Below are positions 1-32,000 of a DNA stretch of 32,000 nt, in pieces (positions within the stretch are counted from its first letter, which is position 1; each line of letters starts with the position of its first letter). Under the pieces are notes generated by a model. It had not been told where the DNA came from. It ran no database searches and saw only the letters and a list, made by a program, of their open reading frames with translations. Origin of the DNA: an uncultured Pseudomonadota bacterium (GTDB taxonomy: Bacteria; Babelota; Babeliae; Babelales; RVW-14); assembly GCA_964534555.1 (NCBI GenBank), contig CAZHRK010000001.1:500600-532599 (forward strand), given 5' to 3'. The translations under genes and the position numbers were made by a program.

Positions 1-125
1 ACCTTGTGTGTGGGTTACTTTGCTTTTCTGCATTATATCAATAAGTGGCAAACTAAAAGTTGTAGAAAATATTGGTTATAAACAAGTTGTTTATTATCGG
101 CATGTTCATTACGGGATTATAAGCT

Positions 126-509
126 ATGCCAACAATAAATCAGTTAGTGCGCTTTGGGCGCAAAAGAACTAAAAATCGTACAAAATCACCTGCGTTGAGT
201 GAGTGTCCACAGCGTCGCGGTGTTTGTACTCGTGTATCGACCATGACACCTAAAAAGCCGAACTCAGCGCTTCGAAAAATCGCTCGTGTAAAGCTAACAA
301 CTGGTAAAGAGATCACAGCTTACATCCCTGGTGAAGGTCACAACCTGCAAGAGCACTCTGTTGTACTCGTGCGTGGTGGTCGTGTAAAAGACTTGCCCGG
401 TGTGCGTTATCACATTATTCGAGGAACACTCGATTGCGCTGGCGTACAAAACAGAATGCAGTCACGTTCACTTTATGGAGCTAAGCGCAAGAAGAAAGGT
501 GATAAATAA
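126..509 (+). CDS. rpsL: 30S ribosomal protein S12
   Basis: 127-aa ORF with PTINQL N-terminus and the KKPNSALRK and [13 protein letters not shown] motifs. First gene of the str operon order. Confidence 0.97.
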
Positions 510-991
510 TGCCACGTCGTAAAAGAGTTTTAAAACGTCGAGATATTGGCGTTGATCCTCGTTTTGGTTCAATGGTTGTTCAAAAGCTTATCAATATTGT
601 AATGGAGCGCGGTAAGAAGAGCGTTGCACGTAATATTGTGTATGAAGCGTTTGATGTTATCGCACAAAAAGTAAATGGCGATGATAAAAAAGCATTCATG
701 CTTTTTGAAAATGCTCTTGAGCAAATCAAACCATACATTGAAGTCCGCTCTCGTCGTGTTGGTGGTGGTGTTTATCAAATCCCAACAGAAGTTCGTCCAT
801 CTCGTCAGATGTCTTTGACGTTCCGCTGGTTGATTGATTCCGCTGCAAGCCGTTCTGATAAAACTATGGGCAAACGCTTGGCTGCAGAATTGCTAGAAGC
901 TTCTGAAGGACACGGGAACGCTGTTAAAAAGCGTAACGATGTTCACCGTATGGCTGAAGCGAACCGCGCGTTCTCACACTACGCTTGGTAA
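509..991 (+). CDS. rpsG: 30S ribosomal protein S7
   Basis: 160 aa with MPRR... N-terminus and ...[11 protein letters not shown]-terminus, both typical of S7. TAATG overlap with the rpsL stop. Confidence 0.97.
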
Positions 992-1008
992 GGTTGGGGA
1001 CTATTGTT

Positions 1009-3078
1009 ATGAGTAATATGAAGCTTCAAAAACTTAGAAATATTGGTATCGCTGCCCACATTGATGCTGGAAAAACAACGCTTACAGAGCGTATTCTTTT
1101 CTACACCGGTGTATCACACAAAATTGGTGAAGTACACGAAGGTGAAGCGACTATGGACTGGATGGAGCAAGAGCGTGAGCGTGGTATTACCATCACCGCT
1201 GCTGCAACAACTTGTCGTTGGGCCGATCATCAAATTAACATTATTGATACCCCAGGTCACGTAGACTTTACAATTGAAGTAGAGCGTTCAATGCGTGTTC
1301 TTGATGGTGCAGTGGCTGTTTTCTCTGGTGTTGATGGTGTTGAGCCTCAGTCAGAGACTGTTTGGCGCCAGGCTGACAAACACAGAGTTCCGCGTATTGC
1401 ATTTGTTAATAAGCTTGATCGTGTTGGTGCGGATTATTTTGCTGTTGTTGATGATATTAACAACAAGCTTCACGGTAATGCTATTGCAATGCAAATTCCA
1501 GTTGGATTGTCTGATGAGTTCAGGGCTGTTATTGACGTTTTAACAAAACGTATGGCAGTTACTGATGAAAGCTCAAGCGGTCAGGTTATTAAGTGGGAAG
1601 ATGTTCCTGCTGAGTATCAAGAGAAAGTTGATGAGCTCTACAATAAAATTGTTGAAAGAGCTTGCGACTTTAATGATGTGCTTGCTGAGAAATATTTGGA
1701 CGGTAAGGAAATTACTGTTGCTGAAGTAAAAGATGCTCTTCGTCAGGGTGTTATTCAGCAAAAAGTAACTCCGGTATTTGGTGGCGCGGCATTTAAAAAC
1801 AAAGGCGTACAGCTTTTGCTTGATGCTGTTATCGATTACCTCCCATCTCCGCTTGATATTCCTCCTGTTGAAGGTATTAATCCTGATACAAAAGATCCTG
1901 TTGTGCAAAAAGCGGACGACAATGCGCCGTTCTGTGCGTTGGCATTCAAAATTATGATTGATCCATTTGTTGGATCATTGACCTTTATTCGTGTTTACTC
2001 TGGTAAGCTTGATGCTGGATCATATATTTATAATGTTACTCGTGGCAAAAAAGAGCGCGTAAGCCGACTTCTTAAAATGCACGCAAACAAACGTGAAGAA
2101 ATTACGTCTGTTGCAGCTGGTGATATTGCCGCTGTTGTTGGTATTAAAGATGTTGTTACTGGTGATACTTTGGCTGATGAGTCAAATCCAGTATTGCTTG
2201 AAACAATTACAGCACCAGATCCAGTTATTCATATTGCAATTGAGCCAAAAGGTAAGGGCGACTACGAAAAAATGGTTATCGCTCTTCGCAAGCTTATGCA
2301 AGAAGATCCATCATTCAGATTCTCTTATGATCCTGAAACAAGCCAAACAATTATCTCAGGAATGGGTGAGCTTCACCTTGAAATTATTGTTGACCGCTTG
2401 CTTAGAGAGCATAAGGTTGAAGCAAATGTGGGTAAAGCACAGGTAGCGTACAAAGAAACTATTCAGCGTCCTGTTGACTCAGAAGGTAAGTTTATTCGTC
2501 AGTCTGGTGGTCATGGTCAATATGGTCATTGCTGGATTAAACTTGAGCCTCGTGAGCGCGGTGCCGGTTATGAATTTGTAAACGGTATTACGGGCGGTGT
2601 TGTTCCTAGAGAATATATTCCTGGCATCGAAAAAGGTCTTCAGGAAGCTCTTGGAAGCGGTGTTCTTGCTGGATTCCCAGTTGTTGATATTAAAGCAACA
2701 GTTTACGACGGTTCTTATCACGATGTTGACTCTTCTGAATTAGCGTTTAAAATAGCTGCTTCTATGGCATTCAAAGATGGTTGCGCAAAAGCATCACCGG
2801 TGCTTCTTGAGCCTATCATGAAAGTAGAAGTATTAACGCCAGAAGAAAACATGGGTGACGTCATGGGTGACTTAAACTCACGCCGTGGTCGTATCATGGG
2901 AATGGAAGCTCGCAAAGGTGTTCAAGCTATTAATGCTGAAGTACCGCTTGCTGAGATGTTTGGTTACTCAACCTCGTTACGTTCTTTGACTAAAGGTCGC
3001 GCAAGCTACTCAATGCAATTTGAGTGCTATCGTGAAGTTCCTAAGAACGTGCAGGATGCAGTTGTTAACAAAAAATAA
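1009..3078 (+). CDS. fusA: elongation factor G
   Basis: GTPase motifs [14 protein letters not shown] and NKLD, with EF-G domains throughout. The ORF is open from 985, but ATG 1009 lies after the rpsG stop (989-991) and a purine-rich SD (AGGTTGGGGA). Confidence 0.96.
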
Positions 3079-3112
3079 ATTAACTTAATACACAATCTTA
3101 GAAGGAATAGCG

Positions 3113-4303
3113 ATGGCAAAAGGTGTATTTGAGCGTAAAAAGCCTCATATAAACATTGGTACCATCGGTCACGTTGACCACGGTAAAACCACTCTTACAG
3201 CTGCGATCACAAAAGTACTTGCTGAGCAAGGTATGGCTGAGTTCAAGGCGTATGATCAAATTGATAAATCACCAGAAGAAAAAGCTCGTGGTATTACCAT
3301 CAACGCAACACACGTTGAATACGAGACTCCAAATCGTCACTATGCACACGTAGACTGCCCAGGTCACGCTGACTATGTTAAAAACATGATCACCGGTGCT
3401 GCACAAATGGACGGAGCTATTCTTGTAGTATCTGCACCAGATGGACCAATGCCACAAACACGTGAGCACATCCTTCTTGCTCGTCAAGTGGGTGTTCCAG
3501 CAATCGTTGTTTTCTTGAACAAAGTAGACATGGTTGATGATATGGGCATGGTTGAGCTGGTTGAAGAAGAAGTAAGAGAGCTTCTTACAAAGAACGGCTT
3601 CCCTGGCGACAAAACTCCAATCGTTCGTGGTTCTGCACTTAAAGCACTTGGTGGCGACCAAAGCGATATCGGTGTTAAAGCTGTACTCAAGTTGATGGAA
3701 GAAGTTGATGGATTTATCCCAACACCACAACGTGATGTTGAAAAGCCATTCTTGATGCCAATCGAAGACGTATTCTCAATTTCAGGTCGTGGAACTGTTG
3801 TAACAGGTCGTGTTGAGCGCGGTGTTGTGAAAGTTGGCCAAGAAATCGAAATCGTTGGTTTCAGAGATGTACAGAAGACAACTGTAACCGGCGTTGAGAT
3901 GTTCAATAAAGAAATGAAAGAAGGTTTGGCTGGAGACAACTGCGGTCTACTCCTTCGTGGTACAAAGAAAGAAGACGTTGAGCGCGGCCAAGTTTGTGCG
4001 GCTGTTGGCTCCGTTACACCACACAAGAAATTTAAAGCACAAATTCTTGTTCTGAAAAAAGAAGAAGGTGGACGTCACAGCCCATTCTTCACTGGTTATA
4101 GACCACAGTTCTATTTCAGAACAACAGACGTAACAGGTAGCGTTACTCTCCCAGCTGGCCGTGAAATGGTTATGCCTGGAGACGACGTTGAAGTTACAGT
4201 CGAGCTTGTAAGCAAGATCGCTATGGATAAAGAGCTGAAGTTCGCTGTTCGTGAGGGTGGCAGAACTATCGGTGCTGGTGTTGTAACCCAAATTATCGAA
4301 TAA
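3113..4303 (+). CDS. tuf: elongation factor Tu
   Basis: 396 aa with [17 protein letters not shown] and NKVD motifs. Full-length EF-Tu-like sequence. GAAGGAA SD upstream. Confidence 0.98.
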
Positions 4304-4320
4304 TGTTAGGCTGAAGAGCA

Positions 4321-4629
4321 ATGATGAAAAAGCAAAAAATTCGCTTAACATTAAGATCATACGATCACCGCTTGCTCGACAACGCGGTTAAACAAATTGT
4401 AATGACGGTAAAAAGAACAGGATCCCACGTTGTGGGTCCTGTTCCACTTCCCAACAGAAAGCGTATATTTACAGTGTTGAGATCTCCTCACATTGATAAA
4501 AAATCGCGCGAGCAGTTTGAAATCATTACACACAAGAGAGTATTGGATATTGTCTCACCTGCCGAACAAACAATGGACGCGCTAATGAAATTAAATATTT
4601 CAGCTGGCGTTGATGTTGAAATTAAGTAA
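4321..4629 (+). CDS. rpsJ: 30S ribosomal protein S10
   Basis: 102 aa with the [15 protein letters not shown] and [14 protein letters not shown] motifs. First gene of the S10 block, 17 nt after tuf. Confidence 0.96.
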
Positions 4630-4652
4630 GGTGAGCTCCTTAAGAGGCTGCT

Positions 4653-5282
4653 ATGTTGAACAGTGTTTTTGGAACAAAAATTGGAATGACACAAGTCTTT
4701 GATGCTCAAGGAAATGTGACTCCAGTTACTGTTGTAGATGTTAACAATCTGGTTGTGACGCAGATTAAATCTTCTGACAAAGAAGGTTATAATGCGCTCC
4801 AAGTTGGATTGCTCAGAGAGCGTTTCCGCGCTCAAAGCTTTTCGCCGCTTTGGCTTAAAGCTAAGAAAGATCATTTCTTAAATACACGTGAGATTAAGGT
4901 TGATGCTGTCGCTGACTTTGCATTAGGTCAAGCTATTAGCATGGATAACACCCAAATTAATGAAGGTGATACTGTAGCAGTTACAGGTATCTCCAAAGGT
5001 CTTGGTTTTCAGGGTGTTGTCAAGCGTCATGGATTTGGCGGTGGCCCAAAAGCCCACGGATCCAAGTTTCACAGACGTCCTGGTTCAAGCGGACATTTAA
5101 GACGTCAAGGTGAAATTATTAAAGGTAAGCGCTTTCCAGGTCATGCAGGCGTCGAGCAGGTAACTGTTCGTGGTTTGACTGTTATCAGAATTGATAAAGA
5201 GACCGGGCATCTTTATATTAAAGGCGCGATCCCAGGCAAAAGACATTCTTTTGTAACTATCAAGAAGCAAGGGATCAAATAA
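4653..5282 (+). CDS. rplC: 50S ribosomal protein L3
   Basis: 209 aa with [10 protein letters not shown]-terminus and [10 protein letters not shown] motif. Position in the S10 operon order. Confidence 0.96.
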
Positions 5283-5917
5283 TGACAGCAATTACAATTC
5301 TTAAAAATAACGGATCCTCTCAAGACAAAATGCAACTTAAAGTAGGCATTGAGCGTAGAGAAGAGAGCCCTATAACATTTGCAACAGCGATTCGTTCTCT
5401 GTTCCAAAACTGGCGTCAAGGTACAGTTGCGTCAAAAACTCGTGGACAACTTGCTTTCTCCAATAAAAAACCATGGAGACAAAAAGGTACAGGTCGTGCA
5501 CGTGTTAGCTCCATCAGATCTCCTCTTTGGAGAAAAGGTGGTGTGATATTTGGTCCACAGCCGCGTGTTCGTGAACTTGATTTGAACGCAAAGCAGCGTC
5601 CGCTTGTATTCAACAACTTGTTTTTTAACAAAGTTGATGCAAATGGAATCTTCTGCTTGGAAGGTGCTAATTTTGCAAAGCCAAGCACAAAGCAAGCTTT
5701 TGGTGCGCTTAAGTCACTTGGCCTTGAGAATAAAAAAGTACTTTTATTCTTAAGCGTTAATGACGAGATGGCATACTCATCATTCAGAAATATTCCAAAC
5801 GTAAACATTATTCTTTTTGATGAGCCAAATGCATACGCATTAAGTAATAGCGATTGCTGGGTGTTCTTATCAAAAGACATCGAATCATTTACCAAGATGG
5901 TGGAGCAATGGAACTAA
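5282..5917 (+). CDS. rplD: 50S ribosomal protein L4
   Basis: 211 aa with the KPWRQKGTGRAR..S.RSPLWR.GG..FGP motif. 1-nt overlap with the rplC stop. Confidence 0.95.
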   Translation: MTAITILKNNGSSQDKMQLKVGIERREESPITFATAIRSLFQNWRQGTVASKTRGQLAFSNKKPWRQKGTGRARVSSIRSPLWRKGGVIFGPQPRVRELDLNAKQRPLVFNNLFFNKVDANGIFCLEGANFAKPSTKQAFGALKSLGLENKKVLLFLSVNDEMAYSSFRNIPNVNIILFDEPNAYALSNSDCWVFLSKDIESFTKMVEQWN

Positions 5918-6252
5918 GATCAACTGATATTATTAAGCGCCCACTTCTTACAACTAAATCACTCGAACTTTACAGAAAGCTCGGACAGTACACATTTGAG
6001 GTACATGTTGAAGCAAACAAACTAATGGTTCGTGATGCAATTCAGCAGATTTGGAATGTAAAAGTTGATGCTGTTCGTATTATTAAAATCGTCGGCAAAA
6101 ATAAGGTTTTCAATAGAAGATCTTATCAATCAGCAGCTAAGAAAAAAGCAGTAATTTCACTCAAGCAAGGCTACAAAATCGAGATTCCTGGTTTGTTTGA
6201 AACAATGGCTGCTCAAAATAATAACGAACAAGCAGTCACTGAGGGTAACTAA
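5908..6252 (+). CDS. rplW: 50S ribosomal protein L23
   Basis: The ORF is open from TTG 5854, but family N-termini match MELRSTDIIKRPLLTTKS starting at ATG 5908. This start overlaps the rplD end by 10 nt and is preceded by GGTGGAG. The acidic/polar C-terminal tail is longer than in E. coli L23. Confidence 0.9.
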   Translation: MELRSTDIIKRPLLTTKSLELYRKLGQYTFEVHVEANKLMVRDAIQQIWNVKVDAVRIIKIVGKNKVFNRRSYQSAAKKKAVISLKQGYKIEIPGLFETMAAQNNNEQAVTEGN

Positions 6253-6254
6253 TT

Positions 6255-7076
6255 ATGGCAACAATAATTGTTACAAGAAAACCAAGAAATCATTCATTAA
6301 GATTTCAACAGTTCGTTGTGCATGACGATCTGACAAATAAAGCACCAGAAAAAAGCCTTACAGCTCCATTAAAAAGAACTGGTGGACGTAACGCTTATGG
6401 TCGTATTACAACACGTCATCGTGGTGGTGGTGCTAAAAAGCTCTACAGAATTATCGATTTCAAGCGCATGCATCGAGATGTTCCCGGTACTGTAGTTGCT
6501 TTTGAATACGATCCAAATAGAAACGTTCCTATTGCATTAATCAGCTATAAGAACGGGGCAAAAGGCTATATTCTCAAACCAGAAGGTTTGAAGGTTGGCG
6601 ATCTTGTTTGCGCAAGCGATAAAGCAGAAGCAAAAGTTGGTAACACATTGCCGCTCTCTGTTATTCCAGTTGGTTTCTTCGTTCACAACGTTGAGCTTTA
6701 TCCTGGACAGGGTGGTAAGTTTGCTCGCTCTGCAGGTTCTTCTGTTCAGCTCGTAAACAAAGAAAACGATCTTGCTATCCTTAAGATGCCAAGTGGCGAG
6801 TTACGTACAGTTAACTGTGCTAACTGGGCTACTGTGGGTGTTCTGTCTAATGCAGAATATCGTAACATGGTTTTGGGTAAAGCAGGTAGAACGAGACATC
6901 TTGGTATTAGACCAACTGTTCGTGGTATGGCTATGAACCCTATCGATCACCCACACGGGGGAGGAGAAGGTCGTTCCAAGTCTGGTTCGCACCCTGTTTC
7001 TCCTTGGGGTAAGGGTTGTAAAGGTACCCGTACACGTCGTAAAAAGAGTTCTGCAATTCTTAAGCGTAGAAAGTAG
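6255..7076 (+). CDS. rplB: 50S ribosomal protein L2
   Basis: 273 aa with the GRNA.GRIT.RHRGGG and MNP.DHPHGGGEG motifs. Confidence 0.97.
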   Translation: MATIIVTRKPRNHSLRFQQFVVHDDLTNKAPEKSLTAPLKRTGGRNAYGRITTRHRGGGAKKLYRIIDFKRMHRDVPGTVVAFEYDPNRNVPIALISYKNGAKGYILKPEGLKVGDLVCASDKAEAKVGNTLPLSVIPVGFFVHNVELYPGQGGKFARSAGSSVQLVNKENDLAILKMPSGELRTVNCANWATVGVLSNAEYRNMVLGKAGRTRHLGIRPTVRGMAMNPIDHPHGGGEGRSKSGSHPVSPWGKGCKGTRTRRKKSSAILKRRK

Positions 7077-7079
7077 TCT

Positions 7080-7358
7080 ATGTCACGTTCACTAAAAAAA
7101 GGCCCTTACGTTGATCTTGGTCTTGCAGAAAAAGTTGCAAAAGTAAGATCATCAGGCAAAAGAGAAGCTATTAAAACCTACAAAAGAGCGAGCGTTATTA
7201 CGCCTGAATTTGTTGGGTTGACATTTGCTGTTCATGATGGACGCAAATTTGTTTCAGTTTTTGTCACTGAAAACATGGTTGGTCATAAACTAGGTGAGTT
7301 CGCAGCGACAAGAACGTTCAGAGCTCATAGTGGTCAGCGCAAGGCAGAGAAAGCGTAA
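7080..7358 (+). CDS. rpsS: 30S ribosomal protein S19
   Basis: 92 aa with the [11 protein letters not shown] and [21 protein letters not shown] motifs. Confidence 0.97.
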
Positions 7359-7437
7359 TGCTTATTTGTCAGTGATAAAGAACTGATATACGATTACTGT
7401 TATTTTTGATATACTTTATAAAAATTCAGGTTGAAAT

Positions 7438-7782
7438 ATGCTGGCTAAAGCTATAAGTAAGTACATACGCATTTCGCCCTACAAGTTGAGACCGTATGCT
7501 GATGTCGTCAGAGGTAAGTCTGTCGATCATGCATATGCGTGGCTCAAGAATTGCGCTGTGCGTCGTGCAGAACCAATTCTAAAAGCAGTTGCGTCTGCGT
7601 TTGCAAATGCAAGAGTTAAAAATCCTGATATTAACTCGATGGCAATGGTTTATATTAAAGAAATTCGTATTGACCAAGGCCCGATTGTTAAATACTTCAA
7701 GCCTGCTGCTCAGGGGCGTGCTGCTCCTCAGCGCAAGCGTATGAGCCATATCATGGTAGTTGTTGATAAGGTTCAGTCATAA
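7438..7782 (+). CDS. rplV: 50S ribosomal protein L22
   Basis: 114 aa, alignable by eye to E. coli L22 (...RGK.V..A......IDQGP..K...P.A.GRA....KR.SHI.VVV). Follows an unusually long 79-nt gap. Confidence 0.94.
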   Translation: MLAKAISKYIRISPYKLRPYADVVRGKSVDHAYAWLKNCAVRRAEPILKAVASAFANARVKNPDINSMAMVYIKEIRIDQGPIVKYFKPAAQGRAAPQRKRMSHIMVVVDKVQS

Positions 7783-7808
7783 GTTTACGAGTTTATTTGA
7801 GGTGTAGT

Positions 7809-8456
7809 GTGGGACAAAAAGTTCACCCAGTGGGTTTTAGATTAGGCGTATACGAAGATTGGCAAGGTCACTGGTTTGCCAAGAAAAACTACGGAGCTCA
7901 GGCACTTGAAGATTTTCAAATCAGGAAATTTCTCAAAAGCCGCTTGAATGAATCCGACATTTCAAAAATTGTTATCGACAAGGCTGTCGATAACGTGCGC
8001 ATCACTGTTCACTCTGTTAAACCAGGGATGATTATTGGCCGTAAAGGACAAGGCATTGAGCAGTTGAAGGCGGAACTTAGCAGGTTAGTTGGCAAGGGTG
8101 TAGAGGTTTCTGTTCAGGAAGTTAAAAATCCTGAAATTAACGCACGCCTAGTTGCTGAGAGCATTGCTGATCAGCTGGAGAAGCGCGTTAGTTTCAAGCG
8201 TTTGATGAAAAAAGCAGGTCATGCTGCTCTTAAATCAGGTGCTAAGGGAATCAAGATCTGTATTTCTGGTCGTATTGGCGGTGCTGAAATTGCGCGCGTT
8301 GAGTGGCTTAGACTTGGTTCAATTCCGCTCCATACATTGAGAGCGAATATTGACTATGCACTAGCAGAAGCTCTAACGACGTACGGTCTTATTGGTGTCA
8401 AGGTTTGGATTTGCCGTGGCGAATACCAAACACACGTGACATCTACAAGAGGATAA
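7809..8456 (+). CDS. rpsC: 30S ribosomal protein S3
   Basis: GTG 7809 gives the canonical S3 N-terminus (M)GQKVHPVGFRLG and lies 4 nt after GAGGTG. The ORF-track TTG at 7797 has no SD. KH-domain sequence GMIIGRKGQ is present. Confidence 0.94.
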   Translation: MGQKVHPVGFRLGVYEDWQGHWFAKKNYGAQALEDFQIRKFLKSRLNESDISKIVIDKAVDNVRITVHSVKPGMIIGRKGQGIEQLKAELSRLVGKGVEVSVQEVKNPEINARLVAESIADQLEKRVSFKRLMKKAGHAALKSGAKGIKICISGRIGGAEIARVEWLRLGSIPLHTLRANIDYALAEALTTYGLIGVKVWICRGEYQTHVTSTRG

Positions 8457-8460
8457 CTCC

Positions 8461-8886
8461 ATGTTGATGCCAAAAAAAACCAAGTATAGAAAAGTCCAAA
8501 AGGGACACGTTGCTGGTCGCTCAAAAGGTGCTCGCACTGTTCACTTTGGTGATTATGGTCTCATGGCTGTCGAGGGAGCTCGTATCTCTGCTCGTCAGAT
8601 TGAGGCAATTCGTGTAACGGTTAATAGACGTTTGAAGAAGATTGGCGAATCATTTCTTCGCGTGTTTCCAGATAAACCAGTGAGCAAAAAACCTGCTGAA
8701 ACCCGAATGGGTAAAGGTAAGGGTGCTCCTGAGTTCTGGGTTGCTGTTGTGAAGCGTGGTCGCGTTATCATTGAAATTGGTGGCGGGATTACACGTGAAG
8801 AGGCAAAAGATATTCTGCAGCAAGCAGCATATAAATTGCCAATCAAGACTAAGTTTGTTGAAAAGCAGCAACAAGTGGCTGCTTAA
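8461..8886 (+). CDS. rplP: 50S ribosomal protein L16
   Basis: 141 aa with MLMPKKTKYRK N-terminus and RMGKGKG.PE.W motif. Confidence 0.96.
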   Translation: MLMPKKTKYRKVQKGHVAGRSKGARTVHFGDYGLMAVEGARISARQIEAIRVTVNRRLKKIGESFLRVFPDKPVSKKPAETRMGKGKGAPEFWVAVVKRGRVIIEIGGGITREEAKDILQQAAYKLPIKTKFVEKQQQVAA

Positions 8887-8903
8887 GGAATTAGGTAGAC
8901 ACT

Positions 8904-9098
8904 ATGAAATCGTTACAAGAACTTCGTGCTCTTGATGTATCTTCTCTTAATCAAGAAGTAGAGACAATGAAAAAAAGCATCTTTGATGCAAAAATGGCTC
9001 TTCTAACTGGTCAAGTTAAAGATACCTCTCATTTTAGAAAGACACGCAAAGCTATTGCTCAAGCGTTGACAATTTTGAATCAAAAAAAGCAAGCGTAG
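8904..9098 (+). CDS. rpmC: 50S ribosomal protein L29
   Basis: 64-aa helical protein (ELR......L..E) in the conserved rplP-rpmC-rpsQ position. Confidence 0.9.
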   Translation: MKSLQELRALDVSSLNQEVETMKKSIFDAKMALLTGQVKDTSHFRKTRKAIAQALTILNQKKQA

Positions 9099-9129
9099 TT
9101 TGCGCGTTACGAGATAAAGGTAAAATCAT

Positions 9130-9411
9130 ATGGTAGCTGTTAAGACTACAACTGAACAGACATTAGCGAGTAGTGGAAGAGTTCTCGTTGGACATGTTGT
9201 TTCAGACAAAATGGATAAGACGATCGTTGTAAAAATCGTTCGTACTCTTAAGCATCCTGTGTATGGCAAAGTAATTCGCCTTCACAGAAAGTTTAAGGCT
9301 CATGATGAAAGCAATACTGCTAAAATTGGCGATGTTGTTGAAATCAAAGAGTGTCGTCCTTTGTCTAGAGACAAGCACATGACACTTGTGCGTGTTGTTG
9401 AAGCTGCGTAA
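9130..9411 (+). CDS. rpsQ: 30S ribosomal protein S17
   Basis: 93 aa with the [12 protein letters not shown] and HP.YGK......K..AHDE motifs. Confidence 0.95.
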
Positions 9412-9422
9412 GGGGAGATAAT

Positions 9423-9791
9423 ATGGTACAAGAACGTGCAATGCTTACCGTAGCGGACAACTCAGGTGCAAAGATTGCGCAAGTTATTCGTATTTCAGGA
9501 AGTTCTGGTAAACGTTATGCTTACCTTGGTGACATCGTTAAAGTTGCTGTAAAAAAAGCAATTCCAGGTGGAACTGTAAAGAAGAGCGATGTTTGCAATG
9601 GTGTGCTTGTTAGAACACACAAAGAGTATCGTCGTGCTGATGGAACATACATCAGATTCGATGATAACGCTGTTGTTCTACTAGACAAAGAAAATCAGCC
9701 AGTCGGTTCTCGTATTTTTGGACCTGTAGCCCGAGAGTTGAAAGCTGCTGGATATTCAAAAATCATTTCTCTAGCACCAGAAGTGCTATAG
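9423..9791 (+). CDS. rplN: 50S ribosomal protein L14
   Basis: 122 aa with M.Q....[10 protein letters not shown]-terminus and the R.DG..IRFD.NA motif. Confidence 0.97.
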
Positions 9792-9810
9792 ATAATAGGG
9801 GACAAAGACT

Positions 9811-10125
9811 ATGTTAGCTCGAATAAAAAAGAACGACACTGTATTAGTGTTGTCTGGTAAGGATAAAGGTAAGCAAACAGAAGTGCTTGCTGTTTATCCA
9901 AAAGAAGATATGGCTCTGGTTAAAGATGTGTCTGTAGTAACACGTCATGTTAAACCAACCAAGCAAGGACAGAAGGGCTCTATTGTAAAAGAAGAGCGCC
10001 CTGTACGTCTTTCAAAAATTATGCCTGTTTGTTCTTCATGCAAAAAAGCATGCAGAATTCAAGTCAAAGAGCTTGAAGCAGGTGATAAAGTTAGAATTTG
10101 TAATCGTTGCAAAGAATCCTTCTAG
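9811..10125 (+). CDS. rplX: 50S ribosomal protein L24 (four-Cys C-terminal variant)
   Basis: 104 aa with the KOW motif IKKNDTVLVLSGKDKGK. The C-terminus carries CSSC...CNRC. Confidence 0.94.
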   Translation: MLARIKKNDTVLVLSGKDKGKQTEVLAVYPKEDMALVKDVSVVTRHVKPTKQGQKGSIVKEERPVRLSKIMPVCSSCKKACRIQVKELEAGDKVRICNRCKESF

Positions 10126-10145
10126 GTCCGGTAAGGTTGCGTGAT

Positions 10146-10694
10146 ATGAAATCTCGTTTAGAGGAACTTTATAAAACCAAAGTTCGCCAAGAGCTGTTTA
10201 AAGAACTTGGTCTTGAAAACGTAATGGAAATTCCAAAGGTTTCCAAAGTCGTTGTGAACATTGGTTTGAAAGAAGCGATCGCTGACTCAAAAGTTGTTGC
10301 ATTAGCAAAAGGTGTGATTGATCAGATTACTGGCCAATCTTCAACCAAAACGCTAGCTAAAAAGTCTATTGCAGGCTTTAAGCTTCGTGAAGGTATGCCT
10401 ATTGGTGTTATGGTAACCTTGAGAAACGATCGTATGTACCATTTCTTAGATAAACTCATCAATGTTGTGTTGCCTGCTGTCAGAGACTTCCAAGGCGTAA
10501 AACCAAAATTTGATGGAAGTGGTAATTATAATCTTGGCATTAAAGATTGGATGGTATTTCCAGAGATTGACTACGATACAGTAGATAGATCTCGTGGTTT
10601 GAACATCACAATTTGTACTTCAACAGATAACGACAAGCATGCGCTTGAGTTGTTGAAGAAGTTCAATATGCCTTTTGTTGGCCAATCTCGCTAA
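10146..10694 (+). CDS. rplE: 50S ribosomal protein L5
   Basis: The ORF is open from 10107, but ATG 10146 lies after the rplX stop (10123-10125) and gives the family-like N-terminus MKSRLEELYKTKV.... Also has the F.LREGMPIG motif. Confidence 0.94.
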   Translation: MKSRLEELYKTKVRQELFKELGLENVMEIPKVSKVVVNIGLKEAIADSKVVALAKGVIDQITGQSSTKTLAKKSIAGFKLREGMPIGVMVTLRNDRMYHFLDKLINVVLPAVRDFQGVKPKFDGSGNYNLGIKDWMVFPEIDYDTVDRSRGLNITICTSTDNDKHALELLKKFNMPFVGQSR

Positions 10695-10709
10695 TACGAA
10701 GGATAATTC

Positions 10710-11015
10710 ATGGCAAGAAAAGCTTTAATCCAAAAAGAAATTCTTCGTCGTAACAAGGTTGCTAAGTACGCTGCAAAACGTAAAGAGCTTGTTGCTGTTA
10801 TAAAAAGCCAAAATGCTTCTTTAGAAGAGAAGCAAGCGGCACAAAAAGCGCTGAGCAAAATGCCTCGCGATGCAAGCATTACCCGCATGCGTAATCGTTG
10901 TGAAATAACAGGTCGTCCTCGTGCATATATGCGCTTTTTCAAAATGAGCCGTTTGTCATTTAGAAAGTTTGCACTCGAAGGTCTTCTTCCTGGTGTCAGA
11001 AAAGCAAGTTGGTAA
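10710..11015 (+). CDS. rpsN: 30S ribosomal protein S14 (long, non-zinc form)
   Basis: 101 aa ending ...[25 protein letters not shown]. Only one Cys, so this is the C-minus long form. Confidence 0.95.
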
Positions 11016-11030
11016 TCCCTGGAGCGAAGT

Positions 11031-11423
11031 ATGTCAGTAGACACAATCAGTAATTTTCTCACTGTTATTAGAAATGGTTTGCTTGTAAGCAAACGTTCTG
11101 TAACAGTTCAGCATTCAAACATGAAGCAAGCGATTGCAAACTTGTTAAAGGCTGAAGGTTATATTAAAGACTATAAAACAGAAACAGTTGAAGGTAAGCC
11201 AGTTCTTACTGTTCTTCTTAAGTATGTTAATGGCGAATCTGTTATTCATGATATTAAACGCGTGAGCAAATCAGGTCGTCGCCATTATGAGGGTACCAAT
11301 GCCGTTAAGCCTGTTATCGGTGGTCTTGGTATTTCTGTATTAAGCACCAGCAAAGGCATTATGACAGACAAGCAAGCTCGTCAGGCAAATGTTGGTGGTG
11401 AAGTTATCTGTCACATTTGGTAA
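11031..11423 (+). CDS. rpsH: 30S ribosomal protein S8
   Basis: 130 aa with D.I.N.LT.IRN N-terminus and C-terminal GGE..C..W. Confidence 0.95.
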   Translation: MSVDTISNFLTVIRNGLLVSKRSVTVQHSNMKQAIANLLKAEGYIKDYKTETVEGKPVLTVLLKYVNGESVIHDIKRVSKSGRRHYEGTNAVKPVIGGLGISVLSTSKGIMTDKQARQANVGGEVICHIW

Positions 11424-11432
11424 GGAACGGCT

Positions 11433-11972
11433 ATGTCAAAGATTGGAAAAAGACCAATACAAATTACATCAGCCAAAGTGCAGATTGATGCAAATATCGT
11501 AACGATTGCTGGAGCAAAAGCTACATTTAAACATGAGCTTCCAGATGGTATTCTTGCAAAAGTTGAAGGCAGTGAGCTTGTTGTTTCAGCTGCTAAAGAC
11601 AACAGACGTCACCGTATGTTCTGGGGTCTGCACAGAGCACTTTTAGCAAATAAAGTAAAAGGTGCAGAAACAGGCTTTGAGCAAAAGCTGATCATTGTTG
11701 GTCTTGGATTCAAGGCGCAACTTGCAGGCTCAAAAATGACCTTTAATTTAGGTTATACGCATAAAATCGATTATGAGCTACCAAAAGAAGTTTCGGTAGA
11801 AATCGACAAAACAGGACAACAGTTGGTTTTCCGCTCAGCAGACAAATTCATTCTAGGAAATGTATGCGATGCGATCCGTTCTTTCAGACCACCAGAGCCA
11901 TATAAAGGCACAGGTATTATGAGAGATGGTGAAGTTATCTTCCGTAAAGCTGGTAAAACTAAAGCTGGTTAA
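11433..11972 (+). CDS. rplF: 50S ribosomal protein L6
   Basis: 179 aa with MSKIGKRPI N-terminus and the PEPYKGTGI...GE motif. Confidence 0.96.
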   Translation: MSKIGKRPIQITSAKVQIDANIVTIAGAKATFKHELPDGILAKVEGSELVVSAAKDNRRHRMFWGLHRALLANKVKGAETGFEQKLIIVGLGFKAQLAGSKMTFNLGYTHKIDYELPKEVSVEIDKTGQQLVFRSADKFILGNVCDAIRSFRPPEPYKGTGIMRDGEVIFRKAGKTKAG

Positions 11973-12007
11973 TAGACTGTAAATTTGGTGACTGAAGGAA
12001 ATCAACC

Positions 12008-12364
12008 GTGAGTTTAATTAAACGTTTAAGAGCGAGACATAAGCGACGCGTACTACGTGTACGCGCTGCTCAGCAGTGTCGCGGCGAAAAGCTTAGAATT
12101 TCTGTTTACAGAAGTCTTAAGCATATCTATGCACAGATTATTGATGATGTAAGTCATCAAACTCTTGCGAGCTTTTCAACAAAGCAACTTGAAGGTGTTA
12201 AGGGAAGCAAAAAAGAGCTAGCACACAAAGTTGGTTTGGAGCTTGGAAAAAATGCTGCAAGCAAGAACATTACAAGCGTGTTCTTTGATCGTGGTGGGTA
12301 TCTGTATCATGGCCGTGTTCAGGCGCTTGCAGACGGCCTGAGAGAAGCCGGTCTGAAGTTCTAA
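12008..12364 (+). CDS. rplR: 50S ribosomal protein L18
   Basis: 118 aa. GTG start lies 7 nt after GAAGGAAA. Motifs RL.V.RS.KHIYAQ.IDD and FDRGGY.YHGRV.ALAD..RE.GL.F. Confidence 0.95.
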   Translation: MSLIKRLRARHKRRVLRVRAAQQCRGEKLRISVYRSLKHIYAQIIDDVSHQTLASFSTKQLEGVKGSKKELAHKVGLELGKNAASKNITSVFFDRGGYLYHGRVQALADGLREAGLKF

Positions 12365-12388
12365 CTGTTCTTTTAAGAGACGACTATT

Positions 12389-12940
12389 ATGACAGAAGAA
12401 AAAAACACGAGAAAAATGGCTCCAGCTAGATCACAGCAGCCAGTAGAAGAGTTCGCAGAATCAGTTCTCAGCGTAAGACGTGTCGCAAAAGTTATTAAGG
12501 GCGGACGCCGCTTTTCATTTTCTGCGCTTGTTGTTGTTGGTGATCGCAAAGGTAGCATTGGTGTGGCACTTGGTAAGAGCCGAGACGTTTCATCTGCTAT
12601 TTCAAAAGCATTACGCAAAGCGCGTAAGCACATGATTACTATTCCTTTGTACAAAACAACTGTTCCGTACACTGTTGAAGGTAAGCACTCAGCAAGTAAG
12701 GTTCTTATTAGATCAGCTGCAAAAGGTACCGGAGTTATTGCCGGTGGTGCAGTTCGTTCAGTTATGGATGCTCTTGGTGTTCGTGACGTTCTTTCCAAAG
12801 TTATTGGTGCATCAAACCCACATAACGTTGTAAAAGCAACAGTCAAAGCACTTCTCAAGCTCCGTTCCGCACAGCAAATCGCTGAAATGCGTGGCAAAAA
12901 ACTTAACGATATTGTAGGAAACAACGATGTTGCAGCTTAA
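12389..12940 (+). CDS. rpsE: 30S ribosomal protein S5
   Basis: 183 aa with the RV.KV.KGGR.F.F.ALVVVGD and GTG.IAGG..R motifs. The 3' end overlaps rplO by 14 nt. Confidence 0.96.
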
Positions 12941-13367
12941 TAATCTTGTAAAAATCAAAGAAGATAGAAAGAGAGTCGGTCGCGGAGGAAAACGCGGCCG
13001 CTACGCAGGTAGAGGTAAAGAGGGACAAAAGTCCAGAACTGGTTCCAATAGTGAAATCAGACCTTCATTCGAAGGTGGACAAATGCCTCTAGTGAGACGT
13101 ATTCCTCGTCGTGGTTTTACAAACGTATTTAAAAAAGTATACGCACTTGTAAATCTTATCGACCTAGAAGAGCGTTTCAATGATGGTGATGTTGTTACAC
13201 TTGCTACATTGACTGAAAAAGGTCTTGTAAAAGGTCGTAAGAACAACGCTGTTAAGGTTCTTGGACATGGCGAATTAAAGAAGAAGCTGACTGTTACAGT
13301 AAATGCAGTCAGTGAAGCTGCAGCCGATGCTATCAAGAAGGCAGGAGGCAGCGTTACATTGCAGTAG
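12927..13367 (+). CDS. rplO: 50S ribosomal protein L15
   Basis: 146 aa with the RVGRG...G...GRG.KGQK.R.G and [14 protein letters not shown] motifs. Directly follows rpsE with no rpmD between them. Confidence 0.95.
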
Positions 13368-13377
13368 GAGATAGGCA

Positions 13378-14700
13378 GTGGTGGTGTTACTTCATAACCT
13401 TAAAAATATTTTTTACGTGCCTGAGTTGCGTAAGAAACTTGCTTATCTGATCGGTATTTTAGCCGTATTCAGATTTGGTGCACATGTACCAGTTCCTGGT
13501 ATTAATGGTGCAGCTCTTGCAAATTTCTTTAATACTCAGCTTGCTGGTGGTGGTTTTTTGTCATATCTTAACCTGTTCTCAGGTGGAGCTATGCAAAACT
13601 TTGCTATCTTTACGCTTGGCATGGGTCCTTATATAACCGCATCTATTATGATGCAGTTGTTAACGATCATGGTTCCTTCTCTTGAGGTTCTTGCTAAAGA
13701 GGGTGAATACGGAAGACGAATCATCAACAAGTATACACGTTATTTGACTCTTATTGTGAGCGGCCTACAGGCTTTTGGTATCGCAATGTACATTGAGCGC
13801 ACTCCTGGTATTGTTTTTGATCCAGGTTGGGGCTTTAGACTGTCAGCTGTTCTTTTCTTAACAGTTGGATCACTTTTTGTGATGTGGCTGGGTGAGCAAA
13901 TTAACACCTATGGTTTGGGCAACGGTAGCTCAATGATTATATTTGCAGGTATTGTTGCAACGTTTCCTTCAGCATGTCTTCGTTTGTATGAGGCTGTACG
14001 CCTTGGCCAGACAGATATTCTGATTGCTGTACTGCTTGCTCTTATAACACTCGGCTTTATTGTGAGCATTGTGTTTTTAGAGCGTGGTGAGCGTAAGGTT
14101 CCTGTTCAATATGCAAAACGCGTTGTTGGTCACAGAGTATTCGGCGGTCAAAGTTCATATATTCCGCTGAAACTTAATCCAGCAAACGTTGTGCCTGTGA
14201 TTTTTGCGCAATCAATTTTGAGTATGCCTGCAACGGTTGCTGGTCTTTTTGCTGCTCGTTGGCCAGAAGTACAGCGATTTGTTACAGAGTGGTTTTATGA
14301 TGAGCGCTTTATTTACAGTATTTGTAATGCAGGGTTAATTATTTTCTTTGCATTCTTTTACACAGCAATCATTTTTAATCCTACTGAACTTGCTGAAAAC
14401 ATTCGTAAATCAGGTGGTTTTGTGCCTGGGATTCGTCCTGGACGTAAGACAGCTGAGTTTTTTGATTATCTTCTGACCCGCGTTGGCTTTCCTGGTGCAG
14501 TTTATTTAGCTCTGCTTGCAATTTTGCCTTCATTGCTAAAAAACTTTATATCTTTTCCTGTGATGTTTACAGGTACAGGTCTGTTGATTGTGGTTGGCGT
14601 TGCGCTTGATGCATCAGCTCAGATTGAGTCGCATTTAATTGAGCGTCGCTATGAAGGTTTTCTGAAAACTGGTAGATTAAGAGGGCGCACTGCGCGATAG
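13378..14700 (+). CDS. secY: preprotein translocase subunit SecY
   Basis: 440 aa, polytopic and hydrophobic, in the conserved position after rplO. GTG start lies 7 nt after AGGAG. Has the SecY-like GMGPYITASIMMQLL segment. Confidence 0.95.
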   Translation: MVVLLHNLKNIFYVPELRKKLAYLIGILAVFRFGAHVPVPGINGAALANFFNTQLAGGGFLSYLNLFSGGAMQNFAIFTLGMGPYITASIMMQLLTIMVPSLEVLAKEGEYGRRIINKYTRYLTLIVSGLQAFGIAMYIERTPGIVFDPGWGFRLSAVLFLTVGSLFVMWLGEQINTYGLGNGSSMIIFAGIVATFPSACLRLYEAVRLGQTDILIAVLLALITLGFIVSIVFLERGERKVPVQYAKRVVGHRVFGGQSSYIPLKLNPANVVPVIFAQSILSMPATVAGLFAARWPEVQRFVTEWFYDERFIYSICNAGLIIFFAFFYTAIIFNPTELAENIRKSGGFVPGIRPGRKTAEFFDYLLTRVGFPGAVYLALLAILPSLLKNFISFPVMFTGTGLLIVVGVALDASAQIESHLIERRYEGFLKTGRLRGRTAR

Positions 14701-14704
14701 GTAT

Positions 14705-15394
14705 ATGAACGAGCAACAGGGTAAAAAACAAATTTATTCTTTTTTCGGACCTCCTGGTTCAGGTAAAGGTACATTGGCACAACGTTTAGTCCATGAAGAT
14801 GGGTTTATAATGTTGTCAACAGGTAATCTGTGTCGTCAACATGTGGCTACAGGAACAGAGTTCGGAAAAATGCTCAACGAATATCTTAAACAAGGGCATC
14901 TTATCCCAGATGCCCTTGTTACTGAGATGGTCGTTGATTGGCTTGAGCATTTGCCAGCGCAACAAAATACTCCAATTATTCTGGACGGATTTCCAAGGAC
15001 GCAAGGGCAAGCTGAGCTTTTTATTAATCATCTTGCAAAGCTTTCCAGCAGCTATGAGTTTACAGTTGTGTCATTTGACGTTTCTGATGATGAAATTGTG
15101 GAAAGACTTTCTCGTCGTGTCGTTTGCTCTAAAAAAGAGTGTCAGGGGACGTTTAGAGAGAGTCAGGGATATAAAGTTTGTCCTCAATGTTCATCAACTT
15201 TAGTAAAACGAGATGATGACCGCGAAGAAATTGTTCGTGAACGTCTTGCACAGTTTCCACAATACAGAGATGCATTACTGAATTTTTATAAAAGTTCAAA
15301 TCAATCAGTTTTGTATCTTGATACTTCTGGATTAAGTGCTGAAGAGCTGTTTTTCGTTTTTAAGAAAAATATTGGTCGGGGCTTAGGGAGCTAA
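14705..15394 (+). CDS. adk: adenylate kinase
   Basis: 229 aa with P-loop GPPGSGKGT and a Cys-containing lid (CSKKEC...CPQC). Conserved secY-adk-map order. Confidence 0.93.
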   Translation: MNEQQGKKQIYSFFGPPGSGKGTLAQRLVHEDGFIMLSTGNLCRQHVATGTEFGKMLNEYLKQGHLIPDALVTEMVVDWLEHLPAQQNTPIILDGFPRTQGQAELFINHLAKLSSSYEFTVVSFDVSDDEIVERLSRRVVCSKKECQGTFRESQGYKVCPQCSSTLVKRDDDREEIVRERLAQFPQYRDALLNFYKSSNQSVLYLDTSGLSAEELFFVFKKNIGRGLGS

Positions 15395-16156
15395 ATGGAC
15401 ACCGTTGTCATAAAAAATAAATCAGCTATTGAGAAAATGAGAACGGCTGGACAAGCACTTGCTCGTGTTATGCAGCAAGCTGAACAATTGATCCAGGCAG
15501 GTGTGTCAACACACGAAATCGATTTTCAAATAGAAAAGATGATGGTTGCGGCACAATTAAAGCCTGTTTGTAAAGGTTACGGGACTTATAAGCACGCAAC
15601 TTGCATTTCTGTAAATGATGTTATTGTTCATGGTGTTCCATCAAAAGAAATTATTTTAAAATCTGGAGATTTTGTTAAAATAGACGTCGTCGGTTCGTAC
15701 AAGGGTTATTGTGCGGATATGGCACGCTCATATTTTGTGGGGCAACCGTCTCCAGTTGCACAAAAAATGGCTGAAGTAGCTCAGCGTGCGCTTGATAAAG
15801 CGATTGGTCTTGTTAGGCCTGGTCAACATTTATCAACAATATCACATGCGGTGCAGCAAGAAGTTGAAGCGGCTGGCTTTGGCGTTGTACGTGATTTCGC
15901 TGGGCATGGTATTGGTAAACGTATACATGAGTATCCAGATGTTCCTAATTATGGTACGCCTGGCAAAGGTCCTGTGTTACAGCAGGGGATGACATTTGCG
16001 ATAGAGCCCATGATTACAGAAAAAAGTTATGATGTAAGAATTCTGGATGACGGGTGGACTGCTGCGACAGTAGATGGTGGTCTTGCGGCTCATGTGGAAG
16101 ACACCGTAGTGGTAACGCGTGATGGTGTTGAAATTTTAACCAGATTACAAAAGTAA
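15395..16156 (+). CDS. map: type I methionine aminopeptidase
   Basis: 253 aa with metal-ligand contexts VHG.P, D.V....GY..D, GHGIG and the conserved Glu-containing segments. Starts on the base after the adk stop. Confidence 0.94.
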   Translation: MDTVVIKNKSAIEKMRTAGQALARVMQQAEQLIQAGVSTHEIDFQIEKMMVAAQLKPVCKGYGTYKHATCISVNDVIVHGVPSKEIILKSGDFVKIDVVGSYKGYCADMARSYFVGQPSPVAQKMAEVAQRALDKAIGLVRPGQHLSTISHAVQQEVEAAGFGVVRDFAGHGIGKRIHEYPDVPNYGTPGKGPVLQQGMTFAIEPMITEKSYDVRILDDGWTAATVDGGLAAHVEDTVVVTRDGVEILTRLQK

Positions 16157-16171
16157 GAGGCTAAAAAGCTT

Positions 16172-16399
16172 ATGAAAAACAAAGAAGATGTCATTGTTAT
16201 GGATGGCATTGTTGAGAAAGCACTCCCTAACGCCATGTTTCATGTTCGTTTAGAAGGTGGTGATCATGTTGTGCTTGCTCATGTGTCTGGTAAGATGCGA
16301 ATGCACTATATCAAGCTTTTGCCGGGTGATAGAGTTGCAGTAGAGCTCTCGCCATATGACCTAACAAAAGGTCGTATCACTTCGCGTTATAAAAATTAA
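16172..16399 (+). CDS. infA: translation initiation factor IF-1
   Basis: 75-aa S1-like fold (G.V...LPNAMF.V.LE.G..V.AH.SGKMR...I...PGD.V.VE.SPYDL.KGRI..R). Confidence 0.96.
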
Positions 16400-16435
16400 G
16401 ATTGCAATTTATAAGTTCAAATTGAGAGATGCATT

Positions 16436-16552
16436 ATGAAAGTTAGAACATCGGTAAAACCAATGTGTGATGGTTGCAAGGTTATTAGACGTGCTGGCGT
16501 TGTTCGTGTTATTTGCGAAAAGAGCCCAAAGCATAAGCAACGTCAAGGTTAA
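16436..16552 (+). CDS. rpmJ: 50S ribosomal protein L36 (zinc-ribbon form)
   Basis: Not in the ORF track. Translated by hand as [38 protein letters not shown] (38 aa, C-x2-C-x12-C-x5-H). Conserved infA-rpmJ-rpsM position. Confidence 0.93.
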
Positions 16553-16601
16553 TTCAAGTAGTTTGTGGCGCCATAAAGTGTTTGATTAAGAGAGGTCGTT
16601 A

Positions 16602-16988
16602 ATGGCACGTATAGAAGGTGTAATGTTACCTGCAGAAAAACGCGTAGAATATGGTTTGACTTACTTATTTGGTGTAGGTCTTACTCGTTCAAGAGAAATC
16701 TTGGCGCAAACAGGGATTAACCCTGATGTTCGCGTTAAGAATCTTACGCCAGATCAAGTTGCAGCAATTCAAAAGTTTTTAACACAAAATGTCAAAGTCG
16801 AGGGTGAGCTTCGTAAAGAAATAACCCTTAATATTAAACGCCTTCAGGAAGTCGGTTGTTATCGTGGTTCACGACATAAAAAAGCGCTTCCAGTAAGAGG
16901 ACAACGTACAAAGACTAATGCTCGTACAAGAAAAGGTCCTCGTAAGGCGTCAAATGTTGTTGCTAACAAAAAGATCGCTAAGAAGTAA
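16602..16988 (+). CDS. rpsM: 30S ribosomal protein S13
   Basis: 128 aa with MARI.GV N-terminus and the Y.L....G.G and YRG.RH....PVRGQRT.TNART.KG motifs. Confidence 0.96.
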
Positions 16989-17010
16989 GCGTTAAATACC
17001 AAGGGTACAA

Positions 17011-17394
17011 ATGGCCTACAAGAAAAGTAAAAAACGTATACATAGAAACGTTGAATCTGTTGTTGCTCACGTTAAATCATCATTCAATAATACCTTGGTT
17101 ACTATTGCAACCACGGACGGTGATGTGTTGATGAGAGGCAGCTCAGGAGCTATGGGTTATAAGGGTACACGTAAAGGTACACCTTATGCTGCGACACAAG
17201 TTGCGGGCAAGCTTGCAAAAGAGATGCTCAATATTGGTGTTCGTGTTGTTGAAGTAAACATGCAGGGTCCTGGCTCAGGTCGTGACTCAGTCGTTAGAGC
17301 ATTACAATCAGCTGGTCTTGGCGTAAGCGTTCTTCGTGACGTAACCCCAATTCCTCATAATGGTTGCAGAGCTCCTAAAAAGCGTCGTGTATAA
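17011..17394 (+). CDS. rpsK: 30S ribosomal protein S11
   Basis: 127 aa with the S.NNT.VT..D..G and G.KG.RK.TPYAA motifs and C-terminal DVTP.PHNGCR.PK.RRV. Confidence 0.96.
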   Translation: MAYKKSKKRIHRNVESVVAHVKSSFNNTLVTIATTDGDVLMRGSSGAMGYKGTRKGTPYAATQVAGKLAKEMLNIGVRVVEVNMQGPGSGRDSVVRALQSAGLGVSVLRDVTPIPHNGCRAPKKRRV

Positions 17395-17434
17395 TTTTAG
17401 TTCTGATTTGTAATGCAAACGAGGTATTGATTCT

Positions 17435-18061
17435 ATGTCTACGTGTAGTAAGTGCAGACAAGCTGGTGAAAAGCTGTTTTTAAAAGGCGCAAAGTGCCGC
17501 TCCCCAAAGTGCTCACTTGAAAAGCGTCCTACTGGTCCTGGTCAACACGGTAAACGTGCTGGAACTAAAAAGCTTTCAGAATATGGTAAGCAGCTTGAAG
17601 AAAAGCAAAAAGTTAAATTGATGTATGGTGTTTTGGAGCGTCAATTCAGACGATTCTTCCAAAATGCATCACGCCTTCAAGGTGTTACAGGTGAAAACTT
17701 GGTTACCCTTCTTGAGCGTCGCCTAGACAACGTTCTTTATAGACTTAAGCTTGCTGTATCTCGCGTACAAGCTCGCCAAATGATCGTACACGGCCATGTT
17801 TTGGTTAACGGTCAAAAAGTTGATAAACCATCTTTTATTGTTAAAGTTGGTGACGTTGTTTCATTCACAGAGACAACTCTTAACAACAAAACATTTGTTG
17901 AAAACGTTATTGATAAGCGTATCAACATGAGTGTTAAGGTTCCTGAATGGCTTGATTTGCAAAAGAAAGACCGTAAGGGTGTAATCCTTCGTCTTCCTAT
18001 TCGTGCAGATGTAGCAGCTCCAATTCAAGAACACCTTATTGTTGAGTTGTACTCTAAGTAA
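17435..18061 (+). CDS. rpsD: 30S ribosomal protein S4 (Cys-rich N-terminal form)
   Basis: 208 aa. N-terminal CSKC...C....C cluster, the LSEYG.QL.EKQK motif, and an S4 RNA-binding domain (RLDNV.YRL..A.SR.QARQ...HGH..VNG). Confidence 0.95.
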   Translation: MSTCSKCRQAGEKLFLKGAKCRSPKCSLEKRPTGPGQHGKRAGTKKLSEYGKQLEEKQKVKLMYGVLERQFRRFFQNASRLQGVTGENLVTLLERRLDNVLYRLKLAVSRVQARQMIVHGHVLVNGQKVDKPSFIVKVGDVVSFTETTLNNKTFVENVIDKRINMSVKVPEWLDLQKKDRKGVILRLPIRADVAAPIQEHLIVELYSK

Positions 18062-18083
18062 TATTTTGGCATTTTTGCCACAT

Positions 18084-18124
18084 AAGCATAAACCACCACT
18101 ATCGGTGGTTTATGCTTTCTTTTC
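18084..18124 (+). terminator. strong hairpin plus T-tract between rpsD and rpoA (intrinsic terminator or attenuator)
   Basis: Perfect 14-bp stem AAGCATAAACCACC / GGTGGTTTATGCTT (18084-18097 / 18104-18117) with a 6-nt loop, followed by TCTTTTC. Confidence 0.7.
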
Positions 18125-18174
18125 GGTATTTGATTTGTGGTCAGTTGCGATTTATTTTTAAATGGATGCAGAAG

Positions 18175-19221
18175 ATGAATTATAAGCCCTTGATTCTCCC
18201 TAAAGTGACCTGGGAAACAAAAGTCTGCACAAGCACCTATGGTGAACTCGTTGTGCAGCCGCTTGAGCCTGGTTTTGGTATTACGCTTGGTAACGCTCTC
18301 AGACGCGTTATGCTTGCGTCAGTAGAAGGTTCCGCAGTTACCTCTGTTGTTATCAAGGGTGTTAATAACGAGTTTTCAGTCATCAAGGGTGTTATTGAAG
18401 ATACGCTTCACGTTCTTCTTAACATCAAAGGGATTGTTGTTAAAAATTCAACAGGTCTTCCTGGCACTATGCGTCTATCAAAGCGCGGTGAGGGTGCGGT
18501 AACTGTTGGTGATATTGAGACAGACGATCACCTTGAGGTTGTTAATAAAGATCATGTTATTGCGCATCTTGCAGTAGATGGTGAACTTAATATTGAGTTC
18601 ACAGTTGAAACAGGACGTGGATACCAGCAATCTGCATGGCCACAAGGTCAGTCACTTCAATCAGATAACAGAATTTATCTTGATGCTATGTTCAGCCCAG
18701 TGAAACGTGTTGAGTATGCAGTTGAGCAAGCTCGTGTTGGTGATCGATTTGATTGCGACAAGCTTATCCTAAGCATTCATACAAATGGTGCAGTAACTCC
18801 TCAAGAAATGATTCACTACAGCACTTCAGTGCTGCGCACACAGCTTGAGCACTTCCTTGCTGCAAAAGAGATCCCTTTTAATGAGATCTCTGGTAGCTCA
18901 GAAGTTCGCCCAACAAGCGAGGTTCGTTTTGATGTTGATAGCCCAACACGCGGTCTTCCTGTAGAGCTGTTCCTTAAGCCTATTGATGAGCTTGAGTTCT
19001 CAGTTCGTGCGCACAACTGCTTGATTGGTGCTGGTATCAAACGTGTTATCGATTTAGTTAACATGACCGAAGAGGATGTGCTTAAGATCAAGAATTTTGG
19101 TCGTAAGTCACTTAGAGAAGTTAAAGAGATTCTTTCAGCATTCAGCTTGCATTTGGGCATGAATGTAAAAGAGCTCGATTTGAAAAAAGCTATTAAAGAT
19201 CAAGAAAATCAATCTGCTTAA
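18175..19221 (+). CDS. rpoA: DNA-directed RNA polymerase subunit alpha
   Basis: Has the ...QPLEPGFGITLGNALRR.. N-terminal-domain signature and a C-terminal-domain helix-hairpin-helix (LEFSVRAHNCL...I..V.DL......L..I.NFG.KSL.E.). The ORF-track start 18112 lies inside the upstream terminator hairpin. ATG 18175 (or 18166) gives normal N-terminal spacing. The start is uncertain by 3 codons. Confidence 0.92.
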   Translation: MNYKPLILPKVTWETKVCTSTYGELVVQPLEPGFGITLGNALRRVMLASVEGSAVTSVVIKGVNNEFSVIKGVIEDTLHVLLNIKGIVVKNSTGLPGTMRLSKRGEGAVTVGDIETDDHLEVVNKDHVIAHLAVDGELNIEFTVETGRGYQQSAWPQGQSLQSDNRIYLDAMFSPVKRVEYAVEQARVGDRFDCDKLILSIHTNGAVTPQEMIHYSTSVLRTQLEHFLAAKEIPFNEISGSSEVRPTSEVRFDVDSPTRGLPVELFLKPIDELEFSVRAHNCLIGAGIKRVIDLVNMTEEDVLKIKNFGRKSLREVKEILSAFSLHLGMNVKELDLKKAIKDQENQSA

Positions 19222-19236
19222 TAAAGGTATGCTCTC

Positions 19237-19593
19237 ATGATGCACCAAAATGGCCGCAAAAAGCTGAATATGAAAACAGCGCACCGCACATCAGTGTTGC
19301 GCAACCAGCTCATTCACCTTATCAAGAACGGCTGCCTTCAATCAACAAAGGCACGTGTAAAAGAAGTACAGCGATTTGCTGAACGTATGGTTACACTTGC
19401 TCGTACAGGATATGATTTCAACACAATTCGTCGTGTTAAGTCACAACTTCCTTACGATGAAGCTGCAGTTGTTAAGCTTATCAAAGAAATTGCACCAAAA
19501 TATGTTGGTCGTCCAGGTGGATACACACGTGTAATCCCTCTTGGTCGTCGCACAAGCGATACAGCATATATTGCTCGCCTTGAGTGGGTGTAA
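19237..19593 (+). CDS. rplQ: 50S ribosomal protein L17
   Basis: 118 aa with the KL......HR....RN and GGYTR motifs. Last gene of the alpha operon. Confidence 0.95.
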   Translation: MMHQNGRKKLNMKTAHRTSVLRNQLIHLIKNGCLQSTKARVKEVQRFAERMVTLARTGYDFNTIRRVKSQLPYDEAAVVKLIKEIAPKYVGRPGGYTRVIPLGRRTSDTAYIARLEWV

Positions 19594-19620
19594 GCTTAAT
19601 AAGCTTCACATACAAGTGTA

Positions 19621-19656
19621 AAAAAAGCCCTCTGGGATTACCAGGGGGCTTTTTTA
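19621..19656. terminator. bidirectional intrinsic terminator between convergent rplQ and dcd
   Basis: A6-GCCCTCTGG-gatta-CCAGGGGGC-T6. 9-bp GC-rich stem (one G-U pair) flanked by an A-tract and a T-tract, so it reads as hairpin plus U-tract on both strands. Confidence 0.8.
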
Positions 19657-19684
19657 TTGAGCATAATAGAACGTACCGTTTGAT

Positions 19685-20257
19685 TTACATCATAGGTAAT
19701 GTGATTCCTACTTGCTTCATGTATTTGCCTTGGCGGTCTGCGTATGAAATCTCACATTCATCATCTGATTGGAAGAAAATCACCTGCGCGATTCCTTCGT
19801 TAGCATATATTTTTGCTGGGAGTGGGGTTGTATTAGAAATTTCGATTGTCACATAACCTTCCCACTCAGGCTCAAAAGGCGTTACGTTTACAATAATCCC
19901 GCAACGTGCATAAGTTGATTTGCCAAGGCAGATTGTTAGGATGTTTCGTGGTATTCTGAAATACTCAACGCTGCGAGCAAGAGCGAATGAGTTTGGTGGA
20001 ACAATACACACATCTGCATTAATTCTAACAAAAGACTCTTCTTTAAAGTTTTTTGGGTCAACTATAGAGTTGTACACATTAGTGAATACTTTAAATTCAT
20101 TTGCAACTCTGATGTCGTAGCCGTAGCTTGAGACACCATAGCTAACAATATTTGATTTTGTTTCATCACTGTTGCGTACTTGTCTATCAACAAAAGGTTC
20201 GATCATGCCACGTTCTTGTGACATGAAGCGTATCCAGCTATCAGGTTTAATGCTCAT
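19685..20257 (-). CDS. dcd: dCTP deaminase
   Basis: 190 aa with the SYGYD.R and G.S...R.G.....T..EP.W.G..T.E..N motifs typical of the Dcd/dUTPase-like fold. Strong GAGGAGG SD on the minus strand. Confidence 0.9.
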
Positions 20258-20353
20258 AGTTCCTCCTCGTAGTCTGCTATAAACTTCATCAATTCATACC
20301 ATAAACTTAAACATCTTGATAGGCTGACCTCTGTTAAATGTGAGGAGTAAGTG

Positions 20354-21304
20354 ATGAAGAATGTTTGTGGTGGTCATGTTGCAATTATCGGTGCCGGATT
20401 TGTAGGCAGCGCGACAGCGTATTCATTATTACTCAGCGGCGTTGCAACAACAATTACACTTATTGATGCTAATGAAGACAAAGCTCTTGGAGAAGCCCTT
20501 GACCTCATGCATGCAACTCAATTTACCCCAGGATGCAGTATTCGCGCTGGGAGTGATTTAGCTCTTGCCGCAGAAGCAGATATTGTTGTGCTTGCAGCTG
20601 GTGCGAATCAGAAACCAGGTCAAAGCCGTTCTGATCTTCTTAGTCAAAACGTTGCTGTTTTTAAAAGCATAGTCCCGTCACTTGCAGCAATTAATCCATC
20701 ATGCATGTTGCTTGTAGTAACAAATCCGCTTGATGTTATGACATACGTTGCTTACAAATTATCAGGATTTACAAGTAATCGTGTATTTGGTTCAGGAACT
20801 GTTCTTGACTCAGCGCGCTTAAGATTTCTCCTTGGGCAGCAGCTTGCAGTGAGTCCAAAAGATATCGTTGCTTTTGTTCTTGGTGAGCATGGAGATTCTG
20901 AGTTTGTTTGGTGGAGTGGAGTTACAATAGGCGGCGCACCGATTAGCGCATTCCCCGCTATTGATCTACTCAAGATGCATGAATTACATGAGCAAACACG
21001 CCAGGCCGCGCAGGTGATTATAAGCAAAAAGGGTGTAACTAATTATGCTATTGCTAGCGCAGTTACAAAAATTATTAAGGCCCTTTTAAAATCTCAAGAA
21101 CGTATTTTTTCTTTATCAGTTGTAACGTCAGATAGTATTGCAGGAAAAGAGATTTGCATAAGCTTGCCTGGCATCATCCGAAAAGACGGCTATTTTGATC
21201 GAATTCCTCTTTCACTTACAAAAGAAGAGCGAATGCTATTAGACCAGTCAGCCGCAAAAATTTACGCAGAAACACAAATAGCCTTAGGCCTTATTTCCTC
21301 ATAG
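20354..21304 (+). CDS. ldh: L-lactate dehydrogenase
   Basis: Rossmann motif IIGAGFVGS. GANQKPGQSR has Gln, not Arg, at the substrate-specificity position, which favours LDH over MDH. Also has LDSAR and the LDH signature GEHGDSE. ATG 20354 lies 6 nt after GAGGAG; in-frame GTG 20351 is an alternative start. Confidence 0.88.
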   Translation: MKNVCGGHVAIIGAGFVGSATAYSLLLSGVATTITLIDANEDKALGEALDLMHATQFTPGCSIRAGSDLALAAEADIVVLAAGANQKPGQSRSDLLSQNVAVFKSIVPSLAAINPSCMLLVVTNPLDVMTYVAYKLSGFTSNRVFGSGTVLDSARLRFLLGQQLAVSPKDIVAFVLGEHGDSEFVWWSGVTIGGAPISAFPAIDLLKMHELHEQTRQAAQVIISKKGVTNYAIASAVTKIIKALLKSQERIFSLSVVTSDSIAGKEICISLPGIIRKDGYFDRIPLSLTKEERMLLDQSAAKIYAETQIALGLISS

Positions 21305-21450
21305 ATTAAGTAAAAAAGCTAATTTCTTTACAATAAAATTACTCAATACTTACACTTTGTCTCCAAATAAGCACGCGCTCATTCAGGCTAATTACTCTAA
21401 TTTAAATAATATACGTAGTGCATGAACAGAGGTTCTTAAAAGGAGCATTA

Positions 21451-24400
21451 ATGAAAAAGGTCTTTGAGTCATTACGTTTGTGTAGCGTAATGCTACTAGT
21501 AGCTCATTTTAATGTGAGTGCTCGTATTGATTTTGGAAGCAAAAATTCAATGCTCTCCTTTGGTTCAGATGCAAAATTCAGTGTTAACTCTTCAAATCTT
21601 TCAATCCCAGGAACACTTAAATTAGATGAATCAACGCTTGTTAGTGGTTCTGAATTTGCTTTTGATGATGGTGCGCTGATTGTTGGATCAAGTGAGTCAA
21701 ACTTTACAGGCGCGTATGATCCATCATCTGACGACACGATTAAGCTTAATGGTGACAGCATTTTTAATGCTGGTGCCGGCACAGTCCTTAAAGCCCTTAA
21801 TGTTTCAGGCACCGGAAACCTACTAACCGGTCAGCCTACATTTGATTCAGCTATTACACTTGCTGACAACACCACTGAGCTGGGCATTGGGATCAAAAGC
21901 AAGCTCAATAAAAATATTGTTCTTAACGGCGGCGCTGTGACTTTGCACGATGATTTAGCTCTTGCTGATCATGTTAAGCTTTCTGGTAACGGTTCAGTTG
22001 ATCTTAATTTTAGGCAGCTTAGCCTTGGAAGCTTTTATCAGACTCCTTGGTCTGGCGATTTGACGTTTTCTAATGCACTTGATATCGAGCTTAATGGTTC
22101 TATAGAGCTGACAGGTTCATGGACCTTTGATGGTCTTTGTGTGATTAATGGTAATGGCGCTGTTATTGACTTAACCTCCGGTGGAAGCTTAATTATTAAC
22201 GATGATGCTACCTTAGTGCTTTACAATGTTATTATTAAAGGCATAGGAAGTGGCCTTGGTGGTGATATTGTTCTTGCAACAGCAACAAGCTCAATCAAAA
22301 CAACAAATACAGAATTAAGTTTTGCCGGAAACAAAACATTTACGATAGGTAAGATTGTTGCAAATGGACCTACAACCTTTGCCGTTGGTCCTCATTCATG
22401 CGTATTCTCATCACTTGGTATACTTGCCGCAGATGGCTCAGTAATAACAGTTGATTTCCTTGATTCAGAATCAACTCCTGGTGGTGTGTTTGCGCCAGAT
22501 GATGTCCTTGATCCGCTTAATGCTGGTTCGAACGTTAATGTTAATCTTACGAATAATGGCTACATTCGTAATGCCGTTGGCTCGTCTGAATCAACGCCGT
22601 CAACAGATCCTGGTGCGATTGATCTTCTAAGCGGTAACGTAACATCTGATGTTACGCTCTCAAAAGAGCTGTTTCTTTCACCGTCACAATTTATAAAGAT
22701 TAATGGGAATGTTGTACTTGATGGTCAAGGCACACGTATTCATTTTTCTGGTGACAAGCCACAACTTATTATTAAGCCAGGCAAAACGTTAACGCTTAAA
22801 AACGTTACGCTTGATAATCTTACACAAAATACAATCGATATTAGGTTATCAAGCAATCCATCATCAGCAGGTGCTCGATACGGTACTGGGGTTTTAAAGA
22901 TTGATAAAAATGTTACGTGGGTCCTTGATACAAGTATCTCTTTTTCAAGCGGTAAAATTGTTGTGCTCCCAACAGATGATGGTACAAATATTTTCAAAAT
23001 GCGTGCCCCTGCAACAAGACAAAGCTTTAGCCTTGCTCCGCGTGATATCGATGCAGAGTCAACTCAAGCAGAGCGCAATACGCACCGTGGTGCAAATGCG
23101 ATTTTAAGTCTTGGTAATAGCACTCTTCAGCTAGAGAGTATTACATTTGATGGCCTTGAGTTTACTCATGCCGACTATACAAATGAAATTGCAAGCCCTG
23201 CGATTGCGCTTTCTGGTGATTCAACTGTTAATGTTGGTAGCTATAAAGTTTTTGGTCAGCCAGCGTCAGATGCGCTTACGCCTTTTGTAACAAAAATGAA
23301 TTTCTTTGTTGAAGGCGCGGGCAATGGTTTAATTATGACTAATGACAGCAATAAACTTCAGGGATCAATTTTGTTTGGTGACGTTGCTGAAAACAATCTT
23401 GAAATCGCTTTTAACTACACGCCAAATATTCCAGCGCGCACCATTTCACAGACAGAGCGCTTTATTACTACTCAGTCAAATGACGTAGTGCCTATTAACG
23501 AGCCTACTGCGGTTGTCCCAGCAAAAGTGCCGCTGCTCGTATTTGCTGGTGACCCAGGGATGTTTGTTTTTTCAGAAGAAGGAAGTGCCCAATTAACATT
23601 TAATGCTGTTGAGTGCGCACTCCAAAACCTTGGTGACAACTCGTTTATTCTTGATGATAACAGCGTGGTGCGCTATAACACACTGTATCTGTATGATTAT
23701 CCCGTTAAGCAGCAATCAACCAATACTCGCTACTTTGGTACAACGCGTGGAACAAGCTTTTTTGATGCGTCATTTGCAGTTAGAAGCGCTTTGGCAAAAC
23801 AGCAATCAGCTAAGAAAAAGCCATGTGCCCTTCAGCTTAAATATAAAAAAGCTCGCGCTAAACATAAAAAAATGGCCTCAGAGGCACGCAAGCGAGAGCT
23901 TGCTGAAGAGGTTCAGGTTTCTACCAATCACCCAGAAAATAACGTCATGAGGTCTAGCTCACGAGCATCGCTGCGCACTTTTACTATTCCTACTGGGATT
24001 ACAAGTGTTGATAGTGTTGTTGATGCATCAGGATCAGCATATAGTGGCGCGTATCTTTTTAAAAAGGGCGCTAATGTATCAAATATTAAATTCGATGCAG
24101 GAAGTCCTTTTGATGGATACCTGACAGACGGTATTACCCTCAGCACAGACCCATCGCAAGGAGTATCAATTGATAGTACTCATAAATTATATATAGACAC
24201 GACTCCTGATGATGTTGCAAATTATTTAATTATTAACAAAAGCTGTACTATTGATTGTTCCGCACTTGTTTTTAATCCCGCGCAGGTATCAGGAGACGCA
24301 GTAATCAAGCGCTCGCAGCTTGCAATAAAAATTCCTGATCCATCTACTCGGGTTATTTTGACCGGAGTTTTGACGCTGCCCCTTGGTGCTGTACTTACTT

Positions 24401-25344
24401 TTCTTGATAAAGGTGATGTGAAAATTCATGCAGGGTTTAGTGTTGTATATGAGGTTTCTGATACTACAGTTCCTTTACACCAATTACCTGTGATCAACAT
24501 AAGTAATGAAACTAAAGCATCAGTGGTACCTGTATCTGCTTTTTCTTCACCTATTACCACAACTGGTCGTGGATATTTAAGGCTTGAAGACAAAGCACAG
24601 CTAGATCTTTCGGGGAACGCTCTTATTGCTGGCCCAGCAACAGTTACTTCTGCTCTTGAGTATCAAAATCATGAATTAACAATCGAGGTTCAGCCTGAGG
24701 CTTATTTACTTCTGGGAGATGCGAGTGGCAATAGCGCCGTCCTATGCAGCAGAAATAGTGTTTTTGCACTTGTTAATAGAGGTAAGGTTTATATTTACGG
24801 TGGGTCGAGTTTGTTAATCAATACAGCACTTGATGGAGTCACACCGGCTCCAGGACGGTTAAGCTATTTCGAGCATAAAAATGGATCATATTTCAATTCT
24901 ACTGGGACATTGTGCATAGGTGACAATAGCTTAAGTGGTGGTGTTCCGTTGCAATCAAATTTTGAGCTTCAAAGCATGTCTTTAGAGGGTACTGGCTCGG
25001 TGAAATTTATTACATCAGATTCATCATTCCCGGGAATTACGGCTGTGCAATCACCAAAGTCGTCTTTCTCTTATCCACTTGCTAGTGTGAGCCCGCTTAC
25101 GATTGTTGCTACGTTTGCAAATATTGATACCACAAGATACCCAACATCATATGTCTTCTTTAAAGATAATAAGTGGACGCTTATTACAAAAAATGGTGTT
25201 ACTGTTCAGCTTGATGCTGATGAATACCCAAATTATGAGGATGCTGATGGTGACATCCACTGTGATACTAATTCGACCAATCTTAATTTTGTTGTAAAAC
25301 CAGATGGTAAACGTATTTATGCAAATGGCACAATCAAAAATTAA
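21451..25344 (+). CDS. large secreted repeat protein, beta-helix-like by composition (hypothetical; gene A of cluster)
   Basis: 1297 aa from ATG 21451, 5 nt after AGGAG (ORF open from GTG 21418). N-terminal signal peptide MKKVFESLRLCSVMLLVAHFNVSA. Rich in G, N, T, S and short alternating hydrophobic stretches. Contains the WTFDG..INGNG..IDL module shared with gene D. Has no C-terminal aromatic beta-barrel signature. Confidence 0.85.
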   Translation: MKKVFESLRLCSVMLLVAHFNVSARIDFGSKNSMLSFGSDAKFSVNSSNLSIPGTLKLDESTLVSGSEFAFDDGALIVGSSESNFTGAYDPSSDDTIKLNGDSIFNAGAGTVLKALNVSGTGNLLTGQPTFDSAITLADNTTELGIGIKSKLNKNIVLNGGAVTLHDDLALADHVKLSGNGSVDLNFRQLSLGSFYQTPWSGDLTFSNALDIELNGSIELTGSWTFDGLCVINGNGAVIDLTSGGSLIINDDATLVLYNVIIKGIGSGLGGDIVLATATSSIKTTNTELSFAGNKTFTIGKIVANGPTTFAVGPHSCVFSSLGILAADGSVITVDFLDSESTPGGVFAPDDVLDPLNAGSNVNVNLTNNGYIRNAVGSSESTPSTDPGAIDLLSGNVTSDVTLSKELFLSPSQFIKINGNVVLDGQGTRIHFSGDKPQLIIKPGKTLTLKNVTLDNLTQNTIDIRLSSNPSSAGARYGTGVLKIDKNVTWVLDTSISFSSGKIVVLPTDDGTNIFKMRAPATRQSFSLAPRDIDAESTQAERNTHRGANAILSLGNSTLQLESITFDGLEFTHADYTNEIASPAIALSGDSTVNVGSYKVFGQPASDALTPFVTKMNFFVEGAGNGLIMTNDSNKLQGSILFGDVAENNLEIAFNYTPNIPARTISQTERFITTQSNDVVPINEPTAVVPAKVPLLVFAGDPGMFVFSEEGSAQLTFNAVECALQNLGDNSFILDDNSVVRYNTLYLYDYPVKQQSTNTRYFGTTRGTSFFDASFAVRSALAKQQSAKKKPCALQLKYKKARAKHKKMASEARKRELAEEVQVSTNHPENNVMRSSSRASLRTFTIPTGITSVDSVVDASGSAYSGAYLFKKGANVSNIKFDAGSPFDGYLTDGITLSTDPSQGVSIDSTHKLYIDTTPDDVANYLIINKSCTIDCSALVFNPAQVSGDAVIKRSQLAIKIPDPSTRVILTGVLTLPLGAVLTFLDKGDVKIHAGFSVVYEVSDTTVPLHQLPVINISNETKASVVPVSAFSSPITTTGRGYLRLEDKAQLDLSGNALIAGPATVTSALEYQNHELTIEVQPEAYLLLGDASGNSAVLCSRNSVFALVNRGKVYIYGGSSLLINTALDGVTPAPGRLSYFEHKNGSYFNSTGTLCIGDNSLSGGVPLQSNFELQSMSLEGTGSVKFITSDSSFPGITAVQSPKSSFSYPLASVSPLTIVATFANIDTTRYPTSYVFFKDNKWTLITKNGVTVQLDADEYPNYEDADGDIHCDTNSTNLNFVVKPDGKRIYANGTIKN
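22120..22380 (+). repeat. protein-level module copy A1 (WTFDGLCVINGNGAVIDLTSGGSLIINDDATLVLYNVIIKGIG...GPTTF)
   Basis: Aligns by eye, position for position, with 28082-28345 in gene D (WTF[DE]G, GNG, [IL]DL, L.L.N[VL][IV][IL][KR]G[IL]G, TNT, FT.G, GPTT). Confidence 0.8.
22693..22970 (+). repeat. degenerate module copy A2 (IKINGNVVLDGQGTRIHF...LTLKNVTLDNL...)
   Basis: Keeps the ING...DGQG...I / L.LKNV.L spacing of the module but lacks the WTF anchor. Weaker match. Confidence 0.5.
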
Positions 25345-25358
25345 CAAGGAGCATGGCA

Positions 25359-27062
25359 ATGAACATGAATAAAGGCCTATTTATTGCAGCCATCCTTCTT
25401 GTGGGATGTGTACGAGCAGAAGCTGAAGTGAGTCATCATAAAGAGCGTGATGACCGTCGCGCTCGTAGGGCAGAGCATAAGCAAATGCCTCATGCAGAGA
25501 CCTCTGCGGAGCGCCTAACCACTCAAGAGCGTAAAAAGCTTATGTCGCGCTGGCATGAATTTCTTGCATCGCAAGATGAGCACGATGTAGCGCTTGGCCG
25601 TTATGCAGACTTATACCTTGTTCCTGCCTGGCCTGTGCACGCACGTTGGTTTGAGCATATGCATCAACTCGGGATTAATTTCTTATATTCATACGCTACA
25701 GATGCTCTGAGCTCGAGTGGTAGTGCGTCTGATGATGTAACGAGTGTTGCTTTTGGTCAATCAACAATCAAGCTAAGCGATATGCTTGCAGTTGCAAATG
25801 TAACACAAGCTGGTCGTGTGACATTTCGTGATGAATTCGAATCTAAATTGTTTATGGTTCCAGGCGCAGTCCCTGCTTTTCCTGCTGGTGCTAATGATAT
25901 TGCTGTTATTAAAACAGGTGGGTTAGCTTTAGTTGCTGCTGGTGCTGCGGGTGATGCAACTGTTCGATCAGATAATTATTTTGGTTATACGCATGATCTT
26001 TTGATCAAGCTTAATGGTCGTCAGGAGCGGTTTGGCGTTGCGCTTGATTTGACGCGATACATTCTGCCTGACCGTTTGAGCATCGGGGTGCACCTACCAG
26101 TTATGTATGTTAAGCATGGGCTTGATTTTACGATTGATACCGCTGACACTTTTGCAAAAGCATCAGCTGCAGGTGGGGGTGTTAACGTTGGTGCTTATGG
26201 TCCTGCTACTGGTCTTGCAAACTTGTTTCTTCGTCGTTATGGCGCTGATCCTGTACGTTTTGTTAAGGATGTTTTGCTACAAAAAGGCTTTAGAGAGCTT
26301 GGTGGAAGCGCGACCGGACTTGGTGATCTATCACTCTTCTTAGCCGGACAAATTGATGCGCCAGAAGTCGAGCGTGTTATTGTTGGCGCACGCGTACAGA
26401 TCCCGACGGGTAAAAAGGCAACACAGTCAAAACTGTGGGCGCCTGACCTTGGTAATGGCGGATTTACAGAGCTTTCTATGTACGCAGCAACATGCTTTCA
26501 GTATAACCGCTGGTTAAATCCTCATGTGATGGCTAGCCTTGGTGCTAGTGCCCCAGCACACGTTAATCGTCGTGTACCAAGGTATTTTTCTGTCACAAAT
26601 ACTACGGGGGCAGCACAACAACTTAATGTACTCCTTCGTGATCAGCCACTTGCCATGGCAGAGCGTGTTCAAGTTAATGATGCTAACACTGTTTCAGGGT
26701 GGGATACTGCAGTTAATGGTTTTGGCGACACGATTTCATCTGTCAAGGTAACGCGCGGGGTAGAGGTCAAGTTGCGCCTGGGTAACGTTTTTCAAGATGT
26801 GTTTGCAAAGCGTGGTACGGCTGATGTTTATTACGATATGCGCGCAAAAACAAAAGATAGTGTAAGTGGGCTATCTCGAGAGTTATATAACCTCGATGCT
26901 ATGCGTAAAAACACAAATCAGACAGAGCATCGTATCGGGCTTGAGTATAGCTACCAACCAAATCATGAGACACGCCTGCGTACGGGTGTTGTGTATACGT
27001 TTGCTGGAACAAATGTTGCTAAAACGCTTGAATGGAATACAACAATAAATTACTCATTTTAG
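25359..27062 (+). CDS. outer-membrane beta-barrel protein candidate (hypothetical; gene B of cluster)
   Basis: The ORF is open from ATG 25353. AAGGAG (25346-25351) is best spaced for ATG 25359. Signal peptide with an LLVGC lipobox-like site, or an AEA/EV SPase I site. ~50-aa highly charged segment follows, then alternating-hydrophobicity sequence. The C-terminus ...EWNTTINYSF ends in Phe, a BAM beta-signal-like feature. The GLGDLSLF...IPTGKK...LGNGGF block recalls the Phenol_MetA_deg-type OM channel family; that is from memory and unverified. Confidence 0.75.
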   Translation: MNMNKGLFIAAILLVGCVRAEAEVSHHKERDDRRARRAEHKQMPHAETSAERLTTQERKKLMSRWHEFLASQDEHDVALGRYADLYLVPAWPVHARWFEHMHQLGINFLYSYATDALSSSGSASDDVTSVAFGQSTIKLSDMLAVANVTQAGRVTFRDEFESKLFMVPGAVPAFPAGANDIAVIKTGGLALVAAGAAGDATVRSDNYFGYTHDLLIKLNGRQERFGVALDLTRYILPDRLSIGVHLPVMYVKHGLDFTIDTADTFAKASAAGGGVNVGAYGPATGLANLFLRRYGADPVRFVKDVLLQKGFRELGGSATGLGDLSLFLAGQIDAPEVERVIVGARVQIPTGKKATQSKLWAPDLGNGGFTELSMYAATCFQYNRWLNPHVMASLGASAPAHVNRRVPRYFSVTNTTGAAQQLNVLLRDQPLAMAERVQVNDANTVSGWDTAVNGFGDTISSVKVTRGVEVKLRLGNVFQDVFAKRGTADVYYDMRAKTKDSVSGLSRELYNLDAMRKNTNQTEHRIGLEYSYQPNHETRLRTGVVYTFAGTNVAKTLEWNTTINYSF

Positions 27063-27119
27063 TGGTAGTGCAGAGCAGGCATTATGCTGAAATGTTTTTC
27101 TAGCATAACAATTTTTAGT

Positions 27120-27151
27120 GTGCGCCTGCATTTTGCGGGCGCACTTTGTTT
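27120..27151 (+). terminator. intrinsic terminator after gene B, 17 nt before the gene C start
   Basis: 11-bp stem GTGCGCCTGCA / TGCGGGCGCAC (one G-U pair) with loop TTT, followed by TTTGTTT. Confidence 0.8.
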
Positions 27152-27167
27152 AGGTTAAAGGCACAGT

Positions 27168-27563
27168 ATGAAAAACTACACGAAAATCTTTTTGTTGATG
27201 ATGATGAACGCTTCATGTTTTGCAGCTATTAAGATTTCAAGCGGGAACCAGAAGCTTGAGGGCGTTAATGCCCGTATCACAACAAACAATACATTCACAA
27301 CAGGTAAAACTATTGTGATAGTTCCAAATAAAACAGGAAAGCTTGAAGGAATAAAATCAATTGAATTTGATGTCACCTATGAGCCTGTTGACGAAAAGTA
27401 TCGTGATGGTTTTAAAAATGCTGTTGTGATTACCCCAGCTCAAACACATGATCTTGAAGACATGCACGATCATGAAGAGAGCAGAAATGACAATAAAAAA
27501 GCATATGTTGTTCCTGATGTAATTATTGAGAAAATTGTTGCACAGCTTACTTCAGAGGAGTGA
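27168..27563 (+). CDS. small secreted protein (hypothetical; gene C of cluster)
   Basis: 131 aa with signal peptide MKNYTKIFLLMMMNASCFA and an acidic C-terminal third. Its last codons contain the SD (GAGGAG) of gene D. Confidence 0.7.
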   Translation: MKNYTKIFLLMMMNASCFAAIKISSGNQKLEGVNARITTNNTFTTGKTIVIVPNKTGKLEGIKSIEFDVTYEPVDEKYRDGFKNAVVITPAQTHDLEDMHDHEESRNDNKKAYVVPDVIIEKIVAQLTSEE

Positions 27564-27568
27564 TGGTG

Positions 27569-29479
27569 ATGATACGATATGGTTTATTAATCGCTATAAT
27601 ATTGTTGCCGCACCCCGATCTTGAAGCAGCTAAGGCAAAAGGTGTTAAAGCAGCATCAAAAAGCTCAACAATTAAAGTTTCTGGTGGCACAGCAAAAATA
27701 TCAAATGCTAATGCTTCTCTTGAAGGGTTAACTATTGAGGTCAGTGCTGCAAATAAACTTTCAGGATCATTCAACACAAATAATACAACACTAAAAATAG
27801 CATCTAATGGTACTAATTTGGTTGTTGGTGGGGTTACCAACGTCGCGAATAATACACTGCCAGCAAAGAGTGGTAATGCTAACCAGGATCTTGAATTTAT
27901 TACAGCGACATCGTTAGACGCGTCATTATCATTTGCTTCAGGTAAAAAGTTTAGTGGAACTATTGATGCCGCTGGTCAGTCTGTCAAAACAGATGCAACA
28001 CCGCGGACCTACAGCAGCAACGCACGCTTATTAAATATGCTCGATCTTGAATTTTTAGGAGAGACAACGCTCGCGACTCAGTGGACCTTTGAGGGTGATG
28101 CTGTTGTGAGTGGAAACGGAAATATCCTTGATTTAAGCCCAAGCGGTACGATTGTCGTCGCGCCAGATACCGAGCTTACACTTGCAAATCTTGTTTTGCG
28201 TGGTCTTGGTAACGCTCCTGGGCTGGGTAAAATCTATCTTACAGACAAATCTTCTGTGCTTAAATTAACAAATACAACTGTTGAGCTTGATGATGATTAT
28301 ACATTTACTCGCGGTGGTATTTATGTTGTTGGGCCTACAACAATTATTACTGCAGATCATACGCTTACTATCGATCAGCAGGCATCAATGACGGTTGATA
28401 ACGTAACTTTGTATTATGATACGCTTACTTTTTCTGATGATGCTAATATTGCACCAGAGATAGCTGATGAAAGCACAAATCCCGTGTATGTTGTGTCAGT
28501 TAATAATGGCCAGATACTCCATGCAAACCCAGAGGGTGGGGTGGCGCCTCCTGCTGGTGATGAGATTATCTCATCAGATCTAACGCTTTCAGAGCTTGCA
28601 GTTGCTTCACCATCAACCAAGTTTATATTCACTTCAAGCGCAACACTTGATGGTGCAAGCTTCCCGCTCATTTTCACTCGAGCAGATATTCCTGTGGTAG
28701 AAGTTGATGATGCAGTTGAGGCACGCTTTACTGATATTAGGCTTGAGCATGTCGCACCGTCATTAATTGGTCTTGGTGCTGGCGCAACAGTTGTTTTTGA
28801 TGACGCTGTTGAGCTTGATCTTGCAAAAGATGATGCGCTAGAAGATACATGGACATTTCGTGGTGCATGCAGAATTAATGGACAAGGAAGCACACTTGAT
28901 CTTTCGGCTGGTGATCTTGTTATCCAGGGTGCTGATAGCTCCTTACTTATTGAGAATATTGTTATCACCGGACTTGCAGGAAGCGCAATTCGCTGCACAG
29001 ACAATACTCAAACAGTAACATTTAAAAACGTAACCTTTTTGCTTGATGATACATTCACAATGACAAAAGGGCGTTTTGAAGTAGATGGCGTATGCCTTGT
29101 TCAAGGTGATGGCACGTTTGAATATGCATCTGCTGTAGCTAGTAAGGTTAATGCAGGCGGCACATTAGCTCTTGACGGTGCTACATTTCATTATGCTCCT
29201 GCCGTGGCAAATAGAGATCTTATTATTTTTGATACCGCTGCAGCACGTATGAGTCTTAATGGTGCAACGCTTTCTTCAACAACAACGGGTATGCGCCTTA
29301 CTCGCGGTACGCTTATTCTAGATCATAAAAATATCATTAATGCGTCAGGTAGCTCTGTATCAAGCGGAATATCGATTGGTAACGGATCCTCTGATTACGA
29401 CCTTGATATTAAACTTTTTCCTGGAGCAAGCCTTAACACAATCGCAGGAAGACTTATTTATGCAAACGTTGACGCATAA
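27569..29479 (+). CDS. secreted repeat protein, paralogue of gene A N-terminal region (hypothetical; gene D of cluster)
   Basis: The ORF is open from GTG 27560. ATG 27569 (or GTG 27566) is properly spaced from GAGGAG 27555-27560. Signal peptide MIRYGLLIAIILLPHPDLEA. Contains two copies of the WTFxG...G[NQ]G..LDL module. No C-terminal barrel signature. Confidence 0.85.
   Translation: MIRYGLLIAIILLPHPDLEAAKAKGVKAASKSSTIKVSGGTAKISNANASLEGLTIEVSAANKLSGSFNTNNTTLKIASNGTNLVVGGVTNVANNTLPAKSGNANQDLEFITATSLDASLSFASGKKFSGTIDAAGQSVKTDATPRTYSSNARLLNMLDLEFLGETTLATQWTFEGDAVVSGNGNILDLSPSGTIVVAPDTELTLANLVLRGLGNAPGLGKIYLTDKSSVLKLTNTTVELDDDYTFTRGGIYVVGPTTIITADHTLTIDQQASMTVDNVTLYYDTLTFSDDANIAPEIADESTNPVYVVSVNNGQILHANPEGGVAPPAGDEIISSDLTLSELAVASPSTKFIFTSSATLDGASFPLIFTRADIPVVEVDDAVEARFTDIRLEHVAPSLIGLGAGATVVFDDAVELDLAKDDALEDTWTFRGACRINGQGSTLDLSAGDLVIQGADSSLLIENIVITGLAGSAIRCTDNTQTVTFKNVTFLLDDTFTMTKGRFEVDGVCLVQGDGTFEYASAVASKVNAGGTLALDGATFHYAPAVANRDLIIFDTAAARMSLNGATLSSTTTGMRLTRGTLILDHKNIINASGSSVSSGISIGNGSSDYDLDIKLFPGASLNTIAGRLIYANVDA
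28082..28345 (+). repeat. protein-level module copy D1 (WTFEGDAVVSGNGNILDLSPSGTIVVAPDTELTLANLVLRGLG...GPTTI)
   Basis: Best match to copy A1 (22120-22380), with conserved anchors along ~88 aa. Confidence 0.8.
28850..29101 (+). repeat. protein-level module copy D2 (WTFRGACRINGQGSTLDLSAGDLVIQGADSSLLIENIVITGLAG...)
   Basis: Same anchor order as A1 and D1: WTF.G, ING.G, LDLS, L.IEN[IV]VI.GL.G, F.NVTF.LDD.FT.T.G. Confidence 0.75.
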
Positions 29480-29511
29480 ATTATAGTTTCTGAGTACTTA
29501 ATTAGAGTGAC

Positions 29512-29545
29512 AAGAGGCGGATTTTTCCGCCTCTTCTTGTTTTTT
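29512..29545 (+). terminator. intrinsic terminator after gene D
   Basis: Perfect 10-bp stem AAGAGGCGGA / TCCGCCTCTT with loop TTTT, followed by CTTGTTTTTT. Confidence 0.85.
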
Positions 29546-29606
29546 GCCTGATTTATTTTAGATTGAGCGGGTAAAATATTTTCACTTTAATCCGGAGCGA
29601 TTATTA

Positions 29607-30410
29607 ATGGCAGCGCGTATTCAAAAAATTTTCGCAGTGATGTTAGTAGTTGGATGTTCATTGAGCTCGTTACTTTCAGTTACAACACGTAGTGGGAAAG
29701 TAGTTGGAGTGCCACACACAGTAGTTTCTGGTAATTATGTTCAACCAAAATTACATAAAAAACTTGCGCCCGGAGAAATTATAGAGCTTCATGCTGGCTC
29801 TGTGTATGACATGAATGGTGCTGAGCTTGATATGGCTAAAGGGCACATTCATCTTGTTGGGAATGGCGTAGCTCCTATCACTATAAAAAACGGTACAATC
29901 AAAAATTTTACTAATAAATCATTAAAAATTGTTGGTAACAAGCCGCGTCTGATATTAGACACTCTTGAATTGTATCTTGATTCAAATATCTGTTTCCCTT
30001 GCAGTGTCCAGATTCAAGGTATTGTCCAGATTACTCGATTAGGCGAAGATATCTCTGATTATACTATTTATTTAAACGAGGCAGGCCAGGTAATTATTAT
30101 GCCAGAATCGCAGCTTCTTATAGATGCTATAGACGTAGAGTCTTGTGTTGAGTCACCGATTCTTTTTTCAGCTGAAACAAGCGAGCTTTTGCTTGCGTCA
30201 GTTGATTGGTTTATGAATGCTGATCTAAGGTTTATGCGTGGTCTTATAACAACATCGATTGTTAAATTCAAAGGCGACCGTTCAGCATACTACCCGCAGA
30301 CATTATTTTTAGGTGATGCAAAAAACAAGATAAATAATTCCTTTTTAGGTAGGGTTGATGCCACTGAATTTGCCACTGACTATGTAACTATTATCGATAA
30401 TAATAAGTAA
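29607..30410 (+). CDS. lipoprotein candidate with degenerate copy of the cluster module (hypothetical; gene E)
   Basis: 267 aa. Signal peptide with lipobox LVVG-C (Cys17, codon 29655-29657). The internal segment GHIHLVGNGVAPITIKNGTIKNF...LILDTLELYLD resembles the GNG / L.L.N module. GGAG SD lies 9 nt upstream. Confidence 0.75.
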   Translation: MAARIQKIFAVMLVVGCSLSSLLSVTTRSGKVVGVPHTVVSGNYVQPKLHKKLAPGEIIELHAGSVYDMNGAELDMAKGHIHLVGNGVAPITIKNGTIKNFTNKSLKIVGNKPRLILDTLELYLDSNICFPCSVQIQGIVQITRLGEDISDYTIYLNEAGQVIIMPESQLLIDAIDVESCVESPILFSAETSELLLASVDWFMNADLRFMRGLITTSIVKFKGDRSAYYPQTLFLGDAKNKINNSFLGRVDATEFATDYVTIIDNNK

Positions 30411-30460
30411 TTAATTAGTACATATGTGTAGCATAACCAAATAGAATATATCGAATTCTT

Positions 30461-30532
30461 AAAGCCCACAGTGCTAATCTCATTCTGTTTTATACAGGAA
30501 ATAGTTTTGAGAGAGGAAACGCCGTGGGCTTT
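30461..30532 (+). promoter_or_regulatory. structured RNA element (terminator-like or translational control) enclosing the SD and start codon of the downstream gene
   Basis: The 9-bp outer stem AAAGCCCAC (30461-30469) / GTGGGCTTT (30524-30532) contains the GTG start and is followed by TTATTTT. Two inner hairpins: 30483-30499, and 30504-30520 whose loop GAGAGAG is part of the SD. Confidence 0.4.
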
Positions 30533-32000
30533 TTATTTTGCATACTTAATCGAATAGTTTTATGGGTTGTGATTTTTTCTTACGTTACAGTGAGTGGAGC
30601 GCTGCTTGCTTCATCTGCAGATGTTATTCGTATTGATGAAGTACAACTTCAGCGCAGAGCGGAAGTTGAGGGCGTGGGTTATAAAACTGCAAATCTAGAG
30701 CAGTTGCGCTCAGTCTGTGAGACAGTGTCTAATATTAAGGTACCTGCATTTGTGGGAGTCACATCATCAAAAATTCAAGATGTATTACGTGATTCAGGAT
30801 TTAATGCAAGAGATCAGTGGGCGGTGGTGCTGGATAAAGCAGATACCTCAAGGTCGTTAGGCGAGCTTGCGCCTGATTTTATAGACGCATGTCGTTATTT
30901 TGCACAAGAGCTTACAGCAGTCTGGAATACCCTTAGTGACAAGCCATCGCTTGATGAGCTTTTTGGCCTTGAAGGTCTAGATACTTTTCTTGCAGGCGTT
31001 GCAGCGCGTGGCGGCCGCCTTATGGTGCGCAGCACAGGAAAAGAGGATAAGGTTGGTCTTGCAAATGCTGGTGGAAATGAAAGCATTGCAAATGTTGAAC
31101 CTACGACAAAAGCTGTGCTTGAGGCTATGGGCAGGGTTATTGCATCGTATAGTAGTGAAAAATCTCTTAAGCAGAGGTTTGCTGCTGGCGATGAAACAGT
31201 TTTAACCGAGCATATTTTTACACCAGTTCTTATTCAAGAGATGATTGGTGAGGTTGAGGGTGAAGCTGTTCCTGCGTGCGGGGTTATGTTTACAGAAGAT
31301 CCTGCGGGTTCGATTAGTATGCAAACCAGTGGGGGAGATGGACTGCAATCAACAGGGATTGTTCTGATTAACGCTGCGTGGGGGCATAATACAGGTGTAG
31401 TTAATAGCTTAGTTCCCACTGATACCTATCGTTGTGTAAACGTAAGCGCAGAGCGAGTGATGATTTATCCCGTTGTCCGCAGAAAAACAAAACGACTAAA
31501 ACCTGGGGCTAGCGGTAAGCTTGTTGATGAATCAAACGACCTTTCTTTAAGTGAAAAGCCTGCGTTAGCGCGTGACCAATTAGAGCGACTGACGCAATTT
31601 GCCGGTACTCTTGAGCAATTTTATCAGCGTGCAATGGATATCGAATTTGTAGTTAAAGGTGAGACAATTTATATTGTCCAAGCACGCCCCCTTACCTATA
31701 GCAAAAACACTGTCAAGCCATCATACATAGACCCTTCGGCATATGAAGACCTTGCAGCATATAGTGTTCAGACAATCTGCTCGGCATCTAACGCAGTAAG
31801 CATACTAGAAACAGGGGAAGAACTTTTAGTGGCACGAGATATTGGCACTGCGCTGGAACGTTACCTGAGCACAGGGTTTAATAAATCAGCAGTGAAAGTT
31901 GTGCTTGTTGGACGGGACGCGCCAAGTACATCACATGAAGCAACAACCTTTCGGAGCGAAGGCAAAACTGTCTTTTTTAGTCGACGTTTTAATGAGATTG
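30524..32000 (+). CDS. PEP-utilising enzyme family protein (PpsA/PPDK_N-type ATP-grasp plus phosphohistidine swivel domain) with N-terminal hydrophobic signal/anchor; 3' partial
   Basis: Not in the ORF track because it runs off the window. I translated it codon by codon with no stop from 30524 to 31999. It aligns by eye with E. coli PpsA: VGYKTANL vs [33 protein letters not shown] vs [34 protein letters not shown] vs [29 protein letters not shown] vs MDIEWAKDG..LFIVQARPET. This is followed by ...[18 protein letters not shown], the TSH phosphohistidine context. The N-terminus [32 protein letters not shown] is hydrophobic. The start (GTG 30524 after GAGAGGAAA, or GTG 30569) is uncertain. Confidence 0.85.
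   Translation, partial: [492 protein letters not shown]

Follow-up and report, generated by a model that had tools for sequence, protein, structure and literature searches.

A five-gene cluster of predicted signal-peptide proteins in a member of the Babeliales includes a conserved gene pair that may encode an undescribed protein-export or surface-display device

Five genes downstream of housekeeping genes

The window, that is, the whole 32,000-nucleotide stretch of DNA analysed, derives from a member of the Babeliales (Dependentiae/TM6), an intracellular bacterium, and carries five co-directional genes, here called A to E, that lie 3′ of rplQ, dcd and ldh (Table 1). The sequence-only reading had placed five such genes directly after housekeeping genes, and all five open reading frames were confirmed; all are also present in the close relative L017, where they are under purifying selection (dN/dS against L017 of 0.09 for A, 0.11 for B, 0.21 for C, 0.03 for D and 0.23 for E). 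None of the five proteins reached threshold in scans against Pfam and NCBIfam, and no LPXTG motif, autotransporter barrel, Pmp motif, lyase family match or catalytic signature was found in them, in agreement with that reading, which had reported no named family, no LPXTG and no autotransporter barrel. Its wording "no recognisable family" holds for A to E themselves but needs narrowing, since the module of A, D and E touches PF20585 by way of paralogues and the predicted fold of B is that of FapF and COG4313 channels. A search of the Dependentiae literature found no description of the A-E cluster.

Table 1 Genes and features of the cluster, with positions counted from the first nucleotide of the window
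Feature	Position	Strand	Description or basis
Gene A	21451-25344	+	ORF, 1297 aa; ribosome-binding site AAAGGAG upstream
Module copy 1 of A (aa 204-335)	22060..22455	+	local iterated HMM, E = 6e-33
Module copy 2 of A, partial (aa 398-509)	22642..22977	+	local HMM, E = 2.8e-20
Lys/Arg-rich linker of A (aa 781-820)	23791..23910	+	14 K+R in 40 aa
A-specific C-terminal domain (aa 841-1291)	23971..25323	+	profile
Gene B	25359-27062	+	567 aa; predicted outer-membrane beta-barrel with N-terminal charged helices
N-terminal charged helical region of B (aa 23-85)	25425..25613	+	13 K+R, 13 D+E, 6 H
Pro349-Thr350-Gly351 motif of B, inside 'QIPTGKKATQSKLWAPDLGNGGFTE'	26403..26411	+	alignment
Hairpin with T-run 3′ of B	27120..27154	+	intrinsic-terminator-like; 11-bp stem, 8 GC pairs
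Gene C	27168-27563	+	ORF, 131 aa; signal-like N-terminus
Gene D	27569-29479	+	636 aa; two full modules (aa 157-292, 407-549)
Hairpin with T-run 3′ of D	29512..29545	+	intrinsic-terminator-like; 10-bp stem
Gene E	29607-30410	+	267 aa; partial modules (aa 70-143, 152-232); lipobox VVGC (Cys17)

Signal peptides were judged heuristically, from N-terminal charge, the hydrophobic core and the -3/-1 rule, and by this measure each of the five proteins has the signal-like N-terminus that had been claimed for it, with one to three Lys/Arg residues, a hydrophobic core that averages 2.1-3.4 on the Kyte-Doolittle scale across 9 residues, and a cleavage site that fits the -3/-1 rule. The weakest of these belongs to C, yet it is conserved in L017. 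A, D, E and the A orthologues examined all have signal-peptide-like N-termini, and in the A orthologues the same heuristic predicts cleavage directly before a conserved FGS motif. Lipobox patterns occur in E (VVGC) and in B (LVGC), as had been proposed with more reserve for B. Several B-family members lack this cysteine, which in most of the others is set in a C-x-A|R context as is usual for signal peptidase I; lipidation of B is therefore doubtful. Strong terminators had been said to partition the cluster into A-B, C-D and E, and two of these stand, the hairpins 3′ of B (27120-27144; dG = -22.6, z = -3.8; identical in L017) and of D (29512-29535; dG = -19.7, z = -4.7), whereas E is followed by nothing more than an atypical, long hairpin (30463-30530) that overlaps the start of the next gene.

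As for the smaller details of gene structure, the 567-aa version of B, which starts at the second ATG, is identical to the database protein P0001, and no exact match was found for the 569-aa version; a GTG at 27560 is an alternative start of D and would give a 4-nt overlap with the stop codon of C. C is conserved only in L017, with no homologue in the other loci examined. Its description as a small acidic protein fits the C-terminal half (net -6) better than the whole, which is only mildly acidic (net -3). The idea that C is the decayed N-terminus of a D-like protein found no support (BLASTP E = 0.011; 6 bits against the module HMM), and C may be a lineage-specific accessory protein.

Module proteins and the A-B pair across the Babeliales

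A, D and E have a module of about 140 aa in common, as suggested earlier: A and D are related by BLASTP (E = 3e-22), and E, only weakly similar to the A/D module by BLAST, yields two partial copies with an iterated profile (E = 1e-11 and 1.6e-13), while the two copies in D score E = 7e-43 and 5e-48 with the local HMM. The module is probably a right-handed beta-helix. Although none of A, D and E themselves matched PF20585 ("pectate lyase-like adhesive domain") in the Pfam scan, two module paralogues pass its gathering score of 24.3, namely P0041 (25.5 bits) and a 321-aa protein of L004 (25.7 bits), with the paralogue match spanning only part of the module, and a third paralogue reaches 16.9 bits. 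Searched against the PDB, the module profile returned nothing significant, LptA being best at E = 0.0036 (0.62 for the stretch itself), and Pfam scans found no barrel on any of the module proteins.

In A, the signal peptide (aa 1-24) is followed by an N-terminal motif, two modules, an A-specific middle domain, the Lys/Arg-rich linker and an A-specific C-terminal domain, the profile of which matches only A orthologues and two proteins of L006. A K/R-rich stretch occurs at the equivalent place in 11 of the 11 A orthologues, and in A itself AF2 predicts a short helix there with low confidence. Whether started from A by itself or from an alignment of 12 A sequences, homologue searches gave just 4-5 matches, so the alignment behind the structure prediction was shallow (7 rows); the resulting model has a mean pLDDT of 53.6, is confident only over aa 98-317 (pLDDT about 90), an all-beta part made up of short strands that takes in some of module copy 1, and is poor past residue 317. 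Its top Foldseek matches are all right-handed beta-helices, including the Hbp, Ag43, EspP and pertactin passengers as well as polysaccharide lyases, at non-significant values (best E = 0.045). We infer a beta-helix fold for most of A, which would consist of two beta-helical halves joined by the Lys/Arg-rich linker.

B starts 14 nt 3′ of A in the window, and the A-B pair is kept, at a spacing of 11-64 nt, in each of the 11 further loci that have a B orthologue. A or its orthologue lies at this distance 5′ of B in the window and in L002, L003, L004, L008, L009, L010, L011, L012, L013 and L016, and in L006, the most distant (B 27% identical), the 494-aa gene directly upstream of B, which encodes one of the two L006 proteins matched by that profile, retains nothing of A but its specific C-terminal domain. 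D-like and E-like genes number from 0 to 5 per locus; D itself is 43% identical to a 532-aa gene 3′ of B in L004. L014 has a second barrel paralogue with two module proteins encoded behind it (2077 and 1167 aa), and the gene upstream of this paralogue (L014/L015), a multi-TM coiled-coil protein, was rejected as A-like. Some module proteins are encoded far from any B gene, and some of these are fused to WD40 propellers. The conserved unit is the A-B pair with variable module paralogues and not the five-gene set, and the cluster is best explained as the form taken here by an envelope system that has been conserved in the Babeliales (Dependentiae/TM6).

The barrel protein B and what the pair may do

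The AF2 model of B (pLDDT 80.4, pTM 0.72) consists of N-terminal charged helices, predicted at residues 4-40, which take in the signal peptide, and 44-78, and then a beta-barrel. All of the top 20 Foldseek matches to this model are FapF or a COG4313 channel (E 1e-12 to 6e-9, TM 0.63-0.77), with FapF at E = 1.3e-12 (TM 0.63-0.73) and the COG4313 channel 4rl8 at E = 1.5e-10 (TM 0.74-0.77); autotransporter beta-domains (EstA, EspP, BrkA, NalP and Hbp) come next, at about 1e-5. B also ends with a C-terminal Y-x-F motif, and model, fold matches and motif together support the earlier suggestion of an outer-membrane beta-barrel. Within the barrel protein, Pro349 and Thr350 do not vary across 34 B-family sequences, and the next residue is G or, in a few, A; FapF and COG4313 channels are likewise marked by a conserved PTG motif (PMC5557850; PMC6173800). 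On the strength of the model, B belongs by fold to the FapF/COG4313 superfamily, and its N-terminal region, which is K/E/R-rich family-wide and varies in length, is probably a coiled coil in the periplasm. Homologues of B number 36, all unnamed or from Babeliales, with lengths of 500-812 aa, and the family comprises 295 clusters (50% identity) at E <= 1e-30. In Pfam none of 34 family members has a match at E <= 10; against PDB sequences the full B profile found only low-complexity matches to the charged N-terminus, and a barrel-only profile found no match, FapF included.

The cluster may thus encode an undescribed protein-export or surface-display device, an idea raised by the sequence-only reading that has since gained support from the FapF-like fold of B with its helical N-terminus and PT(G/A) signature, and from the conservation and tight spacing of the A-B pair across Babeliales; what did not survive is the five-gene set as a self-contained unit. 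Our leading explanation, to which we would give slightly less than an even chance, is that B works in the manner of FapF, as translocator or anchor of beta-helix proteins exported by Sec, the whole forming a split, type-V-like system. A and its shorter paralogues D and E would cross the inner membrane via Sec, be kept unfolded in the periplasm and be captured by the periplasmic region of B, the barrel of which, putatively trimeric, would thread them through or anchor them. Once outside they would fold as beta-helices, coat the cell and bind host structures, which would give the module proteins a surface location and an adhesin role. The poor model of A and its non-significant structure matches count against this explanation, as do the want of a sequence-level match between B and FapF, PF13557 or any PDB chain, and a barrel region about 200 aa longer than the matched FapF chains.

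The fold of B is also that of COG4313 channels, which take up hydrophobic molecules, and this likewise counts against export. B could be an uptake channel or general porin, COG4313-like or the parasites' major porin, that takes no part in exporting A, D and E, and the beta-helix proteins would then travel by type II secretion or in vesicles, or remain periplasmic; we regard this as the main competitor, if a rather unlikely one. The best TM-score of B is to the COG4313 channel 4rl8 (0.77), the PTG motif occurs in COG4313 uptake channels too (PMC6173800), and a faint PF13557 match (E = 0.044) turned up in one of 10 remote B-family members. Host-dependent Dependentiae need import routes, and the type II secretion system encoded in TM6 genomes, where it is conserved, could export folded proteins (PMC4776705); this alternative route, like the module proteins that lie away from any B gene, speaks for the uptake channel and against export through B. 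The linkage of A and B would on this account be co-transcription of abundant envelope genes only, and their adjacency could indeed stem from the shared expression of abundant envelope proteins encoded right behind the ribosomal operon. However, the spacing of 11-64 nt persists even where B is 27% identical, what L006 retains of A beside B is its specific C-terminal domain, and the second barrel paralogue is likewise flanked by module proteins. The charged helical N-terminus of B, moreover, is a feature of FapF that is not found in the COG4313 structure, in which the N-terminus threads into the barrel.

That the A-B pair is core, syntenic and vertically inherited beside housekeeping genes in all loci would also suit a structural part of the envelope. 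We think it improbable, though less so than membership of a known system (see below), that A, with D and E, makes up an S-layer-like or fibrous surface coat that is anchored by B and not secreted through it. The A-specific C-terminal domain or the conserved basic linker of A would here dock on or plug into the barrel or the periplasmic helices of B, which would serve as membrane anchor and spacer in the manner of OmpM/Slp-type coiled-coil-plus-barrel anchors; the strong length variation of the helical region (homologues of 500-812 aa) is spacer-like. Against such a coat, no SLH or other peptidoglycan-binding domain was found in B or A, nor any SLH domain in the 34 homologues of B scanned with Pfam, and no porin-type or OmpM-type structures are among the best fold matches of B. 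A must in any case cross the outer membrane, so that the coat overlaps in part with B as translocator or anchor.

Dependentiae (TM6) are widespread obligate parasites of protists, and their attachment to and manipulation of the host are almost uncharted. The cluster offers a candidate answer, as an order-wide syntenic pair of a giant, predicted beta-helix protein and a FapF-fold barrel, surrounded by a multi-copy family of related beta-helix proteins. A bolder claim, which we put forward tentatively and consider on the whole somewhat unlikely, is that the pair represents a new class of system for protein export across the outer membrane, one that belongs to the core of the phylum Dependentiae. 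Here a FapF-type barrel with a periplasmic coiled coil would do the work of an Omp85 or of a fused autotransporter barrel, and the many beta-helix adhesins that it translocates and displays would serve to attach to, or manipulate, protist hosts. Close to half of Dependentiae genes encode signal-peptide proteins of unknown function (PMC6561590). Hundreds of unannotated proteins (about 295 clusters for B alone) would gain a family definition and a testable role.

Comparison with known systems

By E value, the best structural match of B is FapF, the amyloid secretion channel of Pseudomonas (PDB 5o65/5o67/5o68; PMC5557850). The two share a layout in which the signal peptide is followed by a periplasmic region, helical or coiled-coil, and then by a linker and the barrel; both have a PTG-type motif, and each has as its neighbours Sec-exported proteins, predicted ones in the case of B, that lack a barrel themselves; in FapF, the coiled coil is required for secretion (PMC5557850). 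They differ in that no sequence similarity is detectable between them, and in the longer barrel region of B, with its large inserted loops (the loop at aa 166-201 being of low confidence). The neighbours of B, too, are giant beta-helix proteins and not FapB/FapC amyloid repeat subunits, and none of FapA, FapB/FapC, FapD (C39 peptidase) or FapE was found in A to E with Pfam and NCBIfam. COG4313/Phenol_MetA_deg (PF13557) channels such as Pput2725 (PDB 4rl8) have the highest TM-score to B of all matches. These are uptake channels of about 270 aa for hydrophobic molecules, without a periplasmic coiled coil and with an N-terminus that threads into the barrel (PMC6173800), whereas B is twice as long and linked to genes for beta-helix proteins, and no B-family member reaches PF13557.

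It is very improbable, and in our view largely refuted, that the cluster is a diverged member of a described system, be it type Va or Vb, chlamydial Pmp, Fap, or a pectate-lyase CAZyme with a porin. In its favour are the autotransporter beta-domains among the secondary fold matches of B, the beta-helix passengers and polysaccharide lyases that lead the non-significant matches of the A model, and a faint ChlamPMP_M match in one paralogue (E = 0.4). Like chlamydial Pmp proteins, the module family is multi-copy, fast-diverging, probably beta-helical and putatively surface-located, with clustered paralogues, in an obligate intracellular bacterium; however, Pmp-type repeats were looked for and are absent from A, D and E (GGA[ILV] 1, 0 and 0; FxxN 3, 1 and 0; at or below chance), the window proteins contain no Chlam_PMP, PMP_M or autotransporter domain, and the barrel is encoded separately. 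A pectate-lyase CAZyme is opposed by the lack of a lyase family match or catalytic signature. On our reading, the cluster belongs to none of the Fap, Pmp, type Va and type Vb systems.

In outline the cargo is of the kind known from type V secretion, being long, probably Sec-dependent and beta-helical, and adhesin-like, and a 12-stranded, autotransporter-like barrel fold is among the matches of B; as in two-partner systems, the barrel gene adjoins the cargo gene. The barrel is separate from the passenger, each with its own predicted signal peptide, which sets the cluster apart from type Va, and the Pfam scan found no PF03797 beta-domain in A, D or E. Type Vb systems have an Omp85/POTRA barrel and a cargo with a TPS domain, and the cluster lacks both; Pfam and NCBIfam gave no match to POTRA, ShlB or Haemagg_act, and Fil_haemagg appeared only at E = 0.22 in one paralogue. 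Type V translocators also have no N-terminal coiled coil, unlike B, for which one is probable. In effect, the arrangement would be an autotransporter or two-partner system with passenger and translocator in separate genes and a translocator that is FapF-like instead of Omp85-like. If B does export its neighbours, the range of FapF-type channels would widen beyond the Proteobacteria and amyloid secretion to take in a distant phylum and adhesin-type cargo, and a "split" variant would be added to the logic of type V secretion.

A conserved A-B pair with variable neighbours

Genomically, the five co-directional genes A-E lie in a window that holds the str/S10/spc/alpha ribosomal operons, ending with rpoA and rplQ, and their G+C content (~0.38-0.47) is similar to that of the remainder of the window. 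The genes are real, as all five are present in a close relative, L017, with a synonymous divergence of ~0.23-0.46 and dN/dS rising from 0.03 in D through 0.09 in A, 0.11 in B and 0.21 in C to 0.23 in E. The contig has entries in both a Logan assembly and an NCBI genome. For rpoA, the mechanical ORF start at 18112 gives 369 aa (window 18112-18174), and the gene calls of an identical contig use an ATG giving 348 aa (MNYKPLILPK...), which agrees with orthologues.

Coordinates and layout of the cluster, its upstream neighbours and the features of its proteins (nucleotide positions within the window)
Feature	Position	Size	Remark
rplQ	19237-19593		end of ribosomal operons
dcd	19685-20257		minus strand; after rplQ
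ldh/mdh gene	20351-21304		between dcd and A
gene A	21451-25344	1297 aa	co-directional with B-E
gene B	25359-27062	567 aa	co-directional with A, C-E
gene C	27168-27563	131 aa	co-directional with A, B, D, E
gene D	27569-29479	636 aa	co-directional with A-C, E
gene E	29607-30410	267 aa	co-directional with A-D
A, part 1			signal peptide
A, part 2		~95 aa	N-terminal motif, also in ~700-aa paralogues
A, part 3	aa 204-335 and 398-509		two modules, iterated profile
A, part 4	aa 520-775		A-specific middle domain
A, part 5	aa 781-820; 23791-23910		Lys/Arg-rich stretch
A, part 6		~455 aa	C-terminal domain
D, modules			two copies, iterated profile
E, modules			two partial copies, iterated profile, E = 1e-11 and 1.6e-13
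Hairpin after E	30463-30530		dG = -26.4, z = -3.8

A full-length A orthologue lies 11-64 nt upstream of a B orthologue in the window and in ten other fetched loci (L002, L003, L004, L008, L009, L010, L011, L012, L013 and L016), and in most loci with full-length A the pair directly follows rplQ, dcd and ldh. Divergent Babeliales genomes keep one gene order, rpoA-rplQ-dcd-ldh-A-B with dcd on the opposite strand, which is seen in the window (19237-21304) and in L002-L004, L008, L010 and L016; L009 and L011 have their ribosomal genes inverted and downstream, with A-B intact. Even the most distant locus, L006, where B is 27% identical, carries a 494-aa protein 29 nt upstream of B that matches the C-terminal domain of A only. 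Downstream of B, the genes differ between loci: L003 has none, and the others have two to five module proteins. A counterpart of D is found in L004 at 43% identity, E has at best a loose one (a 269-aa module protein in L012), and C has no homologue beyond L017 among the fetched loci. The conserved core of the cluster is two genes, one for a giant exported protein that is probably beta-helical and one for a FapF/COG4313-fold barrel with N-terminal helices; around it, the paralogous beta-helix proteins form a variable family.

The sequence-only reading had placed an N-terminal signal peptide on every member, and A-E all fit such a peptide when judged simply by charge, hydrophobic core and the -3/-1 rule. 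In the A orthologues, the predicted cleavage falls immediately before a conserved "x-F-G-S" motif; the signal-like N-terminus of C is weak, but is kept in frame in L017. The lipoboxes proposed for E and possibly B fared unevenly, as the patterns VVGC in E and LVGC in B are there, but the B family is mostly of the signal peptidase I type, its cysteine usually occupying -3 of a C-x-A|R site and being absent from several members. Likewise, the strong terminators said to partition the cluster were seen as a hairpin followed by a T-run after B (identical in L017) and after D, but E is followed by a long hairpin only, and then by TTTTTATTTT. The 3' arm of this hairpin is overlapped by the start of the next gene (~30524), which extends past the window end (32000), encodes 1445 aa in L001 (another fetched locus) and L017, and has PPDK_N as its sole Pfam match and an N-terminus that is hydrophobic and signal- or TM-like.

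An outer-membrane barrel of FapF/COG4313 fold

That B is an outer-membrane-type beta-barrel, as first suspected from its sequence, is agreed on by its AlphaFold model (pLDDT 80.4, pTM 0.72) and by Foldseek. The model has long helices within residues 4-78 and a barrel that starts at residue 102 and extends to the chain end, with one low-confidence insert at aa 166-201. Against the PDB, each of the top 20 Foldseek matches was one of two channels: FapF, the Pseudomonas Fap amyloid secretion channel, with E values as low as 1.3e-12 and a TM to target of 0.63-0.73, or 4rl8 of the COG4313 type, with E = 1.5e-10 and TM 0.74-0.77. Autotransporter beta-domains, FadL and OmpG came next, at ~1e-5. A sequence-level search of PDB chains with B profiles gave no match, and neither did Pfam in the 44 B-family members scanned, the best score being that of one remote member to PF13557 (COG4313-type channels; E = 0.044). 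A word-indexed search returned 36 homologues, either unnamed or labelled "Candidatus Babeliales" or "candidate division TM6", labels that make the organism a member of Dependentiae. Profile searching across 1.84 billion representative proteins put the family at 295 clusters under a cutoff of E <= 1e-30 and at 360 under E <= 1e-10. Family members have a signal peptide, a K/E/R-rich region of highly variable length, a conserved "SPAWP" segment and a barrel terminating in Y-x-F, together with a near-invariant block "FPTGKKA...KLWAPDLGNGGFTE"; in B, P349-T350 is invariant and is followed by G or A. A PTG motif is conserved in FapF and COG4313 channels, where it has been proposed as a lateral gate (PMC5557850, PMC6173800). 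FapF itself is a trimeric channel that secretes unfolded amyloid subunits. It combines a 12-stranded barrel and a plug helix with a linker and a periplasmic coiled coil, the last of which is needed for secretion (PMC5557850).

We tentatively favor B as an outer-membrane translocator or anchor for the beta-helix proteins. The main rival takes its cue from COG4313 proteins, which are uptake channels or porins, and would make B one of these, its adjacency to A reflecting co-expression only; we consider this less likely given the FapF-type N-terminal region of B, the retention of the A C-terminal domain next to B at great evolutionary distance, and the module proteins that adjoin a second barrel paralogue. 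This second, distant paralogue (26% identical to B) was found in L014 (1298-12905) and L015 (26-3298), and in L014 it is followed downstream by proteins of 2077 and 1167 aa with 4 and 2 full modules, respectively. As L014 shares its MAG with L009, two barrel systems can occur in a single genome. In both loci, the gene upstream of the paralogue is not A-like but encodes a multi-TM protein containing a long coiled coil.

A and the module proteins

Eleven A orthologues align full length, and profiles of parts of the alignment resolve the layout of A in six parts. A Lys/Arg-rich stretch, found at the equivalent position in every A orthologue (L002-L016; 12-32 K+R per 60 aa), separates the N-terminal half from the C-terminal domain and could make contact with B, at its charged helices or within the barrel lumen. 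By profile, the C-terminal domain is confined to A orthologues and two proteins of the distant locus L006, and a second-iteration profile detects module-like segments inside it; judged from these sequence profiles, A probably has two halves, both beta-helical, with a basic linker between them.

The family-specific module thought to be shared by A, D and E held up, both in the A-D BLAST alignment (E = 3e-22, the segment being present twice in D) and in an iterated profile built from all ORFs of the fetched loci, which finds copies in all three; by BLAST, the similarity of E to A and D is marginal. The module spans ~140 aa, with the consensus "..TWTF.G....GNG..LDL...G.I.....S.L...N..L.GL", and the iterated profile finds three to six module proteins per Dependentiae locus. 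Structurally, the AlphaFold model of A residues 98-1297 (7-row alignment) is poor overall (pLDDT 53.6) and confident at residues 98-317 (pLDDT ~90), which form short beta-strands. Foldseek gave a best E of 0.045, which is not significant, with every match a right-handed beta-helix (the passengers of Hbp, Ag43, EspP and pertactin; PL6 lyases; tailspikes). Two paralogues score above the Pfam gathering score for PF20585, "Putative pectate lyase-like adhesive domain". A beta-helix fold for the module is thus likely, though not proven. The C-termini of A ('...GKRIYANGTIKN' at 25309-25344) and D ('...AGRLIYANVDA' at 29447-29479) carry similar motifs, as does that of a 373-aa paralogue in L004 ('...IIDYKNVDA'), a common ending that may act as a cap or signal.

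Module proteins also occur distant from any B gene (L018 7136-13858, L019 7317-14581, L006 14678-16762), some of them fused to or adjoining WD40 beta-propellers (database proteins P0040, 2240 aa, and P0039, 1655 aa). The family is thus a large, multi-architecture expansion in Dependentiae.

Putative export through B and relation to known systems

Were B a translocator, unfolded beta-helix cargo would cross the barrel and fold outside, following the logic of autotransporters and two-partner secretion, with a FapF-like translocating barrel encoded apart from its cargo. A third reading, in which A is a surface coat docked on B, strikes us as improbable. Putative export through B is the central functional claim for the cluster. 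The lack of a recognizable named family in the sequence-only reading was confirmed, as A-E all fall below every Pfam and NCBIfam threshold; a motif check on module proteins found neither Pmp-type GGA[ILV]/FxxN motifs nor LPXTG, the latter absence having been anticipated. Judged by defining features, the cluster belongs to none of the Fap, type Va, type Vb, Pmp and S-layer/SLH systems, and a search of the Dependentiae literature did not find the cluster described. The beta-helix, adhesin-like cargo and the FapF/COG4313-fold barrel each resemble known kinds; what appears to be undescribed is that the two are combined in a distant phylum, each encoded by its own conserved gene and with no other Fap or type V components.

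Follow-up and report, generated by a model that had tools for sequence, protein, structure and literature searches.

Just downstream of the ribosomal-protein operons on a Dependentiae (TM6/Babeliales) chromosome, two adjacent genes, A and B, encode a large secreted protein and an outer-membrane barrel protein. The best explanation that we can offer, which we hold at about even confidence, is that B serves A, a beta-helix-like exoprotein, as a dedicated translocator or anchor of the FapF class, i.e. the pair would follow a type V-like logic with a barrel from another family. This explanation builds on the anatomy of the operon, the fold and signature of B, the phylum-wide neighbourhood of B and the C-terminal half of A, the duplication of the pair and one fusion; from these we infer that A may cross or sit in the outer membrane via B, and the direction of transport. 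The maintenance of the pairing across the phylum suggests an undescribed route of large proteins to the cell surface.

Operon structure and protein A

The features of the locus are listed in Table 1, where the window is the whole 32,000-nucleotide stretch of DNA analysed. The open reading frame of A runs from 21418 or 21451 to 25344. Translation probably begins at the ATG at 21451, because AAGGAG precedes it with a 5-nt spacer, and independent gene calls also give 1297 aa. The upstream promoter-like pair is weak evidence, since in the consensus scan such -35/-10 sites were rarer than in shuffled sequence. The initial annotation had placed the TAA stop of A (25342-25344) 8-14 nt before B, with the Shine-Dalgarno sequence of B in the gap and a strong terminator closing the pair, and all of this holds; the terminator stem has 11 pairs, 8 of them G-C, and no internal terminator was found between A and B. 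Three ATGs (25353, 25359 and 25365) could start B. The most likely is 25359, as its spacer is 7 nt, compared with 1 nt for 25353, and the resulting 567 aa agree with the database copy and the gene calls. A and B are probably a translationally coupled bicistronic operon.

Table 1. Features of the A-B locus, numbered from the first nucleotide of the window
Feature	Position	Strand	Description
Promoter-like TTTACA, 18 nt, TACACT (-35/-10)	21327..21356	+	mdh-A intergenic region; consensus scan alone
Shine-Dalgarno AAGGAG of gene A	21440..21445	+	5 nt upstream of ATG; direct sequence reading
Gene A	21451..25344	+	1297-aa secreted protein without a beta-barrel domain
Sec signal peptide of A	21451..21522	+	Residues 1-24; predicted cleavage between VSA and RIDFGS
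A_N	21523..22890	+	Residues 25-480; repetitive Gly/Asn-rich module, common to a large paralogue family
A_M	22891..23775	+	Residues 481-775; confined to ~1300-aa orthologues
Basic Lys/Arg-rich linker of A	23776..23940	+	About residues 776-830; charge profile
A_C	23941..25341	+	Residues 831-1297; beta-rich half, weakly conserved
Shine-Dalgarno AAGGAG of gene B	25346..25351	+	Inside the A-B gap; direct sequence reading
Gene B	25359..27062	+	567-aa outer-membrane protein; alternative in-frame ATG 25353
Signal peptide of B	25359..25418	+	MNMNKGLFIAAILLVGCVRA, predicted cleavage before EAE
Charged K/R/E-rich helical N-terminal extension of B	25419..25592	+	Residues 21-78
Pre-barrel segment of B, GRYADLYLVPAWP...	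25593..25661	+	Residues 79-101; conserved
Beta-barrel domain of B	25662..27059	+	Residues 102-567; read as 12 strands
G-L-G-D motif of B	26316..26327	+	Kink in strand 4; G320, G322 and D323 invariant
P-T-G motif of B	26403..26411	+	Top of strand 5; P349 and T350 invariant
Intrinsic terminator of the A-B operon	27120..27151	+	Stem 27120-27144, then TTTGTTT
Downstream cluster of three secreted proteins	27168..30410	+	131 aa; 636/639 aa; 267 aa

The three downstream secreted proteins have no family matches, although the one of 639 aa is paralogous to A_N and falls in a 550-750-aa family that trails A-B in many related loci. A second terminator lies within this cluster at 29512-29535. No Fap accessory genes (fapA-E, C39 peptidase) were found near A-B.

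The termini of A were also confirmed, i.e. a Sec-type signal (MKKVFESLRLCSVMLLVAHFNVSA followed by RIDF) and the end ...KRIYANGTIKN. Orthologues of 1170-1360 aa hold the same position in related genomes, and most have the same hydrophobic leader, after which comes the conserved motif FGS(R/K)xS. A_N, with repeats such as INGNGxVLDLSxGG ... LxLxNVxIKGLG, matches 30+ paralogous ORFs in related loci in phmmer and HMM searches, with up to four copies in one protein, whereas an A_M query (phmmer) matches large A-type proteins only. The linker has 18 Lys and Arg residues across two 40-residue blocks (761-840); a basic stretch of variable length occupies its position in most orthologues and is also present in several, but not all, proteins consisting of the C-half only. 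A_C, detectable only by an HMM built from orthologues, ends in a small domain (... F[TS]IxPDG ...), and its AlphaFold model (pLDDT 40) was too low for use. The fold of A may be beta-helix-like.

No Pfam, NCBIfam or PDB sequence match was obtained for A, B or the A paralogues; the sole Pfam/NCBIfam line for A and B was a repeat match on A with an E-value of 0.24, which is not meaningful. Neither protein therefore has a TPS, POTRA, Omp85/ShlB or autotransporter beta-domain (PF03797 was not found in A or B), and the earlier view that A lacks a barrel and that neither gene encodes a recognisable TPS or autotransporter component is borne out.

Predicted fold of B

The AlphaFold model of B (pLDDT 79.7, pTM 0.72) agrees with the proposal of a BAM-type outer-membrane barrel whose N-terminal segment is charged and helical, and the C-terminus is ...TINYSF as reported, with the terminal F invariant across 31 homologues. 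When the model was searched with Foldseek, FapF chains were the best matches (E 1.5e-12 to 4e-9, TM to target 0.63-0.74), together with the COG4313 channel 4rl8 (E 7e-10, TM to target 0.75-0.76). The next matches were the type Va autotransporter barrels EstA, BrkA, EspP, NalP and Hbp (E 2e-6 to 3e-5), with FadL, OmpT and OmpG interleaved from about 1e-5, while BamA barrels matched weakly (E 3e-5 to 9e-5, TMq 0.18-0.19). The structural neighbours of FapF itself, as given by its authors, form the same list (PMC5557850). On the evidence of the model, B is a FapF/COG4313-fold barrel and not an Omp85/TpsB protein. By sequence, B could not be linked to FapF, PF13557 or any PDB chain, and PF13557 matches neither B nor any of the 31 homologues. 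The B family comprises 491 clusters at 50% identity, and its named members all belong to Dependentiae/TM6/Babeliales.

Structure prediction gave a barrel that reads as 12-stranded, preceded by helices and not by POTRA domains. The strand count, taken from the DSSP string and the indel pattern of the family alignment, is a prediction; the long extracellular loops are L1 (118-214), L2 (261-312) and L4 (398-458). The G-x-G-D and P-T-[GAS] motifs top the adjacent strands 4 and 5, the latter lying 27 residues beyond the invariant Asp323 and having G, A or S as its third residue across the family. The signal peptide is probably cleaved at the position given in Table 1; its LVGC also fits a lipobox, but the Cys is absent there in most homologues. 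The N-terminal extension, presumably periplasmic, has helices at 8-40 and 44-78 in the model and closes with a conserved amphipathic helix (R..R..L...W). Across the family its length ranges from ~30 to 660 aa, with K/R/E/D up to 57%, and it resembles an ER/K-type charged helix, not a heptad coiled coil. The pre-barrel segment, in which P89 and W91 are nearly invariant, is coil in the model (pLDDT about 66-75); its position alone makes it a candidate for plugging the lumen, as the N-termini of FapF and COG4313 proteins do.

Linkage of A and B across related genomes

The coupling proposed from this one locus extends across its relatives. An A homologue, or at least its C-half, lies within two genes of B in 20/20 informative loci, i.e. 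18 of the 21 genome loci with a B homologue (18/18 have a gene with the A C-half at this distance) and two further contigs, one of which carries the most distant B homologue (24% identity), again with an A C-half neighbour. As the pairing recurs in every informative related locus, it is far beyond chance. A_C is the portion of A most faithfully linked to B: in the four loci with a reduced A (L012, L013, L014 and L020) what is left near B is a C-half carrying its own signal peptide, and next to distant B homologues the C-half occurs as a separate protein, again with a signal peptide of its own.

Two MAGs have two B loci each. In one (L001 and L019) each B has its own A-like neighbour; in the other (L003 and L017) the L017 contig ends before any A gene could appear. 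One 807-aa protein, P0128, which adjoins a normal B copy, carries an A-type module (A-HMM positions 120-288, E 2e-14) N-terminal to a B barrel in a single polypeptide. In type-2 modules a single-pass membrane protein with a charged helix is encoded between A and B.

Between the same genomes A_C is 20-58% identical and B 38-71%, i.e. A_C evolves much faster, and the two distance matrices are congruent (r = 0.60; 0/2000 permutations reach it). The pattern is consistent with one partner being exposed and the other embedded in the membrane, although adjacency and congruent trees are also expected of any two vertically inherited genes in one envelope operon.

Possible functions of the pair

In the mechanism that we favour, BAM would insert B, as a 12-stranded FapF/COG4313-fold barrel, into the outer membrane, with the pre-barrel segment as a candidate plug and the charged helical extension reaching into the periplasm. 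A would be exported by Sec, kept unfolded or partly folded in the periplasm and then passed to B, which would either translocate it or anchor it at the outer membrane. The C-terminal half of A would be the portion working with B, and its repetitive N-terminal modules could form a variable, fast-evolving functional surface, e.g. for host contact, these bacteria being protist parasites. Export might be powered by the beta-rich solenoid folding once it is outside the cell, a mechanism already proposed for the passengers of autotransporters.

Several points weigh against export. The fold and PTG signature also occur in COG4313 importers of hydrophobic molecules (PMC4493636), and the fold alone gives neither direction nor substrate. 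Export by FapF persisted when its PTG motifs were mutated (PMC5557850), and FapF requires FapD and further Fap proteins, none of which is encoded here. Beta-lactamase fused to the FapF N-terminus remained periplasmic (PMC5557850), so the P0128 fusion proves association, not export. A could instead leave through the type II secretion system of Dependentiae, in which GspD is present in two copies (PMC4776705). Further points against this reading are the N-terminus of B, ER/K-like and extremely variable in length, and the lack of a sequence-level link to FapF.

The second option of the initial annotation, in which a channel or anchor from another family was recruited beside a surface protein, comes close to our result, the family fold being that of FapF/COG4313. 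The annotation had regarded a MetA-type model of B, combined with B homologues mostly lacking A-like neighbours, as speaking against a secretion pair; B does model as a MetA/COG4313-type barrel, but its homologues are essentially always beside A-like genes. Because FapF, an exporter, has the same fold, the N-terminal helix of B occupies the position of the FapF coiled coil, linkage is complete in the informative loci and a fusion exists, the idea of a secretion pair survives in a different family.

It is nevertheless possible, though in our judgement unlikely, that B is an uptake channel (COG4313/SphA/FadL-type) importing a host-derived hydrophobic or other small molecule, and that A, on the surface or secreted, acts independently and only shares the operon, its closest involvement being capture of the ligand above the channel. 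The COG4313 structural match is as good as that of FapF by TM to target, the conserved D...PTG cluster has been proposed to act as the lateral gate in COG4313 importers, Dependentiae rely on importing metabolites from the host (PMC6561590) and no Fap accessory genes are nearby. However, an uptake channel leaves unexplained why the A C-half stays beside B down to 24% identity and after duplication, why B has a long periplasmic helical extension absent from known COG4313 channels, and why an A module is fused to a B barrel.

We consider it improbable that A and its paralogues are periplasmic and that B is an outer-membrane anchor whose charged helix links the envelope layers (in the type-2 variant the link would be a separate inner-membrane-anchored helical protein, not the B helix). 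The layout of coiled coil and barrel recalls OmpM/SlpA tethers. Such a link would replace outer-membrane tethers absent from Dependentiae, in ten genomes of which no homologue of Lpp, Pal, OmpA or OmpM turned up (10.1101/2021.05.31.446380), and it would be in keeping with the dark-staining periplasmic material in Chromulinavorax electron micrographs and with the charged-helix protein of the type-2 modules. N-terminal FapF fusions stay periplasmic, so the beta-rich module of P0128 may do so too. Against these points, no peptidoglycan-binding domain was detectable (Pfam/NCBIfam), the range of extension lengths is ill-suited to a fixed periplasmic ruler, and the A family diverges fast and has multiplied into many paralogues, behaviour seen more typically in exposed proteins.

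That A and B are a type Vb two-partner pair (TpsA/TpsB, Omp85 superfamily) in highly divergent form, as the initial annotation had also considered, is very improbable indeed, as only the general logic of an exoprotein gene beside a barrel gene and the ~570-aa size of B support it, whereas A, B and the 31 B homologues gave no POTRA, ShlB/Omp85 or TPS-domain match even at permissive thresholds, BamA barrels match the B model far below 12-stranded barrels, and the B N-terminus is helical and not POTRA-like.

Comparison with known systems

OmpM/SlpA tethers consist of an SLH domain, a coiled-coil stalk and a porin barrel. B is similar in that an extended N-terminal helical stalk precedes a C-terminal outer-membrane barrel, but it lacks SLH and other peptidoglycan-binding domains, has a much smaller barrel and shows no conservation of stalk length. 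In Dependentiae, the phylum of B, the four known tether systems were all absent from the ten genomes examined (10.1101/2021.05.31.446380).

Type Vb systems share the two-gene logic of an exoprotein with a dedicated outer-membrane barrel. Unlike them, A has no TPS domain, B has no POTRA domains, 16-stranded Omp85 barrel or loop-6 motif, and the cargo gene comes first. Type Va autotransporters (EspP, EstA, BrkA, NalP, Hbp) have 12-stranded barrels that are the next-best match to B, and A, the putative cargo, resembles their beta-helical passengers; their order of cargo, helix and barrel recurs in the succession of the genes (A then B) and inside P0128. Here, however, passenger and barrel are separate proteins, B lacks PF03797 and its nearest fold is FapF/COG4313.

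COG4313 proteins ('MetA-pathway of phenol degradation'; Pput2725, PDB 4rl8; SphA; PF13557; PMC4493636) match B as strongly as FapF does. Both they and B, as modelled, have a 12-stranded barrel, an N-terminal segment placed to block the lumen and a barrel wall with a conserved Asp ... Pro-Thr-Gly cluster, which in Pput2725 is Asp92/Thr94 with Pro119-Thr120-Gly121 (PMC4493636). They are, however, importers of about 270-300 aa without a periplasmic helical extension or a linked exoprotein gene.

Of the structures matched, FapF (PDB 5o65/5o67/5o68; PMC5557850) comes closest to the B model (E 1.5e-12), while no similarity is detectable between the sequences. B exceeds FapF by ~160 residues, carries three large extracellular loops and has an ER/K-like region of about 30 to 660 aa across the family in place of a 40-residue trimeric coiled coil; its locus lacks fapA-E and the C39 peptidase, and its putative cargo is the 1297-aa beta-rich A instead of small unfolded amyloid subunits with short repeats. 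The FapF PTG motifs (233-235 and 259-261) are 26 residues apart at the base of the beta5-beta6 loop (PMC5557850), and the 27-residue G-x-G-D/P-T-[GAS] spacing of B corresponds to them. Both proteins have a 12-stranded barrel (the B count being predicted) with PTG at the extracellular end of strand 5, and the FapF order of coiled coil, linker, plug and barrel is paralleled in B by charged helices, pre-barrel segment and barrel. In both, a signal peptide comes first and the barrel gene lies 3' in an operon, after the genes for Sec-dependent exported proteins.

The A-B locus and its chromosomal setting

Re-reading of the sequence upheld all that the initial annotation had stated about genes A and B, the gap between them and the terminator behind them. 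An AAGGAG in the A-B gap lies 7 nt from the ATG at 25359 and 1 nt from the ATG at 25353; because of this spacing, and because the database copy and independent gene calls agree, we favour the start at 25359, which gives a B protein of 567 residues. The 146-nt spacer between mdh and A holds a weak promoter-like site and an AAGGAG. The neighbours of the pair are mdh, dcd, ribosomal genes and beta-rich paralogues. An Rfam scan of the window found no RNA element, and the GC content across the A-B module is unremarkable (0.39-0.47). The window sequence is also present in the Logan assembly SRR14271332, and the PPDK_N gene was read from gene calls on the matching Logan contig.

All named B homologues come from Candidatus Babeliales, candidate division TM6 or Dependentiae, and the gene order rpoA-L17-dcd-mdh-A-B is repeated in Dependentiae metagenome-assembled genomes (MAGs), including an 806-kb contig of GCA_001468855.1. 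Since many, not all, Dependentiae loci share this chromosomal position, the A-B module looks core and vertically inherited, not like an island. Downstream of the pair, the 639-aa ORF has a possible GTG start at 27560, in a 4-nt overlap with the stop of the preceding 131-aa gene; gene callers place the start at 27569-27571, for a product of 636 aa. The two genes are tightly coupled under both start choices.

Coordinates of the A-B locus, of parts of the A and B proteins and of features of related loci (L-numbers, loci or contigs of related genomes with a B homologue)
Feature	Position	Remarks
S10/spc/alpha-like ribosomal-protein ORFs	1-19.6 kb	layout; S4, rpoA and L17 (the last ones) alone scanned and confirmed
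dcd, then mdh	up to 21304	dcd on minus strand; between ribosomal ORFs and A
A	21451-25344 (+)	1297 aa
B	25359-27062 (+)	567 aa
Terminator closing the A-B pair	27120-27151 (+)	11-bp stem, 8 G-C, then T-run
Three signal-peptide proteins	27168-30410 (+)	131, 636-639 and 267 aa; 3' of A-B
Paralogue clusters 3' of A-B, examples	L001 11716-19433; L006 11888-19305	the window cluster is the row above
Second terminator	29512-29535	3' of 636/639-aa gene
PPDK_N (pyruvate phosphate dikinase / PEP-utilising) protein, start	30524-32000 (+)	1445 aa; runs past window end; gene calls on matching Logan contig only
A_N	A residues 25-480	Gly/Asn-rich repetitive module
A_M	A residues 481-775	confined to ~1300-aa orthologues
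Basic linker of A	A residues ~776-830	
A_C	A residues 831-1297	highly divergent, detected by orthologue HMM only; ends in small domain with conserved ...F[TS]IxPDG... terminus
Putative B strands 1-6	B residues 102-117, 215-236, 240-260, 313-332, 339-348, 371-379	GLGD kink in strand 4
Putative B strands 7-12	B residues 388-397, 459-479, 486-497, 521-532, 538-551, 553-566	G467 kink in strand 8
Putative large loops of B		L1 97 aa, L2 52 aa, L4 61 aa
Type-2 small gene	L015 3381-4097; L016 5039-5587; L019 4549-5166; L025 4026-4562	
Type-2 small gene, 5'-truncated	L017 1-1281; L018 2-1666	

Predicted fold of B

B belongs to a family of 491 clusters at 50% identity (E <= 1e-3), 294 of them at E <= 1e-30, which lies outside the existing profile libraries: Pfam and NCBIfam gave zero matches for B and for 31 B homologues (E up to 10), PF13557 (Phenol_MetA_deg) included. 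PDB sequence searches with single or profile queries matched B to no chain, including those of FapF, the Pseudomonas amyloid exporter barrel. A profile of the whole family matched only charged or coiled-coil PDB proteins, via its N-terminal region, and a barrel-only profile matched nothing; an HMM search with the barrel profile returned family members only among the best 150 matches listed, with no bridge to FapF or PF13557.

The AlphaFold model of B (31-sequence alignment; pLDDT 79.7, pTM 0.72) has helices at residues 8-40 (including the signal peptide) and 44-78, a non-regular conserved segment at 79-101 and a barrel at 102-566. When this model was compared with the PDB using Foldseek, the top 17 matches were FapF chains (E 1.5e-12 to 4e-10, probability 1.0, TM to target 0.63-0.74), and Pput2725 (4rl8), a channel of the 'MetA-pathway' family COG4313, was matched at E 7e-10 with a TM to target of 0.75-0.76. 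The next tier, from about E 1e-6, is led by the type Va barrels EstA, BrkA, EspP, NalP and Hbp and includes FadL, OmpT and OmpG. BamA barrels fell far under the 12-stranded barrels (E 3e-5 to 9e-5, TMq 0.18-0.19). This is the same structural neighbourhood that the authors of the FapF structure describe for FapF itself (PMC5557850).

Strands were assigned from the DSSP string together with the indel-rich regions of the alignment, which were presumed to be extracellular loops. We infer 12 strands, since this is the sole topology of the model with both termini periplasmic and short periplasmic turns throughout; with the strand number reached in this way, the B model would be a 12-stranded barrel of the FapF fold. 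The structure prediction that the initial annotation had called for gave a FapF/COG4313-type fold and no POTRA domain, with the strand count deduced.

The conserved motifs of the family are GLGD, PT[GAS], NPH and RRVP, and loop L2 has a conserved helix that reads FLRRYGxDPxRF. G320-x-G322-D323 and P349-T350-[G/A/S] are invariant; 27 residues separate the two motifs, which sit at the outer ends of the neighbouring strands 4 and 5, P349-T350 coming directly after strand 339-348. FapF carries a PTG motif twice, 26 residues apart at the base of the beta5-beta6 loop, and this motif is common to the FapF and COG4313 families (PMC5557850); B has one true PTG as against two in FapF. The corresponding cluster in Pput2725 consists of Asp92, Thr94, Pro119-Thr120-Gly121 and Asn130/134/166 (PMC4493636), with which we equated D323, P349-T350, N366 and N387 of B, all invariant or nearly so, by spacing and strand position. 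Judged by position, GLGD/PT[GAS] is taken as a probable sequence-level trace of ancestry shared with FapF/COG4313.

Ahead of the barrel, the signal peptide of B-family proteins is followed by a helical, K/R/E-rich stretch of ~30 to ~660 residues, which ends in a conserved amphipathic helix (R..R..L...W) and a near-invariant YADLYxxPAWP. Its composition (up to 57% charged) and widely variable length make this stretch ER/K-like, not heptad-like. The predicted helices and the conserved pre-barrel segment of B can be set against the trimeric periplasmic coiled coil, disordered linker and helical plug of FapF, with the proviso that their composition is ER/K-like and their length variable. Two family members, P0106 (989 aa) and P0142 (1028 aa), have long N-termini with Ser/Thr-rich instead of K/R/E-rich repeats, in which an amphipathic ...IKNSVRWVRxSLQTPF... 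recurs. Reading B as a lipoprotein (LVGC) was rejected as a family trait, as most homologues have no Cys at the site.

Domain structure of A

A has a Sec signal peptide and a small, non-amphipathic C-terminal domain. Searches of Pfam, NCBIfam and PDB sequences found no match for A, nor did a PDB search with a 12-sequence A profile, and scans of 20 A C-halves and of A paralogues against Pfam and NCBIfam gave nothing meaningful. A protein homology search started from an alignment of A C-halves likewise had no match, probably because its word filter was swamped by the K-rich linker. The beta-domain PF03797 is absent from A by sequence, and by all tests applied A is barrel-less. Comparison with related loci divided A into four parts, i.e. 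A_N, A_M, a basic linker and A_C. The A_N module builds a big paralogue family of 550-750-aa and 1250-2200-aa proteins with up to 4 copies per protein, which includes the downstream 639-aa gene. Structure prediction for A_C from a 2-sequence alignment reached a pLDDT of 40, with short beta-strands throughout and values above 50 in the last ~60 residues only. From composition and repeat pattern, A may be a beta-solenoid or beta-helix.

Downstream of the A-B operon, many related loci encode 2-4 signal-peptide proteins that combine an A_N-type module with a separate ~200-aa C-terminal domain ending ...GxLxYxNV.... These paralogues could be extra clients of B, or partners of A. A C-terminal motif common to A (...RIYAN...) and the 639-aa paralogue (...RLIYANVDA) was considered and rejected: orthologues show two distinct conserved endings, ...F[TS]IxPDG... 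in the A type and ...GxLxYxNV.. in the paralogue type.

Linkage of A and B across genomes

We scanned one genome per species and obtained 21 loci with a B homologue. The A_C gene lies directly upstream on the same strand in 12 of these (gap from a 17-nt overlap to ~65 nt); one small ORF separates it from B in L015, L016 and L019, and mdh does so in L013 and L020. At L009, whose contig starts just ahead of B, the A orthologue lies downstream of B, one gene away, and L010, L017 and L018 are uninformative as the contig ends there. Two extra contigs behaved likewise: L024 has a full A orthologue (1173 aa) directly upstream of B, and L025, with the most distant B homologue (24% identity), has upstream a 1327-aa A-like gene (HMM 393-1285, E 1e-131) and a 178-aa ORF. 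The adjacency asked about in the initial annotation thus held, the A_C gene being within two genes of B in all informative loci (18 of the 21 scanned, plus L024 and L025).

At L012, L014, L013 and L020, which carry more distant B homologues, the neighbouring proteins comprise the C-half alone, are 454-636 aa long and each have a signal peptide, and at L020 the N-half is encoded by a separate gene. Thus it is the C-terminal half of A that is conserved as the partner of B. Distance matrices for A_C and B are congruent (r = 0.60, reached by none of 2000 permutations), which alone is the expectation for vertically inherited neighbours; A_C divergence is ~2x that of B, compatible with an exposed partner.

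Two MAGs each contribute two B loci (L001 with L019, and L003 with L017), indicating that the module has two paralogous forms. L001 and L019 have an A for each B, and the L017 contig stops ahead of any possible A gene. In the second form (type 2) the B homologue has a short N-terminus only, and a separate small gene lies between A and B; its product begins with a basic stretch, has a single hydrophobic segment that resembles a membrane anchor, and carries a charged helix that ends ...KRKxxLxxxLxQ...E. Going by these features, the small protein seems to correspond, in a form anchored in the inner membrane, to the charged extension carried by type-1 B. The type-2 B homologue at L019 5187-6958 is present as two overlapping ORFs (313 and 312 aa), owing to a frameshift, pseudogene formation or an error in assembly.

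A fusion of an A-type module to a B barrel

Among 173 B-family proteins, one (P0128, 807 aa) has, at its N-terminus, a region that is not charged and is matched by the A HMM (positions 120-288, E 2e-14), and its order is A-type module, short charged helix, PSWP pre-barrel motif and barrel. It is encoded on L023 1-3975 (JGI metagenome 3300066520) as the second of two tandem B-family genes whose barrel C-termini are nearly identical; the first is a normal B copy with a K/R/E-rich N-terminus, and 3' of P0128 are small paralogues that begin with the same sequence as the fused module. Going by these flanking genes, P0128 is the recombination product of a tandem B duplicate and a member of the family. 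Though a single case, P0128 is a classical 'Rosetta stone' indication that A-type module and B barrel work together. Its module-helix-barrel order is that of a type Va autotransporter, in a single polypeptide. The order does not fix the topology, because N-terminal fusions to FapF stay periplasmic (PMC5557850).

Interpretation

The most economical reading is that A and B form an outer-membrane export or anchoring module, in which a FapF-class barrel is reserved for a beta-rich exoprotein that depends on Sec and that engages the barrel through its conserved C-half; we give it about an even chance. It carries four caveats: (i) the fold of B is also that of hydrophobic-molecule importers (PMC4493636); (ii) FapF depends on accessory Fap proteins, whereas none is found at the A-B locus; (iii) proteins fused to the N-terminus of FapF stay periplasmic, as noted above for the topology of P0128; and (iv) the type II system of Dependentiae, which has two GspD copies (PMC4776705), could be the exporter of A instead of B. 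Caveat (i) also favours the reading of B as a small-molecule channel with A as an unrelated neighbour, which we consider unlikely and which leaves the persistent proximity of A_C and B unexplained. Still less probable is a structural periplasmic module, which would be favoured by two published observations: no Lpp, Pal, OmpA or OmpM homologue turned up in ten Dependentiae genomes (10.1101/2021.05.31.446380), and Chromulinavorax has dense periplasmic material (PMC6561590). A TpsA/TpsB pair, as the initial annotation had entertained, is effectively excluded, B having no POTRA, Omp85 or VRG[YF] feature and A no TPS domain.

A broader form of the export/anchoring module is tentative, and we would not bet on it: Dependentiae may have a phylum-specific display system, in which a FapF-class 12-stranded barrel, neither Omp85 nor an in-cis autotransporter domain, has the dedicated task of translocating and anchoring a whole family of beta-helix-like proteins exported by Sec (A, the C-half-only forms and possibly the clustered paralogues). 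This would be a 'split autotransporter' on a different barrel lineage, and the charged periplasm-spanning helix, or the type-2 inner-membrane-anchored partner, would also couple the outer membrane to the remaining envelope layers, in a phylum in which searches had found none of the four outer-membrane tethers known elsewhere.

The A and B families and their pairing were described neither in the Dependentiae genome papers checked nor in full-text literature searches. What is new here is the setting of a known barrel fold, that of FapF/COG4313: the architecture, the phylum and the kind of partner are all new to it; a new secretion mechanism is a proposal from sequence and predicted fold, not a demonstration. 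Two sizeable families that had no Pfam or NCBIfam model are also defined, B (~490 clusters at 50% identity) and A (many paralogues). Dependentiae are obligate parasites of protists with signal peptides on nearly half of their proteins, and we know of no adhesins or outer-membrane tethers in them; if the proposal is true, A-B is a concrete candidate for their host-contact apparatus. It would also mean that separate genes and a different barrel family can supply the 'passenger plus 12-stranded barrel' logic known from type V secretion.

Comparison with known systems

The B model resembles 12-stranded barrels in Foldseek, in contrast to the 16-stranded Omp85/ShlB barrel of TpsB proteins. The features that the initial annotation had not seen were not found here either: PF07244, PF08479 and PF17287 have no match in B or 31 homologues (E up to 10), and the model begins with two long helices in place of POTRA domains; no VRG[YF] loop-6 motif was seen in the B family, nor a match to PF01103 or PF03865; and the TPS secretion domain PF05860 (NPNL/NPNGI) has no Pfam/NCBIfam match in A or its orthologues. 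The likeness to type Va autotransporters is structural only, as B has no PF03797 match and the putative passenger, A, is separate from B. To our knowledge FapF has so far had no parallel: it is a plugged barrel of 12 strands through which some Proteobacteria export amyloid subunits, and its fold relatives are small-molecule importers. The fapABCDE context (the C39 peptidase FapD and amyloid subunits) is absent from the A-B locus, and B has no detectable sequence homology to FapF; it shares with FapF the predicted fold and the PTG motif. If the pairing with giant beta-rich exoproteins holds, protein export or display has drawn on the FapF/COG4313 barrel lineage on more than one occasion. With the COG4313 channels B shares, by spacing and strand position, the Asp/Thr ... 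Pro-Thr-Gly ... Asn wall cluster as well as the predicted 12-stranded barrel.
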